Below, one piece after another: positions 1 to 64,000 of a stretch of DNA of 64,000 bases. The DNA comes from Candidatus Poribacteria bacterium (GTDB taxonomy: Bacteria > Poribacteria > WGA-4E > B28-G17): positions 3,064-67,063 of the forward strand of contig JAGGXZ010000185.1 of NCBI GenBank assembly GCA_021162805.1, given 5' to 3'. Below the pieces are notes generated by a model. The model made no database searches. It saw only the letters and a program-made list of their open reading frames with translations, and was not told where the DNA came from. Within the stretch, counting starts at the first letter, position 1. Each line of letters starts with the position of its first letter. A program made the translations under genes and the position numbers.

Positions 1-2
1 AG

Positions 3-941
3 ATGGTGAGGTACCTGGCATCGCTCAGGCCCTCATATGCCCTGGTGGGGGCAGGGCTGGCCTTTCTGATGTGGTGTTCGTCGGCGATGAAATTTCATCT
101 TCTGCTCAAAGGCGTTGGGGAAAGGGTGAGTTTCTGGAGATCCTTCCAAGCTTTCATGGCTAATCTGTTTATGGGAGCTATAACCCCATCCCAAACTGGA
201 GGGGGGCTCGCTCAGATATATCTTTTGACCAGAGCGGGCGTTCCGGCGGGGAAAGCCTTTATAGCTTGTACTACGGGGGCGGGTTTCACGATATTGGCTC
301 TTTTCAGCTCGGCGGTCATCATACTTATATTAAACCACGGATTTATCTTTCAACTTGGATATCTCCTGAGGGCCTCCCTCATATTCGCCACCTTGCTCTT
401 CGTTTTCTTCCTGTCTCTCTTCGCTTTGGCGATAGTGCGGATGAGATTCTTCAAGAGGCTGGTCGGATGTGCCTTCCTGGCGGTCGGTAAGGCGTTCAGG
501 TTGAAACACAAGATAACCTATACGAAGAAGATGTTGAGAACGCTGGAGCTGTTTTCGGAGAGCATAAAGATCTATTCCACCACACACGCCCACTTGACCC
601 TCCTGGCCGCCCTATTCAGCTATATATCCCTGGGAATTTACTGTCTGATGGCCAGTGTGATCCTATCGGGACTCGGTCTCAACCACTCGATCCTAAACGT
701 CGTGCTGATCCAGATGCTTCTCAGCTTTATAGCCTATTTCAGTCCTAGCCCCGGAGCGAGCGGGGTGGCCGAAGGGGGCAGTTATCTGCTGATGTCGAGC
801 ATCATCCCGAACTCGGCCATGAGGGGGGCGTATACGCTTTTGTGGCGTTTCTTCACGAATTACATGGGAGTTACCGTAGGCGGATTGCTTTTCATGTATG
901 CCCTCAACTCCGGCAAGAAACGCTTTCAAAAGCCGAGGTAA
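3..941 (+). CDS. Polytopic membrane protein, lysylphosphatidylglycerol-synthase-TM-like/flippase-like (UPF0104-type); 5' end truncated by window
   Basis: ORF runs from the window edge; many hydrophobic segments; composition typical of the LPG-synthase TM region family. Confidence 0.4.
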   Translation: MVRYLASLRPSYALVGAGLAFLMWCSSAMKFHLLLKGVGERVSFWRSFQAFMANLFMGAITPSQTGGGLAQIYLLTRAGVPAGKAFIACTTGAGFTILALFSSAVIILILNHGFIFQLGYLLRASLIFATLLFVFFLSLFALAIVRMRFFKRLVGCAFLAVGKAFRLKHKITYTKKMLRTLELFSESIKIYSTTHAHLTLLAALFSYISLGIYCLMASVILSGLGLNHSILNVVLIQMLLSFIAYFSPSPGASGVAEGGSYLLMSSIIPNSAMRGAYTLLWRFFTNYMGVTVGGLLFMYALNSGKKRFQKPR

Positions 942-1639
942 AACGGATCTCTGGTGTATTCCGCCAGATCCTCCATCTGTTTTTGCGTGCCGATGACGAT
1001 CAACACGTCGCCCAACTTGAATTTTCTGTTGGGAGCAGGGTTATATATGAACTGTTTCGTCTCCCCATCTCGTATGGCTACGATCGTCATGCCGACTTTT
1101 ACGGGGATGTTCACCTCCGATAGGGCCTTGCCGATAAGCGGTGAACCCCGATGGATGGTGGTCTCCGAGAACCTTGTCACGGTTTGGAGCCTGAGCATCT
1201 CATCGAGGAAGCTTATAACGCCTGGCATGAACAGAAAGGAGACCACGCGGCTGACGCCTATCTCCTCCGGAATTATCACCGCATCGGCGCCTGCCCTGAT
1301 AAGCTTGGGTTTGCTGGTCTCCTCAACCGCCTTGGAGACGACCATAAGATCGGGGTTGAGGCTCTTCGCCGTGATGACCAGAAAGAGATTGTCCCTATCG
1401 GCGGAGAGGGCAGCGCATAGCCCTCTGGCGTTTCCGATCTCCGCCTCATGTAGGACATCTTCGTCCGTGGCATCTCCTTCGATGTAGCGAAACTCGCGCG
1501 TCTCAAGGAGCTGTTTCAACCTCTCCCCGTTATATTCTATCACGATGAACTCCATCCCCATCTGGATAAGCTCGTCTATCACGTAGATCCCCGTATCCCC
1601 TGCTCCGCAGACGATGAAGTGGTTTTTCATGAGAACCAC
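926..1639 (-). CDS. TrkA/RCK-domain K+ transport regulatory protein
   Basis: N-terminal Rossmann motif IVCGAGDTG, TrkA-N then TrkA-C-like C-terminus; paralogous to the C-terminal half of the next gene. Confidence 0.6.
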   Translation of the reverse strand: MVLMKNHFIVCGAGDTGIYVIDELIQMGMEFIVIEYNGERLKQLLETREFRYIEGDATDEDVLHEAEIGNARGLCAALSADRDNLFLVITAKSLNPDLMVVSKAVEETSKPKLIRAGADAVIIPEEIGVSRVVSFLFMPGVISFLDEMLRLQTVTRFSETTIHRGSPLIGKALSEVNIPVKVGMTIVAIRDGETKQFIYNPAPNRKFKLGDVLIVIGTQKQMEDLAEYTRDPFYLGF

Positions 1640-2655
1640 CTCGAGACAAGCTCCGTATCGCCTATGATCTTCCCCAATTTCGATATCTGACCCTTTGATC
1701 CTATAACCACAAGCCCATCGCCAGGGAGAAGCGTGAAATCGGGTGATGGATTATATATAATCTCTTTGCCCCTCCTGATGGCGAAGACGGTAAGTCCCGT
1801 CTCGGATCTGATCCGCGTTTCCCTCAGCGATTTTCCAATCATGGGGGATCCATCGGGCAGCTTCGCCTCCACCATCTTATAAACGGGATCCGCCCTTATC
1901 CCATCCAGGAATTCCACAACGTTAGGTCTGATCAGGATCGAGGCTATCTTGAGCCCTCCCAGGTAATCAGGGATGATCACGTAATCGGCTCCTGATTTAC
2001 GTATCTTGGCGATGGATTTCGACTCCACAGCCTTCGAGACGATGGTGAGTTTCGGATTGAGCGTTCTGGCCGAAAGGGTCACGAAAAGGTTATCTCTGTC
2101 ATCGGAAAGGATGGATATAAGCGCTTTGGCTCTTCCGATCCCCGCCATATGCAACACCTCATCGTCTGAAGCGTTTCCCGCTATGTAAAGGAAAGACCTC
2201 ACCCTCAAAAGCCCTTTGATTCTTTCTTCGTTTTTGTCTATCACGACGAATGGGACTTTCCTAGAAGAGAGGGAATCGATCACGTGCACTCCCGTGCCGC
2301 CGGCCCCGCAAACTATATAATGGTCCTTGAGCTTTGAGATCTCCCTCACCATTCTACGCCGTCTCAGCACATCGCTGAGATGTCCCTCAACCACGAATCC
2401 GACCAGCGAGCTGGCACCAAATGCGAAGATACCTATTCCGGTTATTATCAGGGTAATGGTGAAGATCTTAGCAGACGTCGATTCTGAGAAGATTCCATAA
2501 TCGGAATATCCGACGGTGGTCAGCGTGATAGCGGTCATATAAAGGGATTTGAGCCAAGACCAATCCGGCATGATCAGCTTATATCCCACCGATCCTATGA
2601 AGAACTCGAGCAGGATCATCAGCCCGGTTATCACCAGATTTCTGTAGGACTGCAT
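1627..2655 (-). CDS. Potassium channel protein with C-terminal RCK/TrkA domain
   Basis: Two TM helices flanking a pore signature TTVGYSDY (K+ selectivity-filter-like), followed by a second IVCGAGGTG Rossmann/RCK domain. Confidence 0.6.
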   Translation of the reverse strand: MQSYRNLVITGLMILLEFFIGSVGYKLIMPDWSWLKSLYMTAITLTTVGYSDYGIFSESTSAKIFTITLIITGIGIFAFGASSLVGFVVEGHLSDVLRRRRMVREISKLKDHYIVCGAGGTGVHVIDSLSSRKVPFVVIDKNEERIKGLLRVRSFLYIAGNASDDEVLHMAGIGRAKALISILSDDRDNLFVTLSARTLNPKLTIVSKAVESKSIAKIRKSGADYVIIPDYLGGLKIASILIRPNVVEFLDGIRADPVYKMVEAKLPDGSPMIGKSLRETRIRSETGLTVFAIRRGKEIIYNPSPDFTLLPGDGLVVIGSKGQISKLGKIIGDTELVSRWFS

Positions 2656-2659
2656 ATGC

Positions 2660-4006
2660 CTATTCCCTCTTTTTGATCCCGTATCTCTTCATCTTTCTCC
2701 AGAGGGTCGGTCTGCTGATGCCCAGGATATTCGCGGCCTCGCCTATACGCCATCCCGTTTCCTCCAAAACTCTGATGATAACGGCTCTCTCGGCAGCCTC
2801 AAGGGGGTTCTCCCCTGGCTGCAGGTTGAAAAAGGGGGCTATTCCGGGGAACGAATCGCCTTTTCTGATCTCCAAGGGAAGGTGCTCCGGCATTATGAGA
2901 TCCCCGCGGCAGTGGACGAAGGCATGTTCGATGGCGTTCTCAAGCTCCCTCACGTTACCAGGCCAGTTATAGCGCAGGATCAGATCCATCGCCTGTTGTG
3001 ATATCCCCTCGATCTGTTTGCCGAACTCTCCATTAAACCTGTCGATGAAGAACCTCACCAGCAGCGGTATATCCTCGCGTCTTTCTCTAAGAGGGGGCAC
3101 TTCGATGGAGATCACGTTCAGCCGATAGAAGAGATCCTCCCTGAACCTACCCGCTTTCACCTCCTCGCGCAGATCTTTATTCGTCGCGGCGATGATGCGC
3201 ACATCTACCTTTATGGTCTTTGTTCCTCCGATCCTCTCGAACTCCTTATCCTCTATGGCGCGCAGAAGCTTTGCCTGGACGTGGGTGGGTATCTCGGTTA
3301 TCTCGTCGAGAAATATCGTGCCTCCATCTGCCAGCTCAAACCTGCCGGGTTTATCCGCCACCGCCCCCGTGAATGCCCCTTTAACATGTCCGAAGAGCTC
3401 GCTCTCCAGCAACGGCTCCGGCAAAGCTGCGCAGTTGACGGTCACAAACGGACCATCTGCCCGATGGCTGTTGAGATGGATCGCCCGGGCGATCACACCC
3501 TTCCCCGTTCCGGTCTCGCCCTGGATCAGAACTGTCACATCGTTTTCGGCGAGCATCTCTATCTGTTCGAATATCTCCTGCATCCTACGGGATTTGCCTA
3601 TGAGCTGGCCGAACTGATACCTCTCCTGAAGCTCCATCTCCAGCCATTTGAGCTGCGATATATCCCTGAACGTCTCCACCGCCCCCATAATACCTCCATC
3701 GTCGTCTATGAGTATTGAGGCGCTCACGCTGACCGGTATCTGGATCCCATCCTTTCGGGTGATAATCACCTCATAGTTGGTCACCGGCTCTCCCGTTTCA
3801 AGCGCCCGACGTATCGCACAGTCATAATCGCATACGTTGGTTCTGAACACCTCCCTGCACACCCTGCCTATGGCCTCCTCGGCTGAAAATCCGGTTATCC
3901 TTTCGGCGGCCTTATTGAAAAGCTCTATCCGCCAATCGGTGTTTATGGTGAAAACGCCATCGGCTATATTGTCGAGTATCAGCTCGAACTTTCTCCTGTC
4001 ATCCAT
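2660..4006 (-). CDS. Sigma-54-dependent transcriptional activator (PAS sensor + AAA+ sigma-54 interaction domain + Fis-type HTH)
   Basis: Walker [22 protein letters not shown] motif, C-terminal HTH ([15 protein letters not shown]), N-terminal PAS-like region. Confidence 0.8.
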
Positions 4007-4037
4007 CGGCTTTTTCTCCCCAAGGGGGAAATTAGGC

Positions 4038-4066
4038 TTGAATTCCCCTTATATCTATGATATCAT
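4038..4066 (+). promoter_or_regulatory. Putative sigma-70-type promoter (TTGAAT-17 bp-TATCAT) upstream of the secreted protein gene
   Basis: Hexamers and 17-bp spacing read directly from sequence, about 140 bp upstream of the 4207 start. Confidence 0.3.
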
Positions 4067-4103
4067 CAATTTTAAGCCCGATGCAACTGTCAAAACTGTG
4101 ATA

Positions 4104-4178
4104 TGGTCATTTGTGGTCATTGGGTCATTTGGCTTCGCCGTCATTTCGAATGACTACAAATGACTATAAATGACAACA
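4104..4178. promoter_or_regulatory. Array of about 7 GTCATTT/AAATGAC heptamer half-sites (three direct, one palindromic GTCATTTCGAATGAC, three inverted)
   Basis: tggtcatttg tggtcatt gggtcattt ... gtcatttcgaatgac tacaaatgac tataaatgac; lies between divergent sigma-54 activator and secreted-protein gene. Confidence 0.4.
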
Positions 4179-4206
4179 AATAACCATCCGCCGAAGGAGG
4201 AGGAAA

Positions 4207-4821
4207 ATGAACAAGGTAGTGGTATTCACGGCGATGTTGTTTCTCGCCGTTCTTTCGGCCATGGCAGCTCAGGGACCGGAGTGGACATTTGACGGGCCTG
4301 ATGCCGCCCAGGAGCTGAAGAACTGGGTGGACCTCAATCAGCTTGAGCCTTTGAAGATCGAAACGGTGAAGGATCAGGACGGCCTGGATCGCAAGGTGCT
4401 CATAACCAAATCGCTTGGGGGAGACCCCTATATGTTCCCAGGCGGCGGATGGAACCAGGCCGACTACGATTCCTTTAGCGGCAAAGAGCATCCCGTGCTT
4501 TACCTCGGCGTGAGGGTCAATACGCCCAATAGGTGGCAGATCTATTGGGTGTCAAAGGAGGACGGAAACTGGAGCGAGGCGCAACATCAGGATTTCGACG
4601 TCAACGCCGTGGATGAGTTCCAGGACATCGAGGTCGAGATAACGGCGGGCGATTGGCAGAAGAAGACCATACTCAGATTCAGGATAGATCCTGGAACCTC
4701 CGCTGGAGTGGAGGCTGAGATAGACTATATCTCCTTTAACGGTCCCATATCGACGGGGAAACCCGGCGCCGTTGATCCTAAAGATAAACTGGCAACCACA
4801 TGGGCCAGGATTAAAAGATGA
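4207..4821 (+). CDS. Secreted jelly-roll-like protein with C-terminal KDKLATTWARIKR motif
   Basis: N-terminal signal peptide MNKVVVFTAMLFLAVLSAMAA; RBS aggagga upstream; C-terminal motif shared with two other secreted proteins in the window. Confidence 0.6.
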   Translation: MNKVVVFTAMLFLAVLSAMAAQGPEWTFDGPDAAQELKNWVDLNQLEPLKIETVKDQDGLDRKVLITKSLGGDPYMFPGGGWNQADYDSFSGKEHPVLYLGVRVNTPNRWQIYWVSKEDGNWSEAQHQDFDVNAVDEFQDIEVEITAGDWQKKTILRFRIDPGTSAGVEAEIDYISFNGPISTGKPGAVDPKDKLATTWARIKR

Positions 4822-4908
4822 CGGGGGAACAAGGTGAGATCTCACCTTGTCCCGTTGGAACGCAATGACCCGATGAACGCAATAACGTATTCCCGGAAGG
4901 TGCTGGAC

Positions 4909-5373
4909 ATGCCTAAAGCCTTGATCGTATACTACTCCAGAACCGGTCATACGAAAAAGATGGCGGAGATGATAGCAGAGGGCCTGCGCGATGAGGGAAT
5001 CGAGGTGGCCTGTAAAAGCGTTGAGGAGGCGTCGGTGGATGAGATCAAGGATTACGATGGTTTGATCGTCGGATCGCCCACCTACTACGGCACGATGGCG
5101 GCTGAGATCAAGAAGTTCCTGGACGAGTCGGTTAAGTTCCACGGCAGATTAGACGGCATGGTCGGCGGAGCCTTCGCCACGGCAGCGGTAACGGGACATG
5201 AGACAACCGTCATCAGCATCCTCGAGGCTCTTTTGATACACGGCATGATCATACAGGGCGATCCCAGCGGCCACCACTATGGACCCACTGCCGTCGGGAA
5301 GGTGGAGGGATCGGAGAAAGAGTGTAGGCGATTCGCCAGAAGGTTCGCCGAACTACTCAGGAGGCTCTCCTGA
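4909..5373 (+). CDS. Flavodoxin-like / NADPH-dependent FMN reductase family protein (WrbA-like)
   Basis: MPKALIVYYSRTGHTKKMAEMIAEG flavodoxin-fold N-terminus; internal ATG chosen over upstream ORF start. Confidence 0.6.
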   Translation: MPKALIVYYSRTGHTKKMAEMIAEGLRDEGIEVACKSVEEASVDEIKDYDGLIVGSPTYYGTMAAEIKKFLDESVKFHGRLDGMVGGAFATAAVTGHETTVISILEALLIHGMIIQGDPSGHHYGPTAVGKVEGSEKECRRFARRFAELLRRLS

Positions 5374-5393
5374 TCTGAGAGCGGGGGTGCGCC

Positions 5394-6758
5394 GTGATCA
5401 ACATAAGCGGGGTCATCTCCCCGCTCTCAGTCAAGGCCGATCTGCTGCCCGCCCGAAGCGAATGCGGAATAGGGGCTCTCATGCCATGGGCCGGCAGGCT
5501 CTGGATGATTACGTACGTCTCACACAAATCAAGCAGCGGTTCCGGAACGGGACTTTATGAGATAGACGAGAGCTTCACCCTGAGAAAGCGACCTGAAAGC
5601 GTGGTCGGCACCTACGCCAACCGCATGATCCATCCCCAATCCAGCCAACTTATAATCGGACCACACATCATAGATGTCGACGGCAACGTCCGAACGATCG
5701 AAGATATCAAGGAACACCGCCTCACGGCGACCATGGAGCATCTGGAAGATCCGGAGAACAAAGTCTACTTCCTGACGATGGAAGGGCTGATGTTGGAGGT
5801 CGATCTAAACACGCTGCGGGCGAGGGAGCTCTTCGATCTGACGAAGGAACTTGAGATACCCGAAAATGCTAAGCCCCATTTTAAGGGAGGATACACGGGG
5901 AGCGGCAGGGTGGTCGTGGCCAATAACACATACGATGAGCCGGACTTCCTGGGCGAACGTGAGGCGGGACGTCTGGCGGAATGGGATGGTAAGGTGTGGA
6001 GGATCATCGAGAGAAAACCCTTCAACGAGGTAACGGGTCGGCGGAATATGGGTCAGGTGATCTTCGCCACGGGATGGGACAAAGCGTCGGCTATCCTGAA
6101 GGTCTTCGCAAAAGGGAGGTGGCAAACCTATCGTCTGCCGAAGGCCAGCCATTGTTTCGACCATTACTGGCAGACCGAGTGGCCGCGGATTCGGGAGGTC
6201 GAAAGCGAGAGATATCTGATGGATTGTCACGGCATGTTCTACGAGCTCTCCCCCGTGGCGTATGACGGTAAGATATGGGGGATTAGACCCATTTCGACCC
6301 ATCTGCGTATCATCCCGGATTTCTGCTCGTGGAGGGGATTCCTTGTGTTGGGCGGAAACCAGGTAACCCCCATCGGAGACGCCAATCTCCTGGCGGGCGA
6401 GCCTCAGGCCAATCTCTGGTTCGGTAAGACCGACGATCTGTGGCAGTTCGGAAAACCTAAAGGCTGGGGAGGGGTGTGGTGGCAGGATCAAGTATCAGCT
6501 TGGGAACCGTCCGATCCATATCTGATGATGGGATTCGAGGGAAAGGTGTTACATCTGTGGCACGATAACGATCGTCCCGTGGAGTTCACCGTGGAGGTTG
6601 ATCCGCTGGGGAATCAGAGCTGGAAGGTTTACGATGTGTTCCGCGTTCCGCCCGGTGGATACCTACACCATGAGCTTCCGATGGGTTTCAGCGCCCATTG
6701 GGTGAGAGTCAGAACGGATACCACCTGTAAAGCCACGGCTTATTTCATTTACACGTAA
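5394..6758 (+). CDS. Hypothetical protein (454 aa), no recognised family by eye
   Basis: Long uninterrupted ORF with GTG start; Trp-rich; codon usage consistent with neighbours. Confidence 0.45.
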   Translation: MINISGVISPLSVKADLLPARSECGIGALMPWAGRLWMITYVSHKSSSGSGTGLYEIDESFTLRKRPESVVGTYANRMIHPQSSQLIIGPHIIDVDGNVRTIEDIKEHRLTATMEHLEDPENKVYFLTMEGLMLEVDLNTLRARELFDLTKELEIPENAKPHFKGGYTGSGRVVVANNTYDEPDFLGEREAGRLAEWDGKVWRIIERKPFNEVTGRRNMGQVIFATGWDKASAILKVFAKGRWQTYRLPKASHCFDHYWQTEWPRIREVESERYLMDCHGMFYELSPVAYDGKIWGIRPISTHLRIIPDFCSWRGFLVLGGNQVTPIGDANLLAGEPQANLWFGKTDDLWQFGKPKGWGGVWWQDQVSAWEPSDPYLMMGFEGKVLHLWHDNDRPVEFTVEVDPLGNQSWKVYDVFRVPPGGYLHHELPMGFSAHWVRVRTDTTCKATAYFIYT

Positions 6759-6786
6759 TTCCCTGTCTTAGAATGGGGTTTACACA

Positions 6787-7911
6787 TTGAATGAGGACCA
6801 TCTCAACAGATTAAGAAGCATGGCCGAGAAATACGGCGACTTATTGGCAAAGCAAAAGGGTGTATTGGGCGTTGTTATCTCAGGGAGTTTAGCGAGGGGA
6901 GACGTTTGGGAAGGAAGTGATGTGGATCTACATGTTTTATGGAGATCTAAGGGATGTTTCTCCTCCGTGGGTGGGTTTTTGGAAGGCGTGTTGATCAATG
7001 TGCATGATGTATGGGTGGATATGATGGAAGCTATCGTAGAAGATATAGATTGCTTCTGTAGGAGCGATCTACCAGATCAGCTTTATGGATGCAGGATCCT
7101 CTATGACCCTTATGGCTTGTGGAATCGATATAAGGCCTTCATTGATTCCAAGCGATTTGACCCGAAAATCATAGCATGTAAGGTGAGCTGTTACGTCGAG
7201 AAAGCAATGAAATTACTTGCTAAGGCTGAGGAATCTTTCAGATTAAAAGATTGGGCGTCCTCTGTATTCTATGCGCAGAGGGCAGCGATCGAAACTGCTT
7301 TCGGTATCACCGTCAAATGTGGAGATTTGATACGGAGTGCTAATCGGTTCCCCGAAAACTTAAAGGCTCTTACGGAGCGAAATGGATTAGAAGAGCTATA
7401 TAAGCTATTCCGGTCGGTTCACGGATTGACAGGACGGATTGAGGAGGTAGAAAAAGTCATAACTGCCTGTGAAATAGCCCCTAAGAAATTCATCGAGGAA
7501 CTCGATAGGATAGGTATCTCAATGGGAACTGCGAGATGTATTTTGGGAGACAAACCTATCGATGAAGCGCTGAGATATAAGGAGATCTCCGAGTTGCTTA
7601 TCAAAAGAAACCTGCGTTCCTGGGTTGCTGTCAAATACGGTTATTATAATGGACAGATCATATGGATGAGAACCAACAGATGGATGGTAATACCATTATG
7701 GGCTTCACGACTCAGGATGATATGCGGGGCTGATCGAATAAACCTGGATTCATCAACCATTGCAGAGGATATGCGCCGATTTCCCAGGGCTTCGGATGTT
7801 TTTTATAACCTCTTCCTCGATTTTCTCTGCCTATCGAACCCAGAATCTAAGCTTGCCTGGGAGCGAATTCACGCTGTATCTGAAATGATCTCATCGCTTA
7901 GTCATTCGTAA
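6787..7911 (+). CDS. Nucleotidyltransferase-fold protein (pol-beta superfamily NTase domain plus about 250 aa helical C-terminal region)
   Basis: GS-X9-DVD signature GSLARGDVWEGSDVDLHVLW; region visibly more AT-rich than flanks. Confidence 0.55.
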   Translation: MNEDHLNRLRSMAEKYGDLLAKQKGVLGVVISGSLARGDVWEGSDVDLHVLWRSKGCFSSVGGFLEGVLINVHDVWVDMMEAIVEDIDCFCRSDLPDQLYGCRILYDPYGLWNRYKAFIDSKRFDPKIIACKVSCYVEKAMKLLAKAEESFRLKDWASSVFYAQRAAIETAFGITVKCGDLIRSANRFPENLKALTERNGLEELYKLFRSVHGLTGRIEEVEKVITACEIAPKKFIEELDRIGISMGTARCILGDKPIDEALRYKEISELLIKRNLRSWVAVKYGYYNGQIIWMRTNRWMVIPLWASRLRMICGADRINLDSSTIAEDMRRFPRASDVFYNLFLDFLCLSNPESKLAWERIHAVSEMISSLSHS

Positions 7912-7935
7912 TTACATTAAGCAGAGAGGTAAACC

Positions 7936-9405
7936 ATGTCTCAACCAAATGTTCTTCTCATATTCACCGATCAACAACGGGCCGATACCATTCAAGCGGC
8001 TGGAAATCCGATCATAAAGACGCCCCACCTGGATCGTCTGGTCGCCGAAGGGGTGCTTTTCAAAAGCGCCTACACCCCATCGCCCGTATGTGTGTCGGCC
8101 CGATGTTCGCTTATTTACGGCCTCTATCCCCATAACACGGGGTGTTTCGACAACGGTTATCCGATGCCCGATGATAGACCCAGCCTGATGGAGTTGCTCT
8201 CCAGGGCGGGCTATCGGACGCACGGCATCGGCAAGATGCACTTCACACCCGATTCCCACGCCTTACGCGGGTTTCAAACGCGCGAGCATCAGGAGGAGAT
8301 GCGTGCTCGGGTTGAGGATGACGATTACCTGAAGTTCCTCCACGCGAACGGCTTCGATCACGTATACGATCCCTTCGGCCAGAGGGGTGAGATGTACTAC
8401 ATCCCTCAGCCGGCACAGATGCCGGCAAGGCTTCACGGCACCAATTGGGTCGGCGATAGAGCCGTGGAGTTCATCCGCAATGCGGATAGATCCCGACCCT
8501 TCTTCCTCTGGGCGAGCTTCATTCACCCCCATCCACCCTTCTCGCCTCCGACTCCCTGGAACAAGCTGTATCGGGCAGCGCTGATGCCGCTGCCAAAGCG
8601 TCCCGACGGCTTTGAGACGCTTCACACCTACATGAATAGATACCAAAATCGGTACAAATACCGCGATAACGGGATAGATAACAACCTCCTCAGGGTGATG
8701 AAGGCCTACTACTACGCCTGTATCTCCTTCATCGATTTCCAGATAGGAAGGATACTTGAGGCTTTGGAGGAGACAGACCGGCTTGAGAACACCATGATCA
8801 TCTTCACATCGGATCACGGCGAGTTTCTGGGCGATTACAACTGCTTCGGCAAGCGGAGCATGCTAGACGCGGCGGCAAGGGTGCCGATGATCGTTCGATA
8901 TCCGGAGCGGTTCGCCCGAGGATACATCTGCGAAACGCCGACAAGCTTGGTTGATATCATGCCGACCATACTGGCCGCAGCGGGAATAGATCCTAAGGAT
9001 CATAACCTCGACGGGGTGGATCTGGCCGAGGCCGTAGGATACGATGACAGGACGATCTACAGCCAGTACCAGCGGGGCCCCCTAGGCGTCTACATGATCC
9101 TGAACCGACGATGGAAGTACTTCTACTCCGCTCCCGATCGAAGGGAGTTCCTCTTCGATAGAATACACGACCCGGAGGAGACCAGGAACAGGGCGGGGCT
9201 CAGCCTATGTAGGCGGGAGCAGGAGGAGATGAGAGGGGAATTGATCGGATTTTATAAGGAGCAGGGTTATACCGAACCCATAGAGGGCGATCGGTGGAAG
9301 CTGTTCCCACAGCCATCCATACCGGTAAACCCGGACGCCGGGCTTCTAATTCAAGACCCCGGATGGTCGCTGCGATATCAGAGGATACCGGGGTATACGG
9401 ACTAA
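7936..9405 (+). CDS. Sulfatase-family protein (non-canonical active-site motif C-V-S-A-R)
   Basis: LLIFTDQQRADT N-terminus, sulfatase fold hallmarks; motif PVCVSARCSLIYGLYPHNTG aligns to the C-x-P-x-R FGly site but lacks Pro. Confidence 0.7.
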   Translation: MSQPNVLLIFTDQQRADTIQAAGNPIIKTPHLDRLVAEGVLFKSAYTPSPVCVSARCSLIYGLYPHNTGCFDNGYPMPDDRPSLMELLSRAGYRTHGIGKMHFTPDSHALRGFQTREHQEEMRARVEDDDYLKFLHANGFDHVYDPFGQRGEMYYIPQPAQMPARLHGTNWVGDRAVEFIRNADRSRPFFLWASFIHPHPPFSPPTPWNKLYRAALMPLPKRPDGFETLHTYMNRYQNRYKYRDNGIDNNLLRVMKAYYYACISFIDFQIGRILEALEETDRLENTMIIFTSDHGEFLGDYNCFGKRSMLDAAARVPMIVRYPERFARGYICETPTSLVDIMPTILAAAGIDPKDHNLDGVDLAEAVGYDDRTIYSQYQRGPLGVYMILNRRWKYFYSAPDRREFLFDRIHDPEETRNRAGLSLCRREQEEMRGELIGFYKEQGYTEPIEGDRWKLFPQPSIPVNPDAGLLIQDPGWSLRYQRIPGYTD

Positions 9406-9456
9406 CCGTCGACGAATGGAGGGTAAATACCGTACAGTATATCGGGTTAGCCGGAG

Positions 9457-10518
9457 ATGAGGATACTTGAGAGATACATCCTAAGAGAATACCTCCGATA
9501 TTTCCTCATGAGCTTTGCCTTCTTCGTCGCCCTTGTGATCATCGTCCGACTGGGCGATAAGGAGATCGGCGAGTTGCTTTCAGGTGACAAGCCTGTGTGG
9601 GATGTGGTGAGAATGATCATCTATCGGGCCCCGGAGAGGGTGATGCAGGTTTTCCCCGCTGCCGGGCTGCTGGCGATATTCTTCACCTTCGGGAGGTTCA
9701 TCCAGACGAACGAACTTACGGCGATGAAGGCGACGGGTATGAGCTTTTATCGGATGATCCTGCCCCCACTTATAGCAACCCTAGGGATATGCATCTTGGC
9801 CGGATTCTTCAACGATCAGATCGCCTCACGCGCCAACAGAAGGGTCAGGGAGATAGAGGGGAGAAAAGCCTTCACGCGGGAGAGAAACGTCATCTTCAGG
9901 GCCAGCGAGGATAAGGTGTGTTATATTCAGAACCTCGATGTGGAACACCACGGTATGAAAAACATCTCGATCTACTCCTTCAACGGAGACCAGCTCATAA
10001 ACTCGATTTTCGCCCGAGCGGGAAAATGGGAGGGGGAGAGATGGACGCTTCTCGATGGATTGGAGAGAAGCTTCTCAAACGGCAGGGAGATCGAATCGAG
10101 AAAATTCGATCAGATGGATACGATCATCCGCGAAGACCCGTCGATCTTCGCCGCCTCGGGGATGAAGCCCAAGGAGCTGACGTATAGCGAGCTGGCGAGA
10201 TTAACCAGATATAAGCTGAGGGCCGGTCAGCCGGTGAGGATGGAGAGGGTTGAGCTGAATCACAAGATAGCCTATCCCTTTGCCACGTTTGTCGTCGTTT
10301 TGATCGGAGCGCCCCTGGCCATCTGGTTCGGCTCGGCGGGATTCGCGGCGGGGTTCCTGATAACGATGTTCGTCAACTTCATGTACTGGGGAATAGGTAT
10401 CGCTATGTTTGAGGCGATGGGACAGAACGGCGCCCTCCCACCTGCCCTCTCCTGTTGGGCTGCCAACCTCATATTTGCCGCTATAGGTTTGGCGTTATTG
10501 ATTAAGGTCAGGAAATGA
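9457..10518 (+). CDS. LptF/LptG-family permease (YjgP/YjgQ)
   Basis: MRILERYILREYLRYFLMSFAFFVALVII N-terminus and 6-TM architecture typical of LptF/G. Confidence 0.7.
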   Translation: MRILERYILREYLRYFLMSFAFFVALVIIVRLGDKEIGELLSGDKPVWDVVRMIIYRAPERVMQVFPAAGLLAIFFTFGRFIQTNELTAMKATGMSFYRMILPPLIATLGICILAGFFNDQIASRANRRVREIEGRKAFTRERNVIFRASEDKVCYIQNLDVEHHGMKNISIYSFNGDQLINSIFARAGKWEGERWTLLDGLERSFSNGREIESRKFDQMDTIIREDPSIFAASGMKPKELTYSELARLTRYKLRAGQPVRMERVELNHKIAYPFATFVVVLIGAPLAIWFGSAGFAAGFLITMFVNFMYWGIGIAMFEAMGQNGALPPALSCWAANLIFAAIGLALLIKVRK

Positions 10519-10533
10519 AACCGTTGTGGGGAG

Positions 10534-11289
10534 GTGAAGATGATAACCAAGGCGGTCCTGACCGTCTCTGAATCAAAGAGGCTCATCGCCAAAGGCGTCG
10601 CTGCTCTGCCTTCGGTAAAAAGGGCGATGCGTAAAGGGATAATCGCCATCGGAAGGGGAACGACAAACGGATACGTGGTCGAGGAGATCCTGGGAACGAA
10701 GATCGAAAAACATCGCATGATAGCTGGCACAACCACCCCGGCCAAGGGCGAAAAACCGGCAGTGCTCTCCGAGCCGAAGATATCGGGATACGTCATCAAG
10801 GACGGGAAACCCGTCGAAGAGCTCGATCCGGCGACGGCCGTTAAAGAGCTGATGGGTCCGGGAGATGTCTTTATCAAAGGCGCAAATGCCCTAGACTATA
10901 AAAACAAGGTCGCCGGGATATTGATCCTTCATCCCACAGGCGGAACCATCGGGAACGCCATCGGCCATATCATCGCTCGGAGGATCGAACTGGTCATCCC
11001 TGTAGGGCTCGAGAAGCTGGTTTACGAGGATATACACAGGCTCAGCAGGATGGCCTCCAACCCTCAGACCGTGGGAAAGGTTCCAGCCCTTTTCCCTGTG
11101 AGCGGCACGATCGTCACCGAGATAGAGGCGCTTGAGATCTTGTGCGGTGTAAAGGCGACCCTTTACGCCGCGGGCGGAATAGCAGGAGCTGAAGGAGGAG
11201 TTTGGTTGCTGCTGGAGGGGACGGAGGAGGAGCTCGATAACGCCATGAAGCTGATCGAATCCGCTCAGGGCGAACCGCCCTTTGTATGA
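10534..11289 (+). CDS. Hypothetical protein (251 aa)
   Basis: ORF with GTG/ATG start after RBS ggaggtga; no family assignable by eye. Confidence 0.4.
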   Translation: MKMITKAVLTVSESKRLIAKGVAALPSVKRAMRKGIIAIGRGTTNGYVVEEILGTKIEKHRMIAGTTTPAKGEKPAVLSEPKISGYVIKDGKPVEELDPATAVKELMGPGDVFIKGANALDYKNKVAGILILHPTGGTIGNAIGHIIARRIELVIPVGLEKLVYEDIHRLSRMASNPQTVGKVPALFPVSGTIVTEIEALEILCGVKATLYAAGGIAGAEGGVWLLLEGTEEELDNAMKLIESAQGEPPFV

Positions 11290-11320
11290 AAGGCTACCCG
11301 CCTGTCCCGTCGATAAGAGG

Positions 11321-11351
11321 CGTAGCGCAGGCGTAAAGCCTGCGGCTACGG
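11321..11351. repeat. REP-like palindrome CGTAGCGCAGGCGTAAAGCCTGCGGCTACGG between convergent genes
   Basis: 12-bp stem hairpin; 18-mer TAAAGCCTGCGGCTACGG recurs at 61460..61484. Confidence 0.3.
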
Positions 11352-11362
11352 AAACATAGATC

Positions 11363-12157
11363 TTACTCGCCTGTGAACGCCCTGTAGAGCGCCACATACA
11401 TGGCCAATACCTTCTCAGGATCGGGACCGGTGTAGGCGGATTCGTTGGAGATGTATCCGTCAAAACCTATATCCTTGAGCTTGCGGAACATCCGTCTGTA
11501 AAACTCAAACGTCGATGAGTCTTCAACTCGATGGGTGTGAACCATCTTTATGTGGGGCGCTATCCGATCGTGGAACTCATCCACCGTCTCCAGCGTTACA
11601 TTCGGCCAGACGCAGTTGAAAACCACCCCCACGTTCGGCCTGTTCGCTATCGAGATCGCCTCCAAGGCCGGGTCGGGATCGGTGAAGCTGCCATGCATCT
11701 CTATGGAGACGGTTATCCCGTAATTTTGGGCATACTCCCCCAGTTCACCCAGACACCTGCCGACGTTTTCGACCACCTCGTCCCGGTTTTCCGGCGTGAA
11801 CCTGTCGCCGAGGACCCTGACATGCCCGCAGTTGAAGAAGTAAGCCATATCGATGACCCTTTTAACCTTCTCAACGCTCGCCCGTCTCTCCTCCTGGGAC
11901 GGATGATGGAACACCTGACAGCTTGTCAGCGATGCGAACTCCAGCCCTGCTTCCTCCATTTTCCTCTTAACCTCATCCCACCTCTCACGGGGCGTATCCC
12001 ACTCCAGTCCGTGTTTCTGATTGAAGTCCATGAGGAACTCTATCCCGTGATAACCGGTCTTTTTGGTGATCTCTATCAGGTAATCCAGATCCCAGTCCTG
12101 ACCGGTCCTATAGGTGTTAAGCGACCATTTCATCCTGACACCTCGCTTTGACTTCAA
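11363..12157 (-). CDS. Sugar phosphate isomerase/epimerase (xylose-isomerase-like TIM barrel)
   Basis: Length and composition with conserved acidic/His residues of the AP-endonuclease-2/xylose-isomerase-like TIM family. Confidence 0.65.
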   Translation of the reverse strand: MKSKRGVRMKWSLNTYRTGQDWDLDYLIEITKKTGYHGIEFLMDFNQKHGLEWDTPRERWDEVKRKMEEAGLEFASLTSCQVFHHPSQEERRASVEKVKRVIDMAYFFNCGHVRVLGDRFTPENRDEVVENVGRCLGELGEYAQNYGITVSIEMHGSFTDPDPALEAISIANRPNVGVVFNCVWPNVTLETVDEFHDRIAPHIKMVHTHRVEDSSTFEFYRRMFRKLKDIGFDGYISNESAYTGPDPEKVLAMYVALYRAFTGE

Positions 12158-12158
12158 A

Positions 12159-12175
12159 GGGGACCGGTGGTCCCC
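12159..12175 (-). terminator. Hairpin GGGGACC-GGT-GGTCCCC downstream of ThuA-like gene
   Basis: 7-bp perfect stem, weak T-tract (TTTGAA) on minus strand. Confidence 0.25.
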
Positions 12176-12190
12176 ATTTATGTTATGATT

Positions 12191-12928
12191 TTATCCCTTG
12201 GGTTCAATCGGTTCAAGCGGTTTGACGTTTCCGAAGGTGATCTTTTCAATGCCTGAGGGGGCGGCCCAACGGACGGCGTTGGCGATGACCTTCAGCACAT
12301 CCGGATGATGGTATATCGGATAGGTCTCATGTTCGGGACGGAAATAGAAGATCTTGCCCTTGCCCCTGTAGAAACAGCAGCCGCTACGGAACACCTCGCC
12401 TCCCTCGAACCAGCTTATGAAGACGAGCTCATCCGGCTGGGGTATATCAAACCGCTCGCCGTACATCTCGGCATGCTCGATCTCGATGTATTCGCCCAAC
12501 CCCTCGGCTATCGGATGGCCCGGCTCAACCACCCAGAGCCTCTCCTTTTCGCCGATCTCACGCCATTTGAGGTTGCACGTCGTTCCCATCAGCCTCCGGA
12601 AGATCTTGGAGAAATGGGCCGAATGCAGGACGATCAGCCCCATTCCGTTCAGCACACTCCCATGGACCTTATCCACCACCTCGTCACGAACCTCATGATG
12701 GGCCATATGTCCCCACCAGATGAGCACGTCGGTGTTTGCAAGCACCTCATCGGTTAGCCCGTGCTCCGGTTCATCCAGGGTCGCCGTTCTGACCTCGAAA
12801 CCGGGCTGAGAGCGGAGATAGGAGGCGATCGCCTCGTGCATGCCGTTAGGGTATATCTTCGCTATCCTCTCGTTTCTCCTCTCATGACGGAATTCGTTCC
12901 ACACCGTCACGCGGATCGCTTTTGCCAT
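12191..12928 (-). CDS. ThuA-family (trehalose-utilisation-like, class-I glutamine-amidotransferase-like) protein
   Basis: [16 protein letters not shown] ... ThuA-like; start chosen at ATG preceded by GGAGGAG RBS. Confidence 0.6.
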
Positions 12929-13183
12929 ATCAACTCCTCCGATCAAGAGCTTGGCTTATTATAACTCACCATCACCTTGCTGTAAAGTAATCGCGAGTTG
13001 AAATAGGGGTTTTCAGCGTTTTTCGCCGGCGCTGTAGTAGCGGTCCCCCGTGCCTGCCGGATTCGGAGGCACGCCCAGGGGAACGTCCTTACCACGCCTG
13101 ATTATGCCAAATCATTGAAAAGCCCTAGAGTTGAAGCGGGATTTATGTATGATGGTATTAAACCTGTATAGTGTTTCGAAAGC

Positions 13184-13212
13184 TTGACATATGGGAGATA
13201 TAGTGGTATATT
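13184..13212 (+). promoter_or_regulatory. Strong sigma-70-type promoter TTGACA-17-TATATT
   Basis: Consensus -35, 17 bp spacer, near-consensus -10, about 25 bp upstream of SD gaggtg and ATG at 13235. Confidence 0.5.
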
Positions 13213-13234
13213 ATTTGCAAACGGATATGAGGTG

Positions 13235-13969
13235 ATGGTGTTGAAAAAGTCAGCCGTAACCTCAACTTTCATACTGGTCTCGCTCCTGATTCTATTTCCG
13301 GTGTTGGGTTTTGCTCGTAGCTCTCCCTCCTCCGACGAGAAGGCGGGTAATCCGTTCATCTATCGGGCGAGAATGGTGGATATCGCCCCCGTGGTGGACG
13401 GCGTGCTCGACGATCCCGCATGGAAAGAAGCCGAAGAGGGAGAACTCGACTGGAACGCTACCGAGAGCAAACCCTGGAGAGAAAACGGGGATTTCAGAGG
13501 GAAATTCAAGGTCGTGTGGAAAGGAGGCACGTTGTATATAGCGCTAACTTTTGAGGATGATAGGGTTGAGATCGCAAGCGTTGATCTTTCCAAAAGGGAT
13601 AGCGTCGAGATCTATATAGATATGGATCGTTATGCCCGGAAAAGCCACGTTAACCGGTATACCGTGCCGTTCGGTGAAAGCAAACCGTTCGATAATATAG
13701 ATAGATTATACTCGGTGTGGAGTAACGACGGGACGGCCTTTGAGGCGAGCTTCACGCTCGACCGACCACCAACCCTGGGTGCGGTTATCGGCTTTGATAT
13801 ATGCTATAACGATGTGGACGGGGACAACAGAAAGCAGATCCGATGGACGGATGATCGATTGAACTATTCTCAGAAGCCGATGTTGGGCGATTTGGTCTTC
13901 GAAGGAATGGGCAGTCGAATCAACAAAAAGATGTCCACTACCTGGGGAAGGATCAAGAGCCTTTATTAA
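13235..13969 (+). CDS. Secreted carbohydrate-binding (CBM9/DOMON-like) protein with C-terminal TTWGRIK motif
   Basis: Signal peptide MVLKKSAVTSTFILVSLLILFPVLGFA; DGVLDDPAWKEA motif typical of CBM9-like modules; C-terminus MSTTWGRIKSLY. Confidence 0.55.
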   Translation: MVLKKSAVTSTFILVSLLILFPVLGFARSSPSSDEKAGNPFIYRARMVDIAPVVDGVLDDPAWKEAEEGELDWNATESKPWRENGDFRGKFKVVWKGGTLYIALTFEDDRVEIASVDLSKRDSVEIYIDMDRYARKSHVNRYTVPFGESKPFDNIDRLYSVWSNDGTAFEASFTLDRPPTLGAVIGFDICYNDVDGDNRKQIRWTDDRLNYSQKPMLGDLVFEGMGSRINKKMSTTWGRIKSLY

Positions 13970-13977
13970 ACCGTAGA

Positions 13978-13999
13978 GGCGAGGCATCGCCTCGCCTTT
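13978..13999. terminator. Bidirectional rho-independent terminator GGCGAGGC-ATC-GCCTCGCC + TTT
   Basis: 8-bp perfect GC-rich stem, 3-nt loop, T-run; sits between convergent gene ends. Confidence 0.5.
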
Positions 14000-14822
14000 A
14001 TTCTCCTACCAGTTGTTCCAATACCTGAGCTACACCGTCATCGTCGTTTGACGGTGCTATCATAAAATCGCCTCTCTTTAACTCCCCGTGAGCGTTCCCC
14101 ATTACCACTCCTAATCCCGCGAATTCGAGCATCTCCAGATCGCTATAGTTATCGCCGAAGGCTATCACCTCCTCCCTCTTTATCCCGAACTTGCGGCAGA
14201 GAAACCTCAGGGGATAATCCTTGGCGACCTTACTCTCGGCGACCTCGACGAAAGCGAGTTGTCCCTCCTGTGGCACCTGCTTGAGCACCTTGGCCCTCCC
14301 CTCTAAACCCTCCCTCAGACGCTCGGTTACCTCATCCACTATGGATCTGTCCATCACCGACATCACCTCCAGAGCATCCCATCGGATCGCCTCCTCAAGC
14401 GATCGGACGATTCTGGCGTGCTCGCGGTTGTGCTCGATATATCCGACCAACCAATCAGCCTTCGGCTCCTCGACGAAGATCTCAGCGTAGTCCCCCGTCC
14501 CGCGATACACGATCGGTTCAACCCCGAACCGTTTGACGATCCTGACGGCATCCCTGGCCACGTCGGGTTTCAGGAATCGGCCTGTTATGAACTCCCCGTT
14601 TATCCTCTTGAGGAGCACCCCGTTATGCGCCGCTATCATGAGATCAACGCCGAGCTGCTCGACTATCGGTTTGGCCGAGCAGAACCTCCTGCCCGTGACG
14701 ATCACGATCATCGCCCCTTTCTCGGTTGCCTTCCGGATCGCCCTCTTCGTCCTCTCGCTGATCTGCGCCTTCGAATTCACCAGCGTCCCGTCCACATCGA
14801 TGGCTATAAGTTTATATTTCAC
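13998..14822 (-). CDS. Cof-type HAD-IIB family hydrolase (sugar phosphatase-like)
   Basis: MKYKLIAIDVDGTL motif I, Cof-like length and C-terminal GDNYSD motif. Confidence 0.75.
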   Translation of the reverse strand: MKYKLIAIDVDGTLVNSKAQISERTKRAIRKATEKGAMIVIVTGRRFCSAKPIVEQLGVDLMIAAHNGVLLKRINGEFITGRFLKPDVARDAVRIVKRFGVEPIVYRGTGDYAEIFVEEPKADWLVGYIEHNREHARIVRSLEEAIRWDALEVMSVMDRSIVDEVTERLREGLEGRAKVLKQVPQEGQLAFVEVAESKVAKDYPLRFLCRKFGIKREEVIAFGDNYSDLEMLEFAGLGVVMGNAHGELKRGDFMIAPSNDDDGVAQVLEQLVGE

Positions 14823-16360
14823 CCGTGCAACCTCGCTACTATCTCGCTTACCCTGTCGAACTGCTCCTTAAGGGCGGGATAGAGCGCCCTATAGACCTGA
14901 TAGTATCGGTCGTATATGCCGACATTCTCAGGTATAGGCTGAGTGCGTGAGGTGACCCTTATGAGCTTGTCCGTCGCCTCCTCTATCGAGGAGTAAACCC
15001 CAGCTCCCACACCGGCTAAGATAGCCGCTCCGAAGGCAGGTCCTTCGGCTATGTTGATGGTGACCAGCTCCGTATTGTAGACATCGGCCTGGATCTGTCT
15101 CCATAGCTCGCTCCTCGCCCCGCCGCCCGTGGCGTAAACCTGCTCTATGGGCAAGCCGATCTCGCGGAATATCTCGAAGGAGTCCCGCATGCCGTATGTC
15201 ACCCCTTCGAGCACAGCGCGGATCATATGAGGCTTTCCGTGGCGCAGGGTGATGCCGAAGAAAACCCCTTTGGCGTTGGCGTCGCCGTGAGGTGTCCGCT
15301 CGCCCGTCAGATATGGCAGGAAGATGAGCCCTTCGCTTCCCACAGGCGCCTCGGCGGCCTTACGGGTCAAAATCTCGTAGGGATCAACCCCCTCACTCTG
15401 AGCTTCCTCTTTCTCCGAATCCCCAAGCGCATCGCGGAACCACCTGAACGCTCCGCCGGCCGATAGCATCACGCCCATGATATACCACTTGTTCGGAACG
15501 GAATGACAGAAGGTGTGGGTCCTCAGCTTGGGATCATATCTCACCTCGTCCATATGTGCCAGGACAACCCCTGATGTTCCGAGGCTGGCCGAGACCCTCC
15601 CCGATTTGACGATTCCGTTTCCCACGGCGCTACAGGTGTTGTCAGCTCCGCCGCCTACCACCGGCGTTCCCGCCTTCAACCCTGTCATCTCCGCCACCTC
15701 GGAGCTGATCCTGCCGCAGATATCTATCGATTCATAACAGGGCGGCATCATCTCAAACGGTATATCCAACCTTTCGAGTATCTCCCTCGACCAGCGGCGA
15801 TTTGGGACGTCGAAGAGTAAAGTGCCGGCCGCGTCCGAGACCTCGGTCGCTATCTCACCCGTCAGCCTGAACCTGACGTAATCCTTGGGCAACATCATCT
15901 TGTAAGCTTTTTCGAAGATCTGAGGCTCATTCTGACGAACCCATATGACCTTGGGAGCGGTGAACCCCTCGAGCGGCTGGTTACAGGTGATCCTGACCAG
16001 ATCCTCCATACCCACCTTTTCCCTGATATACCCACACTGCTCCGTCGTCCGGACATCGCACCAGAGTATCGCCGGCCGCAGGACGTTATGATCTTTATCC
16101 ACCAGAACTAACCCGTGCATCTGACCTGATAGGCCCAGTCCCTTGACATCTTCGGGATCGACCCCGGATCGATCCATCACCTCACGTATCGATTCGACCG
16201 TCGCCTTCCACCAATCTTCGGGGTCCTGTTCGGCCCATTTCGGGTAAGGGGTATGAAGCGGATACTCCTTGAAGGAGGAAGCCTTCAGATCGCCGTTCTC
16301 ATCGATGAGTATCGTCTTGGCGCCCGTCGTCCCCACGTCTATACCTATGAGATACCCCAT
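14819..16360 (-). CDS. FGGY-family carbohydrate kinase, most like xylulokinase
   Basis: MGYLIGIDVGTTGAKTIL N-terminus, 513 aa, FGGY signatures. Confidence 0.7.
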   Translation of the reverse strand: MGYLIGIDVGTTGAKTILIDENGDLKASSFKEYPLHTPYPKWAEQDPEDWWKATVESIREVMDRSGVDPEDVKGLGLSGQMHGLVLVDKDHNVLRPAILWCDVRTTEQCGYIREKVGMEDLVRITCNQPLEGFTAPKVIWVRQNEPQIFEKAYKMMLPKDYVRFRLTGEIATEVSDAAGTLLFDVPNRRWSREILERLDIPFEMMPPCYESIDICGRISSEVAEMTGLKAGTPVVGGGADNTCSAVGNGIVKSGRVSASLGTSGVVLAHMDEVRYDPKLRTHTFCHSVPNKWYIMGVMLSAGGAFRWFRDALGDSEKEEAQSEGVDPYEILTRKAAEAPVGSEGLIFLPYLTGERTPHGDANAKGVFFGITLRHGKPHMIRAVLEGVTYGMRDSFEIFREIGLPIEQVYATGGGARSELWRQIQADVYNTELVTINIAEGPAFGAAILAGVGAGVYSSIEEATDKLIRVTSRTQPIPENVGIYDRYYQVYRALYPALKEQFDRVSEIVARLHG

Positions 16361-16429
16361 ATCTCCCTCCTATGCCGTTTCTCAGCGGTATCGAATTATA
16401 ACGTCAGCGTGTTTTAAGTGTCAATTCCT

Positions 16430-17590
16430 TCATCTATATCTCTCTATGGTCTCGAGCATCGCCTCTATGTTTTGTGGAGGCGTTCCCGGCATGATATAAT
16501 TCGAGACTCCGACTATCACCCTCCCATATCTTTGGGCGACATCAATGCAGGATAGAACCTCCTCGATGACCTGTTCTTTCGTTCCCCTATGCAGGGTGTG
16601 AGAGCTGATGTTGCCGATTAACGTGAGATCGGGGAACTCCTCCCTGAGCTTTTTCAGATCCATCCCCGCCCTACGATCTATCTCGTAATATCCGTCCACC
16701 CCCGACTCTCCGAACAGATCGTGGGCGACAGGCCATAGGTTCCCATCGCTCGCGAAAAGGTAGTACATTCCGAGCCTATGACACTCCTCAGTTATCCTCC
16801 TGAGGGCGGGCAGCATGATGTCATGAAAGACCTTCGGGGAGTAGAGGGGACCTTCGTTTGAAGCGAAATCCCCCCCGCCGAAGATCAATTTGACTCCCGA
16901 TGCGGCCAGCCGCGGCAACTGTCTCACCGCCCTTTCCGCCTGGACCTCGACGTACCGTTTGACCAGATCCGGCCTCAGAGCCACCGCCTCAAGCCAGATC
17001 TGATCATGCGGGATGCTTGCGCCTACGCCCCAGTTCCTGATGGCGTAATCTCCGTATCTGGCAAGCGTGGCCTGGATGGCGGGATCGGGACCTTCGGGCG
17101 GATGATATTCCTCTAACTCCCTCTCCTTCGAGGAGACGAACGCCTCCAGATCTCCCTCCGACATTCCCCTGACGGGGGATTCAACGATAGATTCCTTATA
17201 TCCCTCGATCCTGTGGAAGAGCTCGGTCTTCGGATCGAACTCCAATACATACCAGCTCCCCTCGAGATCTCCGAAGAGAAAGGTGTGCTCGTCGATCCTC
17301 CTGGTTGGCTTGATCCTCCATCTCCAGTATTGAAGCCGTATCATGTCGTGACCACACGCCAGTGCCACCTCCACGGCGTCCCTTTCGGATCTCTCCAGAA
17401 ACTCCCTATGGGCCTCGGGACCCTCCCACAGGGCCTTCATCTCGCGCCATTGCTGTATCTGTCCCCCCACGTAGGCCTCCCTGCCGAGGATCACCGAGGC
17501 AGCATATCCGGAAAATCCGATGTGATGGACGGGGACCCTGTCGGTGGATCTACCCTCAAAGGTGGCCAGTATCCTCTCCCTTGGCTTCAT
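16430..17590 (-). CDS. Uroporphyrinogen-decarboxylase (URO-D)-family protein
   Basis: TIM-barrel URO-D/MtaA-like composition; start set at ATG overlapping upstream sulfatase stop (ATGA). Confidence 0.45.
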   Translation of the reverse strand: MKPRERILATFEGRSTDRVPVHHIGFSGYAASVILGREAYVGGQIQQWREMKALWEGPEAHREFLERSERDAVEVALACGHDMIRLQYWRWRIKPTRRIDEHTFLFGDLEGSWYVLEFDPKTELFHRIEGYKESIVESPVRGMSEGDLEAFVSSKERELEEYHPPEGPDPAIQATLARYGDYAIRNWGVGASIPHDQIWLEAVALRPDLVKRYVEVQAERAVRQLPRLAASGVKLIFGGGDFASNEGPLYSPKVFHDIMLPALRRITEECHRLGMYYLFASDGNLWPVAHDLFGESGVDGYYEIDRRAGMDLKKLREEFPDLTLIGNISSHTLHRGTKEQVIEEVLSCIDVAQRYGRVIVGVSNYIMPGTPPQNIEAMLETIERYR

Positions 17591-18999
17591 CGCATCTCTC
17601 CCACCGAGGCGTCGAACACCTTCCAGAAGCTCTGTCCCTGTTCCCGCGTATCCCCGTAATCCTCCAGCCATCCCCTTCTCAGTTCCCTTCGGAGGCGTAC
17701 GAGGGTCTCAGCGTATCGGGGATCATCAGCCAAGTTCGTTGTCTCGCGCGGGTCGTTCGCGAGATCGAAGAGCTGAGTTTTGACGTGCACGCCACCAACG
17801 ACATATTCGATCAGCTTATACCGCCGATCTCGGACGCCGCGGTGTAGCCCCTCATAGGCGAAGTGCAGGTATTGGCGGATCGGCTCGGAGGGATTTTTAA
17901 GGGCCGGTACGAGGCTTTTACCCTCGACGGTGTCGGGTATCTCGATCCCCAGAAGATCGCATAGGGTCGGGAAGATATCCAGCAGATAGGCGAAAGCCTC
18001 CCGTCTCTCATTCTGGGGTATGCCCGGCCCGGTGAAGATCAAGGGGACGTGAACGCTGTGGTCGTAGACGCTTTGTTTGCCCATCAGCCCGTGTTGTCCG
18101 ACGGCCAATCCGTTATCGCCGGAGAAGAGGATTATGGTGTTCTCCAGCAGACCTAATTCTTCAAGTTTATCGATCACGCGTCCGATGGCGTCATCCAGGT
18201 GGCTGATCATGGCGTAGTATTCGGCGATATGACGGCGGATCTCCCTCTCGGTTCTTGGGAATCCGGCGAGCAGCTCATCACGCCCCCTCAGCCAGCCGTT
18301 ATCGAAAGGATGTTCGGGCATGAAGTTTTCGGGAAGCTTTATCGCTTCGGGATCATACATCCTCAAAAATCTTTCGGGCATGCTGCGCGGGTCATGTGGT
18401 GCCATGAACGAGAGGTAAGCGAAGAAGGGCCTATCGCCCTCATACCTCTCCAGAAAGTCGATGGTCGCATCGGCAAACAGATCGGAGGAGTGTTTGCCCG
18501 CTTTGATGTGATCGCAGAGCCACCACGTGACCTTGTTGCTCCTTGCGGGGTTTTCGATCTTCGGCTTAGGCTTATATTCGCCCGTCGGGTCGTAATCACA
18601 GGCGGGCACGTTCCAGTGATCGGACATCCCGCCGAAGAAGATCTCAGCACCGGCGTTGAAGCTCCGGGCATATGATCGCGTGCCGTTATGCCATTTGCCG
18701 GTGCCGAACGAGATATAACCTTCTCTCTGCAGGAGCTCGCCCAGAAGGATATGCTCTTCGGGGATGTTCTGTCCCTGCCGTTCGATGTGATAAAGCGTGC
18801 GGCCTGTGTGCAACATGGCGCGGCTGGGCATGCATACCGCACCGCAGGAGCCGCCCATGATATAGGCGTTGGTGAAGACCGTGCCCCGTTCAACCAGCCG
18901 ATCGAGGTTGGGTGTGAGGATCTCAGGGTTGTTGAGGGCATGGATCGTATCGAAGCGCTGATCATCGGCGAAGAAGAAAACGATATTAGGCCTGTCCAT
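17587..18999 (-). CDS. Arylsulfatase-family protein with canonical C-M-P-S-R formylglycine motif
   Basis: IVFFFADDQRFD, GGSCGAVCMPSRAMLHTGR; RBS GGGAGG before chosen ATG. Confidence 0.8.
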   Translation of the reverse strand: MDRPNIVFFFADDQRFDTIHALNNPEILTPNLDRLVERGTVFTNAYIMGGSCGAVCMPSRAMLHTGRTLYHIERQGQNIPEEHILLGELLQREGYISFGTGKWHNGTRSYARSFNAGAEIFFGGMSDHWNVPACDYDPTGEYKPKPKIENPARSNKVTWWLCDHIKAGKHSSDLFADATIDFLERYEGDRPFFAYLSFMAPHDPRSMPERFLRMYDPEAIKLPENFMPEHPFDNGWLRGRDELLAGFPRTEREIRRHIAEYYAMISHLDDAIGRVIDKLEELGLLENTIILFSGDNGLAVGQHGLMGKQSVYDHSVHVPLIFTGPGIPQNERREAFAYLLDIFPTLCDLLGIEIPDTVEGKSLVPALKNPSEPIRQYLHFAYEGLHRGVRDRRYKLIEYVVGGVHVKTQLFDLANDPRETTNLADDPRYAETLVRLRRELRRGWLEDYGDTREQGQSFWKVFDASVGEMR

Positions 19000-20368
19000 G
19001 AGAGACCTCCCTGTAACACCTTCGCAGCGCCTCAAGCGCCCCTTCGATCATCACTCGATCCGACTCCGGAGCGATGAAGATCCCGTATCGGCTCGCCCGG
19101 GCCATCTCCACTTCATATCCACCCAACGGCACCTGATCGGCGGTCGGGACGTAACCTATGGCACCGTTGGCGTGGCTGACCGGTATGGTCACTTTGAAGG
19201 GCGATTCCTCGGCGACTTTCAGGCCGATGTTGACGAATATCTCGCCTGGAAGGCCGACGATGGCGTAATCGCCTATGGCTATCGCCTGTGTCTCGACGGG
19301 GATGGTGAAATCGGCCTTCCCCGCCTCAAGATCCCTGACCAGTTTCTCCGTCCCCCTCAGCATCCTTGCTGTAAACCAGCTAAGGGCATCTTTCTCGTCC
19401 ACCGGTTTGCCTCCAGCAGCCTTACGCGCCCTTGCTATCTCCTCCTCGGCTCTGGCTCTTATCCGTTTCAGCTTCTCCCTTGCCTCCTCAAGCGATGGTT
19501 TCTCACCCAGATCGAGGGCGAACTCATAGCGAGCGACCGCTATACGCAGATCCTCCTCCATCTCATCGATACCCATCGCTGCCTGAAGGACGGCACAGCC
19601 CAGGCGGATGCCATGTCTCTCACAGAGCTCGAAATTTCCCCGTGGATGTGGGTTTACGTCCGCGCTACATGCGGCCACGAACAGGGCGAGTGCGTTTGAA
19701 AGGTTGGATTCTATGAACCGTTTGGCGACACCGGGGTAGTCGGCCGTATAGTATAGGTTATCGCCGCCGAGCGTCGTGCCGTGGGCGGCGTAGCTGAAGA
19801 GAAGCGCCATCGTCTTCCCGCTTTCGATCTCATCGAAACGGATGACGTCAGTGTAGGGAGCTATCGGACCGGAGGGGTTAACGCCGAGCACGGTTCTACC
19901 ATCGGGCCTCCGTTCACGTCTGTTAAGCGCTATGAGACAGTCCTGCCTGCCATATCCCACCCTTACGGGTTTCGCCCTGAGTTTCGCCTCCGACAGAGCG
20001 CCCGCCATCTTATGGATCAGCACGGTAGAATATGCTCGTTTCAGTTCATCCTCATCCTCCCTCCTCCTGAGCGACGTTTGGGGGCCGCCGTGCGTGTGAG
20101 AGCATGCGACGAGGATATTTCCCGCCGGCACGCCACAGATGGATTCGCAGGCCTCCCTTATCAGAGCCGTCCCCTGGACGTCGATGCCTATCAGATCGGC
20201 GGTTATCAATCCCGCCTCCGTCTCACCGTCGCTCAGGTAGAGCGCCACGGCGTTAAGCTCATCATGCACCCCTATGGCGGGGGTCTTCCGGGCGGCATAG
20301 CCCGACATCAACATGCCGACGGGCGGAGTTATATTCGCCCGCGCGGCACCGACGATCAGCTCAGACAT
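18986..20368 (-). CDS. Neutral/alkaline ceramidase-like protein
   Basis: N-terminus ANITPPVGMLMSGYAARKTPAIGVHDELNAVALYL matches neutral ceramidase N-terminal domain. Confidence 0.5.
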   Translation of the reverse strand: MSELIVGAARANITPPVGMLMSGYAARKTPAIGVHDELNAVALYLSDGETEAGLITADLIGIDVQGTALIREACESICGVPAGNILVACSHTHGGPQTSLRRREDEDELKRAYSTVLIHKMAGALSEAKLRAKPVRVGYGRQDCLIALNRRERRPDGRTVLGVNPSGPIAPYTDVIRFDEIESGKTMALLFSYAAHGTTLGGDNLYYTADYPGVAKRFIESNLSNALALFVAACSADVNPHPRGNFELCERHGIRLGCAVLQAAMGIDEMEEDLRIAVARYEFALDLGEKPSLEEAREKLKRIRARAEEEIARARKAAGGKPVDEKDALSWFTARMLRGTEKLVRDLEAGKADFTIPVETQAIAIGDYAIVGLPGEIFVNIGLKVAEESPFKVTIPVSHANGAIGYVPTADQVPLGGYEVEMARASRYGIFIAPESDRVMIEGALEALRRCYREVSHGQA

Positions 20369-21728
20369 CCCTTACCTCCTCTATCACCTTTCTCTCCCAA
20401 ACCCCTCTAACGAACAGCAGAAGCGATGCCACCGCTGTGATGAGATTGCTCCAAACCATGGCCATCCACACCCCCGTCACGCCCCACCCCAGGATTCTGC
20501 CGGCCAGATATGCCGATGGAAGCAGGAGCACCCAGAGGTTAAACAGCGACAGACCCATGGAGTAGATCGTATGACCGGAGCCCTGAAACGCCGAGGAAGT
20601 CAACCTAGATACGGCGAATAGGGGTATGGAGAAGGCGATGATGGAGAAAAACCTCGCTCCTAACCTCACCACATCGGGATCGTCGATGAATACCCTGACC
20701 AGATACTGGCGGAGAAGGAGACATAAAATACCTCCAGCCACCATCATCATAAATCCCAGACCGGTGGCCGTCCAGACGGATCTTCTAGCCCTCTTTATCT
20801 GATCCGCCCCGAGGTTCTGTCCTACCATCGTGGCAGTGGCCGCGGCGAGGCCGAAGACGGGCATTCGGAGGATCGAGGTCACCCTGATCCCAACGCCATG
20901 CGCGCTTATCGCCGCCGTGCCGAAAGAGGCTATCACCTTCATCAACATGGTGAAAGCTAAGGCGCTTCCGGAGCTGCCCATCGATGAGGGAATTCCGATC
21001 TTCACGATCTTTTTAACCATGTCCATCCTTAATCTCAGGTGATGGGCGCTCACCTTCACCCCAACTTTCCCGCTGAAAAGAAGGTAGATGGCGGCTATTG
21101 TGGCGACCCCGCGTGAAAAGGCCGTCGCTATTGCCGCCCCGCTCACCTCCATCCTCGGAAAGAACCCCACACCGAATATAAGCAGGGGGTCCAGGATGAT
21201 GTTCAGGATCACGGAGATGGCGCCGAGCTTCATAGGTGTCACCGTATCGCCAACCCCTCTGAGTAAACCGCTGAAGACGAAGAAGCCGAACATGAAAGGG
21301 ACGGAGGCGAACACTATCCTGGAATATGAAACCGCTTTGTCGAAGAGCATCGGCTCAACACCCATCCATCTCATCAAATACGGTATGAGGAGGAATCCTG
21401 CTGTGGCCAGCGAACAGGAGATGATAAGGAGGAAGGCCAGCACCTGACCGGCCGCCCTGTTTGCCCCCTCCCGGTTTCCGGCCCCCGTATGTTGAGCTAC
21501 CAAAGCGGTACCGGCAACACCTATACCGTCACTTAAGGATAACATGAGCCATATGATCGGCCAGCTTATGGTGGGAGCGGCCAGCGCTTCCTTGCTTAGC
21601 TTGCCGAGCCAGAAGGTATCGGCGAGGTTGTAGGCCGTCTGCATCAAGTTTCCTAACACGATGGGCCACATCAACACAAACAGCACTCTGATTATCGATC
21701 CCTTCAGTATCTCCGTTCTCCTATCCAT
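20361..21728 (-). CDS. MATE-family efflux transporter
   Basis: 12-TM protein, MWPIVLGNLMQTAYNLADTFWLGKL motif; start at ATG with GGAGGGGG RBS. Confidence 0.75.
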   Translation of the reverse strand: MDRRTEILKGSIIRVLFVLMWPIVLGNLMQTAYNLADTFWLGKLSKEALAAPTISWPIIWLMLSLSDGIGVAGTALVAQHTGAGNREGANRAAGQVLAFLLIISCSLATAGFLLIPYLMRWMGVEPMLFDKAVSYSRIVFASVPFMFGFFVFSGLLRGVGDTVTPMKLGAISVILNIILDPLLIFGVGFFPRMEVSGAAIATAFSRGVATIAAIYLLFSGKVGVKVSAHHLRLRMDMVKKIVKIGIPSSMGSSGSALAFTMLMKVIASFGTAAISAHGVGIRVTSILRMPVFGLAAATATMVGQNLGADQIKRARRSVWTATGLGFMMMVAGGILCLLLRQYLVRVFIDDPDVVRLGARFFSIIAFSIPLFAVSRLTSSAFQGSGHTIYSMGLSLFNLWVLLLPSAYLAGRILGWGVTGVWMAMVWSNLITAVASLLLFVRGVWERKVIEEVRDV

Positions 21729-21850
21729 GCGGTGTACCCCCTCCGAGTTCACCTCGATTTTATCAGCTTTCCCGGATGCTGTCAAGAAGGGATTCTCTCT
21801 TGACAATATCTGGGCTGCTATGGTATCGTTAAACCGAGGTTGAGCTACCC

Positions 21851-22210
21851 ATGAGATCGATCGCTTTCTATATCCTCATGCTCTCCTCGATCCTCATGCT
21901 AACCGGATGTGGAACTAGGAAGGACTTGATCGAGGAGTATAACGACTTTGCTATTTGCGCTGCGAAGGCAGGGCTGTGGAAGGAAGCGGCCTTCAGATGG
22001 GAGAAGATCGTCCAGATGAATCCCAAAGATGCCAGAGCCCACAACAACCTTGCCGTTGCCTATGAAGCTATGGGGAAATACGATGAAGCCGAAAGGGAAT
22101 ACCGAAAAGCCCTGCAGCTCGATCCCAGAAACAAGGCTATTCAACGGAATTATATCAGATTCAAACAAATCCAGCAGAGACGTAAGGGGAGAGATGAAGG
22201 GGAAGGTTAG
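21851..22210 (+). CDS. TPR-repeat lipoprotein
   Basis: Lipobox LTGC after signal peptide; AHNNLAVAYEAMGKYDEAEREYRKALQLDP TPR units. Confidence 0.55.
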   Translation: MRSIAFYILMLSSILMLTGCGTRKDLIEEYNDFAICAAKAGLWKEAAFRWEKIVQMNPKDARAHNNLAVAYEAMGKYDEAEREYRKALQLDPRNKAIQRNYIRFKQIQQRRKGRDEGEG

Positions 22211-22889
22211 TCTCGCCGTCATACTCATCCTGATCTTAGGCTGTGGAGGCCCTGAGAAGATATGGATCAAGGTGAATACCCCCTCAAAGATCGATATAAG
22301 CCGTTACCATTCCATAGCCGTCCTGCCCCTTCTGCCCCTGAAGAAGGATGATAGAAACGGGGATCAGGGCGAATCGATCTCGTATTTCATCAGGAGGGAG
22401 ATCGCCAAGGTGAAAGGGATTAACCTGATCGATGCCCAGACCACAAGGCGGATATTGGAAGGGGAGAAGATATCAATCCAAACGCTCGAAAGCCCAGAAC
22501 AGATGGTGGATATATGTGGGGAATTGGGGGTGGACGCCGTCATAGCGGGGACATATAAGCTGTATCATGTCAGCGAACCGAGGAGATATTACGTTGAGAG
22601 GTATTCGCCTCAACTGAGGCAGTATGTGACCCAGGCGGTCACATATTATGAGAAGACCTATTATCTCAAGCTCCATCTGATGTTGATCGACTCCAAGACA
22701 GGCAAGCCGATTCTCGATGAGGAGTATGAGCCATCCTACTCTGAGGCACATAACATCGGATCGCTGATCGTCTCGGAAGTTGCTCAGGATAATCCCGCCC
22801 TGGAGAGGCTCACCCTGGATGCGATATCGCAGTTTCTCAAGAAGATAGCGCCACACTATGAGAGAGAGGAGAGGTATCTGCTGAGATGA
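22194..22889 (+). CDS. Hypothetical lipoprotein
   Basis: MKGKVSLAVILILILGCGG lipobox; internal ATG of longer ORF; stop overlaps next start (ATGA). Confidence 0.45.
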   Translation: MKGKVSLAVILILILGCGGPEKIWIKVNTPSKIDISRYHSIAVLPLLPLKKDDRNGDQGESISYFIRREIAKVKGINLIDAQTTRRILEGEKISIQTLESPEQMVDICGELGVDAVIAGTYKLYHVSEPRRYYVERYSPQLRQYVTQAVTYYEKTYYLKLHLMLIDSKTGKPILDEEYEPSYSEAHNIGSLIVSEVAQDNPALERLTLDAISQFLKKIAPHYEREERYLLR

Positions 22890-25765
22890 AACCGAGATAC
22901 ACCATAGGTATACCATTCGTTATCCTGATGATCCTGGTCGGCTTCACGCCTCTATGGGCCACTCCGCCTCTGTTACAGAATCACCTCTCCTGGGCCACAT
23001 CATCATACTCCCAGTTCTTCGGCAAGAACAAGGTGACTGAGAAGAGGTTCAAATGGATGCTCCACAAGACGGATCATTTTGACATATACTATTACCCTAC
23101 AGAGGCTGCCTTGGTGCCGGAGGTTGGGAGGATAATAGAGGAGGCGTATCAGCGGCTGAGCGATGCGCTTGATCACGAGATAGAGGGCCGCACGCCCATA
23201 ATCCTATACAAGTCCCACAATGACTTTCGACAGACGAACGTCACGCTTGCGGATCTGACGGAGGGGGTTGGTGGATTTGCGGAGATATTCAAGCACAGGG
23301 TCGTCATACCGTTTACCGGCTCGCGCAGGGAGCTGAGAGAGGTTCTATTTCACGAGCTGACGCACATATTCCAATATGACATCATCTATCACAAGCCTCT
23401 AGCGCATATCTACACCGGTGAGTTTCTCTACAGTCCGCCGCTATGGTTCATCGAGGGGATGGCAGAGTATTTCGCACAGGATATGGACTCCGTTGGGGAG
23501 ATGGTTTTAAGGAACGCCGTTGTGACGAACGAGCTCGTGCCGTTGACGAAGCTGCAGGATTTTTCAGCCTTGGGCTCACAGGTCTATCTGGGATACAAGG
23601 AGGGGCAATCTGCGCTGATGTTTCTCGCCCGGAAATACGGGGAGGATAAGATCGGCTCCATCCTTCAGGAGCTGAGACATAGCCGGACGAAGAACCTGGA
23701 TGAGGCGATGAAGAACGTGTTGGGCATATCAGAGGAGGAGTTTGATAAGGGATGGCGAAGGGAGTTGAGGAAACGATATTATCCCCTGGTGGGTGAGAGG
23801 GATATGCCGGATGTGTTTTCAAAGCAGCTGACACATTCCGATGAGGGGGGCTATCTCAAATTCGCATGGTCGCCGAGCGGGGATCTTCTGGCGTGTATCA
23901 CGACAGAAGGGGGTCATTATGATATCAGCCTCATCACCTCCACAGACGGCAGAGAGGTGATGAGACCGATCACACATCTCTACAGGAGTCAATACGAGGA
24001 GATACAGATCAGAGGCAACGGGATAGCATGGTCACCGGATGGGGATAAGCTGGCCTTTTTCGCTCGGAAGGAGGGAGGGGAGGTTCTCTTCATCTACAAC
24101 CTGATAACGAAGGATTTGAGGAAGATCTCGATGCCCTTCGATTCTTGTTGGTCGCCGGAGTGGTCTCCGGAGGGAGGGAGGATCGCTTTTGTGGGGTTGA
24201 AGGATGGGCAATCGGATATCTATCTTCTCTCGCTCAGGCGGCTTCAGGTTGGGAAGGTTAGCATCAGCAGGGTTACGCGGGATATATACGACGAGGGAGG
24301 GATCACATGGAATCCGAGAGATGAGAAGCTGGCCTATTCATCGGAGAGGGGAGGATGGCGACGGATAGTGGTGCGGGATCTGATAAGCGGCGAGGAGAGG
24401 GTATTGACGGGATGGGGATTCAACAGTATCTCTCCGAGGTGGACTCCCGACGGTAAGGGTCTTCTCTTCGTTTCAGACATGACGGGTTTCAATGACATCT
24501 ATCGTATGGAGGTCGGCAAGGGGGAGGTGGTCAGATTGGTCGGGGCTATAACGGGTTGTTTTTCCCCTGCCCTATCACCGGATGGGAAGGCTCTTGCTTA
24601 CGTGGGGTATCACGACGGCAGGCAGGATATATACAGGGTGGAAGTATCCTCGTTAACACCCGAGACGGTGAGCTTTCCGGTTGCCAAATCGGGAGGGGAG
24701 GAGAGAGAGGGGAGAGGTGAAGAGGGGATAGTCGGCAGGAGGCGGTATAGGCCGAAGCTGATGTTGGATGCGATATTCACCGACTTCACGATGTATTCGG
24801 ATGGGATATTGAGGAACACGACGCAGCTTGTAGCGAGCGATATGATGGGGAATCATCGTGTGATGCTGACGTTGATGGGACAGAGCGGGTATTTCGCTCC
24901 GGATTTCGTCGCCTACTACTATTACCTCGGGTTGAGACCGGATTTCGGGGTGGGACTGTATAATTACCACACGGTACATCTGGTGAGGGGAATATGGGGA
25001 GATGAATGGTATCTTGAACGCAATACAGGAGCAGCGGCTCTGATGAGCTATCCGTTTGACAGGTACAGGCGGTTGGAGGTTCAACTGGAGATGATCTCCA
25101 TGCCGTTCAGGTATGATTTCTGGACATCAAAGCCGCTTGATAGAGGTAATATCACCTATCTGAGTGCGTATCTGATAGGGGACACGGTGAGTTGGAGCGA
25201 GATGGGGCCGAGGGGTGGGAGCAGGTATGCGATAGGGATTGAGAGGACATTGGGGTGTCTAGGGAGTGATTTAGAAATGACCAATTACAGCTTTGATATC
25301 AGGCGCTATCAAGGTGTGGGGAGAGGTGTATTGGCGTTTCGAGGTATGGGAGCAGCTAGCGAGGGTAGGGATAATATGATATACTATCTCGGAGGTATAG
25401 ATACGCTGAGAGGTTATGGATATGAGGATTTGAGAGGATCGCGGATGATGTTGATGAATGTGGAGTTGAGGGTGCCGCTGATAGAGGAGATCCGGTTTGG
25501 GTGGCCTGTGAGTTGGAGTATAGGTGGTATAAAGGGGATAGGTTTCATGGATATGGGAGCGGCATGGTACAGGGGAGAGAGGCCGAGATTGTGGAAGATA
25601 GAGGGGAGGAAGTTGGAGCTGGTCGATTTGGCCTCGTCTGTGGGATTAGGATTGAGGATGAATTTGGGGATATTTGCATTGAATATGGATTTGGCCTGGA
25701 GGACGAATTTGGTTCATATCGGGCCCGGTCCGATCTTCCACTTCGGCCTGGGAGGAGAATTCTGA
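22886..25765 (+). CDS. Large secreted/outer-membrane tripartite protein: gluzincin-like HExxH...E domain + TolB-like PD40 beta-propeller + Omp85/surface-antigen-like C-terminal barrel
   Basis: Signal peptide; FHELTHIF...IEGMAEYF; repeated WSPDG/WSPEG/WTPDG/LSPDG PD40 motifs; C-terminal GGIDTLRGYGYEDLRGSRMMLMNVELRVPL barrel region. Confidence 0.6.
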   Translation: MKPRYTIGIPFVILMILVGFTPLWATPPLLQNHLSWATSSYSQFFGKNKVTEKRFKWMLHKTDHFDIYYYPTEAALVPEVGRIIEEAYQRLSDALDHEIEGRTPIILYKSHNDFRQTNVTLADLTEGVGGFAEIFKHRVVIPFTGSRRELREVLFHELTHIFQYDIIYHKPLAHIYTGEFLYSPPLWFIEGMAEYFAQDMDSVGEMVLRNAVVTNELVPLTKLQDFSALGSQVYLGYKEGQSALMFLARKYGEDKIGSILQELRHSRTKNLDEAMKNVLGISEEEFDKGWRRELRKRYYPLVGERDMPDVFSKQLTHSDEGGYLKFAWSPSGDLLACITTEGGHYDISLITSTDGREVMRPITHLYRSQYEEIQIRGNGIAWSPDGDKLAFFARKEGGEVLFIYNLITKDLRKISMPFDSCWSPEWSPEGGRIAFVGLKDGQSDIYLLSLRRLQVGKVSISRVTRDIYDEGGITWNPRDEKLAYSSERGGWRRIVVRDLISGEERVLTGWGFNSISPRWTPDGKGLLFVSDMTGFNDIYRMEVGKGEVVRLVGAITGCFSPALSPDGKALAYVGYHDGRQDIYRVEVSSLTPETVSFPVAKSGGEEREGRGEEGIVGRRRYRPKLMLDAIFTDFTMYSDGILRNTTQLVASDMMGNHRVMLTLMGQSGYFAPDFVAYYYYLGLRPDFGVGLYNYHTVHLVRGIWGDEWYLERNTGAAALMSYPFDRYRRLEVQLEMISMPFRYDFWTSKPLDRGNITYLSAYLIGDTVSWSEMGPRGGSRYAIGIERTLGCLGSDLEMTNYSFDIRRYQGVGRGVLAFRGMGAASEGRDNMIYYLGGIDTLRGYGYEDLRGSRMMLMNVELRVPLIEEIRFGWPVSWSIGGIKGIGFMDMGAAWYRGERPRLWKIEGRKLELVDLASSVGLGLRMNLGIFALNMDLAWRTNLVHIGPGPIFHFGLGGEF

Positions 25766-25785
25766 TCGCTCATATTTTTCGGTGA

Positions 25786-25819
25786 GTGTAGCAGAGAGCT
25801 GAATGGATAACCGCTACAC
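25786..25819. repeat. Miniature copy of intergenic repeat (GTGTAGCAGAGAGCTGAATGGATAACCGCTACAC)
   Basis: Carries both termini (GTGTAGC...GCTACAC) of the larger repeats at 40642 and 56185. Confidence 0.4.
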
Positions 25820-25844
25820 TGAGAATTTGAGTGAACCCAATTCC

Positions 25845-28814
25845 ATGGAGGAGATAAGGATGAAGGGACCTTTGAGGAAGCTTGTCGCTATCATTCTTAT
25901 ACTGATAGCGGTTTGGATACTGGGTAGGTTGATCGTATCGGTCTATCCGGAGTATCTGTGGTTCAAACATCTAAACTATGCCTCCGTCTTCACGAAGATA
26001 TTCTGGACGAAGGTGGCGATGGGGGTTACGGCGACGGTGTTGCTCTTGGGGTTAACCCTGGGCAACCTCTATCTGATATGGCGTTTCTCCAGCGCTTTGA
26101 GCCCGGCGATAATCGACGCGATGCCGTTGGGGAGGCCCGATTTCGACTTACGTAAGTACATCTTCGTCGCTTTAGGTATACTTTCGATCTTCTTCAGTCT
26201 GATCCTCGGGTATTCGACAGCGTCACATTGGGAGGTGGTTCTGAGATACTTCAATTCCGATGGGATAAAGTTCAATCTGATCGATCCGATATTTCACAAG
26301 GACGCCGGGTTTTACATCTTCAAGATGCCTTTCCTGCGATATATATATGGGTGGATCTTCGGGATCTTTCTCCTCATAACCATAGCCACAGTTGCCGTCT
26401 ATTTCTTCCACGGTCAGATCCTGGATAGGCGTAACCGGTTCGCCCCGCCTTTCAGGGTCAAAGCTCACGTCTTCACTCTGATGGCCATAACCCTTTTCAG
26501 CAGAGCATGGGGTTACAGGTTTTTGATGTATGACCTGCTCTATTCGACCAGGGGCAGGGTTTTCGGAGCGGGATATGCGGACGTGTATGCCAGAAAACCG
26601 GTGCTTTGGATATTGATGTTCCTGTGCATAGCGGCCGGATTCGTTTTTCTCATCAGCATTTTCATGCGCCGAACGAGATACGCCGTGGGATCGCTGGTGT
26701 TGATATTCATCGTCGCCTTCCTAGGCGGTATATGGCCTGCGACGGTGCAGAAGTTCAAAGTGAAACCCAATGAGCTCAATCTCGAAAGGCCGTTTATAGG
26801 ATATAACATCAAATTCACCCGATACGCATACAACCTGGATAGGATCGAGGAGAAGGAGTACCCGGTCATCGGCCGGCTCACCTACGATGTGGTCACGAGC
26901 GATAAGGCGTTTATGGAGAACGTGAGGTTGTGGGATTGGCGGCCGCTGAAGCAGATATTCAAACAGCTTCAGGTTCTCAGACCTCAATACGATTTTTCGG
27001 ATGTGGATATCGATAGATACAGGATAAACGGAAGGCTGAGACAGGTAATGCTCGCCGCCAGGGAGCTGAATTACAATCAGCTCAGGGCTGAGGCTAAGAC
27101 CTGGGTTAACCAGACCTTCACCTTCACCCACGGTTACGGCATCTGTGTCGTGCCCGTCAGCGAGATCCTAAACGGTCGTCCCCGCTTCTACGTCAAGGAC
27201 ATACCGCTGAACTATGCCCCTGAATGGCCGGAGAGGATAAAGGAGAACCCCGGTCCCAGAATATATTACGGCGAGATGACGAATCACTATGTGATCGTCA
27301 ATCCTCAAAGCGCCGAGCCGCGGGAATTCGATTATCCGATGGAGGAATCAGAAAGCTACGTCAAAAATAGCTATCAGGGCAAAGGCGGGGTTCCCTTCTC
27401 CTCCCTAATCCGTAAGCTGATATTCGCCTGGAAGTTCAAAAGCATCAACATGCTCCTTTCAGGCGAGATAAGCCGGAACAGCCGGATACTGTTCCACAGA
27501 AACATCCAGGATAGGATCTCTACGATCGCCCCGTTCTTGAGGTTCGATCAGGATCCCTACATCGTTATGGCAAACGGAAGGCTCTATTGGATAATAGACG
27601 CCTACACGGTCACGCATCGTTTCCCTTACTCTGAGCCGATGGAGGATGTGTTCAAGGAGATGGTCAGGTCGAAGTTCGGCCGCAAGACAGCGAGGAGAGT
27701 GCTGAGGACAAGAGGAGAACCATGGGGCAATTACATCCGTAATTCCGTCAAGATCGTGGTGGACGCCTATGACGGAAACGTCGATTTCTACGTGGTGGAT
27801 GAGGCGAACGATCCGATGATCCAGTGCTACATGAAGATGTTTCCCGATATGTTCAAGCCGTTTGAAAGCATGCCGCAGGAGCTCAAGGCTCACGCGAGGT
27901 ATCCGATGGCGTTATTTTTGATCCAGGCCCTCAAATACAGATCCTATCATATGACCACGCCCGACGTCTTCTATGCTCGTGAGGACCTGTGGGAGATAGG
28001 ATATGAGATATACGACAATACGGCCATCCAAGGCGAGCAACAACCCCAAGTATCGCCGCTTTCAAGACTTACCGGAGTAAGACCACAACAGACGGGTAAA
28101 AGCAACATCCAGCCGGTGGAGCCGTACTACCTCATAGTCACCCTGCCCGATGAGAAGAAAAGCGAATTCCTGATCATGATCCCCTATACGCCGGCCGGCA
28201 AAGCCAATTTGACCGCCTGGCTGGCCGCCAGATGCGACATACCGGACTACGGAAGGCTACTGGTCTATAAATTCCCAAAGGGTCAGCTCGTCAACGGCCC
28301 GATGCAGGTCGAAAGCTTTATAAGTCAGAATCCAGAGATCTCCAAGGACCTATCATTGTGGGATATGCGGGGGTCGAGGGTGTTGCGTGGAAACCTGCTG
28401 ATCATCCCTATGAGCGGCTCAGTCCTCTACGTCGAGCCGATATATATCCAGGCGGAACAATCGGAGAACGCCATACCTGAGCTCAGCCGCGTGGTCGTGG
28501 GGTATAAGCAGAGCGAGAAGATGAGCGTAGTGATGGGGATGACGCTAGAGGACGCTCTGAGAAGGATGTTCATAGGAGGAGCGATCTCAGCGGCTCCCTC
28601 CCCGGCCGGGGTGACAAAGGTCAACGCCAAACCGAAGCGGCGTCCTGCCGTCCAATCCGCAACTGCCGATCAGTTGATAAAGCTCGCAAAACAGCATTAT
28701 GATATGGCCCAACGGGCGATCAAACGAGGAGATTGGGCCGAATACGGAGATCAGATCAAAAAGCTCGGCGAGGTGCTATCACAGCTTGAGTTGATCTCAG
28801 GAGGTGGAAGATGA
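25845..28814 (+). CDS. UPF0182-family large membrane protein
   Basis: N-terminal multi-TM region with PEYLWFKHLNY motif, about 1000 aa; start set after the repeat element rather than at MDNRYT. Confidence 0.6.
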   Translation: MEEIRMKGPLRKLVAIILILIAVWILGRLIVSVYPEYLWFKHLNYASVFTKIFWTKVAMGVTATVLLLGLTLGNLYLIWRFSSALSPAIIDAMPLGRPDFDLRKYIFVALGILSIFFSLILGYSTASHWEVVLRYFNSDGIKFNLIDPIFHKDAGFYIFKMPFLRYIYGWIFGIFLLITIATVAVYFFHGQILDRRNRFAPPFRVKAHVFTLMAITLFSRAWGYRFLMYDLLYSTRGRVFGAGYADVYARKPVLWILMFLCIAAGFVFLISIFMRRTRYAVGSLVLIFIVAFLGGIWPATVQKFKVKPNELNLERPFIGYNIKFTRYAYNLDRIEEKEYPVIGRLTYDVVTSDKAFMENVRLWDWRPLKQIFKQLQVLRPQYDFSDVDIDRYRINGRLRQVMLAARELNYNQLRAEAKTWVNQTFTFTHGYGICVVPVSEILNGRPRFYVKDIPLNYAPEWPERIKENPGPRIYYGEMTNHYVIVNPQSAEPREFDYPMEESESYVKNSYQGKGGVPFSSLIRKLIFAWKFKSINMLLSGEISRNSRILFHRNIQDRISTIAPFLRFDQDPYIVMANGRLYWIIDAYTVTHRFPYSEPMEDVFKEMVRSKFGRKTARRVLRTRGEPWGNYIRNSVKIVVDAYDGNVDFYVVDEANDPMIQCYMKMFPDMFKPFESMPQELKAHARYPMALFLIQALKYRSYHMTTPDVFYAREDLWEIGYEIYDNTAIQGEQQPQVSPLSRLTGVRPQQTGKSNIQPVEPYYLIVTLPDEKKSEFLIMIPYTPAGKANLTAWLAARCDIPDYGRLLVYKFPKGQLVNGPMQVESFISQNPEISKDLSLWDMRGSRVLRGNLLIIPMSGSVLYVEPIYIQAEQSENAIPELSRVVVGYKQSEKMSVVMGMTLEDALRRMFIGGAISAAPSPAGVTKVNAKPKRRPAVQSATADQLIKLAKQHYDMAQRAIKRGDWAEYGDQIKKLGEVLSQLELISGGGR

Positions 28815-29368
28815 GTATAAATAGGGATGAAGCGATGAAGCTGCTCAGGGAGTATACCAAAAACGAGAACCTAATCAAACATGCCCTAGCCGTCGAGGCT
28901 GCCATGAGGGCTTACGCCAGGAGATTCGGCGAGGACGAGGAGAGGTGGGGGATAGCGGGATTACTGCATGATTTCGATTACGAGAGGTATCCAACCCCGG
29001 GCGAACATGCCATCAAAGGTGCCGAGATCCTCGCCGAGAGGGGATATCCCGAGGACATCGTAAACGCCGTGAGATCCCACGCCAATTATGAGGAGTATCC
29101 GCCTCAGACCTTAATGGAGAGAACCCTTTTCGCCGTAGACGAGCTGACCGGTTTCATAGTTGCTGTGGCCCTCGTCAGACCTTCCAAGAAAATAGCGGAT
29201 GTCAAGGTCAGCTCGGTCAGGAAGAAGATGAAGGATAAGGCTTTCGCCAGAAAGGTGAAGAGGGAGGATATAATCAAGGGGGCGGAGATGCTCGGCGTGC
29301 CGCTGGAGGAGCACATAGGGACGGTGCTTGAGGCGATGAAGGGGATAGCCGATCAGCTAGGGCTGTGA
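28811..29368 (+). CDS. HD-domain phosphohydrolase
   Basis: HALAVEAAMRAYA ... GLLHDFDY HD motif; ATGA overlap with upstream stop. Confidence 0.75.
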   Translation: MSINRDEAMKLLREYTKNENLIKHALAVEAAMRAYARRFGEDEERWGIAGLLHDFDYERYPTPGEHAIKGAEILAERGYPEDIVNAVRSHANYEEYPPQTLMERTLFAVDELTGFIVAVALVRPSKKIADVKVSSVRKKMKDKAFARKVKREDIIKGAEMLGVPLEEHIGTVLEAMKGIADQLGL

Positions 29369-29374
29369 ATCTCC

Positions 29375-29403
29375 TTGCCAATCAGGGAGGTATTTGTTAT
29401 ATT
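29375..29403 (+). promoter_or_regulatory. Putative sigma-70-type promoter TTGCCA-17-TATATT for the rpsB operon
   Basis: Read directly; about 145 bp upstream of rpsB ATG; leader also contains GGATAACCGCTA 12-mer. Confidence 0.35.
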
Positions 29404-29547
29404 TTCTTAAGCCCCCCGATCACATAAACCATCAAACACACCCCTATCTGCGCGGCGGTGCCCTTTGGGGGCGAGGGTTTTGTGCAGGCGGAGAGGGGTG
29501 GAAGGATAACCGCTAGTAAGGAGGTTTTGAAATTGTTTAACGTCACG

Positions 29548-30459
29548 ATGAAGCAGCTTCTGGAAGCAGGAATGCACTTCGGGCATCAGACCAGGCGTTG
29601 GAATCCGAAGATGGCCCGATACATCTTCACGGAGCGGAACGGCATCTACATCATCGATCTGCAAAAAACCCTCCGGATGATGAAGATCGCCTATGACTTC
29701 CTCCAAGAGCTGGCCGCCCAGGGCGGTAAGGTTCTCTTCGTCGGCACCAAGAAACAGGCCCAGGATTCGGTTAAGGAACAGGCCGAAAGGTGCGGGATGT
29801 ACTACGTCAATCAGAGATGGCTCGGAGGGATGTTGACCAACTTTCAAACCATTCGCAGAAGCATCGATAGATTGCTGGAGCTGGAACGAATGGAAGAGGA
29901 AGGGACCTTCGAGAAGCTCCCTAAGAAAGAGGTGGTTAAACTCCAGCGCGAGAAGGAGAAACTAGAGAGAAATCTGGGTGGCATCAAAACCATGGAAAAG
30001 CTTCCCGATGCCGTGCTGATCGTCGATACCCGAAGCGAGAGGATAGCCGTTGCCGAGGCCAACAAACTCGGCATTCCGATCGTCGCCGTGGTCGATACGA
30101 ACTGTGACCCGGATCTGATCGACTATCCTATACCCGGCAACGACGATGCGATACGATCGATCAGGCTTTTCTGTACGCTCATGGCCGATGCCATCCTGGA
30201 AGGCAAGGGTGAGCTGATGGAAGGGGAACTGGTGGAGGAAGGTGCTGAGACACCTGCTGAGGTCAAAGCTGAAACCGAAACGCCTGAACCTGAAGAAGAA
30301 ATGACAGGCGGGGAGGAAGCTGAGGAGGAGAAAACTGAAACTGAGGAGGTAGCCGAAGAATCGGTCGAGGAAGATCAAGGAGAGGACGTTCAGGAAGATG
30401 TTCAAGAGGAAGTCCAAGAAGAGGTCCAAGATCAAAACGACCAGGAGGAGGTAGCATAG
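29548..30459 (+). CDS. rpsB: 30S ribosomal protein S2 with about 85 aa acidic low-complexity C-terminal extension
   Basis: [22 protein letters not shown] canonical S2 N-terminus; SD aaggagg; tail [16 protein letters not shown]. Confidence 0.9.
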
Positions 30460-31068
30460 ATGCAGGTCACCGCCGAAATGGTCAAATCCCTCAGGGAGAA
30501 AACTGGCGCTGGAATAATGGACTGCAAAAAGGCGCTCCAGGAGACAAACGGCGATATGGAAGCCGCCGTAGAATGGCTCAGACGCAAGGGGATAAGCACG
30601 TATGATAAGAGAAAACACAGAGCGGCTTCGGAAGGCGTCATAGCCTCCTATATTCACGCCGGTAGTAAGATCGGGGTGCTCCTGGAGCTTAACTGCGAGA
30701 CGGACTTCGTCGCCAGGACCGATATCTTCCAGCAACTGGCCAAGGACGTGGCGATGCAGATCGCCGCAACTGATCCCAAATACATCAGTAAGGAGGACGT
30801 TCCTCCCGAGGTGGTCGAGAGGGAAAAGGAGATCCTCCGTGAGCAGGCCCTCAACGAAGGCAGACCTGAGAGGGTGATCGATAGAATCGTTGAGGGAAGG
30901 CTCGAGAAGTTCTTCACCGAGGCCTGCCTGCTGGAGCAACCCTTCATCAAGGATGACAGCAAAACGGTTGGAGAACTGGTCAAAGAGGTCTCCGCCAAAG
31001 TAGGCGAAAACATCGTCGTCAGAAGATTCACCAGATATGTCCTCGGCCGATCGGATGACTCAGATTAA
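30460..31068 (+). CDS. tsf: Elongation factor Ts (short form)
   Basis: VKSLREKTGAGIMDCKKALQE UBA-like N-terminus; immediately follows rpsB stop. Confidence 0.85.
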   Translation: MQVTAEMVKSLREKTGAGIMDCKKALQETNGDMEAAVEWLRRKGISTYDKRKHRAASEGVIASYIHAGSKIGVLLELNCETDFVARTDIFQQLAKDVAMQIAATDPKYISKEDVPPEVVEREKEILREQALNEGRPERVIDRIVEGRLEKFFTEACLLEQPFIKDDSKTVGELVKEVSAKVGENIVVRRFTRYVLGRSDDSD

Positions 31069-31780
31069 ACCCGTCTACAAGAGGGTGATATTGGAGCTGA
31101 GCGGTGAGATGTTTCGGGGGGAGCCTCCCGGGGGAGAACCGATAGATTTCTCCTTCCTGGGGGGGCTCTCCCGAAAGCTGATTCAGATCCGGAATATGGG
31201 CGTTCAGCTCGGAGTGGTCGTCGGCGGCGGGAACATCTGGCGCGGAGCGGAGCACGGAGAGCTGGATCGGGTCACATCCGATCAGATCGGGATGCTCGCC
31301 ACCGTCATCAACGCTCTTACCCTTGGCGGGATGCTCAGGAAGTTGGGTTGTAGCGCTTTTGTCTTCAGCGCCATCAGCATAAACAGGGTGGCCGAGAGCC
31401 CCTCGCATCTGGAGCTGATGAAAAGGATGGAACGAGGTGAGATCGTCATCTTCGCCGGCGGCACCGGAAACCCCTTTTTCACCACGGACACTGGCGCTGT
31501 TCTCAGGGCGTTGGAGGTGAAAGCTGACGCCGTGCTTAAAGGCACAAAGGTCGATGGCTTATATTCAGACGATCCTTTCGAAAACCCAAATGCCGTCAGA
31601 TACTCTGAACTGACCTGCGATGATGCGCTGAATTTGAAAGCCGGCGTCATGGATCTGACAGCGTTCGCTCTCTGCAGGGGCAAGGAGCTTGAAATAGTGA
31701 TCTTCAAGCTTCTTCCTCTCGATAACATGATCGAAGTCATCCTTGGACATCCCATAGGAACCAGAATAAGGGGGAAATAA
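31055..31780 (+). CDS. pyrH: UMP kinase
   Basis: [12 protein letters not shown] ... [11 protein letters not shown] motifs. Confidence 0.85.
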
Positions 31781-31781
31781 A

Positions 31782-32354
31782 ATGGCTGACGAGAGAAGTT
31801 TGAAGGCTCTGCTTAAAGATACTGAAGCGAGGATGAAGAAGGCAGTTGAGGCAACCTCCAAGGAGTTCGCCACCATAAGGGCCGGAAGGGCCTCGCCGAC
31901 CATGCTCGAGGGGATTCAGGTCGATTACTACGGAAGCAGATTACCCGTCAATCAACTTGCAACCATCTCCATCCCCGAGCCGCGCGTGATATTGATCCAA
32001 CCCTGGGATAAAAACGCCATTAAAGATATCGAGAAGGCGATATCTCAATCCGATCTCGGATTTAACGTGCTGAGCGATAAGAACGTCATAAGGTTGGTTC
32101 TCCCTGAGGTCACCGAGGAGAGAAGAAAGGAGCTGGTCAAGGTCGTTCGCAGGATCGCCGAGGAGGGCAGAGTGGCCGTTCGTAACATCAGGCGGGACGC
32201 TATAGAGAAGCTGAGGAAGATGGAAAAAGACGGTGAGATCTCCGAGGACGATAGCAGAAGATATCAAAACGAGGTGCAGAAACTCACCGATAAATACGTC
32301 GATCAGATCAACGAACACTTGGAGAACAAGGAGAAGGAGTTACTTGAAGTCTGA
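31782..32354 (+). CDS. frr: Ribosome recycling factor
   Basis: Canonical RRF sequence ([14 protein letters not shown]...). Confidence 0.9.
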
Positions 32355-33105
32355 AAGGGATCTGAGCGAACTTTCGGTCGAGGAGCTGAAAGCTCTTCTC
32401 GACCCCGACAACCTTCCCAGGCATATCGCCATCATAATGGACGGCAACGGCAGGTGGGCTCAGAAACGCCACCTGCCGAGAACTGAAGGACATAAGGCCG
32501 CTGTTCAGTCCGTCAGGGATGTTGTCGAGATATGCGGTGAGATCGGAATAGAGGCGCTCACGCTCTATTCCTTCTCGACCGAAAACTGGAAACGCCCCAG
32601 ATCTGAGATCAGGGTGTTGATGGCCATTCTTAGAGAGCAGCTCAGGAGGGAGAGGAGGGAACTCGACCGCAATAACGTTCAGGTCAGAGCTATAGGCGAT
32701 ATAGAGAATCTGCCCCCCGATGTGCTGGACGAGCTTGAAAAGACGATCGAACAAACCAAGGATAACACGGGGTTGAAGCTGGTCCTGGCCCTCAATTACG
32801 GCGGGAGAAAGGAGATCACGCGCGCCGCCAGGATGATAGCCGATAAGGTCAAATCGGGCCGGCTGAGCCCCGATGAGATCGATGAGGATCTCATCTCAGA
32901 TCATCTCTACACCTCCGACCTTCCGGATCCCGATCTGCTCATAAGGACGAGCGGTGAGATGCGGGTGAGCAATTTTCTGCTCTGGCAGATCGCATATACG
33001 GAGCTCTACATAACGCCGGTGTTGTGGCCCGATTTCCGGAAGCGGCATCTGCTTGAGGCGGTAATAGATTATCAGAGACGTGAAAGGAGATTCGGTGGTA
33101 TCTGA
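32342..33105 (+). CDS. uppS: Undecaprenyl-diphosphate synthase (isoprenyl transferase); start codon uncertain (TTG overlapping frr stop proposed)
   Basis: [13 protein letters not shown], ...[11 protein letters not shown] motifs. Confidence 0.75.
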
Positions 33106-33893
33106 TGCTTAGAAGAATCCTGAGTGCTTTCCTGTTCGTTCCGATCATCCTCGCTTTATCCCTTCATCCGATTTCGTTTACGGCCCTTTCGTGTGTCATA
33201 ACCGTTATGATCTATCTGGAGTTTGTAAGGATAGGTCGAAACCTGGGGGTATGGTTTCCAGAACCCATTGGTGTGTTGACCGTGGGGATAATGCCGATAC
33301 TGGCCTATCTCAGTCTGAACCCTATGCCCTTCCTGATCGGGGCGATCCTGTTGATCTCTCTTTTCAATGTGGTCCATCGAAAGGGTGAAGGAGCTCTGCT
33401 TTCGCTTTCCTCTGCCGTTTTCGGCCTCATATACATCGGCTGGATGTATGGGTTTCACCTGGTGGAGCTCAGGATGATGGATGAAGGGCTGAAACTCATA
33501 TTGTTGCTTTTGGCCGTGATATGGCTGGGGGACACGGGAGCGTATTTCACTGGCAGGGCGATCGGCAGACATAAGCTCATCCCTGCCGTTAGCCCTGGCA
33601 AGACGATCGAGGGATCGATAGGCGGTCTGATATGGGGGATGGGAGGGGCAGTGGCGGTTAAATACATCTTCAACTTAGACCTGCTGTCGCTTCCCCATCT
33701 TATCTCTCTCAGCTTGGTGATGGGGATAACAGGGCAGATAGGGGATCTGACGGAATCCATCATAAAGAGAAACGCGGGGATAAAGGATTCGGGAAACCTC
33801 ATTCCGGGACACGGCGGCATGTTCGATCGATGCGACAGCATGATCCCGGCCGTTCCCGTTATGATTATCTACCTGAGGATGTTTCAAGCATGA
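33105..33893 (+). CDS. cdsA: Phosphatidate cytidylyltransferase
   Basis: LGDTGAYFTGRAIGRHKL...PGKTIEGSIGG motif; ATGA overlap with uppS stop. Confidence 0.8.
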   Translation: MLRRILSAFLFVPIILALSLHPISFTALSCVITVMIYLEFVRIGRNLGVWFPEPIGVLTVGIMPILAYLSLNPMPFLIGAILLISLFNVVHRKGEGALLSLSSAVFGLIYIGWMYGFHLVELRMMDEGLKLILLLLAVIWLGDTGAYFTGRAIGRHKLIPAVSPGKTIEGSIGGLIWGMGGAVAVKYIFNLDLLSLPHLISLSLVMGITGQIGDLTESIIKRNAGIKDSGNLIPGHGGMFDRCDSMIPAVPVMIIYLRMFQA

Positions 33894-34741
33894 GCGTTAT
33901 GATGAAAACCTTTCATAAGATCTATATCGGCAACTCCCGAAAAATGACGGAAGTTCCTGATCAATTCGTTCACTGTGTGGTAACCAGTCCACCCTACGTA
34001 ACTACCAAGATGGAAAAGGGGCAGGAGTTCGATTATAACTCATATCGGGATATGATCCGCGATGTCTTTCAGGAGGTATGGCGAGTTCTGATACCAGATG
34101 GGCGATTTTGTCTCAATGTAGCCGACATCCGGACGAAATATTTCTATAAGGAAAATAATCTCTATCGAGCGCCTATATCCAGTGACCTCCTGATGCTCTG
34201 TCACGAGATCGGATTTCGGCTGCTCGATGTCTTCATCTGGGATAAGGGATTTAACCGGAACTTCGGCGGACCGCTTTTAGGTTCTTATCTCTATCCGGCT
34301 ACAATCTATAATAACGTCTACTTTGAATATATCTTCATCTTGAAAAAGCCCGGCAAACGTCAGGTTGATCCGGCAATTAAAGAGGCCAGCAGGATTGACA
34401 AGCACACCTGGAAGGAGTATGTTCAGCGCATCTGGCGCGTGGAAACGGAGACGGAATGGTTTGAAGGTCACGAGGCGGTTTTCCCTGAGGAGATACCCAG
34501 AAGGCTAATTCGCATGTATTCCTTCGTGGGCGATACGATCCTTGACCCTTTCCTGGGATCGGGGACGACGACGCTAGCTGCTATGAACTTAGGTCGTAAC
34601 AGCATAGGTTATGAAATCAACGAAAAGCTGATACCGGTGATCAAAAGAAGATTAGGAATAGATCAACCCCTTTTGATAACCGGAGGAGCTGAGATCGAGA
34701 TTACATTTGCGAGATATCGAGACCGCGAGGTTATGGAGTGA
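33890..34741 (+). CDS. DNA methyltransferase, N4-cytosine/N6-adenine (beta-class, PF01555-like)
   Basis: VVTSPPY motif IV near N-terminus, FxGxG-like motif near C-terminus (DPFLGSGTT); start overlaps cdsA stop (ATGA). Confidence 0.7.
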   Translation: MSVMMKTFHKIYIGNSRKMTEVPDQFVHCVVTSPPYVTTKMEKGQEFDYNSYRDMIRDVFQEVWRVLIPDGRFCLNVADIRTKYFYKENNLYRAPISSDLLMLCHEIGFRLLDVFIWDKGFNRNFGGPLLGSYLYPATIYNNVYFEYIFILKKPGKRQVDPAIKEASRIDKHTWKEYVQRIWRVETETEWFEGHEAVFPEEIPRRLIRMYSFVGDTILDPFLGSGTTTLAAMNLGRNSIGYEINEKLIPVIKRRLGIDQPLLITGGAEIEITFARYRDREVME

Positions 34742-34745
34742 TTCC

Positions 34746-35594
34746 ATGTCAGATCGAATAACGTTGGAAGAATTGCTTGAGCAGATCGAGCGAATCCCCG
34801 CAGAGTGGTTAAACGACATAGGACGCAAGGTTATCGATGCCATTCCTAAAATAATCGGACGAATAAACCGTTCTCCGTTGGACCAATCGACTATTACGAC
34901 GCTATTAGAGGAAGAGACTTACGCATTGGATGTCTTTCGACTATTCTTGGATCTCTCTCAGGACGCCATCGCTAATGAGATTAACGCCAGGGGGATCAGA
35001 GGAGACTTCGCCTCAATCCGAAGCAAATGTAGCCGTCATGCTGACGAGATCGCAGAAGCACTCGTAGCCTTGGGATTGATAGACACGATAGAAGCCCATC
35101 GAGCTCGCGATTGGAAACTGCAAGATATTTTACTGGAACGCTATAAACACATGCGCGGCCATGCTATTCGTGGCCAACGGCGAGGCGCTGCCATTGAAGA
35201 TGCTGTAGAGGATATTCTTAAGGGTCTCCAACATGAGATCGGTATATCTTATGACTCCAAAGCGAATTTCATCAGTAGATTCGGCGAAGAGGCTAAAGCT
35301 GATTTTATGATTCCCTCTCGTTTTGAACCTCAAATCATAATTGAAGTAAAAGGGTATGAAGCAACGGGTAGCAAGCTTACCGACGTGCTTGGGGATATCC
35401 TCAAGATATTGAAGGCTAAAGATCCGGAAACGCATTTCTTCCTCGTGACTGACGGAATCGGGTGGTATCGACAATTAAGCGACCTGCGTCACATCGTAGC
35501 GTATCATCATAGTGGAGAAATTGAGATGATCTACACGAGAAAAACGCTTTTAAATTTGAAAGATAGAATCAGACAGATTATCAAAGGGGAATGA
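34746..35594 (+). CDS. Putative type II restriction endonuclease (PD-(D/E)XK nuclease) partner of the methyltransferase
   Basis: C-terminal ADFMIPSRFEPQIIIEVKG fits D-Xn-E-V-K; positioned directly after MTase, stop overlaps dxr ATG. Confidence 0.4.
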   Translation: MSDRITLEELLEQIERIPAEWLNDIGRKVIDAIPKIIGRINRSPLDQSTITTLLEEETYALDVFRLFLDLSQDAIANEINARGIRGDFASIRSKCSRHADEIAEALVALGLIDTIEAHRARDWKLQDILLERYKHMRGHAIRGQRRGAAIEDAVEDILKGLQHEIGISYDSKANFISRFGEEAKADFMIPSRFEPQIIIEVKGYEATGSKLTDVLGDILKILKAKDPETHFFLVTDGIGWYRQLSDLRHIVAYHHSGEIEMIYTRKTLLNLKDRIRQIIKGE

Positions 35595-36745
35595 AGGGAA
35601 TCGCCATTTTAGGTTCAACGGGATCAATTGGGAGAAACGCCCTTCAGGTGATCGAGTCGCTTCCGGACGAGTTAAAAGCGGTTGGGCTTGCCGCCAGACG
35701 CAGTGTGGAGACGATAACCGAACAGGCTCTGAGGTTCCAGGTCAAGGCGATCGCTCTTTCAGATGAAGCGGCGGCTCAAAGGGCGTCTCAGATGCTGGAG
35801 GGGACAGGCATTAAAGTATTCAGCGGACAAGAAGGCGTTTTAAGGATAGCGGTGATGGATGAGGCCGATATGGTGGTCTCATCCATGGTCGGCATCTCAG
35901 GTTTATTGCCGACGCTTGAGGCCATCCGCAACGGTAAGGACGTCGCCTTCGCCAATAAGGAGGTATTGGTGGCTGGAGGTGAGATCGTCATGAGGGAAAT
36001 CGAGAGATACGGCGTTAACTTTCTTCCCGTCGATAGCGAGATAAGCGCCATATTCCAATGCCTACAGGGTAGATCGAGGGATGAGGTCAAAAGGTTGATC
36101 CTCACCGCATCAGGAGGTCCGTTCAAAGGGTTTTCACCACGCGAGCTTGAAGGTGTAACCGTCTCACAGGCTCTCAGACATCCAAACTGGAGGATGGGAT
36201 CTAAGGTCACGATAGATTCAGCCACGCTGATGAACAAGGGATTTGAGGTGATCGAATCGATGTGGCTGTTCGGGATGGAGCTTGAGAGGATAGATGTGGT
36301 CGTGCATCCCCAAAGCATCGTCCACTCGATGGTCGAACTCGTGGACGGCTCCATCATAGCCCAGCTGGGCGTACCCGACATGCGAACTCCGATCCAATAT
36401 GCCCTCACCTATCCCAGAAGAACGCCTGCCCCTGACAGATATCTGAACCTGGTGGAGGTGGGAACTTTGACGTTTGAGCCCGTGGATATGAAGGCATTCC
36501 CGTGTCTGGGATATGCATACGAGGCGGCGAGGATAGGCGGCAGCATGCCGGCCGTCATGAGCGCTGCCGATGAGGTGGCGGTCGCCGCCTTCATAGACGG
36601 AAGGATCAAATTCACCGATATACCGAAGCTCATAAAGAGGGTCATGGATGCCCATGAACCTGTTTTCTCCCCGTCGCTCGATGACCTCCTGGAGGCGGAT
36701 AGATGGGGGAGGGAGACGGCGGAGAAGATAATCGAGGAGGGATGA
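35591..36745 (+). CDS. dxr: 1-deoxy-D-xylulose-5-phosphate reductoisomerase
   Basis: MKGIAILGSTGSIGRNALQVI canonical N-terminus. Confidence 0.9.
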   Translation: MKGIAILGSTGSIGRNALQVIESLPDELKAVGLAARRSVETITEQALRFQVKAIALSDEAAAQRASQMLEGTGIKVFSGQEGVLRIAVMDEADMVVSSMVGISGLLPTLEAIRNGKDVAFANKEVLVAGGEIVMREIERYGVNFLPVDSEISAIFQCLQGRSRDEVKRLILTASGGPFKGFSPRELEGVTVSQALRHPNWRMGSKVTIDSATLMNKGFEVIESMWLFGMELERIDVVVHPQSIVHSMVELVDGSIIAQLGVPDMRTPIQYALTYPRRTPAPDRYLNLVEVGTLTFEPVDMKAFPCLGYAYEAARIGGSMPAVMSAADEVAVAAFIDGRIKFTDIPKLIKRVMDAHEPVFSPSLDDLLEADRWGRETAEKIIEEG

Positions 36746-36751
36746 GAGAGG

Positions 36752-38077
36752 ATGGTATGGCTTTCTAACCTTTACGTATTCGTCGTGGCCGTTATATCGC
36801 TCGGGTTCATAATCTTCATCCATGAGCTCGGCCACTTTATAGCCGCCAAGCGATCGGGCGTTAAGGTCGAGAGGTTCTCGCTCGGATTCGGCCCGAGGCT
36901 GTTTGGATTGGTAAGGGATGGGACAGACTATTGCATCTCGCTTCTGCCTTTCGGCGGATACGTCAAGATGAAGGGCGAAGGGCCGGGCAAGGACATGAAG
37001 GTGAACGAGGATCCGGATTCCTTCGCGGCAGCCTCCATCGGTAAACGCATGTTCATAGCCATCTCCGGACCGGCCATGAACGTGCTGCTCGGGATATTGG
37101 CCTTTTCGCTCGTCTATATGATCGGCATGCCTCAGACGAACCAGAGCACGCAGATAGGATACGTCCTACCTGATTCCCCGGCCGAAAAAGCAGGGCTTAG
37201 ACCCGGGGATGTGATACTCGCCATAAATGGCGAGAAAACCTCAAGCTGGGATGAAGTCAGGGAGAATATCCTCGTCCATCCAGGGGAGGAGATAACTTTA
37301 AAGGTGCGCCGTGGGGAAAAAGTGCTCACCCTCAGGGCTGTCCCAGAGGAGTTTAAGCAGGAGAAGATGGGCAAGGTGGGTAAATTGGGGATCGTCCAGG
37401 TGATAGATCCGGTCGTCCGAAAGGTTCAGCCTGGAAGCCCCGCCTCCGAGCTCGGCATCCGGCCCGGAGACAGGATCATCTCCGTCAACGGAAGGCCTAT
37501 CACACATTTCATGGAGATCATCACTGAGGCCGAGAGAAACCCAAGTGAACCGATCAGGCTCGGGGTTGAGCGAGATGGAAGGAGGTTCACCGTAAGCCTG
37601 AAGCTGGAATTCGACGAGAACGGAGAGGTAAAGGATCTGGGAGGGATGTTCTTCGGAAGCGAGATCAAGCTGATCAGATATGATCCCATACGTGCGATCG
37701 GCGCGGGGATCAAACAGAGCGTCCTGACGGTGGATAAAACACTTGTCGTGCTGAAAAAACTTATACTACATGAGATCTCACCCAGATATGTAAGCGGTCC
37801 GCTTGGGATCATCGAGATAACCGCCAGCGTTTTCAGAGTTGGGTTTTCAGGATTCCTCTTCGTATTGGGATTCATAAGCATCAACATCGCCATCATTAAC
37901 CTCCTCCCTATCCCCATAGCCGACGGCGGACAGATCCTCTTCTTCGCCGTTGAGAAGGTGAGAGGCAAACCGCTCAGCCCCAAGAAGCAGCTCATCATAC
38001 AGCAGGCCAGCATATTGTTCCTTATAATCCTGTTCATCCTCGTCACGTGGAACGACATCCTCAGGATGATAAGCTGA
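36752..38077 (+). CDS. rseP: RIP metalloprotease RseP (site-2 protease) with PDZ domains
   Basis: HELGHFIAAK zinc motif, two PDZ-like segments, C-terminal LDG motif region. Confidence 0.85.
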   Translation: MVWLSNLYVFVVAVISLGFIIFIHELGHFIAAKRSGVKVERFSLGFGPRLFGLVRDGTDYCISLLPFGGYVKMKGEGPGKDMKVNEDPDSFAAASIGKRMFIAISGPAMNVLLGILAFSLVYMIGMPQTNQSTQIGYVLPDSPAEKAGLRPGDVILAINGEKTSSWDEVRENILVHPGEEITLKVRRGEKVLTLRAVPEEFKQEKMGKVGKLGIVQVIDPVVRKVQPGSPASELGIRPGDRIISVNGRPITHFMEIITEAERNPSEPIRLGVERDGRRFTVSLKLEFDENGEVKDLGGMFFGSEIKLIRYDPIRAIGAGIKQSVLTVDKTLVVLKKLILHEISPRYVSGPLGIIEITASVFRVGFSGFLFVLGFISINIAIINLLPIPIADGGQILFFAVEKVRGKPLSPKKQLIIQQASILFLIILFILVTWNDILRMIS

Positions 38078-38255
38078 GCCCATCCCTGTTGTTTGAAAGG
38101 CCTTCCGCTCCCCGCGGAGAAACTGACCGATTTTCAGGAGAGGGAGACCCCTGAAGGGCGGTTCTTGAAAGGCGATGAGTCGCTCCCCATAAGCAATTGA
38201 ATCCAGAGATCAGGTGTGTTAAACTTTAATCGAATTCACCGGAAGGAGGAACAGG

Positions 38256-39023
38256 ATGAAGCTCGGTATCGTCACGTATAACATAGCCAAAGATTGGGAT
38301 CTGGAGACGATCCTGAAGGTCTGTCAGACCGTTGGGTTGGAAGGGGTAGAGTTGAGGACTACCCACGCTCATGGCGTCGAGGTGACGTTGTCCTCCGAGG
38401 AACGACGGAAGGTCAGGAAGATGTTCGAGGATTCGCCAGTGGAGCTGGCCGGGTTGGGAAGCGCTTTCGAATATCATTCGCCCGATCCGGATGAGTTGAA
38501 ACGGAACATCGAGGGGACAAAGGAATATGTCAAGCTCGCCGCCGATGTCGGGGCGCCGGGCGTGAAGGTCAGACCGAACAATCTGCCCGATGGCGTGCCG
38601 ATCGAGAAAACTCTGGAACAGATCGGCCTTGCTCTGAGGGAAGTGGGGGAATTCGCCGCCGATTACGGCGTTCAGATAAGACTCGAGGTTCACGGAAGAG
38701 GTACCTCCCATATCCCCTATATAAGAAGGATACTCGACGTGGCGGATCACGATAACGTGCTTGTATGCTGGAACTCAAACAGAACCGATATCGCCGAGGA
38801 TGGAACTATAAAGCCGAACTTCGATCTGGTAAAGGGTAGGATCGGTCTGGTGCATATAAACGAGCTTTACTCCGATTATCCGTGGAAGGAACTGTTCAAG
38901 CTGCTCAAGGAATCAGGGTATCAGGGATTTACCCTGGCGGAGATACCGGGATGTCCGGATGTGGATAGCGCTATCAGGCTGTTGAGGTATTACAAAGCTC
39001 TGTGGCAGGAACTTCAGGAATAG
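38256..39023 (+). CDS. Sugar phosphate isomerase/epimerase (xylose-isomerase-like TIM barrel)
   Basis: MKLGIVTYNIAKDWDLETILKVCQTVGLEGVEL; RBS ggaaggagg. Confidence 0.6.
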   Translation: MKLGIVTYNIAKDWDLETILKVCQTVGLEGVELRTTHAHGVEVTLSSEERRKVRKMFEDSPVELAGLGSAFEYHSPDPDELKRNIEGTKEYVKLAADVGAPGVKVRPNNLPDGVPIEKTLEQIGLALREVGEFAADYGVQIRLEVHGRGTSHIPYIRRILDVADHDNVLVCWNSNRTDIAEDGTIKPNFDLVKGRIGLVHINELYSDYPWKELFKLLKESGYQGFTLAEIPGCPDVDSAIRLLRYYKALWQELQE

Positions 39024-39101
39024 GAGATAGAGAGGAGCCAGGAGCTAGCTGTAACTCCGAATTTCTTTTGTTCCTGGTTCCTCTCCCCTCGTTACCATCG
39101 A

Positions 39102-40526
<1,425 letters not shown>

Positions 40527-40641
40527 TTCAACCTACCTCCTCGCTTAAATCTCCGATATCAACATCAATTTCTATTTACGAACTTCACGTTCGACCGGTT
40601 GACCATACCTTTAGAATACGCTCATATTATCGCTAAGTTAA

Positions 40642-40870
40642 GTGTAGCAGAGATCTGAGAGGTCAGAAGTGCTTATTTCTCAGGGCAAAAAGGAACAAGG
40701 AACTAGGAGCGAGGAACGAGGATTTTCATCTCCTCGTTCCTAGTTCCTTTCTCCTCGTTCCTCCTCATGGATAACCGCTACACCCAGGGAAATAAGAGCG
40801 AATTGCTTAACTCTCACTTACGCCCTACGCAGTACGTCTCTTTCCTCTCCTTGTCACCCTGTCTCCCCTA
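40642..40870. repeat. Modular intergenic repeat copy A (GTGTAGCAGAGATCTGAGAGGTCAGAA ... imperfect hairpin GGAACTAGGAGCGAGGAACGAGGA/TCCTCGTTCCTAGTTCC ... CTCCTCGTTCCTCCTCATGGATAACCGCTACAC ... CT-rich tail GTCTCTTTCCTCTCCTTGTCACCCTGTCTCCCC)
   Basis: Blocks of 25-35 nt identical to copy at 56185..56377; lies between hsp20 3' end and htrA 5' end. Confidence 0.45.
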
Positions 40871-41210
40871 CTTCTTCAATCGGTATCTCCCTCGGTTTAG
40901 CCTGCTCTTTCTTGGGCAGGGTCAGCTCCAGCACGCCGTCGACCAACTTAGCTTTTATACTGCTTGTATCTATCTCATCTGAAAGGGTGAAGGCCCTGTG
41001 GTAATCCCCCTCTCTTGGGCACTCATTTAGAAGGAACTTCCCCTCTTCGCTCTCTTTGAGATGTCCGATTATCTCCAGATCGTTGCCTTCGACTCTTATC
41101 TCCACATCCTCCTTTTTAACGCCGGGCATTTCGGCCCAAAGCAGTATCTTATCATCGGTCTCGCAGATATCGACCGGCGCATAAAGCCTTTTTTCGGTCA
41201 TCTTACTCAC
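40854..41210 (-). CDS. Hsp20/alpha-crystallin family small heat-shock protein
   Basis: alpha-crystallin domain AEMPGVKKEDVEIRVEGNDLEI. Confidence 0.8.
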   Translation of the reverse strand: MSKMTEKRLYAPVDICETDDKILLWAEMPGVKKEDVEIRVEGNDLEIIGHLKESEEGKFLLNECPREGDYHRAFTLSDEIDTSSIKAKLVDGVLELTLPKKEQAKPREIPIEEVGETG

Positions 41211-41219
41211 CCCCTTTCC

Positions 41220-41642
41220 TCATTCGGTCTCGACGGTGATCTGCCTTGGTTTAGCCGATTCAGCCTTTGGAAGGATCACGGTGAGTATCCCATCTTGGTA
41301 TTTCGCCTTTACCCCTTCGGCGCTCACCTCAGCCGGAAGCTCCACCACCTTGTGAAATCTGCCGAAATTCCTCTCTCGCCTGTAGAAGTTTCCGTCTTTG
41401 ATCTCAGGTTCTTTCTTCTCGCCCTGAATCGTCAGGGTATCGCCCATAACGCTGAGGCTGATATCCTCCCTTCTAACGCCCGGCATCCAAGCTTTAACCA
41501 CATAGGTTTCGCCGGTATCGCACACGTTCACCGGGGGATATGTCACCTCGTTTCTTCCGGCGAAATTCTCAAAAAGCCTGTTTACAGCCCTTTGAAGCGC
41601 CTCTATCTCGGCAAACGGATCCCACCAGGTTGAAAATCTCAT
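41220..41642 (-). CDS. Hsp20/alpha-crystallin family small heat-shock protein
   Basis: AWMPGVRREDISLSVMGDTLTIQGEKK; RBS AAGGAGGG. Confidence 0.8.
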   Translation of the reverse strand: MRFSTWWDPFAEIEALQRAVNRLFENFAGRNEVTYPPVNVCDTGETYVVKAWMPGVRREDISLSVMGDTLTIQGEKKEPEIKDGNFYRRERNFGRFHKVVELPAEVSAEGVKAKYQDGILTVILPKAESAKPRQITVETE

Positions 41643-41687
41643 CCCTCATCCCTCCTTTCACAGGGTTTACTGCTGCGTCCGATATTC

Positions 41688-41703
41688 GCATTAAGCTTAA
41701 TGC
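41688..41703. promoter_or_regulatory. Perfect 16-bp palindrome GCATTAAGCTTAATGC about 45 bp upstream of hsp20 operon start
   Basis: Read directly; candidate operator. Confidence 0.35.
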
Positions 41704-41790
41704 AAACCGTATGCCATCTGTTTCGGATCGGATCACACACCGCCTGGCATCCCTTCTCCGGTTTTTTACGGACGCGAGCCGTTCGGTCAT

Positions 41791-41808
41791 AATGGCACGT
41801 CTGCCATT
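41791..41808. promoter_or_regulatory. Inverted repeat AATGGCA-N4-TGCCATT about 150 bp upstream of hsp20 operon
   Basis: 7-4-7 inverted repeat read directly. Confidence 0.25.
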
Positions 41809-42130
41809 TTGACATCATCTGCCCCATACGGCCTGTGCGAACCTCTCCAGATCGGAGTAGTTATGCCTCCAGTATCCGGCCAGGATCTGTTTGTGCCCTC
41901 GTCGGGCGAACCAAGGGGGGTTCTTCTCGCGCACCTTGAAATACCAGTTAACTTACGTAGGTCAACTCCTCCCCATGAGCGTGGGCCGATCCGTAGAGAA
42001 TCAGGAGGAGGAAAGCAGCCGATCTTCTCATTGTCTAACCTCCGATGGAGATCGTTTGACATTCGCCTCAATGATATCATAAAGCAGCGGGGTGTTGCCA
42101 TATCTTCTTAAACAGCACAGAAATTTCGGT

Positions 42131-42159
42131 TTGTCAGAGAGGCGGTGAGGTGTTATAAT
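42131..42159 (+). promoter_or_regulatory. Strong sigma-70-type promoter TTGTCA-17-TATAAT
   Basis: Near-consensus hexamers, 17 bp spacer, about 35 bp upstream of RBS aggaggg and ATG 42193. Confidence 0.5.
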
Positions 42160-42192
42160 ATTCCGTAAAGAAATCTTTAGGAGGGAGATATT

Positions 42193-42936
42193 ATGAGATG
42201 GACGGCATATTTGCTCTTGGCGTTGGGGGCCGCCCTTCCCCTATACGGCCAAAACAATGAGGTTATATTCTATGAAGGGTTCGATGATATCCCCGCCGGC
42301 AAGATCCCGGAGGGATGGCTGTCGGTTGGCAAATTGGAGGTAGCATCCTTCCCGTCCTCCACCGATAAAAGCCTCCATATAATCGATCAGGGATCGGGGT
42401 CGGGGGCCAAGTTGAACTTCGATGCCCAGAAAAAAGGGGTGTTCTCAGTCGAGTATAGTTTTCTGAGGAAGAAAGGAAGTTCAGGCGGCGATGTCGAGAT
42501 ACTCTACATCATAGGGTCACACGGCGATCAGCCGTTTAACGGTGTCTGCGTCGCCATGCATCCGGGCGGCGGTTTTACATATAACGACGGAGGTGCATGG
42601 AAGGAGGGAGAACAGATAAAGGATGAGGAATGGCACACGTTCAAATATGTGATCAATATGGATAAGAACAAATGGGATTTGATATATGACGATAAGGAGG
42701 TGGCAACGGGTGTAAAGTTCAGAGGTAACATCGGGGATCAGCTTGACACCATAATCGTCTCGAACTATGTAGATGGAGGGACGAACTTCGAAATCTATTT
42801 CAACGACATAATCATATATTCAGGCACCAAGCGTCCCATTGCCGTTGAGGCGAAGGACAAACTCGCGACGACCTGGGGGCTGATAAAAAACCCGGCCACC
42901 ACCGCATCGGCCCAACATGGGTTCAGGGATTTTTGA
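42193..42936 (+). CDS. Secreted LamG/jelly-roll-like protein with C-terminal KDKLATTWGLIK motif
   Basis: Signal peptide MRWTAYLLLALGAALPLYG; shared C-terminal motif. Confidence 0.6.
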   Translation: MRWTAYLLLALGAALPLYGQNNEVIFYEGFDDIPAGKIPEGWLSVGKLEVASFPSSTDKSLHIIDQGSGSGAKLNFDAQKKGVFSVEYSFLRKKGSSGGDVEILYIIGSHGDQPFNGVCVAMHPGGGFTYNDGGAWKEGEQIKDEEWHTFKYVINMDKNKWDLIYDDKEVATGVKFRGNIGDQLDTIIVSNYVDGGTNFEIYFNDIIIYSGTKRPIAVEAKDKLATTWGLIKNPATTASAQHGFRDF

Positions 42937-43075
42937 GCTTATCAGTGTTCTATTCGTCTGCCGTCCACTGTCCGCGATCCGCAGTAAAATAACGGTGGAT
43001 CGCGGACAGCCGACTGCGGATGTTAATCCTCAGCTCCTCATCATACTCGGTGAGACCTAATCTTGGAGGCTGAAA

Positions 43076-44182
43076 TTGCCGGTTAGCGTCCGTTTGATTA
43101 ACGTCAGCAAGTATTTCGATCGAAATAGGGTTCTGGAGAGAATAAACCTTTCGATCAACGCCGGTGAACTCTTTTTCCTTCTCGGCCCCTCGGGATGTGG
43201 CAAGACTACCTGTCTGAGGACAATTGCGGGGTTTTATCGGCCAGATGAGGGGGAGATATATTTCGACGACAGATTGATGAACGACGTTCCACCTCATAAG
43301 CGCAATACAGGTATGGTGTTTCAGAACTACGCCCTCTGGCCGCACATGACGGTGTATCAGAACGTCGAATATGGGCTTTCCGTGAGGAAGATCCCCAAGG
43401 AGCAACGCAGAAAGATGGTCTTCGAGGCGCTTCAGATCGTGCATATGACCGAATATGCCGACAGGAACGCCAACCAGCTCTCCGGAGGACAGCAGCAGAG
43501 GATAGCGCTTGCCAGGGCTTTGGTTATAAGGCCGGATGTGCTCCTCCTTGATGAACCCCTTAGCAATCTGGATGCCAAGCTCAGGCTCGAGATGCGAGGC
43601 GAGATCAAAAGGATACATTCCGAATCGAACGTCACCACCATCTACGTGACTCATGACCAGAAAGAGGCGCTCTCGATGGCTGAAAGGCTGGCCGTAATGC
43701 GTGACGGAAGGATCATCCAGGTTGGCACTCCCCGTGAGGTCTACACAAGGCCGATAAACAGGTTCGTCGCTGATTTCATTGGCGAGATAAACTTCATCGT
43801 CGGCGAGCTGATCGACAAAGATCGAACCGGGAACGCCGTCGCTGAAACCCCAATAGGCAAACTTCAAACCTCCGATCTCTATCTGAAAATAAATCCCGGC
43901 GAAAAGGTGCTTTGCTCGATCAGACCTGAATCCATCACCCTCTTCGATCTGGATTCCGTCCGGGATAAAAGAGCGACCAACCTGTTTCCCGTTAAAGTCC
44001 TATCCCTGACATATTTGGGCGAGGTCGAAGAATACGAGGTTCTGGCAGCGGGTAAACAAAAAATGAAAGTCATCGTCCACAATCCCGGAGGCGTCGGGAG
44101 GAAACCAGGCGATGAGCTCATGGCCGAGGTTTCTCCCGTCGATATCGTCTTCCTCCCCATGGAGATTGATGACAACAAATGA
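43076..44182 (+). CDS. ABC transporter ATP-binding protein (PotA/MalK-like with C-terminal TOBE-like domain)
   Basis: Walker A GPSGCGKTT, signature LSGGQQQRIALARAL, Walker B LLLDEP; TTG start. Confidence 0.8.
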   Translation: MPVSVRLINVSKYFDRNRVLERINLSINAGELFFLLGPSGCGKTTCLRTIAGFYRPDEGEIYFDDRLMNDVPPHKRNTGMVFQNYALWPHMTVYQNVEYGLSVRKIPKEQRRKMVFEALQIVHMTEYADRNANQLSGGQQQRIALARALVIRPDVLLLDEPLSNLDAKLRLEMRGEIKRIHSESNVTTIYVTHDQKEALSMAERLAVMRDGRIIQVGTPREVYTRPINRFVADFIGEINFIVGELIDKDRTGNAVAETPIGKLQTSDLYLKINPGEKVLCSIRPESITLFDLDSVRDKRATNLFPVKVLSLTYLGEVEEYEVLAAGKQKMKVIVHNPGGVGRKPGDELMAEVSPVDIVFLPMEIDDNK

Positions 44183-44223
44183 CTTGTAATGGGGGCGTTC
44201 TAAGTAATCCACGGAGGTAAAGC

Positions 44224-45531
44224 ATGAGAAGGTTGACCGTGCCTTTCTTGGTGTTGACTCTATCGTTCGGCGCCGTCTCATGGAGCGATCTCTTCTCATA
44301 TGTGAATACGGATGACGGGGCCTATAAGTGGGAGATCGAGTCACAGTCCGATCTCGGTTTAGGCGTTAAGTTGTACGATCTGAAACTCACCTCTCAGATC
44401 TGGCAGGGAATCACCTGGCGGCATTCCCTGAGGGTGGTTGTCCCTCCGAATGCCCAAAAGTCAACGCTTGCCTTGCTCTTTATAACAGGCAGCGGCAAGG
44501 GAGATGAGGAGCTTGGGTATGGGAAGATGATCGCCATGGCCATCAAAGCTCCTGTCGCTGTGCTTCACGATGTCCCATATCAACCGTTATTCGGCGGATT
44601 GAAAGAGGATGAGCTGATCTCCTATACGTTCGCGAAGTTCCTGGAGACTCAGGATGAAACCTGGCCGCTGCTTCTGCCGATGGCTAAAAGCGCCGTTAAG
44701 GCCATGGATGCCGTCCAGGAGCTGGCCGAAAAGGAACTCGGGATGAAGGTGACGGGATTCGTTGTGACGGGGGCCTCGAAAAGGGGATGGACGACGTGGC
44801 TGAGCGCTGCTGTGGATAAACGCGTCAAGGCCATCGCACCTATGGTTTACGATAACCTCAACCTTGAGGCGCAGATGGAACATCAGATTGAGGCCTGGGG
44901 TGACTTCAGCGAGCAGATAGACGACTATACCCGAAGGGAACTCCCACAGATGTTGGTCGGGGGGAAGATGGGCGGTCTCGCCGATAAACTCCAGGATCTG
45001 GTCGATCCCTACCGTCACCGGGGGAGAATTACCGTTCCCAAGCTCATAATCATCGGCACCAATGATAGATACTGGCCGCTCGATGCCTTAAATATATATT
45101 GGAAAGATCTGATTGGGGAGAAATATATCCTATATGACCCCAACTCCGGTCACGGCCTTGAGGATAGAAACAGGGTTTTAAGCGATATAATCTGCTTTTT
45201 CCTCAAGACAGCCGGAGAATTGAGATTTCCTGATTTGAAATGGGAGTTCGATGACACGAAAGATAAGGTTATCCTCCACGTGGTTTCACATGGGGAGAAA
45301 CCCACTCTCGTTCAGGCATGGGTCGCCAAATCCCCGACGAGAGATTTCAGGGATGCCAAGTGGGAAAGTATCCCGATGTCAAAGGGCGGGAATAAAACGT
45401 ATAGGTTTGAGCTCGAAAGGCCGCAGGATGGATACGCCGCTATGTTCGGTGAGGCGATCTATCGCACGGGTGACGGCAAGCAGTTTTTCCTTTCAACCCA
45501 GGTGGCTATTTTTAAAAAGGCGGGGAAATAA
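44224..45531 (+). CDS. Secreted alpha/beta-hydrolase-like protein, possibly PhoPQ-activated pathogenicity-related (PqaA-type) family
   Basis: Signal peptide; VTGASKRGWTTWL resembles nucleophile-elbow region of that family; assignment tentative. Confidence 0.35.
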   Translation: MRRLTVPFLVLTLSFGAVSWSDLFSYVNTDDGAYKWEIESQSDLGLGVKLYDLKLTSQIWQGITWRHSLRVVVPPNAQKSTLALLFITGSGKGDEELGYGKMIAMAIKAPVAVLHDVPYQPLFGGLKEDELISYTFAKFLETQDETWPLLLPMAKSAVKAMDAVQELAEKELGMKVTGFVVTGASKRGWTTWLSAAVDKRVKAIAPMVYDNLNLEAQMEHQIEAWGDFSEQIDDYTRRELPQMLVGGKMGGLADKLQDLVDPYRHRGRITVPKLIIIGTNDRYWPLDALNIYWKDLIGEKYILYDPNSGHGLEDRNRVLSDIICFFLKTAGELRFPDLKWEFDDTKDKVILHVVSHGEKPTLVQAWVAKSPTRDFRDAKWESIPMSKGGNKTYRFELERPQDGYAAMFGEAIYRTGDGKQFFLSTQVAIFKKAGK

Positions 45532-45542
45532 GACGGGGTGAA

Positions 45543-46001
45543 ATGCTGCCTGAACCCCCAGCCATACCGGCTTTCATCTACGGTTCCTATTTGACTCTAG
45601 CGCTTCTTCACCTCCTTGAGGCGAAGTTCCTGAGGATACCACCGCAACTCATGCGGGATGATTTCATCGGGACGCCCTGGATCAATCTGATCGGCGTCCC
45701 GATTGCTCTTTACTATGTGATCGCTATCCGCCTTGGGATCATACACTTCGGATGGCATCATATGATAGAGGGGCTCATCCTCTGGCTTATTCCCCTGACA
45801 TCGATCAGGATATGGGGAGCGGCATACGTTTTGGATGAGCTGATCTACTACAACGAGATTCGAATTCTGCCCTGGCACCCTGTAACAGGGGGATTCGATG
45901 ATATGACATCGAGAAATTCAAAGTTGAGCTGGCTCCTTCTAGGAGGGATGGCTTTTATAGAGGTGATGGTGAGGAAGTATCTATGGAGGCCGAACGCATA
46001 G
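45543..46001 (+). CDS. Hypothetical integral membrane protein
   Basis: Four predicted hydrophobic helices; no family recognised. Confidence 0.4.
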   Translation: MLPEPPAIPAFIYGSYLTLALLHLLEAKFLRIPPQLMRDDFIGTPWINLIGVPIALYYVIAIRLGIIHFGWHHMIEGLILWLIPLTSIRIWGAAYVLDELIYYNEIRILPWHPVTGGFDDMTSRNSKLSWLLLGGMAFIEVMVRKYLWRPNA

Positions 46002-46606
46002 GTAGGATCCTCTTCAGGGTAAGAGGCTACACTCCAATTCCGTTTATAGCTCTGGCGGTTTTCCTCTCCAAAGCAGGGTTCGCTTCCATAGCGATAGGCC
46101 TGATGTTTGTAATGGCGGGGGAATCCATGCGGATATGGTCTGTTGGATACGCCGGGGCGAGGACGAGAGCCAGATCACTTGGAGCTGCAAGGGATTTGGT
46201 TACGGCCGGGCCATATGCCTACACGCGCAACCCGATTTACATCGGAAACATCCTCATCGCCTTCGGTTTCTCCGTCATGTCGAATCTCAGGCTGCTCATG
46301 CTTCTCTCGGCGATCTGGTTCCCACTGCAGTATTGGCTGATCGTCCGCGCTGAGGAAGAATATCTGCTGAAGGAGTTCGGATGGAGGTATGAGAGATACC
46401 TGCAGAACGTGCCGAGGTTTCTCTTCAGGGCGACGCCCTACCTTCATAGGTCGAACCACGATTTCTCCTTGCGCAGGGCGGTCAAAAGCGAGAGACAAAC
46501 ACTCATCGGGATAACCCTCTTGGCCGTTTTGATCTTTCTATCGGCGAGATACCCCCTCTATGAGCTCATCACGGGGAAAATGCCGCTCAATAGATATAAG
46601 GGATGA
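45983..46606 (+). CDS. Isoprenylcysteine carboxyl methyltransferase (ICMT)/phospholipid methyltransferase family membrane protein
   Basis: GPYAYTRNPIYIGNILIAFG and ...EEEYLLKEFG motifs. Confidence 0.6.
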   Translation: MEAERIGRILFRVRGYTPIPFIALAVFLSKAGFASIAIGLMFVMAGESMRIWSVGYAGARTRARSLGAARDLVTAGPYAYTRNPIYIGNILIAFGFSVMSNLRLLMLLSAIWFPLQYWLIVRAEEEYLLKEFGWRYERYLQNVPRFLFRATPYLHRSNHDFSLRRAVKSERQTLIGITLLAVLIFLSARYPLYELITGKMPLNRYKG

Positions 46607-46615
46607 ACATCTTAT

Positions 46616-47365
46616 TCATCCCTTGATCAGCAACTTCGTTCCCGAGATGAGGACGAGGATCAATATGATATAGGAGAACGTCCTCTTTGAGATTCTCCTG
46701 TTGAGGAATATACCCGATAGGACCCCCATTCCCAGGAGGGGTAGGAAGAGCAGATCGTCGCGAAGGATCTGGCCGTTAAGTATATCCAGTTTGAAATACA
46801 CCGGAACCTTTGTGGCGTTTATGATGAAGAAGACCGCCGTGGTTGTCCCCACATATGCTCTATTCGACAATCTCTGCGGCAGCAGATACATCGAGACCAC
46901 CACTCCGCCGATATGGGCGAGAGTTGAGGTTATACCTGCTCCCACTCCGGCCGCAAGCCCTTTCAGGTATCTGTGCCTGATTTCCCTCCCGCCCTCCTTA
47001 TCTCCTTCTCTGGATCTGAGATTACGCCGGAATTGAGCGAGGACGAAAAGCAGGGCGATAACCCCGATTATCCTTTTAAGCCACATCTCCGGCATGTCCT
47101 TCAGCACGGTGCCGCCGAGCATTATCCCTACGATCGCCCCCGGGATCAGGGCGATCACGTTCGGCGTATCCCACCTCCTCCAGTAATAGAGCATCGATAG
47201 GATATCGGTCATAACCAACAACGGCAGCATCAACCCGATCGCCTCTCTTGCGGTCATAACCATCGCCAGGAGTGGGGTGGCTACGATTCCCGTGCCTCCT
47301 CCGAATCCGGCTTTTGAGATGCCTATGAAGATTGTTGCTATCACTGTAACGATCGTCTTAAGCAT
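46616..47365 (-). CDS. TauE/SafE-family sulfite/anion exporter
   Basis: GISKAGFGGGTGIVATPLL and second GxGxG repeat half. Confidence 0.7.
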   Translation of the reverse strand: MLKTIVTVIATIFIGISKAGFGGGTGIVATPLLAMVMTAREAIGLMLPLLVMTDILSMLYYWRRWDTPNVIALIPGAIVGIMLGGTVLKDMPEMWLKRIIGVIALLFVLAQFRRNLRSREGDKEGGREIRHRYLKGLAAGVGAGITSTLAHIGGVVVSMYLLPQRLSNRAYVGTTTAVFFIINATKVPVYFKLDILNGQILRDDLLFLPLLGMGVLSGIFLNRRISKRTFSYIILILVLISGTKLLIKG

Positions 47366-49336
47366 CTATTTTATTTGTCCTTTTATCATCACCCTACATC
47401 TCGGGAGGGAATTTAGAAAGGTTTTGCCGTAGCTTTTAGTCAGCACTCTAGGATCCAGGATCACCACGATGCCCCTGTCCGTCTTGGTCCTGATCAGCCT
47501 GCCGAATCCCTGTTTTAGCCTCAGCACCGCTTCGGGAAGGGAGTAATCATAGAAGGGATTTCCGCCTCGTTTCTCGATCTGCTCTAGTCTCGCCTGAATA
47601 ATGGGATGATCCGGCACCGAGAAGGGAAGCTTGACGATGATCACATTTGAGAGCGCCTCCCCCCGTACATCGACTCCCTCCCAGAAGCTGGCTGTTCCGA
47701 AGATGACGGAATCCGTATCCTCCCGGAATAACTTCAACATCTCCGACCGCGGCAGACCATCACCCTGTTTGAAGGCGGATATCCCCATCTTCTCCAAAAG
47801 AGGGTCGAGCCTTTCGAAAACCGCTTTCATCATGCTATAGCTGGTGAAGAGCACGAAGGCTTTGCCATGTGTGATCTGCAGGTATTCGGCTATCCATGCG
47901 GTGGCAGCGTCGAGGAAGGATTCATCTCTGGGATCGGGCATATCGGGATGGAGGTAGAGGGTAACCTGTTTTTGATAATCAAACGGCGATCCGATAAGCA
48001 GCTCCCTCGCATCTTCCAAACCAACTCGTCCTTTGAAGAAATCGAAGCTGCCGTTGACGGCGAGGGTCGCGCTGGTAGCCACGATCGTCCGCATGTTCGA
48101 AAAGAAATCCTCCCTCAGCTCATCGGCTACGGTTATCGGAGCGGCGTTCAGGGAAAGGTTGGCGAATCTTCTCCCGGTCCTCTCAACCCAGTAGACATAA
48201 CCCTCGGTGCCCAGCGAGAGAATATCATCTAGGTCGTCCCTCAGTTTGTGGCATCTTCGTATAAAGGCCGTGATCTCCATCTCTTCGCTTTCGTCCTTAG
48301 CTCTTTTCCTTAAATCCCTGAGCAGCTCTTCGAGTTTTAGGATAGGCTCCTCCAGGAGATTCGGCAGAAACCCCTCCCTCTCTATGGCCATGGTTTCGTT
48401 TTCATCGAGCCACTTTGAGAGGAGATCGAAGAAGATCTCGGCGCTTCGTCTGGCCTCCTCCACAAGAGGAATATGCTCAACCGCTCCCATTCTCACCAGC
48501 ACGCCGCCGGGATGGCCGCTCCGCCTAGGCGGACGGTAGAGGCCGTCCAGCAGGCGTTTCACCCTCCAGTTTGTCACCTCTCTTCCGATATGGGCCGTAG
48601 CGATCGACTCCAGGTTATGTGCCTCGTCGATTATCAGATGCTGATAATCCGGAAGCACAGTGATGCCGATGTTCATCTTGCGCAGCACATAATCGCTGAG
48701 GAGTAAATGATGATTGACCACAATGATATCGGCTCCTAAAACCTTTCCTCTAGCCCTGTAATAGAAACATCGTCCGAAAAACTCACATTTGGACGAGAGG
48801 CAGTTGTCGCTTTCAGAACAGATCATCGACCAGATGGATTCAGGCGGATTAGGAAGCAGATCGGCGAGGCTACCGTCGGATGTGATCTTAGACCACTCCA
48901 GAATTCTGTCAAATTCCTCCACCTCATCTCGCGTCTCAAAAAGTCCTCTCTCGCTGGTGGCGACCATGTTCAGTCGCCTCAGACATACATAATTCCCCCT
49001 GCCCTTGACGAGCACGGCGGTAAAATCCAAGGGAAGGGCCTCCCTGAGGAAGGGTATATCCTTGTCGATGAGCTGTTCCTGAAGGCTTATCGTGTTGGTA
49101 GAGACAACTACAGGCTCTTTCGCCTCGGTGGCGAAGAGTATGGCGGGAATGAGATAGGCGAAACTCTTGCCCACACCTGTGCCCGCCTCCACAACCAGAT
49201 GCCCGCCCTGACAAAACGCCTCAGCGACCGCCTCGGCCATCTCGATCTGCTGCGGTCGATCCTCATACCCGGGCAGCTTCCGGGAGATCACCCCACCGGG
49301 GGCGAGGATCGAGATCGTCTCATCCCTGAGATCCAC
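47366..49336 (-). CDS. DinG/Rad3-like ATP-dependent DNA helicase
   Basis: VEAGTGVGKSFAYLIPA Walker A, DEAHNL, Cys cluster region, C-terminal helicase motifs. Confidence 0.75.
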   Translation of the reverse strand: MDLRDETISILAPGGVISRKLPGYEDRPQQIEMAEAVAEAFCQGGHLVVEAGTGVGKSFAYLIPAILFATEAKEPVVVSTNTISLQEQLIDKDIPFLREALPLDFTAVLVKGRGNYVCLRRLNMVATSERGLFETRDEVEEFDRILEWSKITSDGSLADLLPNPPESIWSMICSESDNCLSSKCEFFGRCFYYRARGKVLGADIIVVNHHLLLSDYVLRKMNIGITVLPDYQHLIIDEAHNLESIATAHIGREVTNWRVKRLLDGLYRPPRRSGHPGGVLVRMGAVEHIPLVEEARRSAEIFFDLLSKWLDENETMAIEREGFLPNLLEEPILKLEELLRDLRKRAKDESEEMEITAFIRRCHKLRDDLDDILSLGTEGYVYWVERTGRRFANLSLNAAPITVADELREDFFSNMRTIVATSATLAVNGSFDFFKGRVGLEDARELLIGSPFDYQKQVTLYLHPDMPDPRDESFLDAATAWIAEYLQITHGKAFVLFTSYSMMKAVFERLDPLLEKMGISAFKQGDGLPRSEMLKLFREDTDSVIFGTASFWEGVDVRGEALSNVIIVKLPFSVPDHPIIQARLEQIEKRGGNPFYDYSLPEAVLRLKQGFGRLIRTKTDRGIVVILDPRVLTKSYGKTFLNSLPRCRVMIKGQIK

Positions 49337-51284
49337 CGGTTCCTCCTAGTTTCAAGGCGTTCTCCACCATCGCTATGAGTTGATTGAGCCCGAACGGTTT
49401 AAGCAGGAACCCGGCCGCACCATACTCCATAATCCTCTCATCGCTCGATTCGGAGGAGGTGCCTATGATCTTCGCCTTCGGACTTCTGTTTCTGAAGATC
49501 TCGAAGGTCACCATGCTGCGTTCCATCCCTGAGATCGTCAGATCAAGTATGATAAGTTTCATCCTATCACCGAGCTCATCGATCATTCTTATTGCTTCGT
49601 GGAAATTTCCGACCTCGACGGTGGAGTATCCATATTCGCTCAACATGTGTTTCAGCATTTCCCTGACGAGCGGGGCCTCTTCCACGATGAGGATCACATC
49701 CTCTTCCTTCCGCTTGATCGGCTCAACTCCTTCGACTATTGGCAGATATATGCTGAAAGTTGAACCTGATTCAGGACCGTTTTCCACCCGCACGTAACCG
49801 TCATGTTCGTTGGCGATCCCATAGACCATTGCCAACCCCAGCCCTGCTCCCTCGCTCGGATCCTTAGTGGTATAGAAAGGATCGAAAAGTCTATCGAGCC
49901 TGTCATGTGGTATCCCACTGCCCGTGTCACTGACTGATATAACGGCGTAATCGCCCTGCCTTTTCAGCAAGACGTCGATCTTACCGCCATTCGGCATCGC
50001 CTCAACTGAGTTTTCGATCAGGCATTGGATGGCTGTGCCGAACGCTCCGGGAGCTACTCTGACCGTGAGCGGATCGGCTGAGGGGATGAAGTTCAACTGG
50101 ACGTTTTCCGGAGTGAGATCACCTCTTAGGGAAACGATCTTCTCCTCCACAAACCGATTGAGCTCGGTCACCCTTTTCTCCTCCCCGATTCTTTGAGCGA
50201 ACATGAGCAATCGGTTGACCAGTCTCGCCCCCCTTTCAGATAGGGTTTCGATGACGGCGGCGCGGCGATGAATCGGATCGTGAGGCTCGACGTTGAGCTT
50301 TATAAGCGTCGCGTTGCCCATTATGCCCGTCAACAAGTTGTTGAAATTATGGGCGATGCCGCCTGAGAGCACGGCGAGCCCTTCCAGTTTGGAGGCCCTC
50401 TCAAGCTCCTGTCGAAGTTCCAGGTCCCTGGTCGCATCGCGGATAACGGCCACAACCGCATTCCTGCCGCCGTAAGGAACGATGGAGTATATCCCCTCGA
50501 CGTAGATCTCCTTGCCGTCCTTTCTTATCCCCCAAAAACCATATGTCTCCGGCGCGTTCTCACCCTTAAGCCTCTTGCTATAGCTCTTAAGCATCCTCCT
50601 TCTATCCCGATGTGAGATGAGCTCATAGAAGGGTTTGGAGTATAACTCCTCCTTAGTATAACCCGATAGCTCCACCATGGTGTCGTTGGCGAATTTGATC
50701 ATATTGTCCTGAATTATAACCATCCCCGCGCCGATATGTTCCACCAGGGTTCTGTATCTTTCGCCTATCTCCTTCACCCTCTGATGCGCGAGAGCATTGA
50801 GGACGAGGTTGCCAGCGAGGTTGACGGTGGTCCTCAGAAGAAGGAGGTCATCCTGATCGATTCCCCTATCGCCTTTAAAATAGGCGATCCCCGCGCCGAC
50901 TCCGGACCCGTCCCGTATCACGGGAAGACCCAAAACCGTAACGGTCGACATCCCGCCGATAAGCTCCCTCATCCCTTCGGATAGATCATCCGCGCTCTCG
51001 ACCCTTACGATCGTCACCTCTTGACCTCGTATAATCCGCTCGATCTCCGGGATCGCCCCGATATCATCCTCGGAGATCACTTTGAGATGAGGGATCCTCT
51101 TATCGTTCCAGAAGTTCATCTCATCTTCCGCGCCTGCAACGACAAGAAGCTCCAATCCATCCGCACCGAAGAAGGACTTGACGTTATCGGTGAGCCTTTT
51201 CAGGATGCCTGACGGGTCCAAAATCGAAGATATAGCTTGAATGGTTTGAATCAAAAACTCATATCTTGTTTGACTTTTCATCAT
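49320..51284 (-). CDS. Hybrid sensor histidine kinase (GAF + PAS + HisKA/HATPase + C-terminal receiver)
   Basis: H-box HNFNNLLTGI, G-box, receiver ILIVEEAPLVREML...DLTISGM. Confidence 0.75.
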   Translation of the reverse strand: MMKSQTRYEFLIQTIQAISSILDPSGILKRLTDNVKSFFGADGLELLVVAGAEDEMNFWNDKRIPHLKVISEDDIGAIPEIERIIRGQEVTIVRVESADDLSEGMRELIGGMSTVTVLGLPVIRDGSGVGAGIAYFKGDRGIDQDDLLLLRTTVNLAGNLVLNALAHQRVKEIGERYRTLVEHIGAGMVIIQDNMIKFANDTMVELSGYTKEELYSKPFYELISHRDRRRMLKSYSKRLKGENAPETYGFWGIRKDGKEIYVEGIYSIVPYGGRNAVVAVIRDATRDLELRQELERASKLEGLAVLSGGIAHNFNNLLTGIMGNATLIKLNVEPHDPIHRRAAVIETLSERGARLVNRLLMFAQRIGEEKRVTELNRFVEEKIVSLRGDLTPENVQLNFIPSADPLTVRVAPGAFGTAIQCLIENSVEAMPNGGKIDVLLKRQGDYAVISVSDTGSGIPHDRLDRLFDPFYTTKDPSEGAGLGLAMVYGIANEHDGYVRVENGPESGSTFSIYLPIVEGVEPIKRKEEDVILIVEEAPLVREMLKHMLSEYGYSTVEVGNFHEAIRMIDELGDRMKLIILDLTISGMERSMVTFEIFRNRSPKAKIIGTSSESSDERIMEYGAAGFLLKPFGLNQLIAMVENALKLGGTGGSQG

Positions 51285-51294
51285 GAAAACCTCT

Positions 51295-53067
51295 TTACCC
51301 TGTTTTAACCTGTACGATCGCCTCCTTAAGCTGACCGTAGTATTTGTCGTTGAATATCACGTCTGCACAGCATATATATCTCTTGGACTGTGCGCGTTCG
51401 GGGGGATCTATCGAAAAGATGGCCCTCTCAATGGAGTTAGGCTGGATATCCAGCTTGGCTTTTTCAGGGGAGCTCCTCCACCCATCGGGCAAGGACATCC
51501 TGATCTCGCAGGATGCGGGATAGGGAAAGTGATTCCGAACGGCCACCTCGAGCTCCACCCTGCCGCCCGGGCTCACCTCCGACTGATATGGATAGATACA
51601 TACCCAATCGGGATCGACACCGAACTGGGGATTTTCATACGGCAGCAGTTCATGGAGAACATCCCTGAGTCTTCTGGCCCAATTAAGGTGTTTTCTCAGA
51701 TCCTCCTCGTTCACCTCAAACGGATCCCAGTGCGATGTGAGCATCAATTGGGGGTTGAGCTCCATCATCTTCTTTGCGCTTTTGAGGAAACCCCCATCCA
51801 GCCAAAGATGATTTCGACAGCACACCTGACCTCGCATTTCACAGCCCGGCTTAGGGGTGGGGATGTTATCCCCTTCAAAAAGGGCCCTGATACCGTCGAT
51901 CTCCCCGAAGAGGCCCATCGAATAATCGGTCTGTCCGGGCATATGAAAGGCAAGCAGTTTTAGCCCCTGCCAGTCTATCACCTCCTCATCCTTTATGATC
52001 CTGTCCACAGGTATGGGATCGGGCCAGAGACAGGGCAGATTATATCTTGAGGGATTGAGGAATATATCCACCATGCTTTCGTGAAGGTATAGCTCCGCCC
52101 CGAACTCCTCCCGCAGCCTGTTTATTCCCGCCACGTGATCGTCGTGAAAATGGCTGACGATGACGAAGTCTATCTTCCTCACCCCAAACCGCTCGCGAAG
52201 GATGGAGATCTTATCGAAGTTGAAGTAGCCGCAGTCCACCATGAAAGCTCTGCCGCCCTGGGGGGAGAGGACGAAGAAAGATGTGGAGTCGTTATCCACC
52301 AGGATATGAGGTGTAACCCTCTGGAGTCCTCTTCCCGATCTGGGCTGATTGATCGATCGCCAGTCCACAATCTCATCAAGCTTCTGGAGCCTCTCGAGCA
52401 GTATGCCGATCGCTTTAGCTGGGTTGTGAATCGGTCTGCCGTGTGACGGGAGGATCAGATCGATATCCTCTTCCATAAGCCTTCGGAAGGTCTGAATGGC
52501 GCTTTTCAGCCCGACGGTGTGGCAATATTCCCATTGGAGGTCATAGAAATTGAGGATCTCGCCGGGCGAGTGAATTATATCCCCACAGAACAAGACCCTT
52601 CTCCCACCTATCTCGGCCAGGAGGGATATCGATCCCTCTGTATGGGCCGGGGTGTGAATAACCCGAAGTTGAATCCCCTCCCAATCGAAGATGTCGCCGT
52701 CGCTCAATCCTACGTCTGTGGGGAGGTTTCTGGGCAGGGTCATGAAGGTCGATCGGAGATCATAGTTGATGTATATCTGCTTGTTCTGCCAGAACTCCTC
52801 CGCCTCATCGAAGAGATGTCTTTCATACTCCGGCACGGCGATCCTGCACCCCGCCTCTTCGATCGGCTCGTCCCCCTGGCATTGATCCCTATGGTGATGG
52901 GTGTGAACGATCCATTCCAAGCGCCTGACGCCGATCCGATCCAGATGACCTAATATCCTACCGCTGCCGAAATCCACCGCCAATCCGCTTTCCCCTGATC
53001 GGATCAGATAGACGTTACAGCAATCCTCAAACATAAATAAATTGGGCAGGACCTCGGACAGGCTCAT
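51295..53067 (-). CDS. Double MBL-fold metallo-hydrolase (two HxHxDH cores) with C-terminal beta-rich domain
   Basis: IVHTHHHRDQCQG and FVIVSHFHDDHVAGINRL motifs about 280 aa apart. Confidence 0.65.
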   Translation of the reverse strand: MSLSEVLPNLFMFEDCCNVYLIRSGESGLAVDFGSGRILGHLDRIGVRRLEWIVHTHHHRDQCQGDEPIEEAGCRIAVPEYERHLFDEAEEFWQNKQIYINYDLRSTFMTLPRNLPTDVGLSDGDIFDWEGIQLRVIHTPAHTEGSISLLAEIGGRRVLFCGDIIHSPGEILNFYDLQWEYCHTVGLKSAIQTFRRLMEEDIDLILPSHGRPIHNPAKAIGILLERLQKLDEIVDWRSINQPRSGRGLQRVTPHILVDNDSTSFFVLSPQGGRAFMVDCGYFNFDKISILRERFGVRKIDFVIVSHFHDDHVAGINRLREEFGAELYLHESMVDIFLNPSRYNLPCLWPDPIPVDRIIKDEEVIDWQGLKLLAFHMPGQTDYSMGLFGEIDGIRALFEGDNIPTPKPGCEMRGQVCCRNHLWLDGGFLKSAKKMMELNPQLMLTSHWDPFEVNEEDLRKHLNWARRLRDVLHELLPYENPQFGVDPDWVCIYPYQSEVSPGGRVELEVAVRNHFPYPASCEIRMSLPDGWRSSPEKAKLDIQPNSIERAIFSIDPPERAQSKRYICCADVIFNDKYYGQLKEAIVQVKTG

Positions 53068-53540
53068 CTTGCATCACCGTCCTCCACCCATCTTCTGGCG
53101 GACTCGGCCATCTCCTCAAAGGAGGAGTAGAGGCTGGATATCCCTGTCTGCCGCCTGATCTCCTCGACAATCGGCCTCGCTTTATCCCACAGATGATGTA
53201 CGGGAATCGACCCGAACATCAGATCCTCATGTATGAGCTTATTTTTAAGTAGAATCCCCGCCGCTTCCATGACGTTGAGCAGCTTGATCATTCTGAGCTT
53301 TGAGGTGTCGTTCCTCCAAAGCGAAGCCGCATCTCGTATAAAAAGCTCCATCATGGCTTTGACCACATCCCCCTTGGACAGAAGCTCCACCACTTTCAGA
53401 TACACTCCGGCATCATCATAGGTGGGTTTAAGCCTCTGTTTTGTCAGTTCCAACATCTCTGATACTCCGGACGCGGGAGAGCTGAAAAGATATCTCAGAA
53501 TCTTTGGGGGAAATTTACCACACCACAGGCCCTTTGTCAA
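53064..53540 (-). CDS. Hypothetical protein (158 aa)
   Basis: ORF overlapping neighbours by 4 nt at its 3' end, in operon context. Confidence 0.4.
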   Translation of the reverse strand: MTKGLWCGKFPPKILRYLFSSPASGVSEMLELTKQRLKPTYDDAGVYLKVVELLSKGDVVKAMMELFIRDAASLWRNDTSKLRMIKLLNVMEAAGILLKNKLIHEDLMFGSIPVHHLWDKARPIVEEIRRQTGISSLYSSFEEMAESARRWVEDGDAR

Positions 53541-53557
53541 GTCCGGCTGAAAGCCTA

Positions 53558-54400
53558 CTAAAGACTCCCCAAATCCAGCCTCAGACCGACATGAAGTGGG
53601 ATGAAGTCCTCACCGTACTCCCTCTCGAAAGCTCTCATCGCTTCCCACCCGGTGCAATGGCCCAAGACGACCTTCCGCACCCCTATCTCCCTGAAGCGCT
53701 TCACGGTCTTGGATATCCTCTCCTGGGAAGCTCCTATCAGATGAGTCCCACCGATGACGATCGAGGGTGTTTTCCCCGTTAGCTCGGCGGTATACTCCAG
53801 GGTATTGATTATCCCCGCGTGAGCACATCCCGATATGAGGGCGGATTCGGAACCGAGATCTACGATAAGCGACTGGTCATCCGTCAGATGATCCTCACTC
53901 ATCGTAAGATCCGGCACCCTGAGCTCGAAGAACTCCTTCGAGATAGGTTCAAAATCGCATCTGCGCGGAATTTCACCTGTGAGGCTGATCCCGTCGCCGA
54001 CTTCAACGGGTTCGGTGTTCATCATCAGGAAAGCTCTGCCGAACCTCAGGATTCCAGGATGATCGGTCATACCTATGTATCTGTACTCCATCGCCCTATT
54101 TCTGGCCAGCTTTTCACCTAAAGCGTTGGGATGCAGATATATCTGCAGGGGCTGACGGCGGGGTATGGAGATCAGATATCCCAGCCCACCGGTGTGGTCA
54201 TAATGGCCATGGCTTATCGCCACCTTGTTTATCCTTGAGAGATCTATACCGAGAAGAGGGGCGTTATACCGGAGCGCCATGCCCTGTCCCGTGTCGAAGA
54301 GCAGGGGTTCGTCCCCCTCAGGTTCGATCAGAACGGAAAAACCGTGCTCGGCTATCAATCGGCCCCAGGCCGTATTTTCGGATATCACCGTTACTTTCAT
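53558..54400 (-). CDS. MBL-fold metallo-hydrolase
   Basis: VAISHGHYDHTGGL motif. Confidence 0.7.
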   Translation of the reverse strand: MKVTVISENTAWGRLIAEHGFSVLIEPEGDEPLLFDTGQGMALRYNAPLLGIDLSRINKVAISHGHYDHTGGLGYLISIPRRQPLQIYLHPNALGEKLARNRAMEYRYIGMTDHPGILRFGRAFLMMNTEPVEVGDGISLTGEIPRRCDFEPISKEFFELRVPDLTMSEDHLTDDQSLIVDLGSESALISGCAHAGIINTLEYTAELTGKTPSIVIGGTHLIGASQERISKTVKRFREIGVRKVVLGHCTGWEAMRAFEREYGEDFIPLHVGLRLDLGSL

Positions 54401-54656
54401 ATCTACCTCCTCTATCTTCTTCCTTCCCTCTGACAGTTGCGGTTTCCCTTAGGATTATATCATATTGCTCGTATTATCTACATTATATCATTTGCGCAAC
54501 GGGTAAGTATCAGCAGCGCAACTCGCCTGTCAACCGAGCCCTCAGATACCTACGTTCAAGTTTGGCATTGAAGTTGCTTATATTATGAATCGCACAGGGA
54601 GCGCGAGGGCGGGCGATGAATCGCTGAAGATTCCGCCCGCCAATTAAATCCGGGAG

Positions 54657-56117
54657 GTGATGAGGATGAAAGCCCCAGCCCTGGGTTTGCTGATCCTATT
54701 GTTAGCCGTTTCGATCTCACAGGCGGACTGGTCGATCGGTTATGAATTCAGATATGACTATGACGATGTGTATTCGAACATGATCGGCCGCGAGCACCGG
54801 GACGGCGCGGAAGTAGATGACTGGATAGAACGCGGCAGTGCAACCATAACGGCAAGTCCCATCTTCCCCGATGGCGTCAGGCTTACGGGATGGTCGACCG
54901 ATTTCGAGACGGAAGGGGAAGGAGATTTCGACTTCAGCCTCGCAAGCGCAATCTACTACTTCCACATCCCGCGTGGAACCCAATATATAAAGATCAAGGT
55001 CTACTATCGAGGTGAAGGAGGAAGGGTTGAATTCGACGGCACAGATGAGATCGCCGGAAGAGTCTGGATCAGAAACTACGAGCGGGAGAGGCTCAGGCGA
55101 AAATATGAGGAGGATGACACGCTATATGGCGATACCTTTCTCCTGAGAGCCAACAGACGATCCGAAACGATAAGGATACCGGCAGCCGAACATGTGAACG
55201 ATGGCGTGATGGAGATGCATATAGTGGTGGATGATGGGATGATGCTGGACGTAGACTATATCGTCGTCGAATCCTATAGATGGCTGCCGGAGGTTAAGGT
55301 GATCAACAGATACTACAGGGTTTATGAGTGGAAACCGTGGTATTACTACACTTACATTTACTTCTACGATGGCCCTTGCTACTATCTGACCGACTACGGA
55401 TACTACATCAGATGGATATATCCGGCGTATGACAGGTTCTACCTCAGCATCAGATTCAGATATGGAGATTACCTGCGCAGATACTACGCTATGTATCCTA
55501 GATATTACTGGTATCGTAGATGGAGCGAGATATATTACGACGATCCAAAAGCGCGGGTCAGAATTCACGCCGGAGGGGTCAGGGCTAGGATCAGACCATG
55601 GACGCCGGAGGACGAGAGGATAAGAAAGGAGTACATAATCGTCAGAAGATCCCCCGATAGGGAGAGAAACAGGATAGCTGAGGTGCGAAACAGGATAAGG
55701 GAGACGATAACGCGCTATAGAATCCGTGAAGGACAAAGCTCAGCAAGTCGCACGCGGATAAGAACCACACATCCCACCGATTCACGGTATCGGACCAGGA
55801 CATCGATCAGGTGGTCCAGAACGACTCCCAGCACCACACATATAATCGTCCCCAGAACTGAAGTTAGAATAAGAAGCCGCTCTCAGGAGAGCAGATCCTC
55901 ACCTCCTTCATCCGCCCGTACTCGAAGCTCATCGATCCGATCCCGCATATCAACACGGAGAAGCGAACCGCCCAGAAACTCTCGATCTCAGGCAAGCAGC
56001 AGCCGTAACAGGGAGGAAGAGGAAAAGAAAAAAGATGAGGACGAGGATAAAGATAAGGATAAAAAGGATGAGGGAAGCTCAAGGCGGGATAGGATCAGAT
56101 CGAGAATAAGGAGGTGA
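54657..56117 (+). CDS. Secreted protein with globular N-terminal half and extreme low-complexity C-terminal half (Tyr/Arg/Trp-rich, then Arg/Ser/Thr-rich, then Lys/Asp/Glu-rich)
   Basis: Signal peptide MMRMKAPALGLLILLLAVSISQA; RBS gggaggtga; WKPWYYYTYIYFYDGPCYYLTDYGYYIRW..., ...RSRSQESRSSPPSSARTRSSSIRSRISTRRS..., EEEEKKKDEDEDKDKDKKDE. Confidence 0.45.
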   Translation: MMRMKAPALGLLILLLAVSISQADWSIGYEFRYDYDDVYSNMIGREHRDGAEVDDWIERGSATITASPIFPDGVRLTGWSTDFETEGEGDFDFSLASAIYYFHIPRGTQYIKIKVYYRGEGGRVEFDGTDEIAGRVWIRNYERERLRRKYEEDDTLYGDTFLLRANRRSETIRIPAAEHVNDGVMEMHIVVDDGMMLDVDYIVVESYRWLPEVKVINRYYRVYEWKPWYYYTYIYFYDGPCYYLTDYGYYIRWIYPAYDRFYLSIRFRYGDYLRRYYAMYPRYYWYRRWSEIYYDDPKARVRIHAGGVRARIRPWTPEDERIRKEYIIVRRSPDRERNRIAEVRNRIRETITRYRIREGQSSASRTRIRTTHPTDSRYRTRTSIRWSRTTPSTTHIIVPRTEVRIRSRSQESRSSPPSSARTRSSSIRSRISTRRSEPPRNSRSQASSSRNREEEEKKKDEDEDKDKDKKDEGSSRRDRIRSRIRR

Positions 56118-56184
56118 AATATGACAAGGGGACGGGGAGAGGGGGAGACCAGGGGAATTCTCCCTCGCTCATAATTATCGTTAA

Positions 56185-56377
56185 GTGTAGCAGAGATCTG
56201 AGAGGTCAGAAAACGTTACAACGTTAAACGTTGAACGTGCAACGGATTCCCCTTCTCCTCGTTCCTCCTCATAGATAACCGTATACGTCTCTTTCCTCTC
56301 CTTGTCCCCTTGTCTCCTTGTCACCCTGTCTCCCCTGTTTCCTGCCTCCTGTCTCCTATCGGTGATAACCGCTACAC
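56185..56377. repeat. Modular intergenic repeat copy B (shares GTGTAGCAGAGATCTGAGAGGTCAGAA, CTCCTCGTTCCTCCTCAT-GATAACCG, GTCTCTTTCCTCTCCTTGTC..TGTCTCC and terminal GATAACCGCTACAC with copy A; unique AACGTT x4 insert)
   Basis: Direct comparison with 40642..40870; between convergent gene ends. Confidence 0.45.
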
Positions 56378-56415
56378 TCAAAGGGAATTTGAACGCAATG
56401 ATAATATGGGCGATT

Positions 56416-58599
56416 TTATCTCTTCAACCTTTCCCTCGCCACCTTCGCGTATCTGCTTTTGGGATCAAGTTTGAGGATCTCACGCCACATCTGATCCGCC
56501 TTTTCCACTTCGCCCACCGCTTCATATGCCAGAGCTAAATTATATCTGGTCAGAACTGAGGTTGGATCCAGTTTCAGCGCCTTAAGATAATAGCCTATTG
56601 CCGTTTGAGGATTGCCCATCAGATAGAAGGAGTATCCGTAGTTCATCACTATAAGCGGGTCGTTCGGCGCTATTCGGTAAGCTCGTTCTAGAAACCTATG
56701 GGCCTTCGGGAGCCTCTTCTCATCGTTGGCCAGAACCAGGAAGGCATAATCCTTGATGGCGTCAAGGTTATCCGGATCGATCGCCAATGCCTTTTCATAA
56801 AGCGGTATAGCGGCCTCAATCTTGCCCATCTCGGAATATCTGCCTGCCAGATATAACATCGCCTCGACATCCCTCGGATCGAACTTCAACGCCTTTTCGA
56901 ATTCCTCCATGGCCTTTTTGACATCTCCCTCCCGGTCGTATACCTTTCCCAGAAGTCTGTGTGCTCCGGCGTGATTCGGGTCCAACTGGATGGCCTTTTG
57001 AAGATCGGAGATGATATCCTCCATGTCGAAGATCAGCGCCGATTGAGGGCCTACGCCGAAGTTCAACATGAACCTCGCTCGCCTGTAATACAGATCGGCG
57101 TTATCGGGATAGTAATCTATCATATCCGAGTAGATCCTAAAAGCCTTCATCTTATGCTGTCTTTCAAGCAGTTCGGCCAGCTTTAAGTTATACCTGAGAT
57201 TGGAGTTGTCGATTTTGGCGGCGTTAGAGAGATGTTTGAGTGCCCTCTCGACGTTCCTTTTATACCCTTTATCATCCCCGAGCTTGTGTGCCGTCTCAGC
57301 TCGTTTTTCGTAAATCAACCCCAGTTCATATTCAAGCCCGGCGTTTTGGGGATCGAGGTTCAGGAGTTTCTCCGCCGTCTCGACGAACTTCTCCTCGTTA
57401 CCCTCTTTGCGGTATGTCTTGAGGAGCTTTTGCAAGAGCTCCATTTGAACCCCGCCTAGCTCCTCAGCTCGTTTGTATTCCAGAACCGCCTTTTGAGGGT
57501 TTTCCTTCTCATAGATCCTTCCGAGCTCGATGTGCACCTCCTTGCGCAACGGGCTGATTCCGGGGATCTTACGTGATACCTCCTCCAGCTCCCTTCGAGC
57601 GGCGAGCACATCTCCCAGTTTAACTCTCAGCTTAGCGAGTATGAACCTTACTCCCTGATCATCAGGATTTTCCCTCAGGTATCGATCGAGCACGCGAGCT
57701 GCCCTCTCATAGTCCGCTCCTTTCAGCATCGATACGAACTCCCTGTTATTCGGATCGACCGCCAAGGCGCTTCTGATAGCGGCCACGGCGTATTTCTCCT
57801 TTCCCTTCTCCATGAAGATCGATGCCAGCTCATATCTGGCATCGGCATTTTTCGGATCATATCTCCTGCCCAGCTTATACATCTTGATCGCCTCGCCGGG
57901 CTTATCCTGCATGGCATAAATCTGCCCTAGCCTGTAATAGGCGTCGGCGAGCCTGTAATTCAGCTTGATTGATCTTTCAAGCTCTATCTGGGCGTTTTTC
58001 AGATCGGCCATGTTATAAAGAACGACTCCCCTCATGTAATGGGCGACCGGAGAATTAGGCCTTTTCCCCACAAGTTCATCGCAATACCGCAGTGCTGACT
58101 CGAAATCCCTTCTATCGATATATTTCCTTATGAGATCGAGATACACCTCTTCGATATCAGAAGGTATGATCTCCTGCCAGATCGAGATGGCCTTTTGATC
58201 ATCTCCTAGGGCGGAGTAAACCTCGCCGAGGGCGAGTTTAATCCAGGGGGATTCCAAGCCTTGATTCGCCTTTTCAAGGAAATCCCGCGCTTTGCCAAGC
58301 CTGGATTTGTCGCCGCTCACCAGATAGGTTAAGCCGAGCGAATAGGCTACGACGGGGATTTCGGGATGTCTCTCATATGCTTTTTCGTATACTGCAAGCG
58401 GAACTTCGATCATGCCGTTCCTCTTGTATTTTAAGATAAGCTCTCTATGTAGCTTGAAGTTCCTCGGATCCCTGTTGACGATCTTTCTGTATTTGGATAT
58501 CTCCCTTTCCATATCTCCTCCACCGATCGTGAAGGCAAGGGAGGTCACAAGTGTTAAAATCATGATCGCTGCGGCGATCGAGATGGACCTGCGCCCCAT
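56416..58599 (-). CDS. Large TPR-repeat protein with N-terminal signal/anchor
   Basis: More than 15 TPR units; start set at ATG preceded by GGAGGAG. Confidence 0.7.
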   Translation of the reverse strand: MGRRSISIAAAIMILTLVTSLAFTIGGGDMEREISKYRKIVNRDPRNFKLHRELILKYKRNGMIEVPLAVYEKAYERHPEIPVVAYSLGLTYLVSGDKSRLGKARDFLEKANQGLESPWIKLALGEVYSALGDDQKAISIWQEIIPSDIEEVYLDLIRKYIDRRDFESALRYCDELVGKRPNSPVAHYMRGVVLYNMADLKNAQIELERSIKLNYRLADAYYRLGQIYAMQDKPGEAIKMYKLGRRYDPKNADARYELASIFMEKGKEKYAVAAIRSALAVDPNNREFVSMLKGADYERAARVLDRYLRENPDDQGVRFILAKLRVKLGDVLAARRELEEVSRKIPGISPLRKEVHIELGRIYEKENPQKAVLEYKRAEELGGVQMELLQKLLKTYRKEGNEEKFVETAEKLLNLDPQNAGLEYELGLIYEKRAETAHKLGDDKGYKRNVERALKHLSNAAKIDNSNLRYNLKLAELLERQHKMKAFRIYSDMIDYYPDNADLYYRRARFMLNFGVGPQSALIFDMEDIISDLQKAIQLDPNHAGAHRLLGKVYDREGDVKKAMEEFEKALKFDPRDVEAMLYLAGRYSEMGKIEAAIPLYEKALAIDPDNLDAIKDYAFLVLANDEKRLPKAHRFLERAYRIAPNDPLIVMNYGYSFYLMGNPQTAIGYYLKALKLDPTSVLTRYNLALAYEAVGEVEKADQMWREILKLDPKSRYAKVARERLKR

Positions 58600-58732
58600 A
58601 CTATCTCCTCCAGATGGATTGAGTTCGAAGTGATAAACGTCCCTTACCCCTCTCCAGGTTACCGTAGAGGAGGTGTGCAAAGATTTGCATACTGCGTCGT
58701 TATTCTCTAGTGAGAACATCACGGAGCTTAAA

Positions 58733-59677
58733 ATGCTTGATGAGATATATCATAGCGGAGTTACATGTATAACTTTCAGTCCTGATGGCCGTTATCTTGC
58801 CTCAGGCGCCAGTGATGGGAGCGTGAGGCTGTGGCGTGTAAATCCGAGCTCTCATTTGGAATCGCTGGAGTGTGAGAGCAGGGTGAACGCCCTCAGCTTT
58901 CATCCGGATGGCAAGCATCTGGTTGCCGGGCTGAACAACGGTGAGGTGAAGATCTGGCATCTTAACCTTAGGTATCTCACACAGGTCAGTAGCACCTCTT
59001 TCGATTCCGGACTGGGAGGAATTGGCGCCGTTGCCTTCAGCCGGGATGGGGAACTGCTGGTCGCCGGAGGGGATAACGGCAGGGTGAAAGCATGGGCCTT
59101 CCCCCGATGTGCGCCGGTAAGCGATGTGAGACTGTCCAGCGGCATGGTCTTCTCGCTGGATTTCCACCCTTCAGATTTACTGGTGGCCATCGGGGTTATG
59201 AGGATAGCTATGAATATAGATCTCGCCTCGGCATGGTTGTGGGATTTGAGTTCAGAGAGGGCAAGGCCGATTCTAGGTCATATCTCCTCCGTTTTCACCG
59301 TCAGGTTCTCCCCGCGGGGTGAAATCCTGGCGACAGGCGGAGGAGATGGGGTTGTGAGCCTCTGGAAGGTGCCGAGGCTGAGCCAATACGCCTTCTGGCA
59401 GGAGAAAAGCGAAATAGGGGCGTTGGAGTTCCTTGATGATAGATCCCTGTTGTTTGGAACTTTGAGCGGATTGCTCAAGAACCTGAGGATAACGGATCAG
59501 ATTGAAGTCGAAACGATGGGTAGATATGAGAAGGGGATCATAGCGATAAGAAGAAACCCGAACGGAAAACAGCTCGCCATCGCCTCCGGAGAGGGGTGGA
59601 TCAGGATATGGGAAAGGGAAACCATAGAGATAAAAGCGGGATCTCCCGAAGCGGAAAGGGGGTATCGCGCCATCTAG
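58733..59677 (+). CDS. WD40-repeat protein
   Basis: GVTCITFSPDGRYLASGASDGSVRLWRV and further WD repeats. Confidence 0.7.
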   Translation: MLDEIYHSGVTCITFSPDGRYLASGASDGSVRLWRVNPSSHLESLECESRVNALSFHPDGKHLVAGLNNGEVKIWHLNLRYLTQVSSTSFDSGLGGIGAVAFSRDGELLVAGGDNGRVKAWAFPRCAPVSDVRLSSGMVFSLDFHPSDLLVAIGVMRIAMNIDLASAWLWDLSSERARPILGHISSVFTVRFSPRGEILATGGGDGVVSLWKVPRLSQYAFWQEKSEIGALEFLDDRSLLFGTLSGLLKNLRITDQIEVETMGRYEKGIIAIRRNPNGKQLAIASGEGWIRIWERETIEIKAGSPEAERGYRAI

Positions 59678-59701
59678 CTTTGGCCAATCGGCGTTCGGCC
59701 G

Positions 59702-60841
59702 TCATCTCGACGGTCGAACGCCGACCGGAGCCTCGGATCTGCCCTTCAACTCGCTCAACTTCAGATAAGCCTTCTCAGCTATATCTCTGCCAGGAGCGAA
59801 ATCGATACCCACGGCCTTTTGATATGAGCTCAGGGCGGATGATATTTGCCCTTTGCTCAGCTTTTCATCCCCATCTCTGAGATCTTTTAAAAGCTCCTCT
59901 ATCTCACCTAGATATTTAGCGAGACGGCGGTAGTTGTTCAACGATATGGCCTTTGCCCTCTCCTTCTCCGCCCTGTATTGTCTCATCGCCTCAGCGTAGG
60001 TTTTGAGGGCCTCAAAATGGCGTCCCGACTGCGACAGTGAATCGGCCTTCTCCAGGGTTGACAAGATCTTCTGGCTGGGGGGGGACTCCTTGAAGAGTCT
60101 CTTCAGGAGCTTCTTCGCCCTCTCGATCATCTGAGCGCTCTTCCGATCTATCGCTTCGCGCAGGTTATCCTGGAACATCCTCGTTAACCTCTCGTAATCT
60201 TTTACGGCCTGCGAGATCTGATTTAACTTCTCCCGGCATATCGCCCTGCTGAGGGTCACTTCCGCCAACACGAACTCGTACTCCGGCAATCCCCTGAACT
60301 TCCCGTATCTGCTCTCATCGTATTCGCGCACGGCCTTCTCCAAATCTCCCTTCTGTTCATAGCATTTTCCTACCGCCTGCTGAGCATATAATCCGAAAAG
60401 GGAATCGCTTTTTTCGGCCAGATCTTTGAACTCCTTGAGCGCCCGATCGTATTCGCCGAGTTGGAAACTGCTTTTAGCGACGTAGAAGGCGGCCTTATCG
60501 GCATACGAGGAACCTTTATATTTCCGGATGATCACCTTGAACTTCCTCCTCGCCTCCTTATATTTATCCGCTGCCTCCTTCATTTTATCCTGATCCGCCC
60601 AATCGTCCTCCGCTTCTTGGAAGAGCTTCATCGCCTCGCCGAACTGAATTGACGCTTTTGTCTCAGCCTTCTGTCTCATATAGGCATAGGTGCCGGCAGC
60701 TATGAGGACCACCAGCACCGCCGCCACGGCTATCAGTATAAGCTGGAGGTTACGCTTGAGGAAGGCGTAAACCTCCGCCATGGTTTCGATAAACTTATCC
60801 TCCTTGAGATCACGCCTATCGATTCTTTCGGCTCTGGCCAT
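59702..60841 (-). CDS. Membrane-anchored TPR-like protein
   Basis: N-terminal TM LQLILIAVAAVLVVLIAAGTY followed by TPR-like helical repeats. Confidence 0.55.
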   Translation of the reverse strand: MARAERIDRRDLKEDKFIETMAEVYAFLKRNLQLILIAVAAVLVVLIAAGTYAYMRQKAETKASIQFGEAMKLFQEAEDDWADQDKMKEAADKYKEARRKFKVIIRKYKGSSYADKAAFYVAKSSFQLGEYDRALKEFKDLAEKSDSLFGLYAQQAVGKCYEQKGDLEKAVREYDESRYGKFRGLPEYEFVLAEVTLSRAICREKLNQISQAVKDYERLTRMFQDNLREAIDRKSAQMIERAKKLLKRLFKESPPSQKILSTLEKADSLSQSGRHFEALKTYAEAMRQYRAEKERAKAISLNNYRRLAKYLGEIEELLKDLRDGDEKLSKGQISSALSSYQKAVGIDFAPGRDIAEKAYLKLSELKGRSEAPVGVRPSR

Positions 60842-60857
60842 ATCACTCCCCTTTCAT

Positions 60858-61082
60858 CTACCTGCATCCGGCGCAGCTAGTTCGGCTGCAGGAGCTGCAT
60901 GAAGATGCGTTATACTGACCGGTTTTGATCTTTCCCCCTGAGGAGAAACCGAAAAGGGAGAGTTTCCTTTCGACCTCACCGCTTTCACATTCAGGACATC
61001 GGACCGATTTCGAGTTAAGTGAGGAAAGAAGCTCCTCAAAATCAAGTCCACAGTTCTTACAATGGAACTCGTATATCGGCAT
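60858..61082 (-). CDS. FmdB-family zinc-ribbon protein
   Basis: MPIYEFHCKNCG...RCPECES CxxC-X-CxxC; Ser/Cys-rich tail. Confidence 0.6.
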   Translation of the reverse strand: MPIYEFHCKNCGLDFEELLSSLNSKSVRCPECESGEVERKLSLFGFSSGGKIKTGQYNASSCSSCSRTSCAGCR

Positions 61083-61097
61083 GGTATCACCCGTCCA

Positions 61098-61128
61098 ATA
61101 AAAATAAAGCCCCTTTTCAACTAGGGGC
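61098..61128 (-). terminator. Rho-independent terminator after tRNA-Gly (GCCCCT-loop-AGGGGC + TTTATTTTTATT on minus strand)
   Basis: 6-bp GC stem, 8-nt loop, long T-tract. Confidence 0.45.
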
Positions 61129-61133
61129 GATAA

Positions 61134-61206
61134 AAGCGGGCAACGGGATTCGAACCCGCGACCCTCAGCTTGGGAAGCTGACGCTCTACCACTGAGCTAT
61201 GCCCGC
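61134..61206 (-). tRNA. tRNA-Gly (anticodon CCC)
   Basis: Cloverleaf folds by hand: acceptor GCGGGCA/TGCCCGC, D-stem GCTC/GAGC, anticodon stem TCAGC/GCTGA with loop TTCCCAA, T-arm GCGGG-TTCGAAT-CCCGT; no encoded CCA. Confidence 0.8.
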
Positions 61207-61228
61207 GTGAAATTCAATTGACATAAAA

Positions 61229-61258
61229 ATTATACTAGACCCCCCAATAGGTGTCAAG
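61229..61258 (-). promoter_or_regulatory. Sigma-70-type promoter for tRNA-Gly (TTGACA-18-TATAAT on minus strand)
   Basis: Read from reverse complement; -10 ends about 22 nt before mature tRNA 5' end. Confidence 0.4.
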
Positions 61259-61373
61259 TGAACATCTGAGGGCAGGGCTTTTCAATGATTGTATGATTTA
61301 GTATACCATCACAGAAGCCACCAGAAAACGAGGTGATTCAGGTGACAAACCAAGACCTGCTTCATGGGGGATT

Positions 61374-61915
61374 GTGATTGGACGCAAGACTCCAGACACA
61401 AGATTCCAGAGAGGTGAGGAATCATTGAAGCAGCCGCACCCTTTAGGGTGCGTTAAATCGCAGGCTAAAGCCTGCGGCTACGGGGATTGCGCTAAAGCGT
61501 TGAAAACCCCTAGATGCGGGGCATGGAAGATGAAAAATCTGATCCAATCATGGCAAAACTACCTTCTCACACAGGGGGATTGGGAAGTCAGGAGGTATGG
61601 CGGATACACACCCCCGGCTGCCGATATAACAGCATTCTTCAGGCCAAAGCTGAAAGGGAAGATAGGCAAGTTCTTCCATCACATAGCAAACAAAGCCATG
61701 AGGGGGATAGGAATTGGCCTTATTGTGATGGTGGTAGAGGTTGAAGGGAGGAGGATACCTCTCATCAGAGAGATACTGCCTGCAGAAGGTGATATGAGCC
61801 AGGCTCAGCTGAAGGAGAAGCTTCTCACTTTGGTCTCATCCTCAGAACTTTGTTGTGTTTGGACACCTTGCTGTTACCTCCTTGAAGTTGCCACGCCGAG
61901 CATGTGCTGTGGTTG
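61374..61915 (+). CDS. Hypothetical ORF inside element, beginning within the left inverted repeat (possible remnant of a transposition protein)
   Basis: Only the non-overlapping 5' part of track ORF 61374..62063; no family recognised. Confidence 0.2.
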
Positions 61916-63244
61916 TTATTCGCCGGTGGATAATCGCCACAGCAGCAGGGAACAAGGGCCTGGGTCTTGCTGCAACTTCTCCGGGTTGTATACATCGGAC
62001 ATCACGTACATCACGCCGGGCACTGTTACCGAACCCTGGCACGGATTGGGTGTCATCACATAACTGCTTGCCTGGTAGCCAAGTTCCAGCGGGTCCATCC
62101 CTGCAACCGGTTCAGCAACCACTTTCTCGCCCCCCAGGATGTCCCCCTCCCAGGCCTGAAGCTTGCCCATTGAGGGATTGTTTATGAACACCGAGCGCGT
62201 GGGGGAGATGTACTGCCACTTGCCGGCGTTGCTGTACCCCCTGGCAGTCGGCACCTCGTTTACCAGCCTCAGCTTGCGGGTTGTAAGATCATATACCAGG
62301 AAATCATGGCGCCACGGGCCATCCTTGGGGGACATGTTGTGGTAGATGAGGAGGTGTTGCCAGTCCCCCGGCCGCACCGGGCGCATATCATATGACAGAT
62401 AACGCCCATCCACTGCATCAGCCGGTAGTTCCTCTTCATGCAATATATTGCCCTGCCAGTCCAAGTGTATCAGCCGGCTTGTCGCGTGTTCGTGCACATC
62501 CCACACGTTGCCTACCACCACTACCCCGGCCTCGGTCGCGGCAACCAGGGGATAGAAGAAGGCGAACGGCTCATGGTACTTGATCGGTTTGTCGAAGCGA
62601 AAGTCTAGCCCCTGCCGGTGTCCGTAGAAGATAAGCGGCGTATTGAACGGAACGCTGCCGTCTTCCGATATCGCCAGGATGACGAGAGCTGCCCGCTGTC
62701 CATCGGCTGTCACCGCTGCATTCATGCGCAGGTGAAACTGGTTGTACGGCGGCACTTGGGGGATTAACTCGGTCCGCTCGACCCACTCAGTCACGTCCTC
62801 GGGCCGGGCGCTGCGATAGTACCGCAGCGTCCCGTACCCATAGCGCGGATTGTCTGTGTGGTGGTTGATGCCCAAAATAACATGCAAGTACCCGTCGGGC
62901 GTGCGCATCAACAGCGGCTCGTTTCCCCCGTACGCCCCCGGTTCCTTAATGGAGAACGCATGTACTGCCGGTACACCGTCCGTACCCGGCAGGGGAAATT
63001 GTCCTACCAGTTGAGTAAGAAATCTCTTTTCGCCGTTATCGGCTGTTTCCCACTCGTTGAGGGTGGCAGCCCAGAAAACATGCCGCTGGCCTTGCAGTAC
63101 GTAGCTGAACGTATGCCCGCCCCACTGGGATGCCACGTTGGAGTGCAGTACAACTGGCCCTCCGACGCACCTTACCTGCGCGCTTACCCCTTCAAGCAAG
63201 GCGAATAAGAGGAACGCCATGAAAAGGCAGGTTTGAATTTTCAT
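61916..63244 (-). CDS. Secreted hypothetical protein (442 aa) carried as cargo inside the inverted-repeat-bounded element
   Basis: Signal peptide MKIQTCLFMAFLLFALLEGVSAQ; long clean ORF. Confidence 0.55.
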   Translation of the reverse strand: MKIQTCLFMAFLLFALLEGVSAQVRCVGGPVVLHSNVASQWGGHTFSYVLQGQRHVFWAATLNEWETADNGEKRFLTQLVGQFPLPGTDGVPAVHAFSIKEPGAYGGNEPLLMRTPDGYLHVILGINHHTDNPRYGYGTLRYYRSARPEDVTEWVERTELIPQVPPYNQFHLRMNAAVTADGQRAALVILAISEDGSVPFNTPLIFYGHRQGLDFRFDKPIKYHEPFAFFYPLVAATEAGVVVVGNVWDVHEHATSRLIHLDWQGNILHEEELPADAVDGRYLSYDMRPVRPGDWQHLLIYHNMSPKDGPWRHDFLVYDLTTRKLRLVNEVPTARGYSNAGKWQYISPTRSVFINNPSMGKLQAWEGDILGGEKVVAEPVAGMDPLELGYQASSYVMTPNPCQGSVTVPGVMYVMSDVYNPEKLQQDPGPCSLLLWRLSTGE

Positions 63245-63838
63245 ATCGATTCACCCCCTCTTTATGTGCTGTCAGATATTTTTTCATCGGCGCAATTATA
63301 CAACAAAAGTTGGTTCTTCGCCATAAATTGTGATAAAAGGTCAAGCTTGAAAAGCAACTGGGAACCGCCTATACTCTCTTTAGGTTGCAAAACCACGAGA
63401 GGAGGCGAGTTCCCAGATGCGAAACAATTGTATCACAATTTCGCTTGATTTGCGACAGGCCTATGGGTATCGTGACTTTGAGCATTTCCGACTCCGAATC
63501 CTGACCCTGGCAGCGTAAGCCATCTCAGTGCACACTTGAGACTCGGCCTAGGTCATATCTCCCCTATGATGCGGATCTTGGCCGGCATCAGACACAAGAC
63601 CCTAGACTCAAGATTCTCACAACCAACTTCTAACCTCTGGGTCTTGATTCGTCATACCAATCTGGAGTCTTGTGTTCAGAGTCTTGTATCTGATCGCAAT
63701 CCCCCATGAAGCGGGTCTTGGTTTGTCACCTGAATCACCTCGCTTCCTGATTGAAAAGCCCTACTACAAATCCTTGACGGTGTGAGGAAGGCTGTGTTAA
63801 GATTAGTGGCGGAAAAATTTCGTCTCGGCGGTGTCAAC

Positions 63839-64000
63839 ATGTCCGAACTCAGATGGCATCCGATTCTCGAGGAATGGGTGATCGTCTCAACTCATAGGCA
63901 GAAACGCACCTTTATGCCGCGTAGGGAGGAATGTCCCCTTTGCCCAGGAGGGGTGGAGATACCTGATGATTTCGACATCGTGGTCTTTGAAAACCGGTTT
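63839..64000 (+). CDS. galT: Galactose-1-phosphate uridylyltransferase (HIT-type), N-terminal fragment running off window
   Basis: MSELRWHPILEEWVIVSTHRQKRTF...CPLCPG...FDIVVFENRF matches GalT N-terminus. Confidence 0.55.
   Translation, partial: MSELRWHPILEEWVIVSTHRQKRTFMPRREECPLCPGGVEIPDDFDIVVFENRF

Follow-up and report, generated by a model that had tools for sequence, protein, structure and literature searches.

A probable patchwork of decayed mobile-element pieces, with a new small MITE-like repeat family, between tRNA-Gly and galT in an uncultivated Poribacteria lineage

MITE-flanked integron mobilization units are an example of the composite type of mobile DNA. Bacterial MITEs themselves measure about 50–600 bp, have terminal inverted repeats (TIRs) and target-site duplications (TSDs), and are mobilized by a co-resident parent insertion sequence (IS) (PMC6382973); a copy of one of them, MITEAba12, is contained in Tn6645 (PMC6382973). 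Here these and other described systems are compared with a region of a 64,000-nucleotide stretch of Candidatus Poribacteria DNA (the window). A preliminary description had read positions 61274–63762 as one element of about 2.5 kb with long imperfect inverted repeats, carrying a secreted protein and no transposase. We favor a different account, to which we give a probability of about 60%: the region would consist of decayed mobile-element pieces, set like a patchwork about a normal host gene, and would not be one transposon (Table 1).

The block does lie where it had been placed, between the tRNA-Gly promoter and galT, and promoter sites were located on both sides. The galT start is at 63839, in the same reading frame as in locus L014. 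Gene calling over the 10 kb left of the gene for the 442-aa protein, and over the 4.5 kb by which the contig extends to its right, gave galT, galK, NHL, TPR, WD40 and metallo-beta-lactamase genes, and Rfam searches at gathering and E-value thresholds returned the tRNA only. This Poribacteria population is represented in samples JGI 3300016457, ERZ23499514 and SRR14000035.

Table 1. Positions in the window of the features discussed in the text.
Feature	Position	Strand	Evidence or remarks
Clean 124/125-bp M copy (M1)	13003–13127	minus	8-bp direct repeat GAGTTGAA at 12995–13002 and 13128–13135
tRNA-Gly(CCC)	61135–61206	minus	ARAGORN; Rfam 75.3 bits; left neighbor of the block
tRNA-Gly promoter, TTGACA-17-TATAAT	61257–61229 (61229..61257)	minus	12/12 consensus positions
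Complete 238-bp M copy (M2)	61274–61511	plus	L terminus AGGGCTTTTCAATGATTGTATGAT on the left, R terminus GGGGATTGCGCTAAAGCGTTGAAAACCCCT(A) on the right
Left arm of long inverted repeat	61320–61428	plus	inside M2; holds the 45-nt core 61330–61374 and a 14-nt tandem unit 61381–61410
Two REP-like hairpins, GCACCCTTTAGGGTGC and GCAGGCTAAAGCCTGCGGCTAC	61430–61483	plus	inside M2; fold z = −4.6
IS701/IS4-like DDE transposase pseudogene fragment	61512–61843	plus	roughly residues 68–178 of a ~430-aa protein
442-aa secreted protein, predicted beta-propeller	61916–63244	minus	predicted glycoside-hydrolase or polysaccharide-lyase-like fold
Inner right end	63558–63697		partial direct core copy at ~63558–63585 and imperfect CAAGAC-type hairpin 63586–63620 / 63660–63697
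Right arm of long inverted repeat	63643–63749	minus	inverted-repeat, blastn and nhmmer comparisons
Second L-type M terminus, TAGGGCTTTTCAAT	63750–63763	minus	joined directly to the right arm
galT promoter-like site, TTGACG-18-TAAGAT	63774–63803	plus	TG before the second hexamer

The tips of the block belong to a new small MITE-like repeat family of this uncultivated Poribacteria lineage, here called M, whose termini consist of a T followed by AGGG(C/G)TTTTCA. Without the T, the exact motif is present at five places in the window (13005+, 13126−, 61274+, 61511−, 63762−), and a T precedes six of eight M termini when the copies in the window, L005 and L012 are taken together. Sequence forms linked to the family or the locus are the terminus TAGGGCTTTTCAATGAT and also GCGTTGAAAACCCCTA. 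The terminal inverted repeat is 12–14 nt long, and TAGGG(C/G)TTTTCA(A/G)(T/C)G was found at both ends of M1 (124 bp), M2 (238 bp) and a 54-bp copy in locus L005, all of them non-coding and of MITE size. The M2 termini align with those of M1 (13003–13127) and the L005 copy, so that these three have both termini in common and different interiors; homologous coding sequence begins only at 61512, outside M2. M1 is the only copy with a clean TSD; its 8-bp direct repeat is perfect, and the two repeat copies flank M1 with an offset of 1 nt. No TSD was found around M2 or the L005 copy, which fits later rearrangement. Both outer tips of the 2.5-kb block are L-type, a T followed by AGGGCTTTTCAAT, and no R-type partner was recognizable for the right one.

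Three to four distinct M copies are present in about 300 kb of sequence, in which no autonomous or parent element ending in M termini turned up. The Logan contigs L024 and L025, which stem from separate runs, both begin 30 nt, exactly k−1, inside the R terminus of M1, as expected if this terminus is repeated in the sample. The M1 locus shows four different upstream neighbors in four strain groups; a search for its precise empty site yielded none, the candidate L028 not aligning past the junction. At both loci examined, gene order changes between strains or relatives at the points where M copies lie. We infer that M is or formerly was mobile in trans, presumably moved by a transposase encoded elsewhere. 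An origin of M from ISL3, which the 8-bp TSD and GGCT-type tips would presumably bring to mind, is not claimed here. Two other readings of the tips were rejected: ATTGAAAAGCCCT as a regulatory site upstream of promoters, given that it lies at no fixed distance from the −35 hexamer (11, 16 and 57 nt) and that it is one TIR arm of a small element, and AGGGCTTTTCAAT as the end of an IS701-like element, the full copy of which in L006 has different TIRs. The paired REP-like hairpins inside M2 match each other in inverted orientation, and the second recurs at 11326–11351 of the window with 96% identity over 26 nt. Several other small repeats were noticed in the wider window and related loci, along with a further two IS types, found in L007 and L028, several further local inverted arrays of short units in the genome, and a spacer upstream of ThuA whose neighbors differ between loci.

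Sequence comparison identifies the 180-aa ORF, to which the preliminary description had assigned no function, as a dead IS701/IS4-like DDE transposase fragment. Protein P0097 matches it at 101 of 105 residues (96% over 105 aa) and then runs on to 323 aa, the window fragment departing from it after residue 105. In DNA, the span 61512–61843 is 97% identical to L005, 92% to L013 and 91% to L006, with exactly the same limits each time, and the mechanically called ORF (61374–62063) extends past it by chance. A full-length relative of 428 aa in L006 lies within a 1486-bp IS with 21-nt TIRs; this TIR (ACTCTAGTTTCCGCTAA) has no counterpart in the window when as many as three mismatches are allowed. 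NCBIfam IS701 was matched by 21 of the 23 members of the transposase family (best E = 2.7e-14), and their alignment shows conserved D, D and DRWxVE...K, of which the window fragment retains only the first D (AADITAFFRP). Scans of the 180-aa and 442-aa ORFs against Pfam, NCBIfam and PHROG gave nothing. The block thus has no working transposase, as first described, but it does hold the remains of one. The junction of M with the fragment is the same in L005, where the left context differs; the L005 sample also holds a locus of the window type, L021. The 180-aa ORF belongs in the annotation as a pseudogene, and the comparison documents a divergent IS701/IS4-like family that numbers at least 687 cluster representatives and of which the two members scanned had no Pfam hit.

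The 442-aa protein, which could have been a recombinase, is not one. The predicted signal peptide was borne out by a hydrophobic N-terminal helix at residues 2–18, and the AlphaFold2 model (pLDDT 93) is a beta-propeller with a carbohydrate-enzyme fold, for which the best Foldseek matches were BT3686-type glycoside hydrolases, sialidases and PL24 lyases; the family profile matched ulvan lyase PL25 with E = 1e-4. Its 95 homologs come from Poribacteria, Armatimonadota, Hydrogenedentes, Planctomycetota and Verrucomicrobiae, and the closest (65%) sits in a tandem paralog array without such repeats. The GC content of the gene is about 2 SD above the window mean but its GC3 is host-like, and foreign composition was set aside as not informative. 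This is a widespread and ordinary host gene family, for which models are still lacking, and the annotation that suits the protein is that of a beta-propeller enzyme whose fold is like those of glycoside hydrolases or lyases.

In the patchwork reading, M would be present twice in the block in opposite orientation, complete as M2 on the left (61274–61511) and as an L-terminus half on the right (~63560–63763). Both copies would represent a long variant with about 105 nt of interior sequence, which forms the inverted-repeat arms; these are 85% alike and contain slippage-prone short units of the CAAGAC type. An unrelated dead IS701/IS4-like fragment, joined directly to the inner terminus of M2, and the beta-propeller gene lie between the two. 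Recombination or deletion at M copies may have given rise to the left junction at 61274 and to the junction of M2 with the transposase fragment at 61511/61512. The block probably has no present function as a unit, other than spacing two outward-facing promoters. The long variant would be known from two copies, their arm sequence having been found at this locus alone. Two intact inverted L termini could in principle be used together by a transposase. In the patchwork reading the region is ordinary mobile-element debris, of little significance beyond annotation.

The inverted repeat itself is real, with arms of 94 nt (61322–61415 / 63656–63749) that are 85% complementary (blastn E = 2.5e-23) and that nhmmer lengthens to ~61320–61424 and 63645–63753. 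A 45-nt core (GAGGTGATTCAGGTGACAAACCAAGACCYGCTTCATGGGGGATTG) has a single mismatch, as had been reported, but its left copy is at 61330–61374, since 61341–61385 compared with 63697–63741 gives 33 mismatches. The outermost perfect pair is the 13-nt AGGGCTTTTCAAT / ATTGAAAAGCCCT at 61274–61286 and 63750–63762. The GTCTTG-type subterminal motifs are strongly clustered at both ends, 10 of the 34 RRTCTTG/CAAGAYY sites of the whole window lying within 61351–61405 and 63574–63720. The right end is more than a simple arm, and also includes a local hairpin (DNA fold z = −2.7; nhmmer self-inverted match 63583–63696) and part of the arm core, copied in direct orientation. This partial copy, noticed by eye, is the better explanation for a weak likeness of CCCCTATGATGCGG (63560) to the M2/transposase junction CCCCTAGATGCGG. 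Strains vary in the right arm, L012 by a 14-nt unit and L003 by a deletion of 17 nt, and constraint on it is therefore weak. A 21-nt core scan of 185,579 species-representative genomes returned one match, this locus itself, and nhmmer recovered no further arm copies from loci L001–L021; extra copies of the terminal core, as might be looked for in a mobile element, thus did not turn up in either set.

The alternative that survives best, though we regard it as unlikely, is that the arms are not copies of a mobile element, and that a segment of about 120 bp, by chance including an M terminus, was duplicated once in inverted orientation, through template switching or recombination as the region was rearranged at a synteny breakpoint. 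In its favor are an arm restricted to this locus, a locus that is a rearrangement breakpoint both in relatives and between strains, and several other local inverted short-unit arrays in the genome that look like such products. However, the duplicated segment would need to stop at precisely the M terminus on either side, and the copy on the left is embedded in an M element that is canonical apart from 35 additional nt following the terminus. The 15% divergence and the intact outer 13-mers fit two old element copies equally well.

Comparisons with strains and relatives bear on a second alternative, in which 61274–63762 is a mobilizable composite with inverted long-M ends and RRTCTTG subterminal binding sites, moved as a whole 2.5 kb by a transposase acting in trans. 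In L012 the sequence is 98% identical to the window from 61274 to the window end, including the galT flank, and unrelated to the left of 61274 (CCCAACCT); this left flank could be an assembly chimera. Like L012, the Logan contig L004 breaks at ~61274–61277, as if the tip acted as a real boundary. The tRNA-Gly is conserved in all relatives and its promoter is kept in L015, L016 and L017, whose homology to the window ends at ~61258–61262. At the tRNA-Gly loci of four relatives (76–88% identity), the DNA beyond the promoter is unrelated, with no galT and no arm, and the site is therefore a synteny breakpoint. This absence of the block would suit a composite, as would two inverted L-type termini with some 105 nt of related sequence behind each, a TSD of the M family elsewhere, by which a cognate transposase probably exists or existed, and the raised GC of the cargo gene.

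Nevertheless, a composite is improbable. No direct repeat surrounds the block in the window or in L012, and the 8-mers next to it, CTGAGGGC or TCTGAGGG at the left end and CTACAAAT or ACTACAAA at the right, have no counterpart on the opposite side. L012 changes the left flank only, no empty site could be defined at the tRNA-Gly loci of the four relatives, and a second copy of the arm was found nowhere among the collections searched. M2 by itself is already a complete small element, the arms are just 85% alike with strain-specific deletions, and the GC3 of the cargo gene is host-like. What stands of the mobile element first described is that its ends are derived from transposable elements; the evidence is against their having bounded one unit. 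Movement of the block, if demonstrated, would make it a case of a carbohydrate-enzyme gene mobilized between bounding repeats, a possibility that the present evidence disfavors.

Less probable again, and in our view a long shot, is that the ~105-nt RRTCTTG arms are the true ends of an undescribed family of non-autonomous Poribacteria transposons, with the 13-nt M tips, a trans-acting transposase and 8-bp duplications. If this were true, the 2.5-kb block would be a repeat-bounded cassette shuttling a secreted carbohydrate-enzyme gene between loci. A functional role for the inverted repeats, as crossover sites of an invertible segment by which expression of the 442-aa gene is switched or as regulator arrays for the tRNA-Gly and galT promoters, might be suggested by iterated short motifs like operator arrays in arms 25–65 nt upstream of the two outward-facing promoters, yet it is very improbable, with the block collinear and in one orientation in all seven assembled contigs from seven datasets, no recombinase among the genes called on either side of the 442-aa gene (10 kb leftward, and rightward the remaining 4.5 kb of contig), relatives that keep the tRNA-Gly promoter without any arm, motif units removed by strain deletions, and no Rfam match.

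Set beside described systems, the block resembles Tn7-like and Mu-like elements in its long ends with several short iterated sites, a likeness already remarked on, along with the idea of an unfamiliar element type. This idea is not supported, as the tips are (T)AGGG and not TG...CA, the RRTCTTG sites of the right end run in both orientations instead of one, no TSD flanks the block, no other arm locus is known from the searches above, and no TnsABC- or MuAB-type genes occur among those called in the 10 kb left of the 442-aa gene and the 4.5 kb right. The transposase fragment agrees with the IS701/IS4 group (NCBIfam NF049999 and NF033592; Tn5 transposase fold) in belonging to a DDE family of ~430 aa with DRWxVE...K (YREK-like). 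Family scores, by contrast, are far under the NCBIfam cut-offs; these low scores, together with the lack of a Pfam hit for P0097 and the L006 protein, therefore place the family on a divergent branch, and in the window copy the two TIRs, the N-terminus, the second Asp and the Glu are all missing. The hairpins inside M2 recall REP/BIME palindromes, being paired with a GTAG/CTAC-like foot and having a near-identical counterpart after a gene at 11326–11351, but unlike REP sequences they have been seen at two places only.

Composite transposons such as Tn6645 and MITE-flanked units share with the block two inverted terminal copies around a passenger gene and no working transposase inside. The block differs from them in having neither a TSD nor a second context changed on both flanks, and its terminal copies are diverged and truncated, one being a half element. 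M itself can be set beside bacterial MITEs such as MITEAba12 of Acinetobacter (PMC6382973). The M sequence is unrelated to MITEAba12, its TSD is 8 bp and not 9 bp, three to four distinct copies are seen so far, and its mobility is read from one TSD and contig breakpoints, with no parent IS known. Like bacterial MITEs, however, M is small (54–238 bp) and non-coding, has short TIRs and, at one copy, an apparent TSD, lies in intergenic positions beside promoters in several copies with variable interiors, and would move in trans.

A repeat search of the window recovered a long inverted repeat at the ends of the block (61274-63762), with 94-nt arms (61322-61415 and 63656-63749) that are 85% complementary, and an outer pair perfect over 13 nt (61274-61286 and 63750-63762); blastn of the block ends against the window gave E = 2.5e-23. 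This bears out the preliminary description, which had also noted a 45-nt core with a single mismatch. Such a core exists, pairing 61330-61374 with 63697-63741; the left coordinates first assigned were 11 nt off and yield 33 mismatches. Short-motif arrays are likewise present: across the 64 kb of the window there are 34 RRTCTTG/CAAGAYY sites, and 10 of them fall inside the two ends. We consider it probable (about 0.6) that the block comprises two diverged copies of a long variant of a small repeat, here named M, together with REP-like hairpins and the dead remnant of an IS701-like gene, all around a host gene in a rearrangement-prone spacer.

Coordinates of features in and around the block and of the M copies in the window
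Feature	Position	Size	Remarks
M1	13003-13127	124 bp	L and R termini
tRNA-Gly(CCC)	61135-61206		minus strand
tRNA-Gly promoter	61257-61229		minus strand; perfect TTGACA-17-TATAAT
M2	61274-61511	238 bp	L and R termini
14-nt tandem unit	61381-61410		
Two REP-like hairpins	61430-61483		inside M2
Local fold of right end	63586-63620 vs 63660-63697		
Second L terminus	63750-63763		joined directly to right arm
Promoter-like site	63774-63803		ahead of galT

Alignment of M copies showed two terminus types, L (TAGGGCTTTTCAATGAT...) and R (...GCG(C)TAAAGCGTTGAAAACCCCTA), and T precedes six of the eight termini of the copies in the window and in the related loci L005 and L012. The 13-nt tip sequence recurs exactly at 13114-13126, and AGGG[GC]TTTTCA has five exact occurrences in the window (13005 and 61274, plus strand; 13126, 61511 and 63762, minus strand). 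M1 is flanked by an 8-bp direct repeat, GAGTTGAA (12995-13002 and 13128-13135), and two Logan contigs from different runs start 30 nt (k-1) inside its R terminus, the break expected if the M terminus is repeated in the sample. In L005, M is 54 bp long, without the part (window 61298-61482) that holds the left arm. The L terminus at the right tip of the block had no R partner in the alignment. From these sequences M looks to us like a non-autonomous, MITE-like element; the arms would then form the inside of a long variant that is present twice, in inverted orientation. The alternative of a one-off inverted duplication appears unlikely.

GCAGGC(G)TAAAGCCTGCGGCTAC, a REP-like hairpin, is found twice (96% identity over 26 nt): at 11326-11351, after an ORF ending at 11289, and at 61460-61483 in M2. 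The short-read contig L004 (window 61277-63481) has one end near the M2 tip, and L021, also a short-read contig, ends at about 61541, near the M2/transposase junction. These ends fit assembly breaks at repeated sequence; L004 has its other break at about 63481.

The evidence argues against the 2.5-kb block as a mobile unit. The 8-mers next to one tip did not recur at the other. In a search of 185,579 genomes, one per species, the 21-nt arm core had a single match, the same locus in a MAG, and nhmmer found no further arm copies among L001-L021. Between 61274 and the window end, L012, a locus of another metagenome, matches the window at 98% identity, and the genes to its left are unrelated (by reading translations, an ABC transporter-like protein, a putative large glycosyltransferase and a putative secreted HtrA-like protease); because one flank alone differs, this is not whole-block transposition. 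The M/transposase junction (...AAAACCCCT joined to AGATGCGGGGCATGG) is shared with L005, which has yet another left flank and whose source sample also holds a window-type locus (L021), a pattern compatible with M copies having been sites of recombination or deletion. A repeat-bounded composite that is still mobilisable is quite unlikely.

The setting between the tRNA-Gly promoter and galT is as originally described. The identical protein on record for the neighbouring TPR gene carries the organism name Candidatus Poribacteria bacterium. The tRNA gene adjoins this TPR gene in all four relatives (TPR orthologues 88, 83, 70 and 54% identical). Its promoter is kept in the three closer ones, whose homology to the window ends at about 61258-61262, and DNA homology of the 54% relative covers the tRNA gene only. 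Since each relative has different DNA past this point, and the block and galT are missing from all of them beyond tRNA-Gly, the site is a synteny breakpoint, for which no simple empty site can be defined. The spacer holding M1 is likewise variable, with four different neighbours in four strain groups. This spacer (12929-13240; compared with L026, L027, L028 and L031) lies upstream of a ThuA-domain gene (12191-12928) and is occupied by M1 and a CBM9 gene in the window, and elsewhere by a sulfatase, a HEPN/nucleotidyltransferase pair or an intact DDE_5 (IS701-type) insertion sequence (L028 583-2229; 469 aa, 23-nt TIRs).

The ORF at 61374-62063 had no family match in Pfam, NCBIfam or PHROG, and its matches in a 5.8-billion-protein collection were its own sequence and P0097, a transposase-family protein from a related locus. 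The two are identical at 101 of 105 residues from MKNLIQ..., after which P0097 runs on to 323 aa; DNA homology of the window to the loci of P0097 and its relatives is limited to 61512-61843. L006 encodes a full-length relative (428 aa), and the element around it measures 1486 bp and ends in 21-nt terminal inverted repeats, ACTCTAGTTTCCGCTAAATTT. At E ≤ 0.001 the family counts 687 cluster representatives, of which many are fragments. All 23 members of an alignment share the Asp of D-x-T-x-F-x-R-P, and almost all have the Asp in a second conserved block and the R-W in the motif DRWxVE...K. NCBIfam IS701 transposase models matched 21 of the 23 (best E = 2.7e-14, under the curated cut-offs), IS4 models matched 14, and the best solved structure was Tn5 transposase, in the YREK region (E = 0.02). 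The analysis adds this family, a divergent one from an uncultivated phylum. The window fragment retains the first Asp region only and the 21-nt repeats of the L006 element were not found in the window; the 180-aa ORF is what is left of a dead transposase gene, truncated at both ends, from a different element. The block had been described as lacking a transposase; a piece of such a gene is present, albeit truncated and another element's. In L007 (918-1300), a further transposase-like ORF start (MILKDRESIREFLKENG...), presumably resembling IS256-family proteins, lies directly past the right end of an IS701-like element, so that different insertion sequences occur next to, or nested within, one another in these populations.

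At E ≤ 0.001 the 442-aa protein (61916-63244) finds 95 homologues, spread over Poribacteria, Armatimonadota, Hydrogenedentes, Planctomycetota and Verrucomicrobiae, the closest (65% identity) lying in a tandem paralogue array without such repeats. Its AlphaFold2 model (37 sequences; pLDDT 93, pTM 0.91) has an N-terminal helix followed by an all-beta repeat fold. The best Foldseek matches in the PDB were BT3686-type glycoside hydrolases, sialidases, fucose lectins and PL24 lyases (E about 1e-7, TM about 0.55), and the family profile matched ulvan lyase PL25 at E = 1e-4. The protein is not a recombinase and appears to be an ordinary carbohydrate-active enzyme that is secreted. Gene GC is 57.8%, against 52.6 ± 2.5% in same-size windows, with GC3 within the host range. 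Pfam and NCBIfam hold no model for this beta-propeller family, despite about 95 homologues in five phyla, and it may represent an undescribed family of carbohydrate enzymes, with a PL25/GH145-like fold; L020 (8614-12787) carries three tandem paralogues. The stretch upstream of the gene, along with a promoter-like site on the plus strand (63347-63375), lies between the halves of an inverted pair, AAATTGTGATAAAA / TTGTATCACAATTT (63325-63338 and 63428-63441, 89 nt apart), which could be an operator pair.

The GTCTTG-type arrays are alike in style to other short-unit inverted arrays of this genome, at 4104-4181, 40690-40763, 56211-56342 and L005 1-150; in the sole relevant test, an nhmmer search started from both ends of the block, the arms gave no hit to these at E ≤ 1. 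Among strains, the right arm lacks one 14-nt unit in L012 and has lost 17 nt between short direct repeats in L003, which points to weak constraint. The seven contigs of the locus, which come from seven datasets, are collinear, with no sign of inversion of the block. A functional switch or operator array is very improbable.

Several intergenic sites (window 40618-40800 and 56165-56415; L012 5609-5685; L015 10103-10250; L005 1-230) belong to one dispersed repeat family. Its copies share a module at either flank, CGCTCATATTATCGCTAAGT..GTGTAGCAGAGATCTGAGAGGTCAG at one and GATAACCGCTACAC at the other, which enclose arrays of a 7-nt unit that pair as a hairpin, the unit varying by copy (GGAACNA, AAACGTT, CCTTGTC, GGTCNAG). 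Shortly before a gene that starts at about 4208, arrays of TGGTCATTG units give way to inverted AATGACNACA units (4100-4185); 44 nt of this stretch (4102-4145) match L017 2065-2108 at 95% identity, L017 being from a relative whose protein identity is 70%.

Diverged M copies with an insertion sequence remnant around a host gene are an ordinary kind of thing. M itself is a new family of small repeats, found in an uncultivated phylum, its comparison with MITEs being based on the general properties of these elements in bacteria (PMC6382973).
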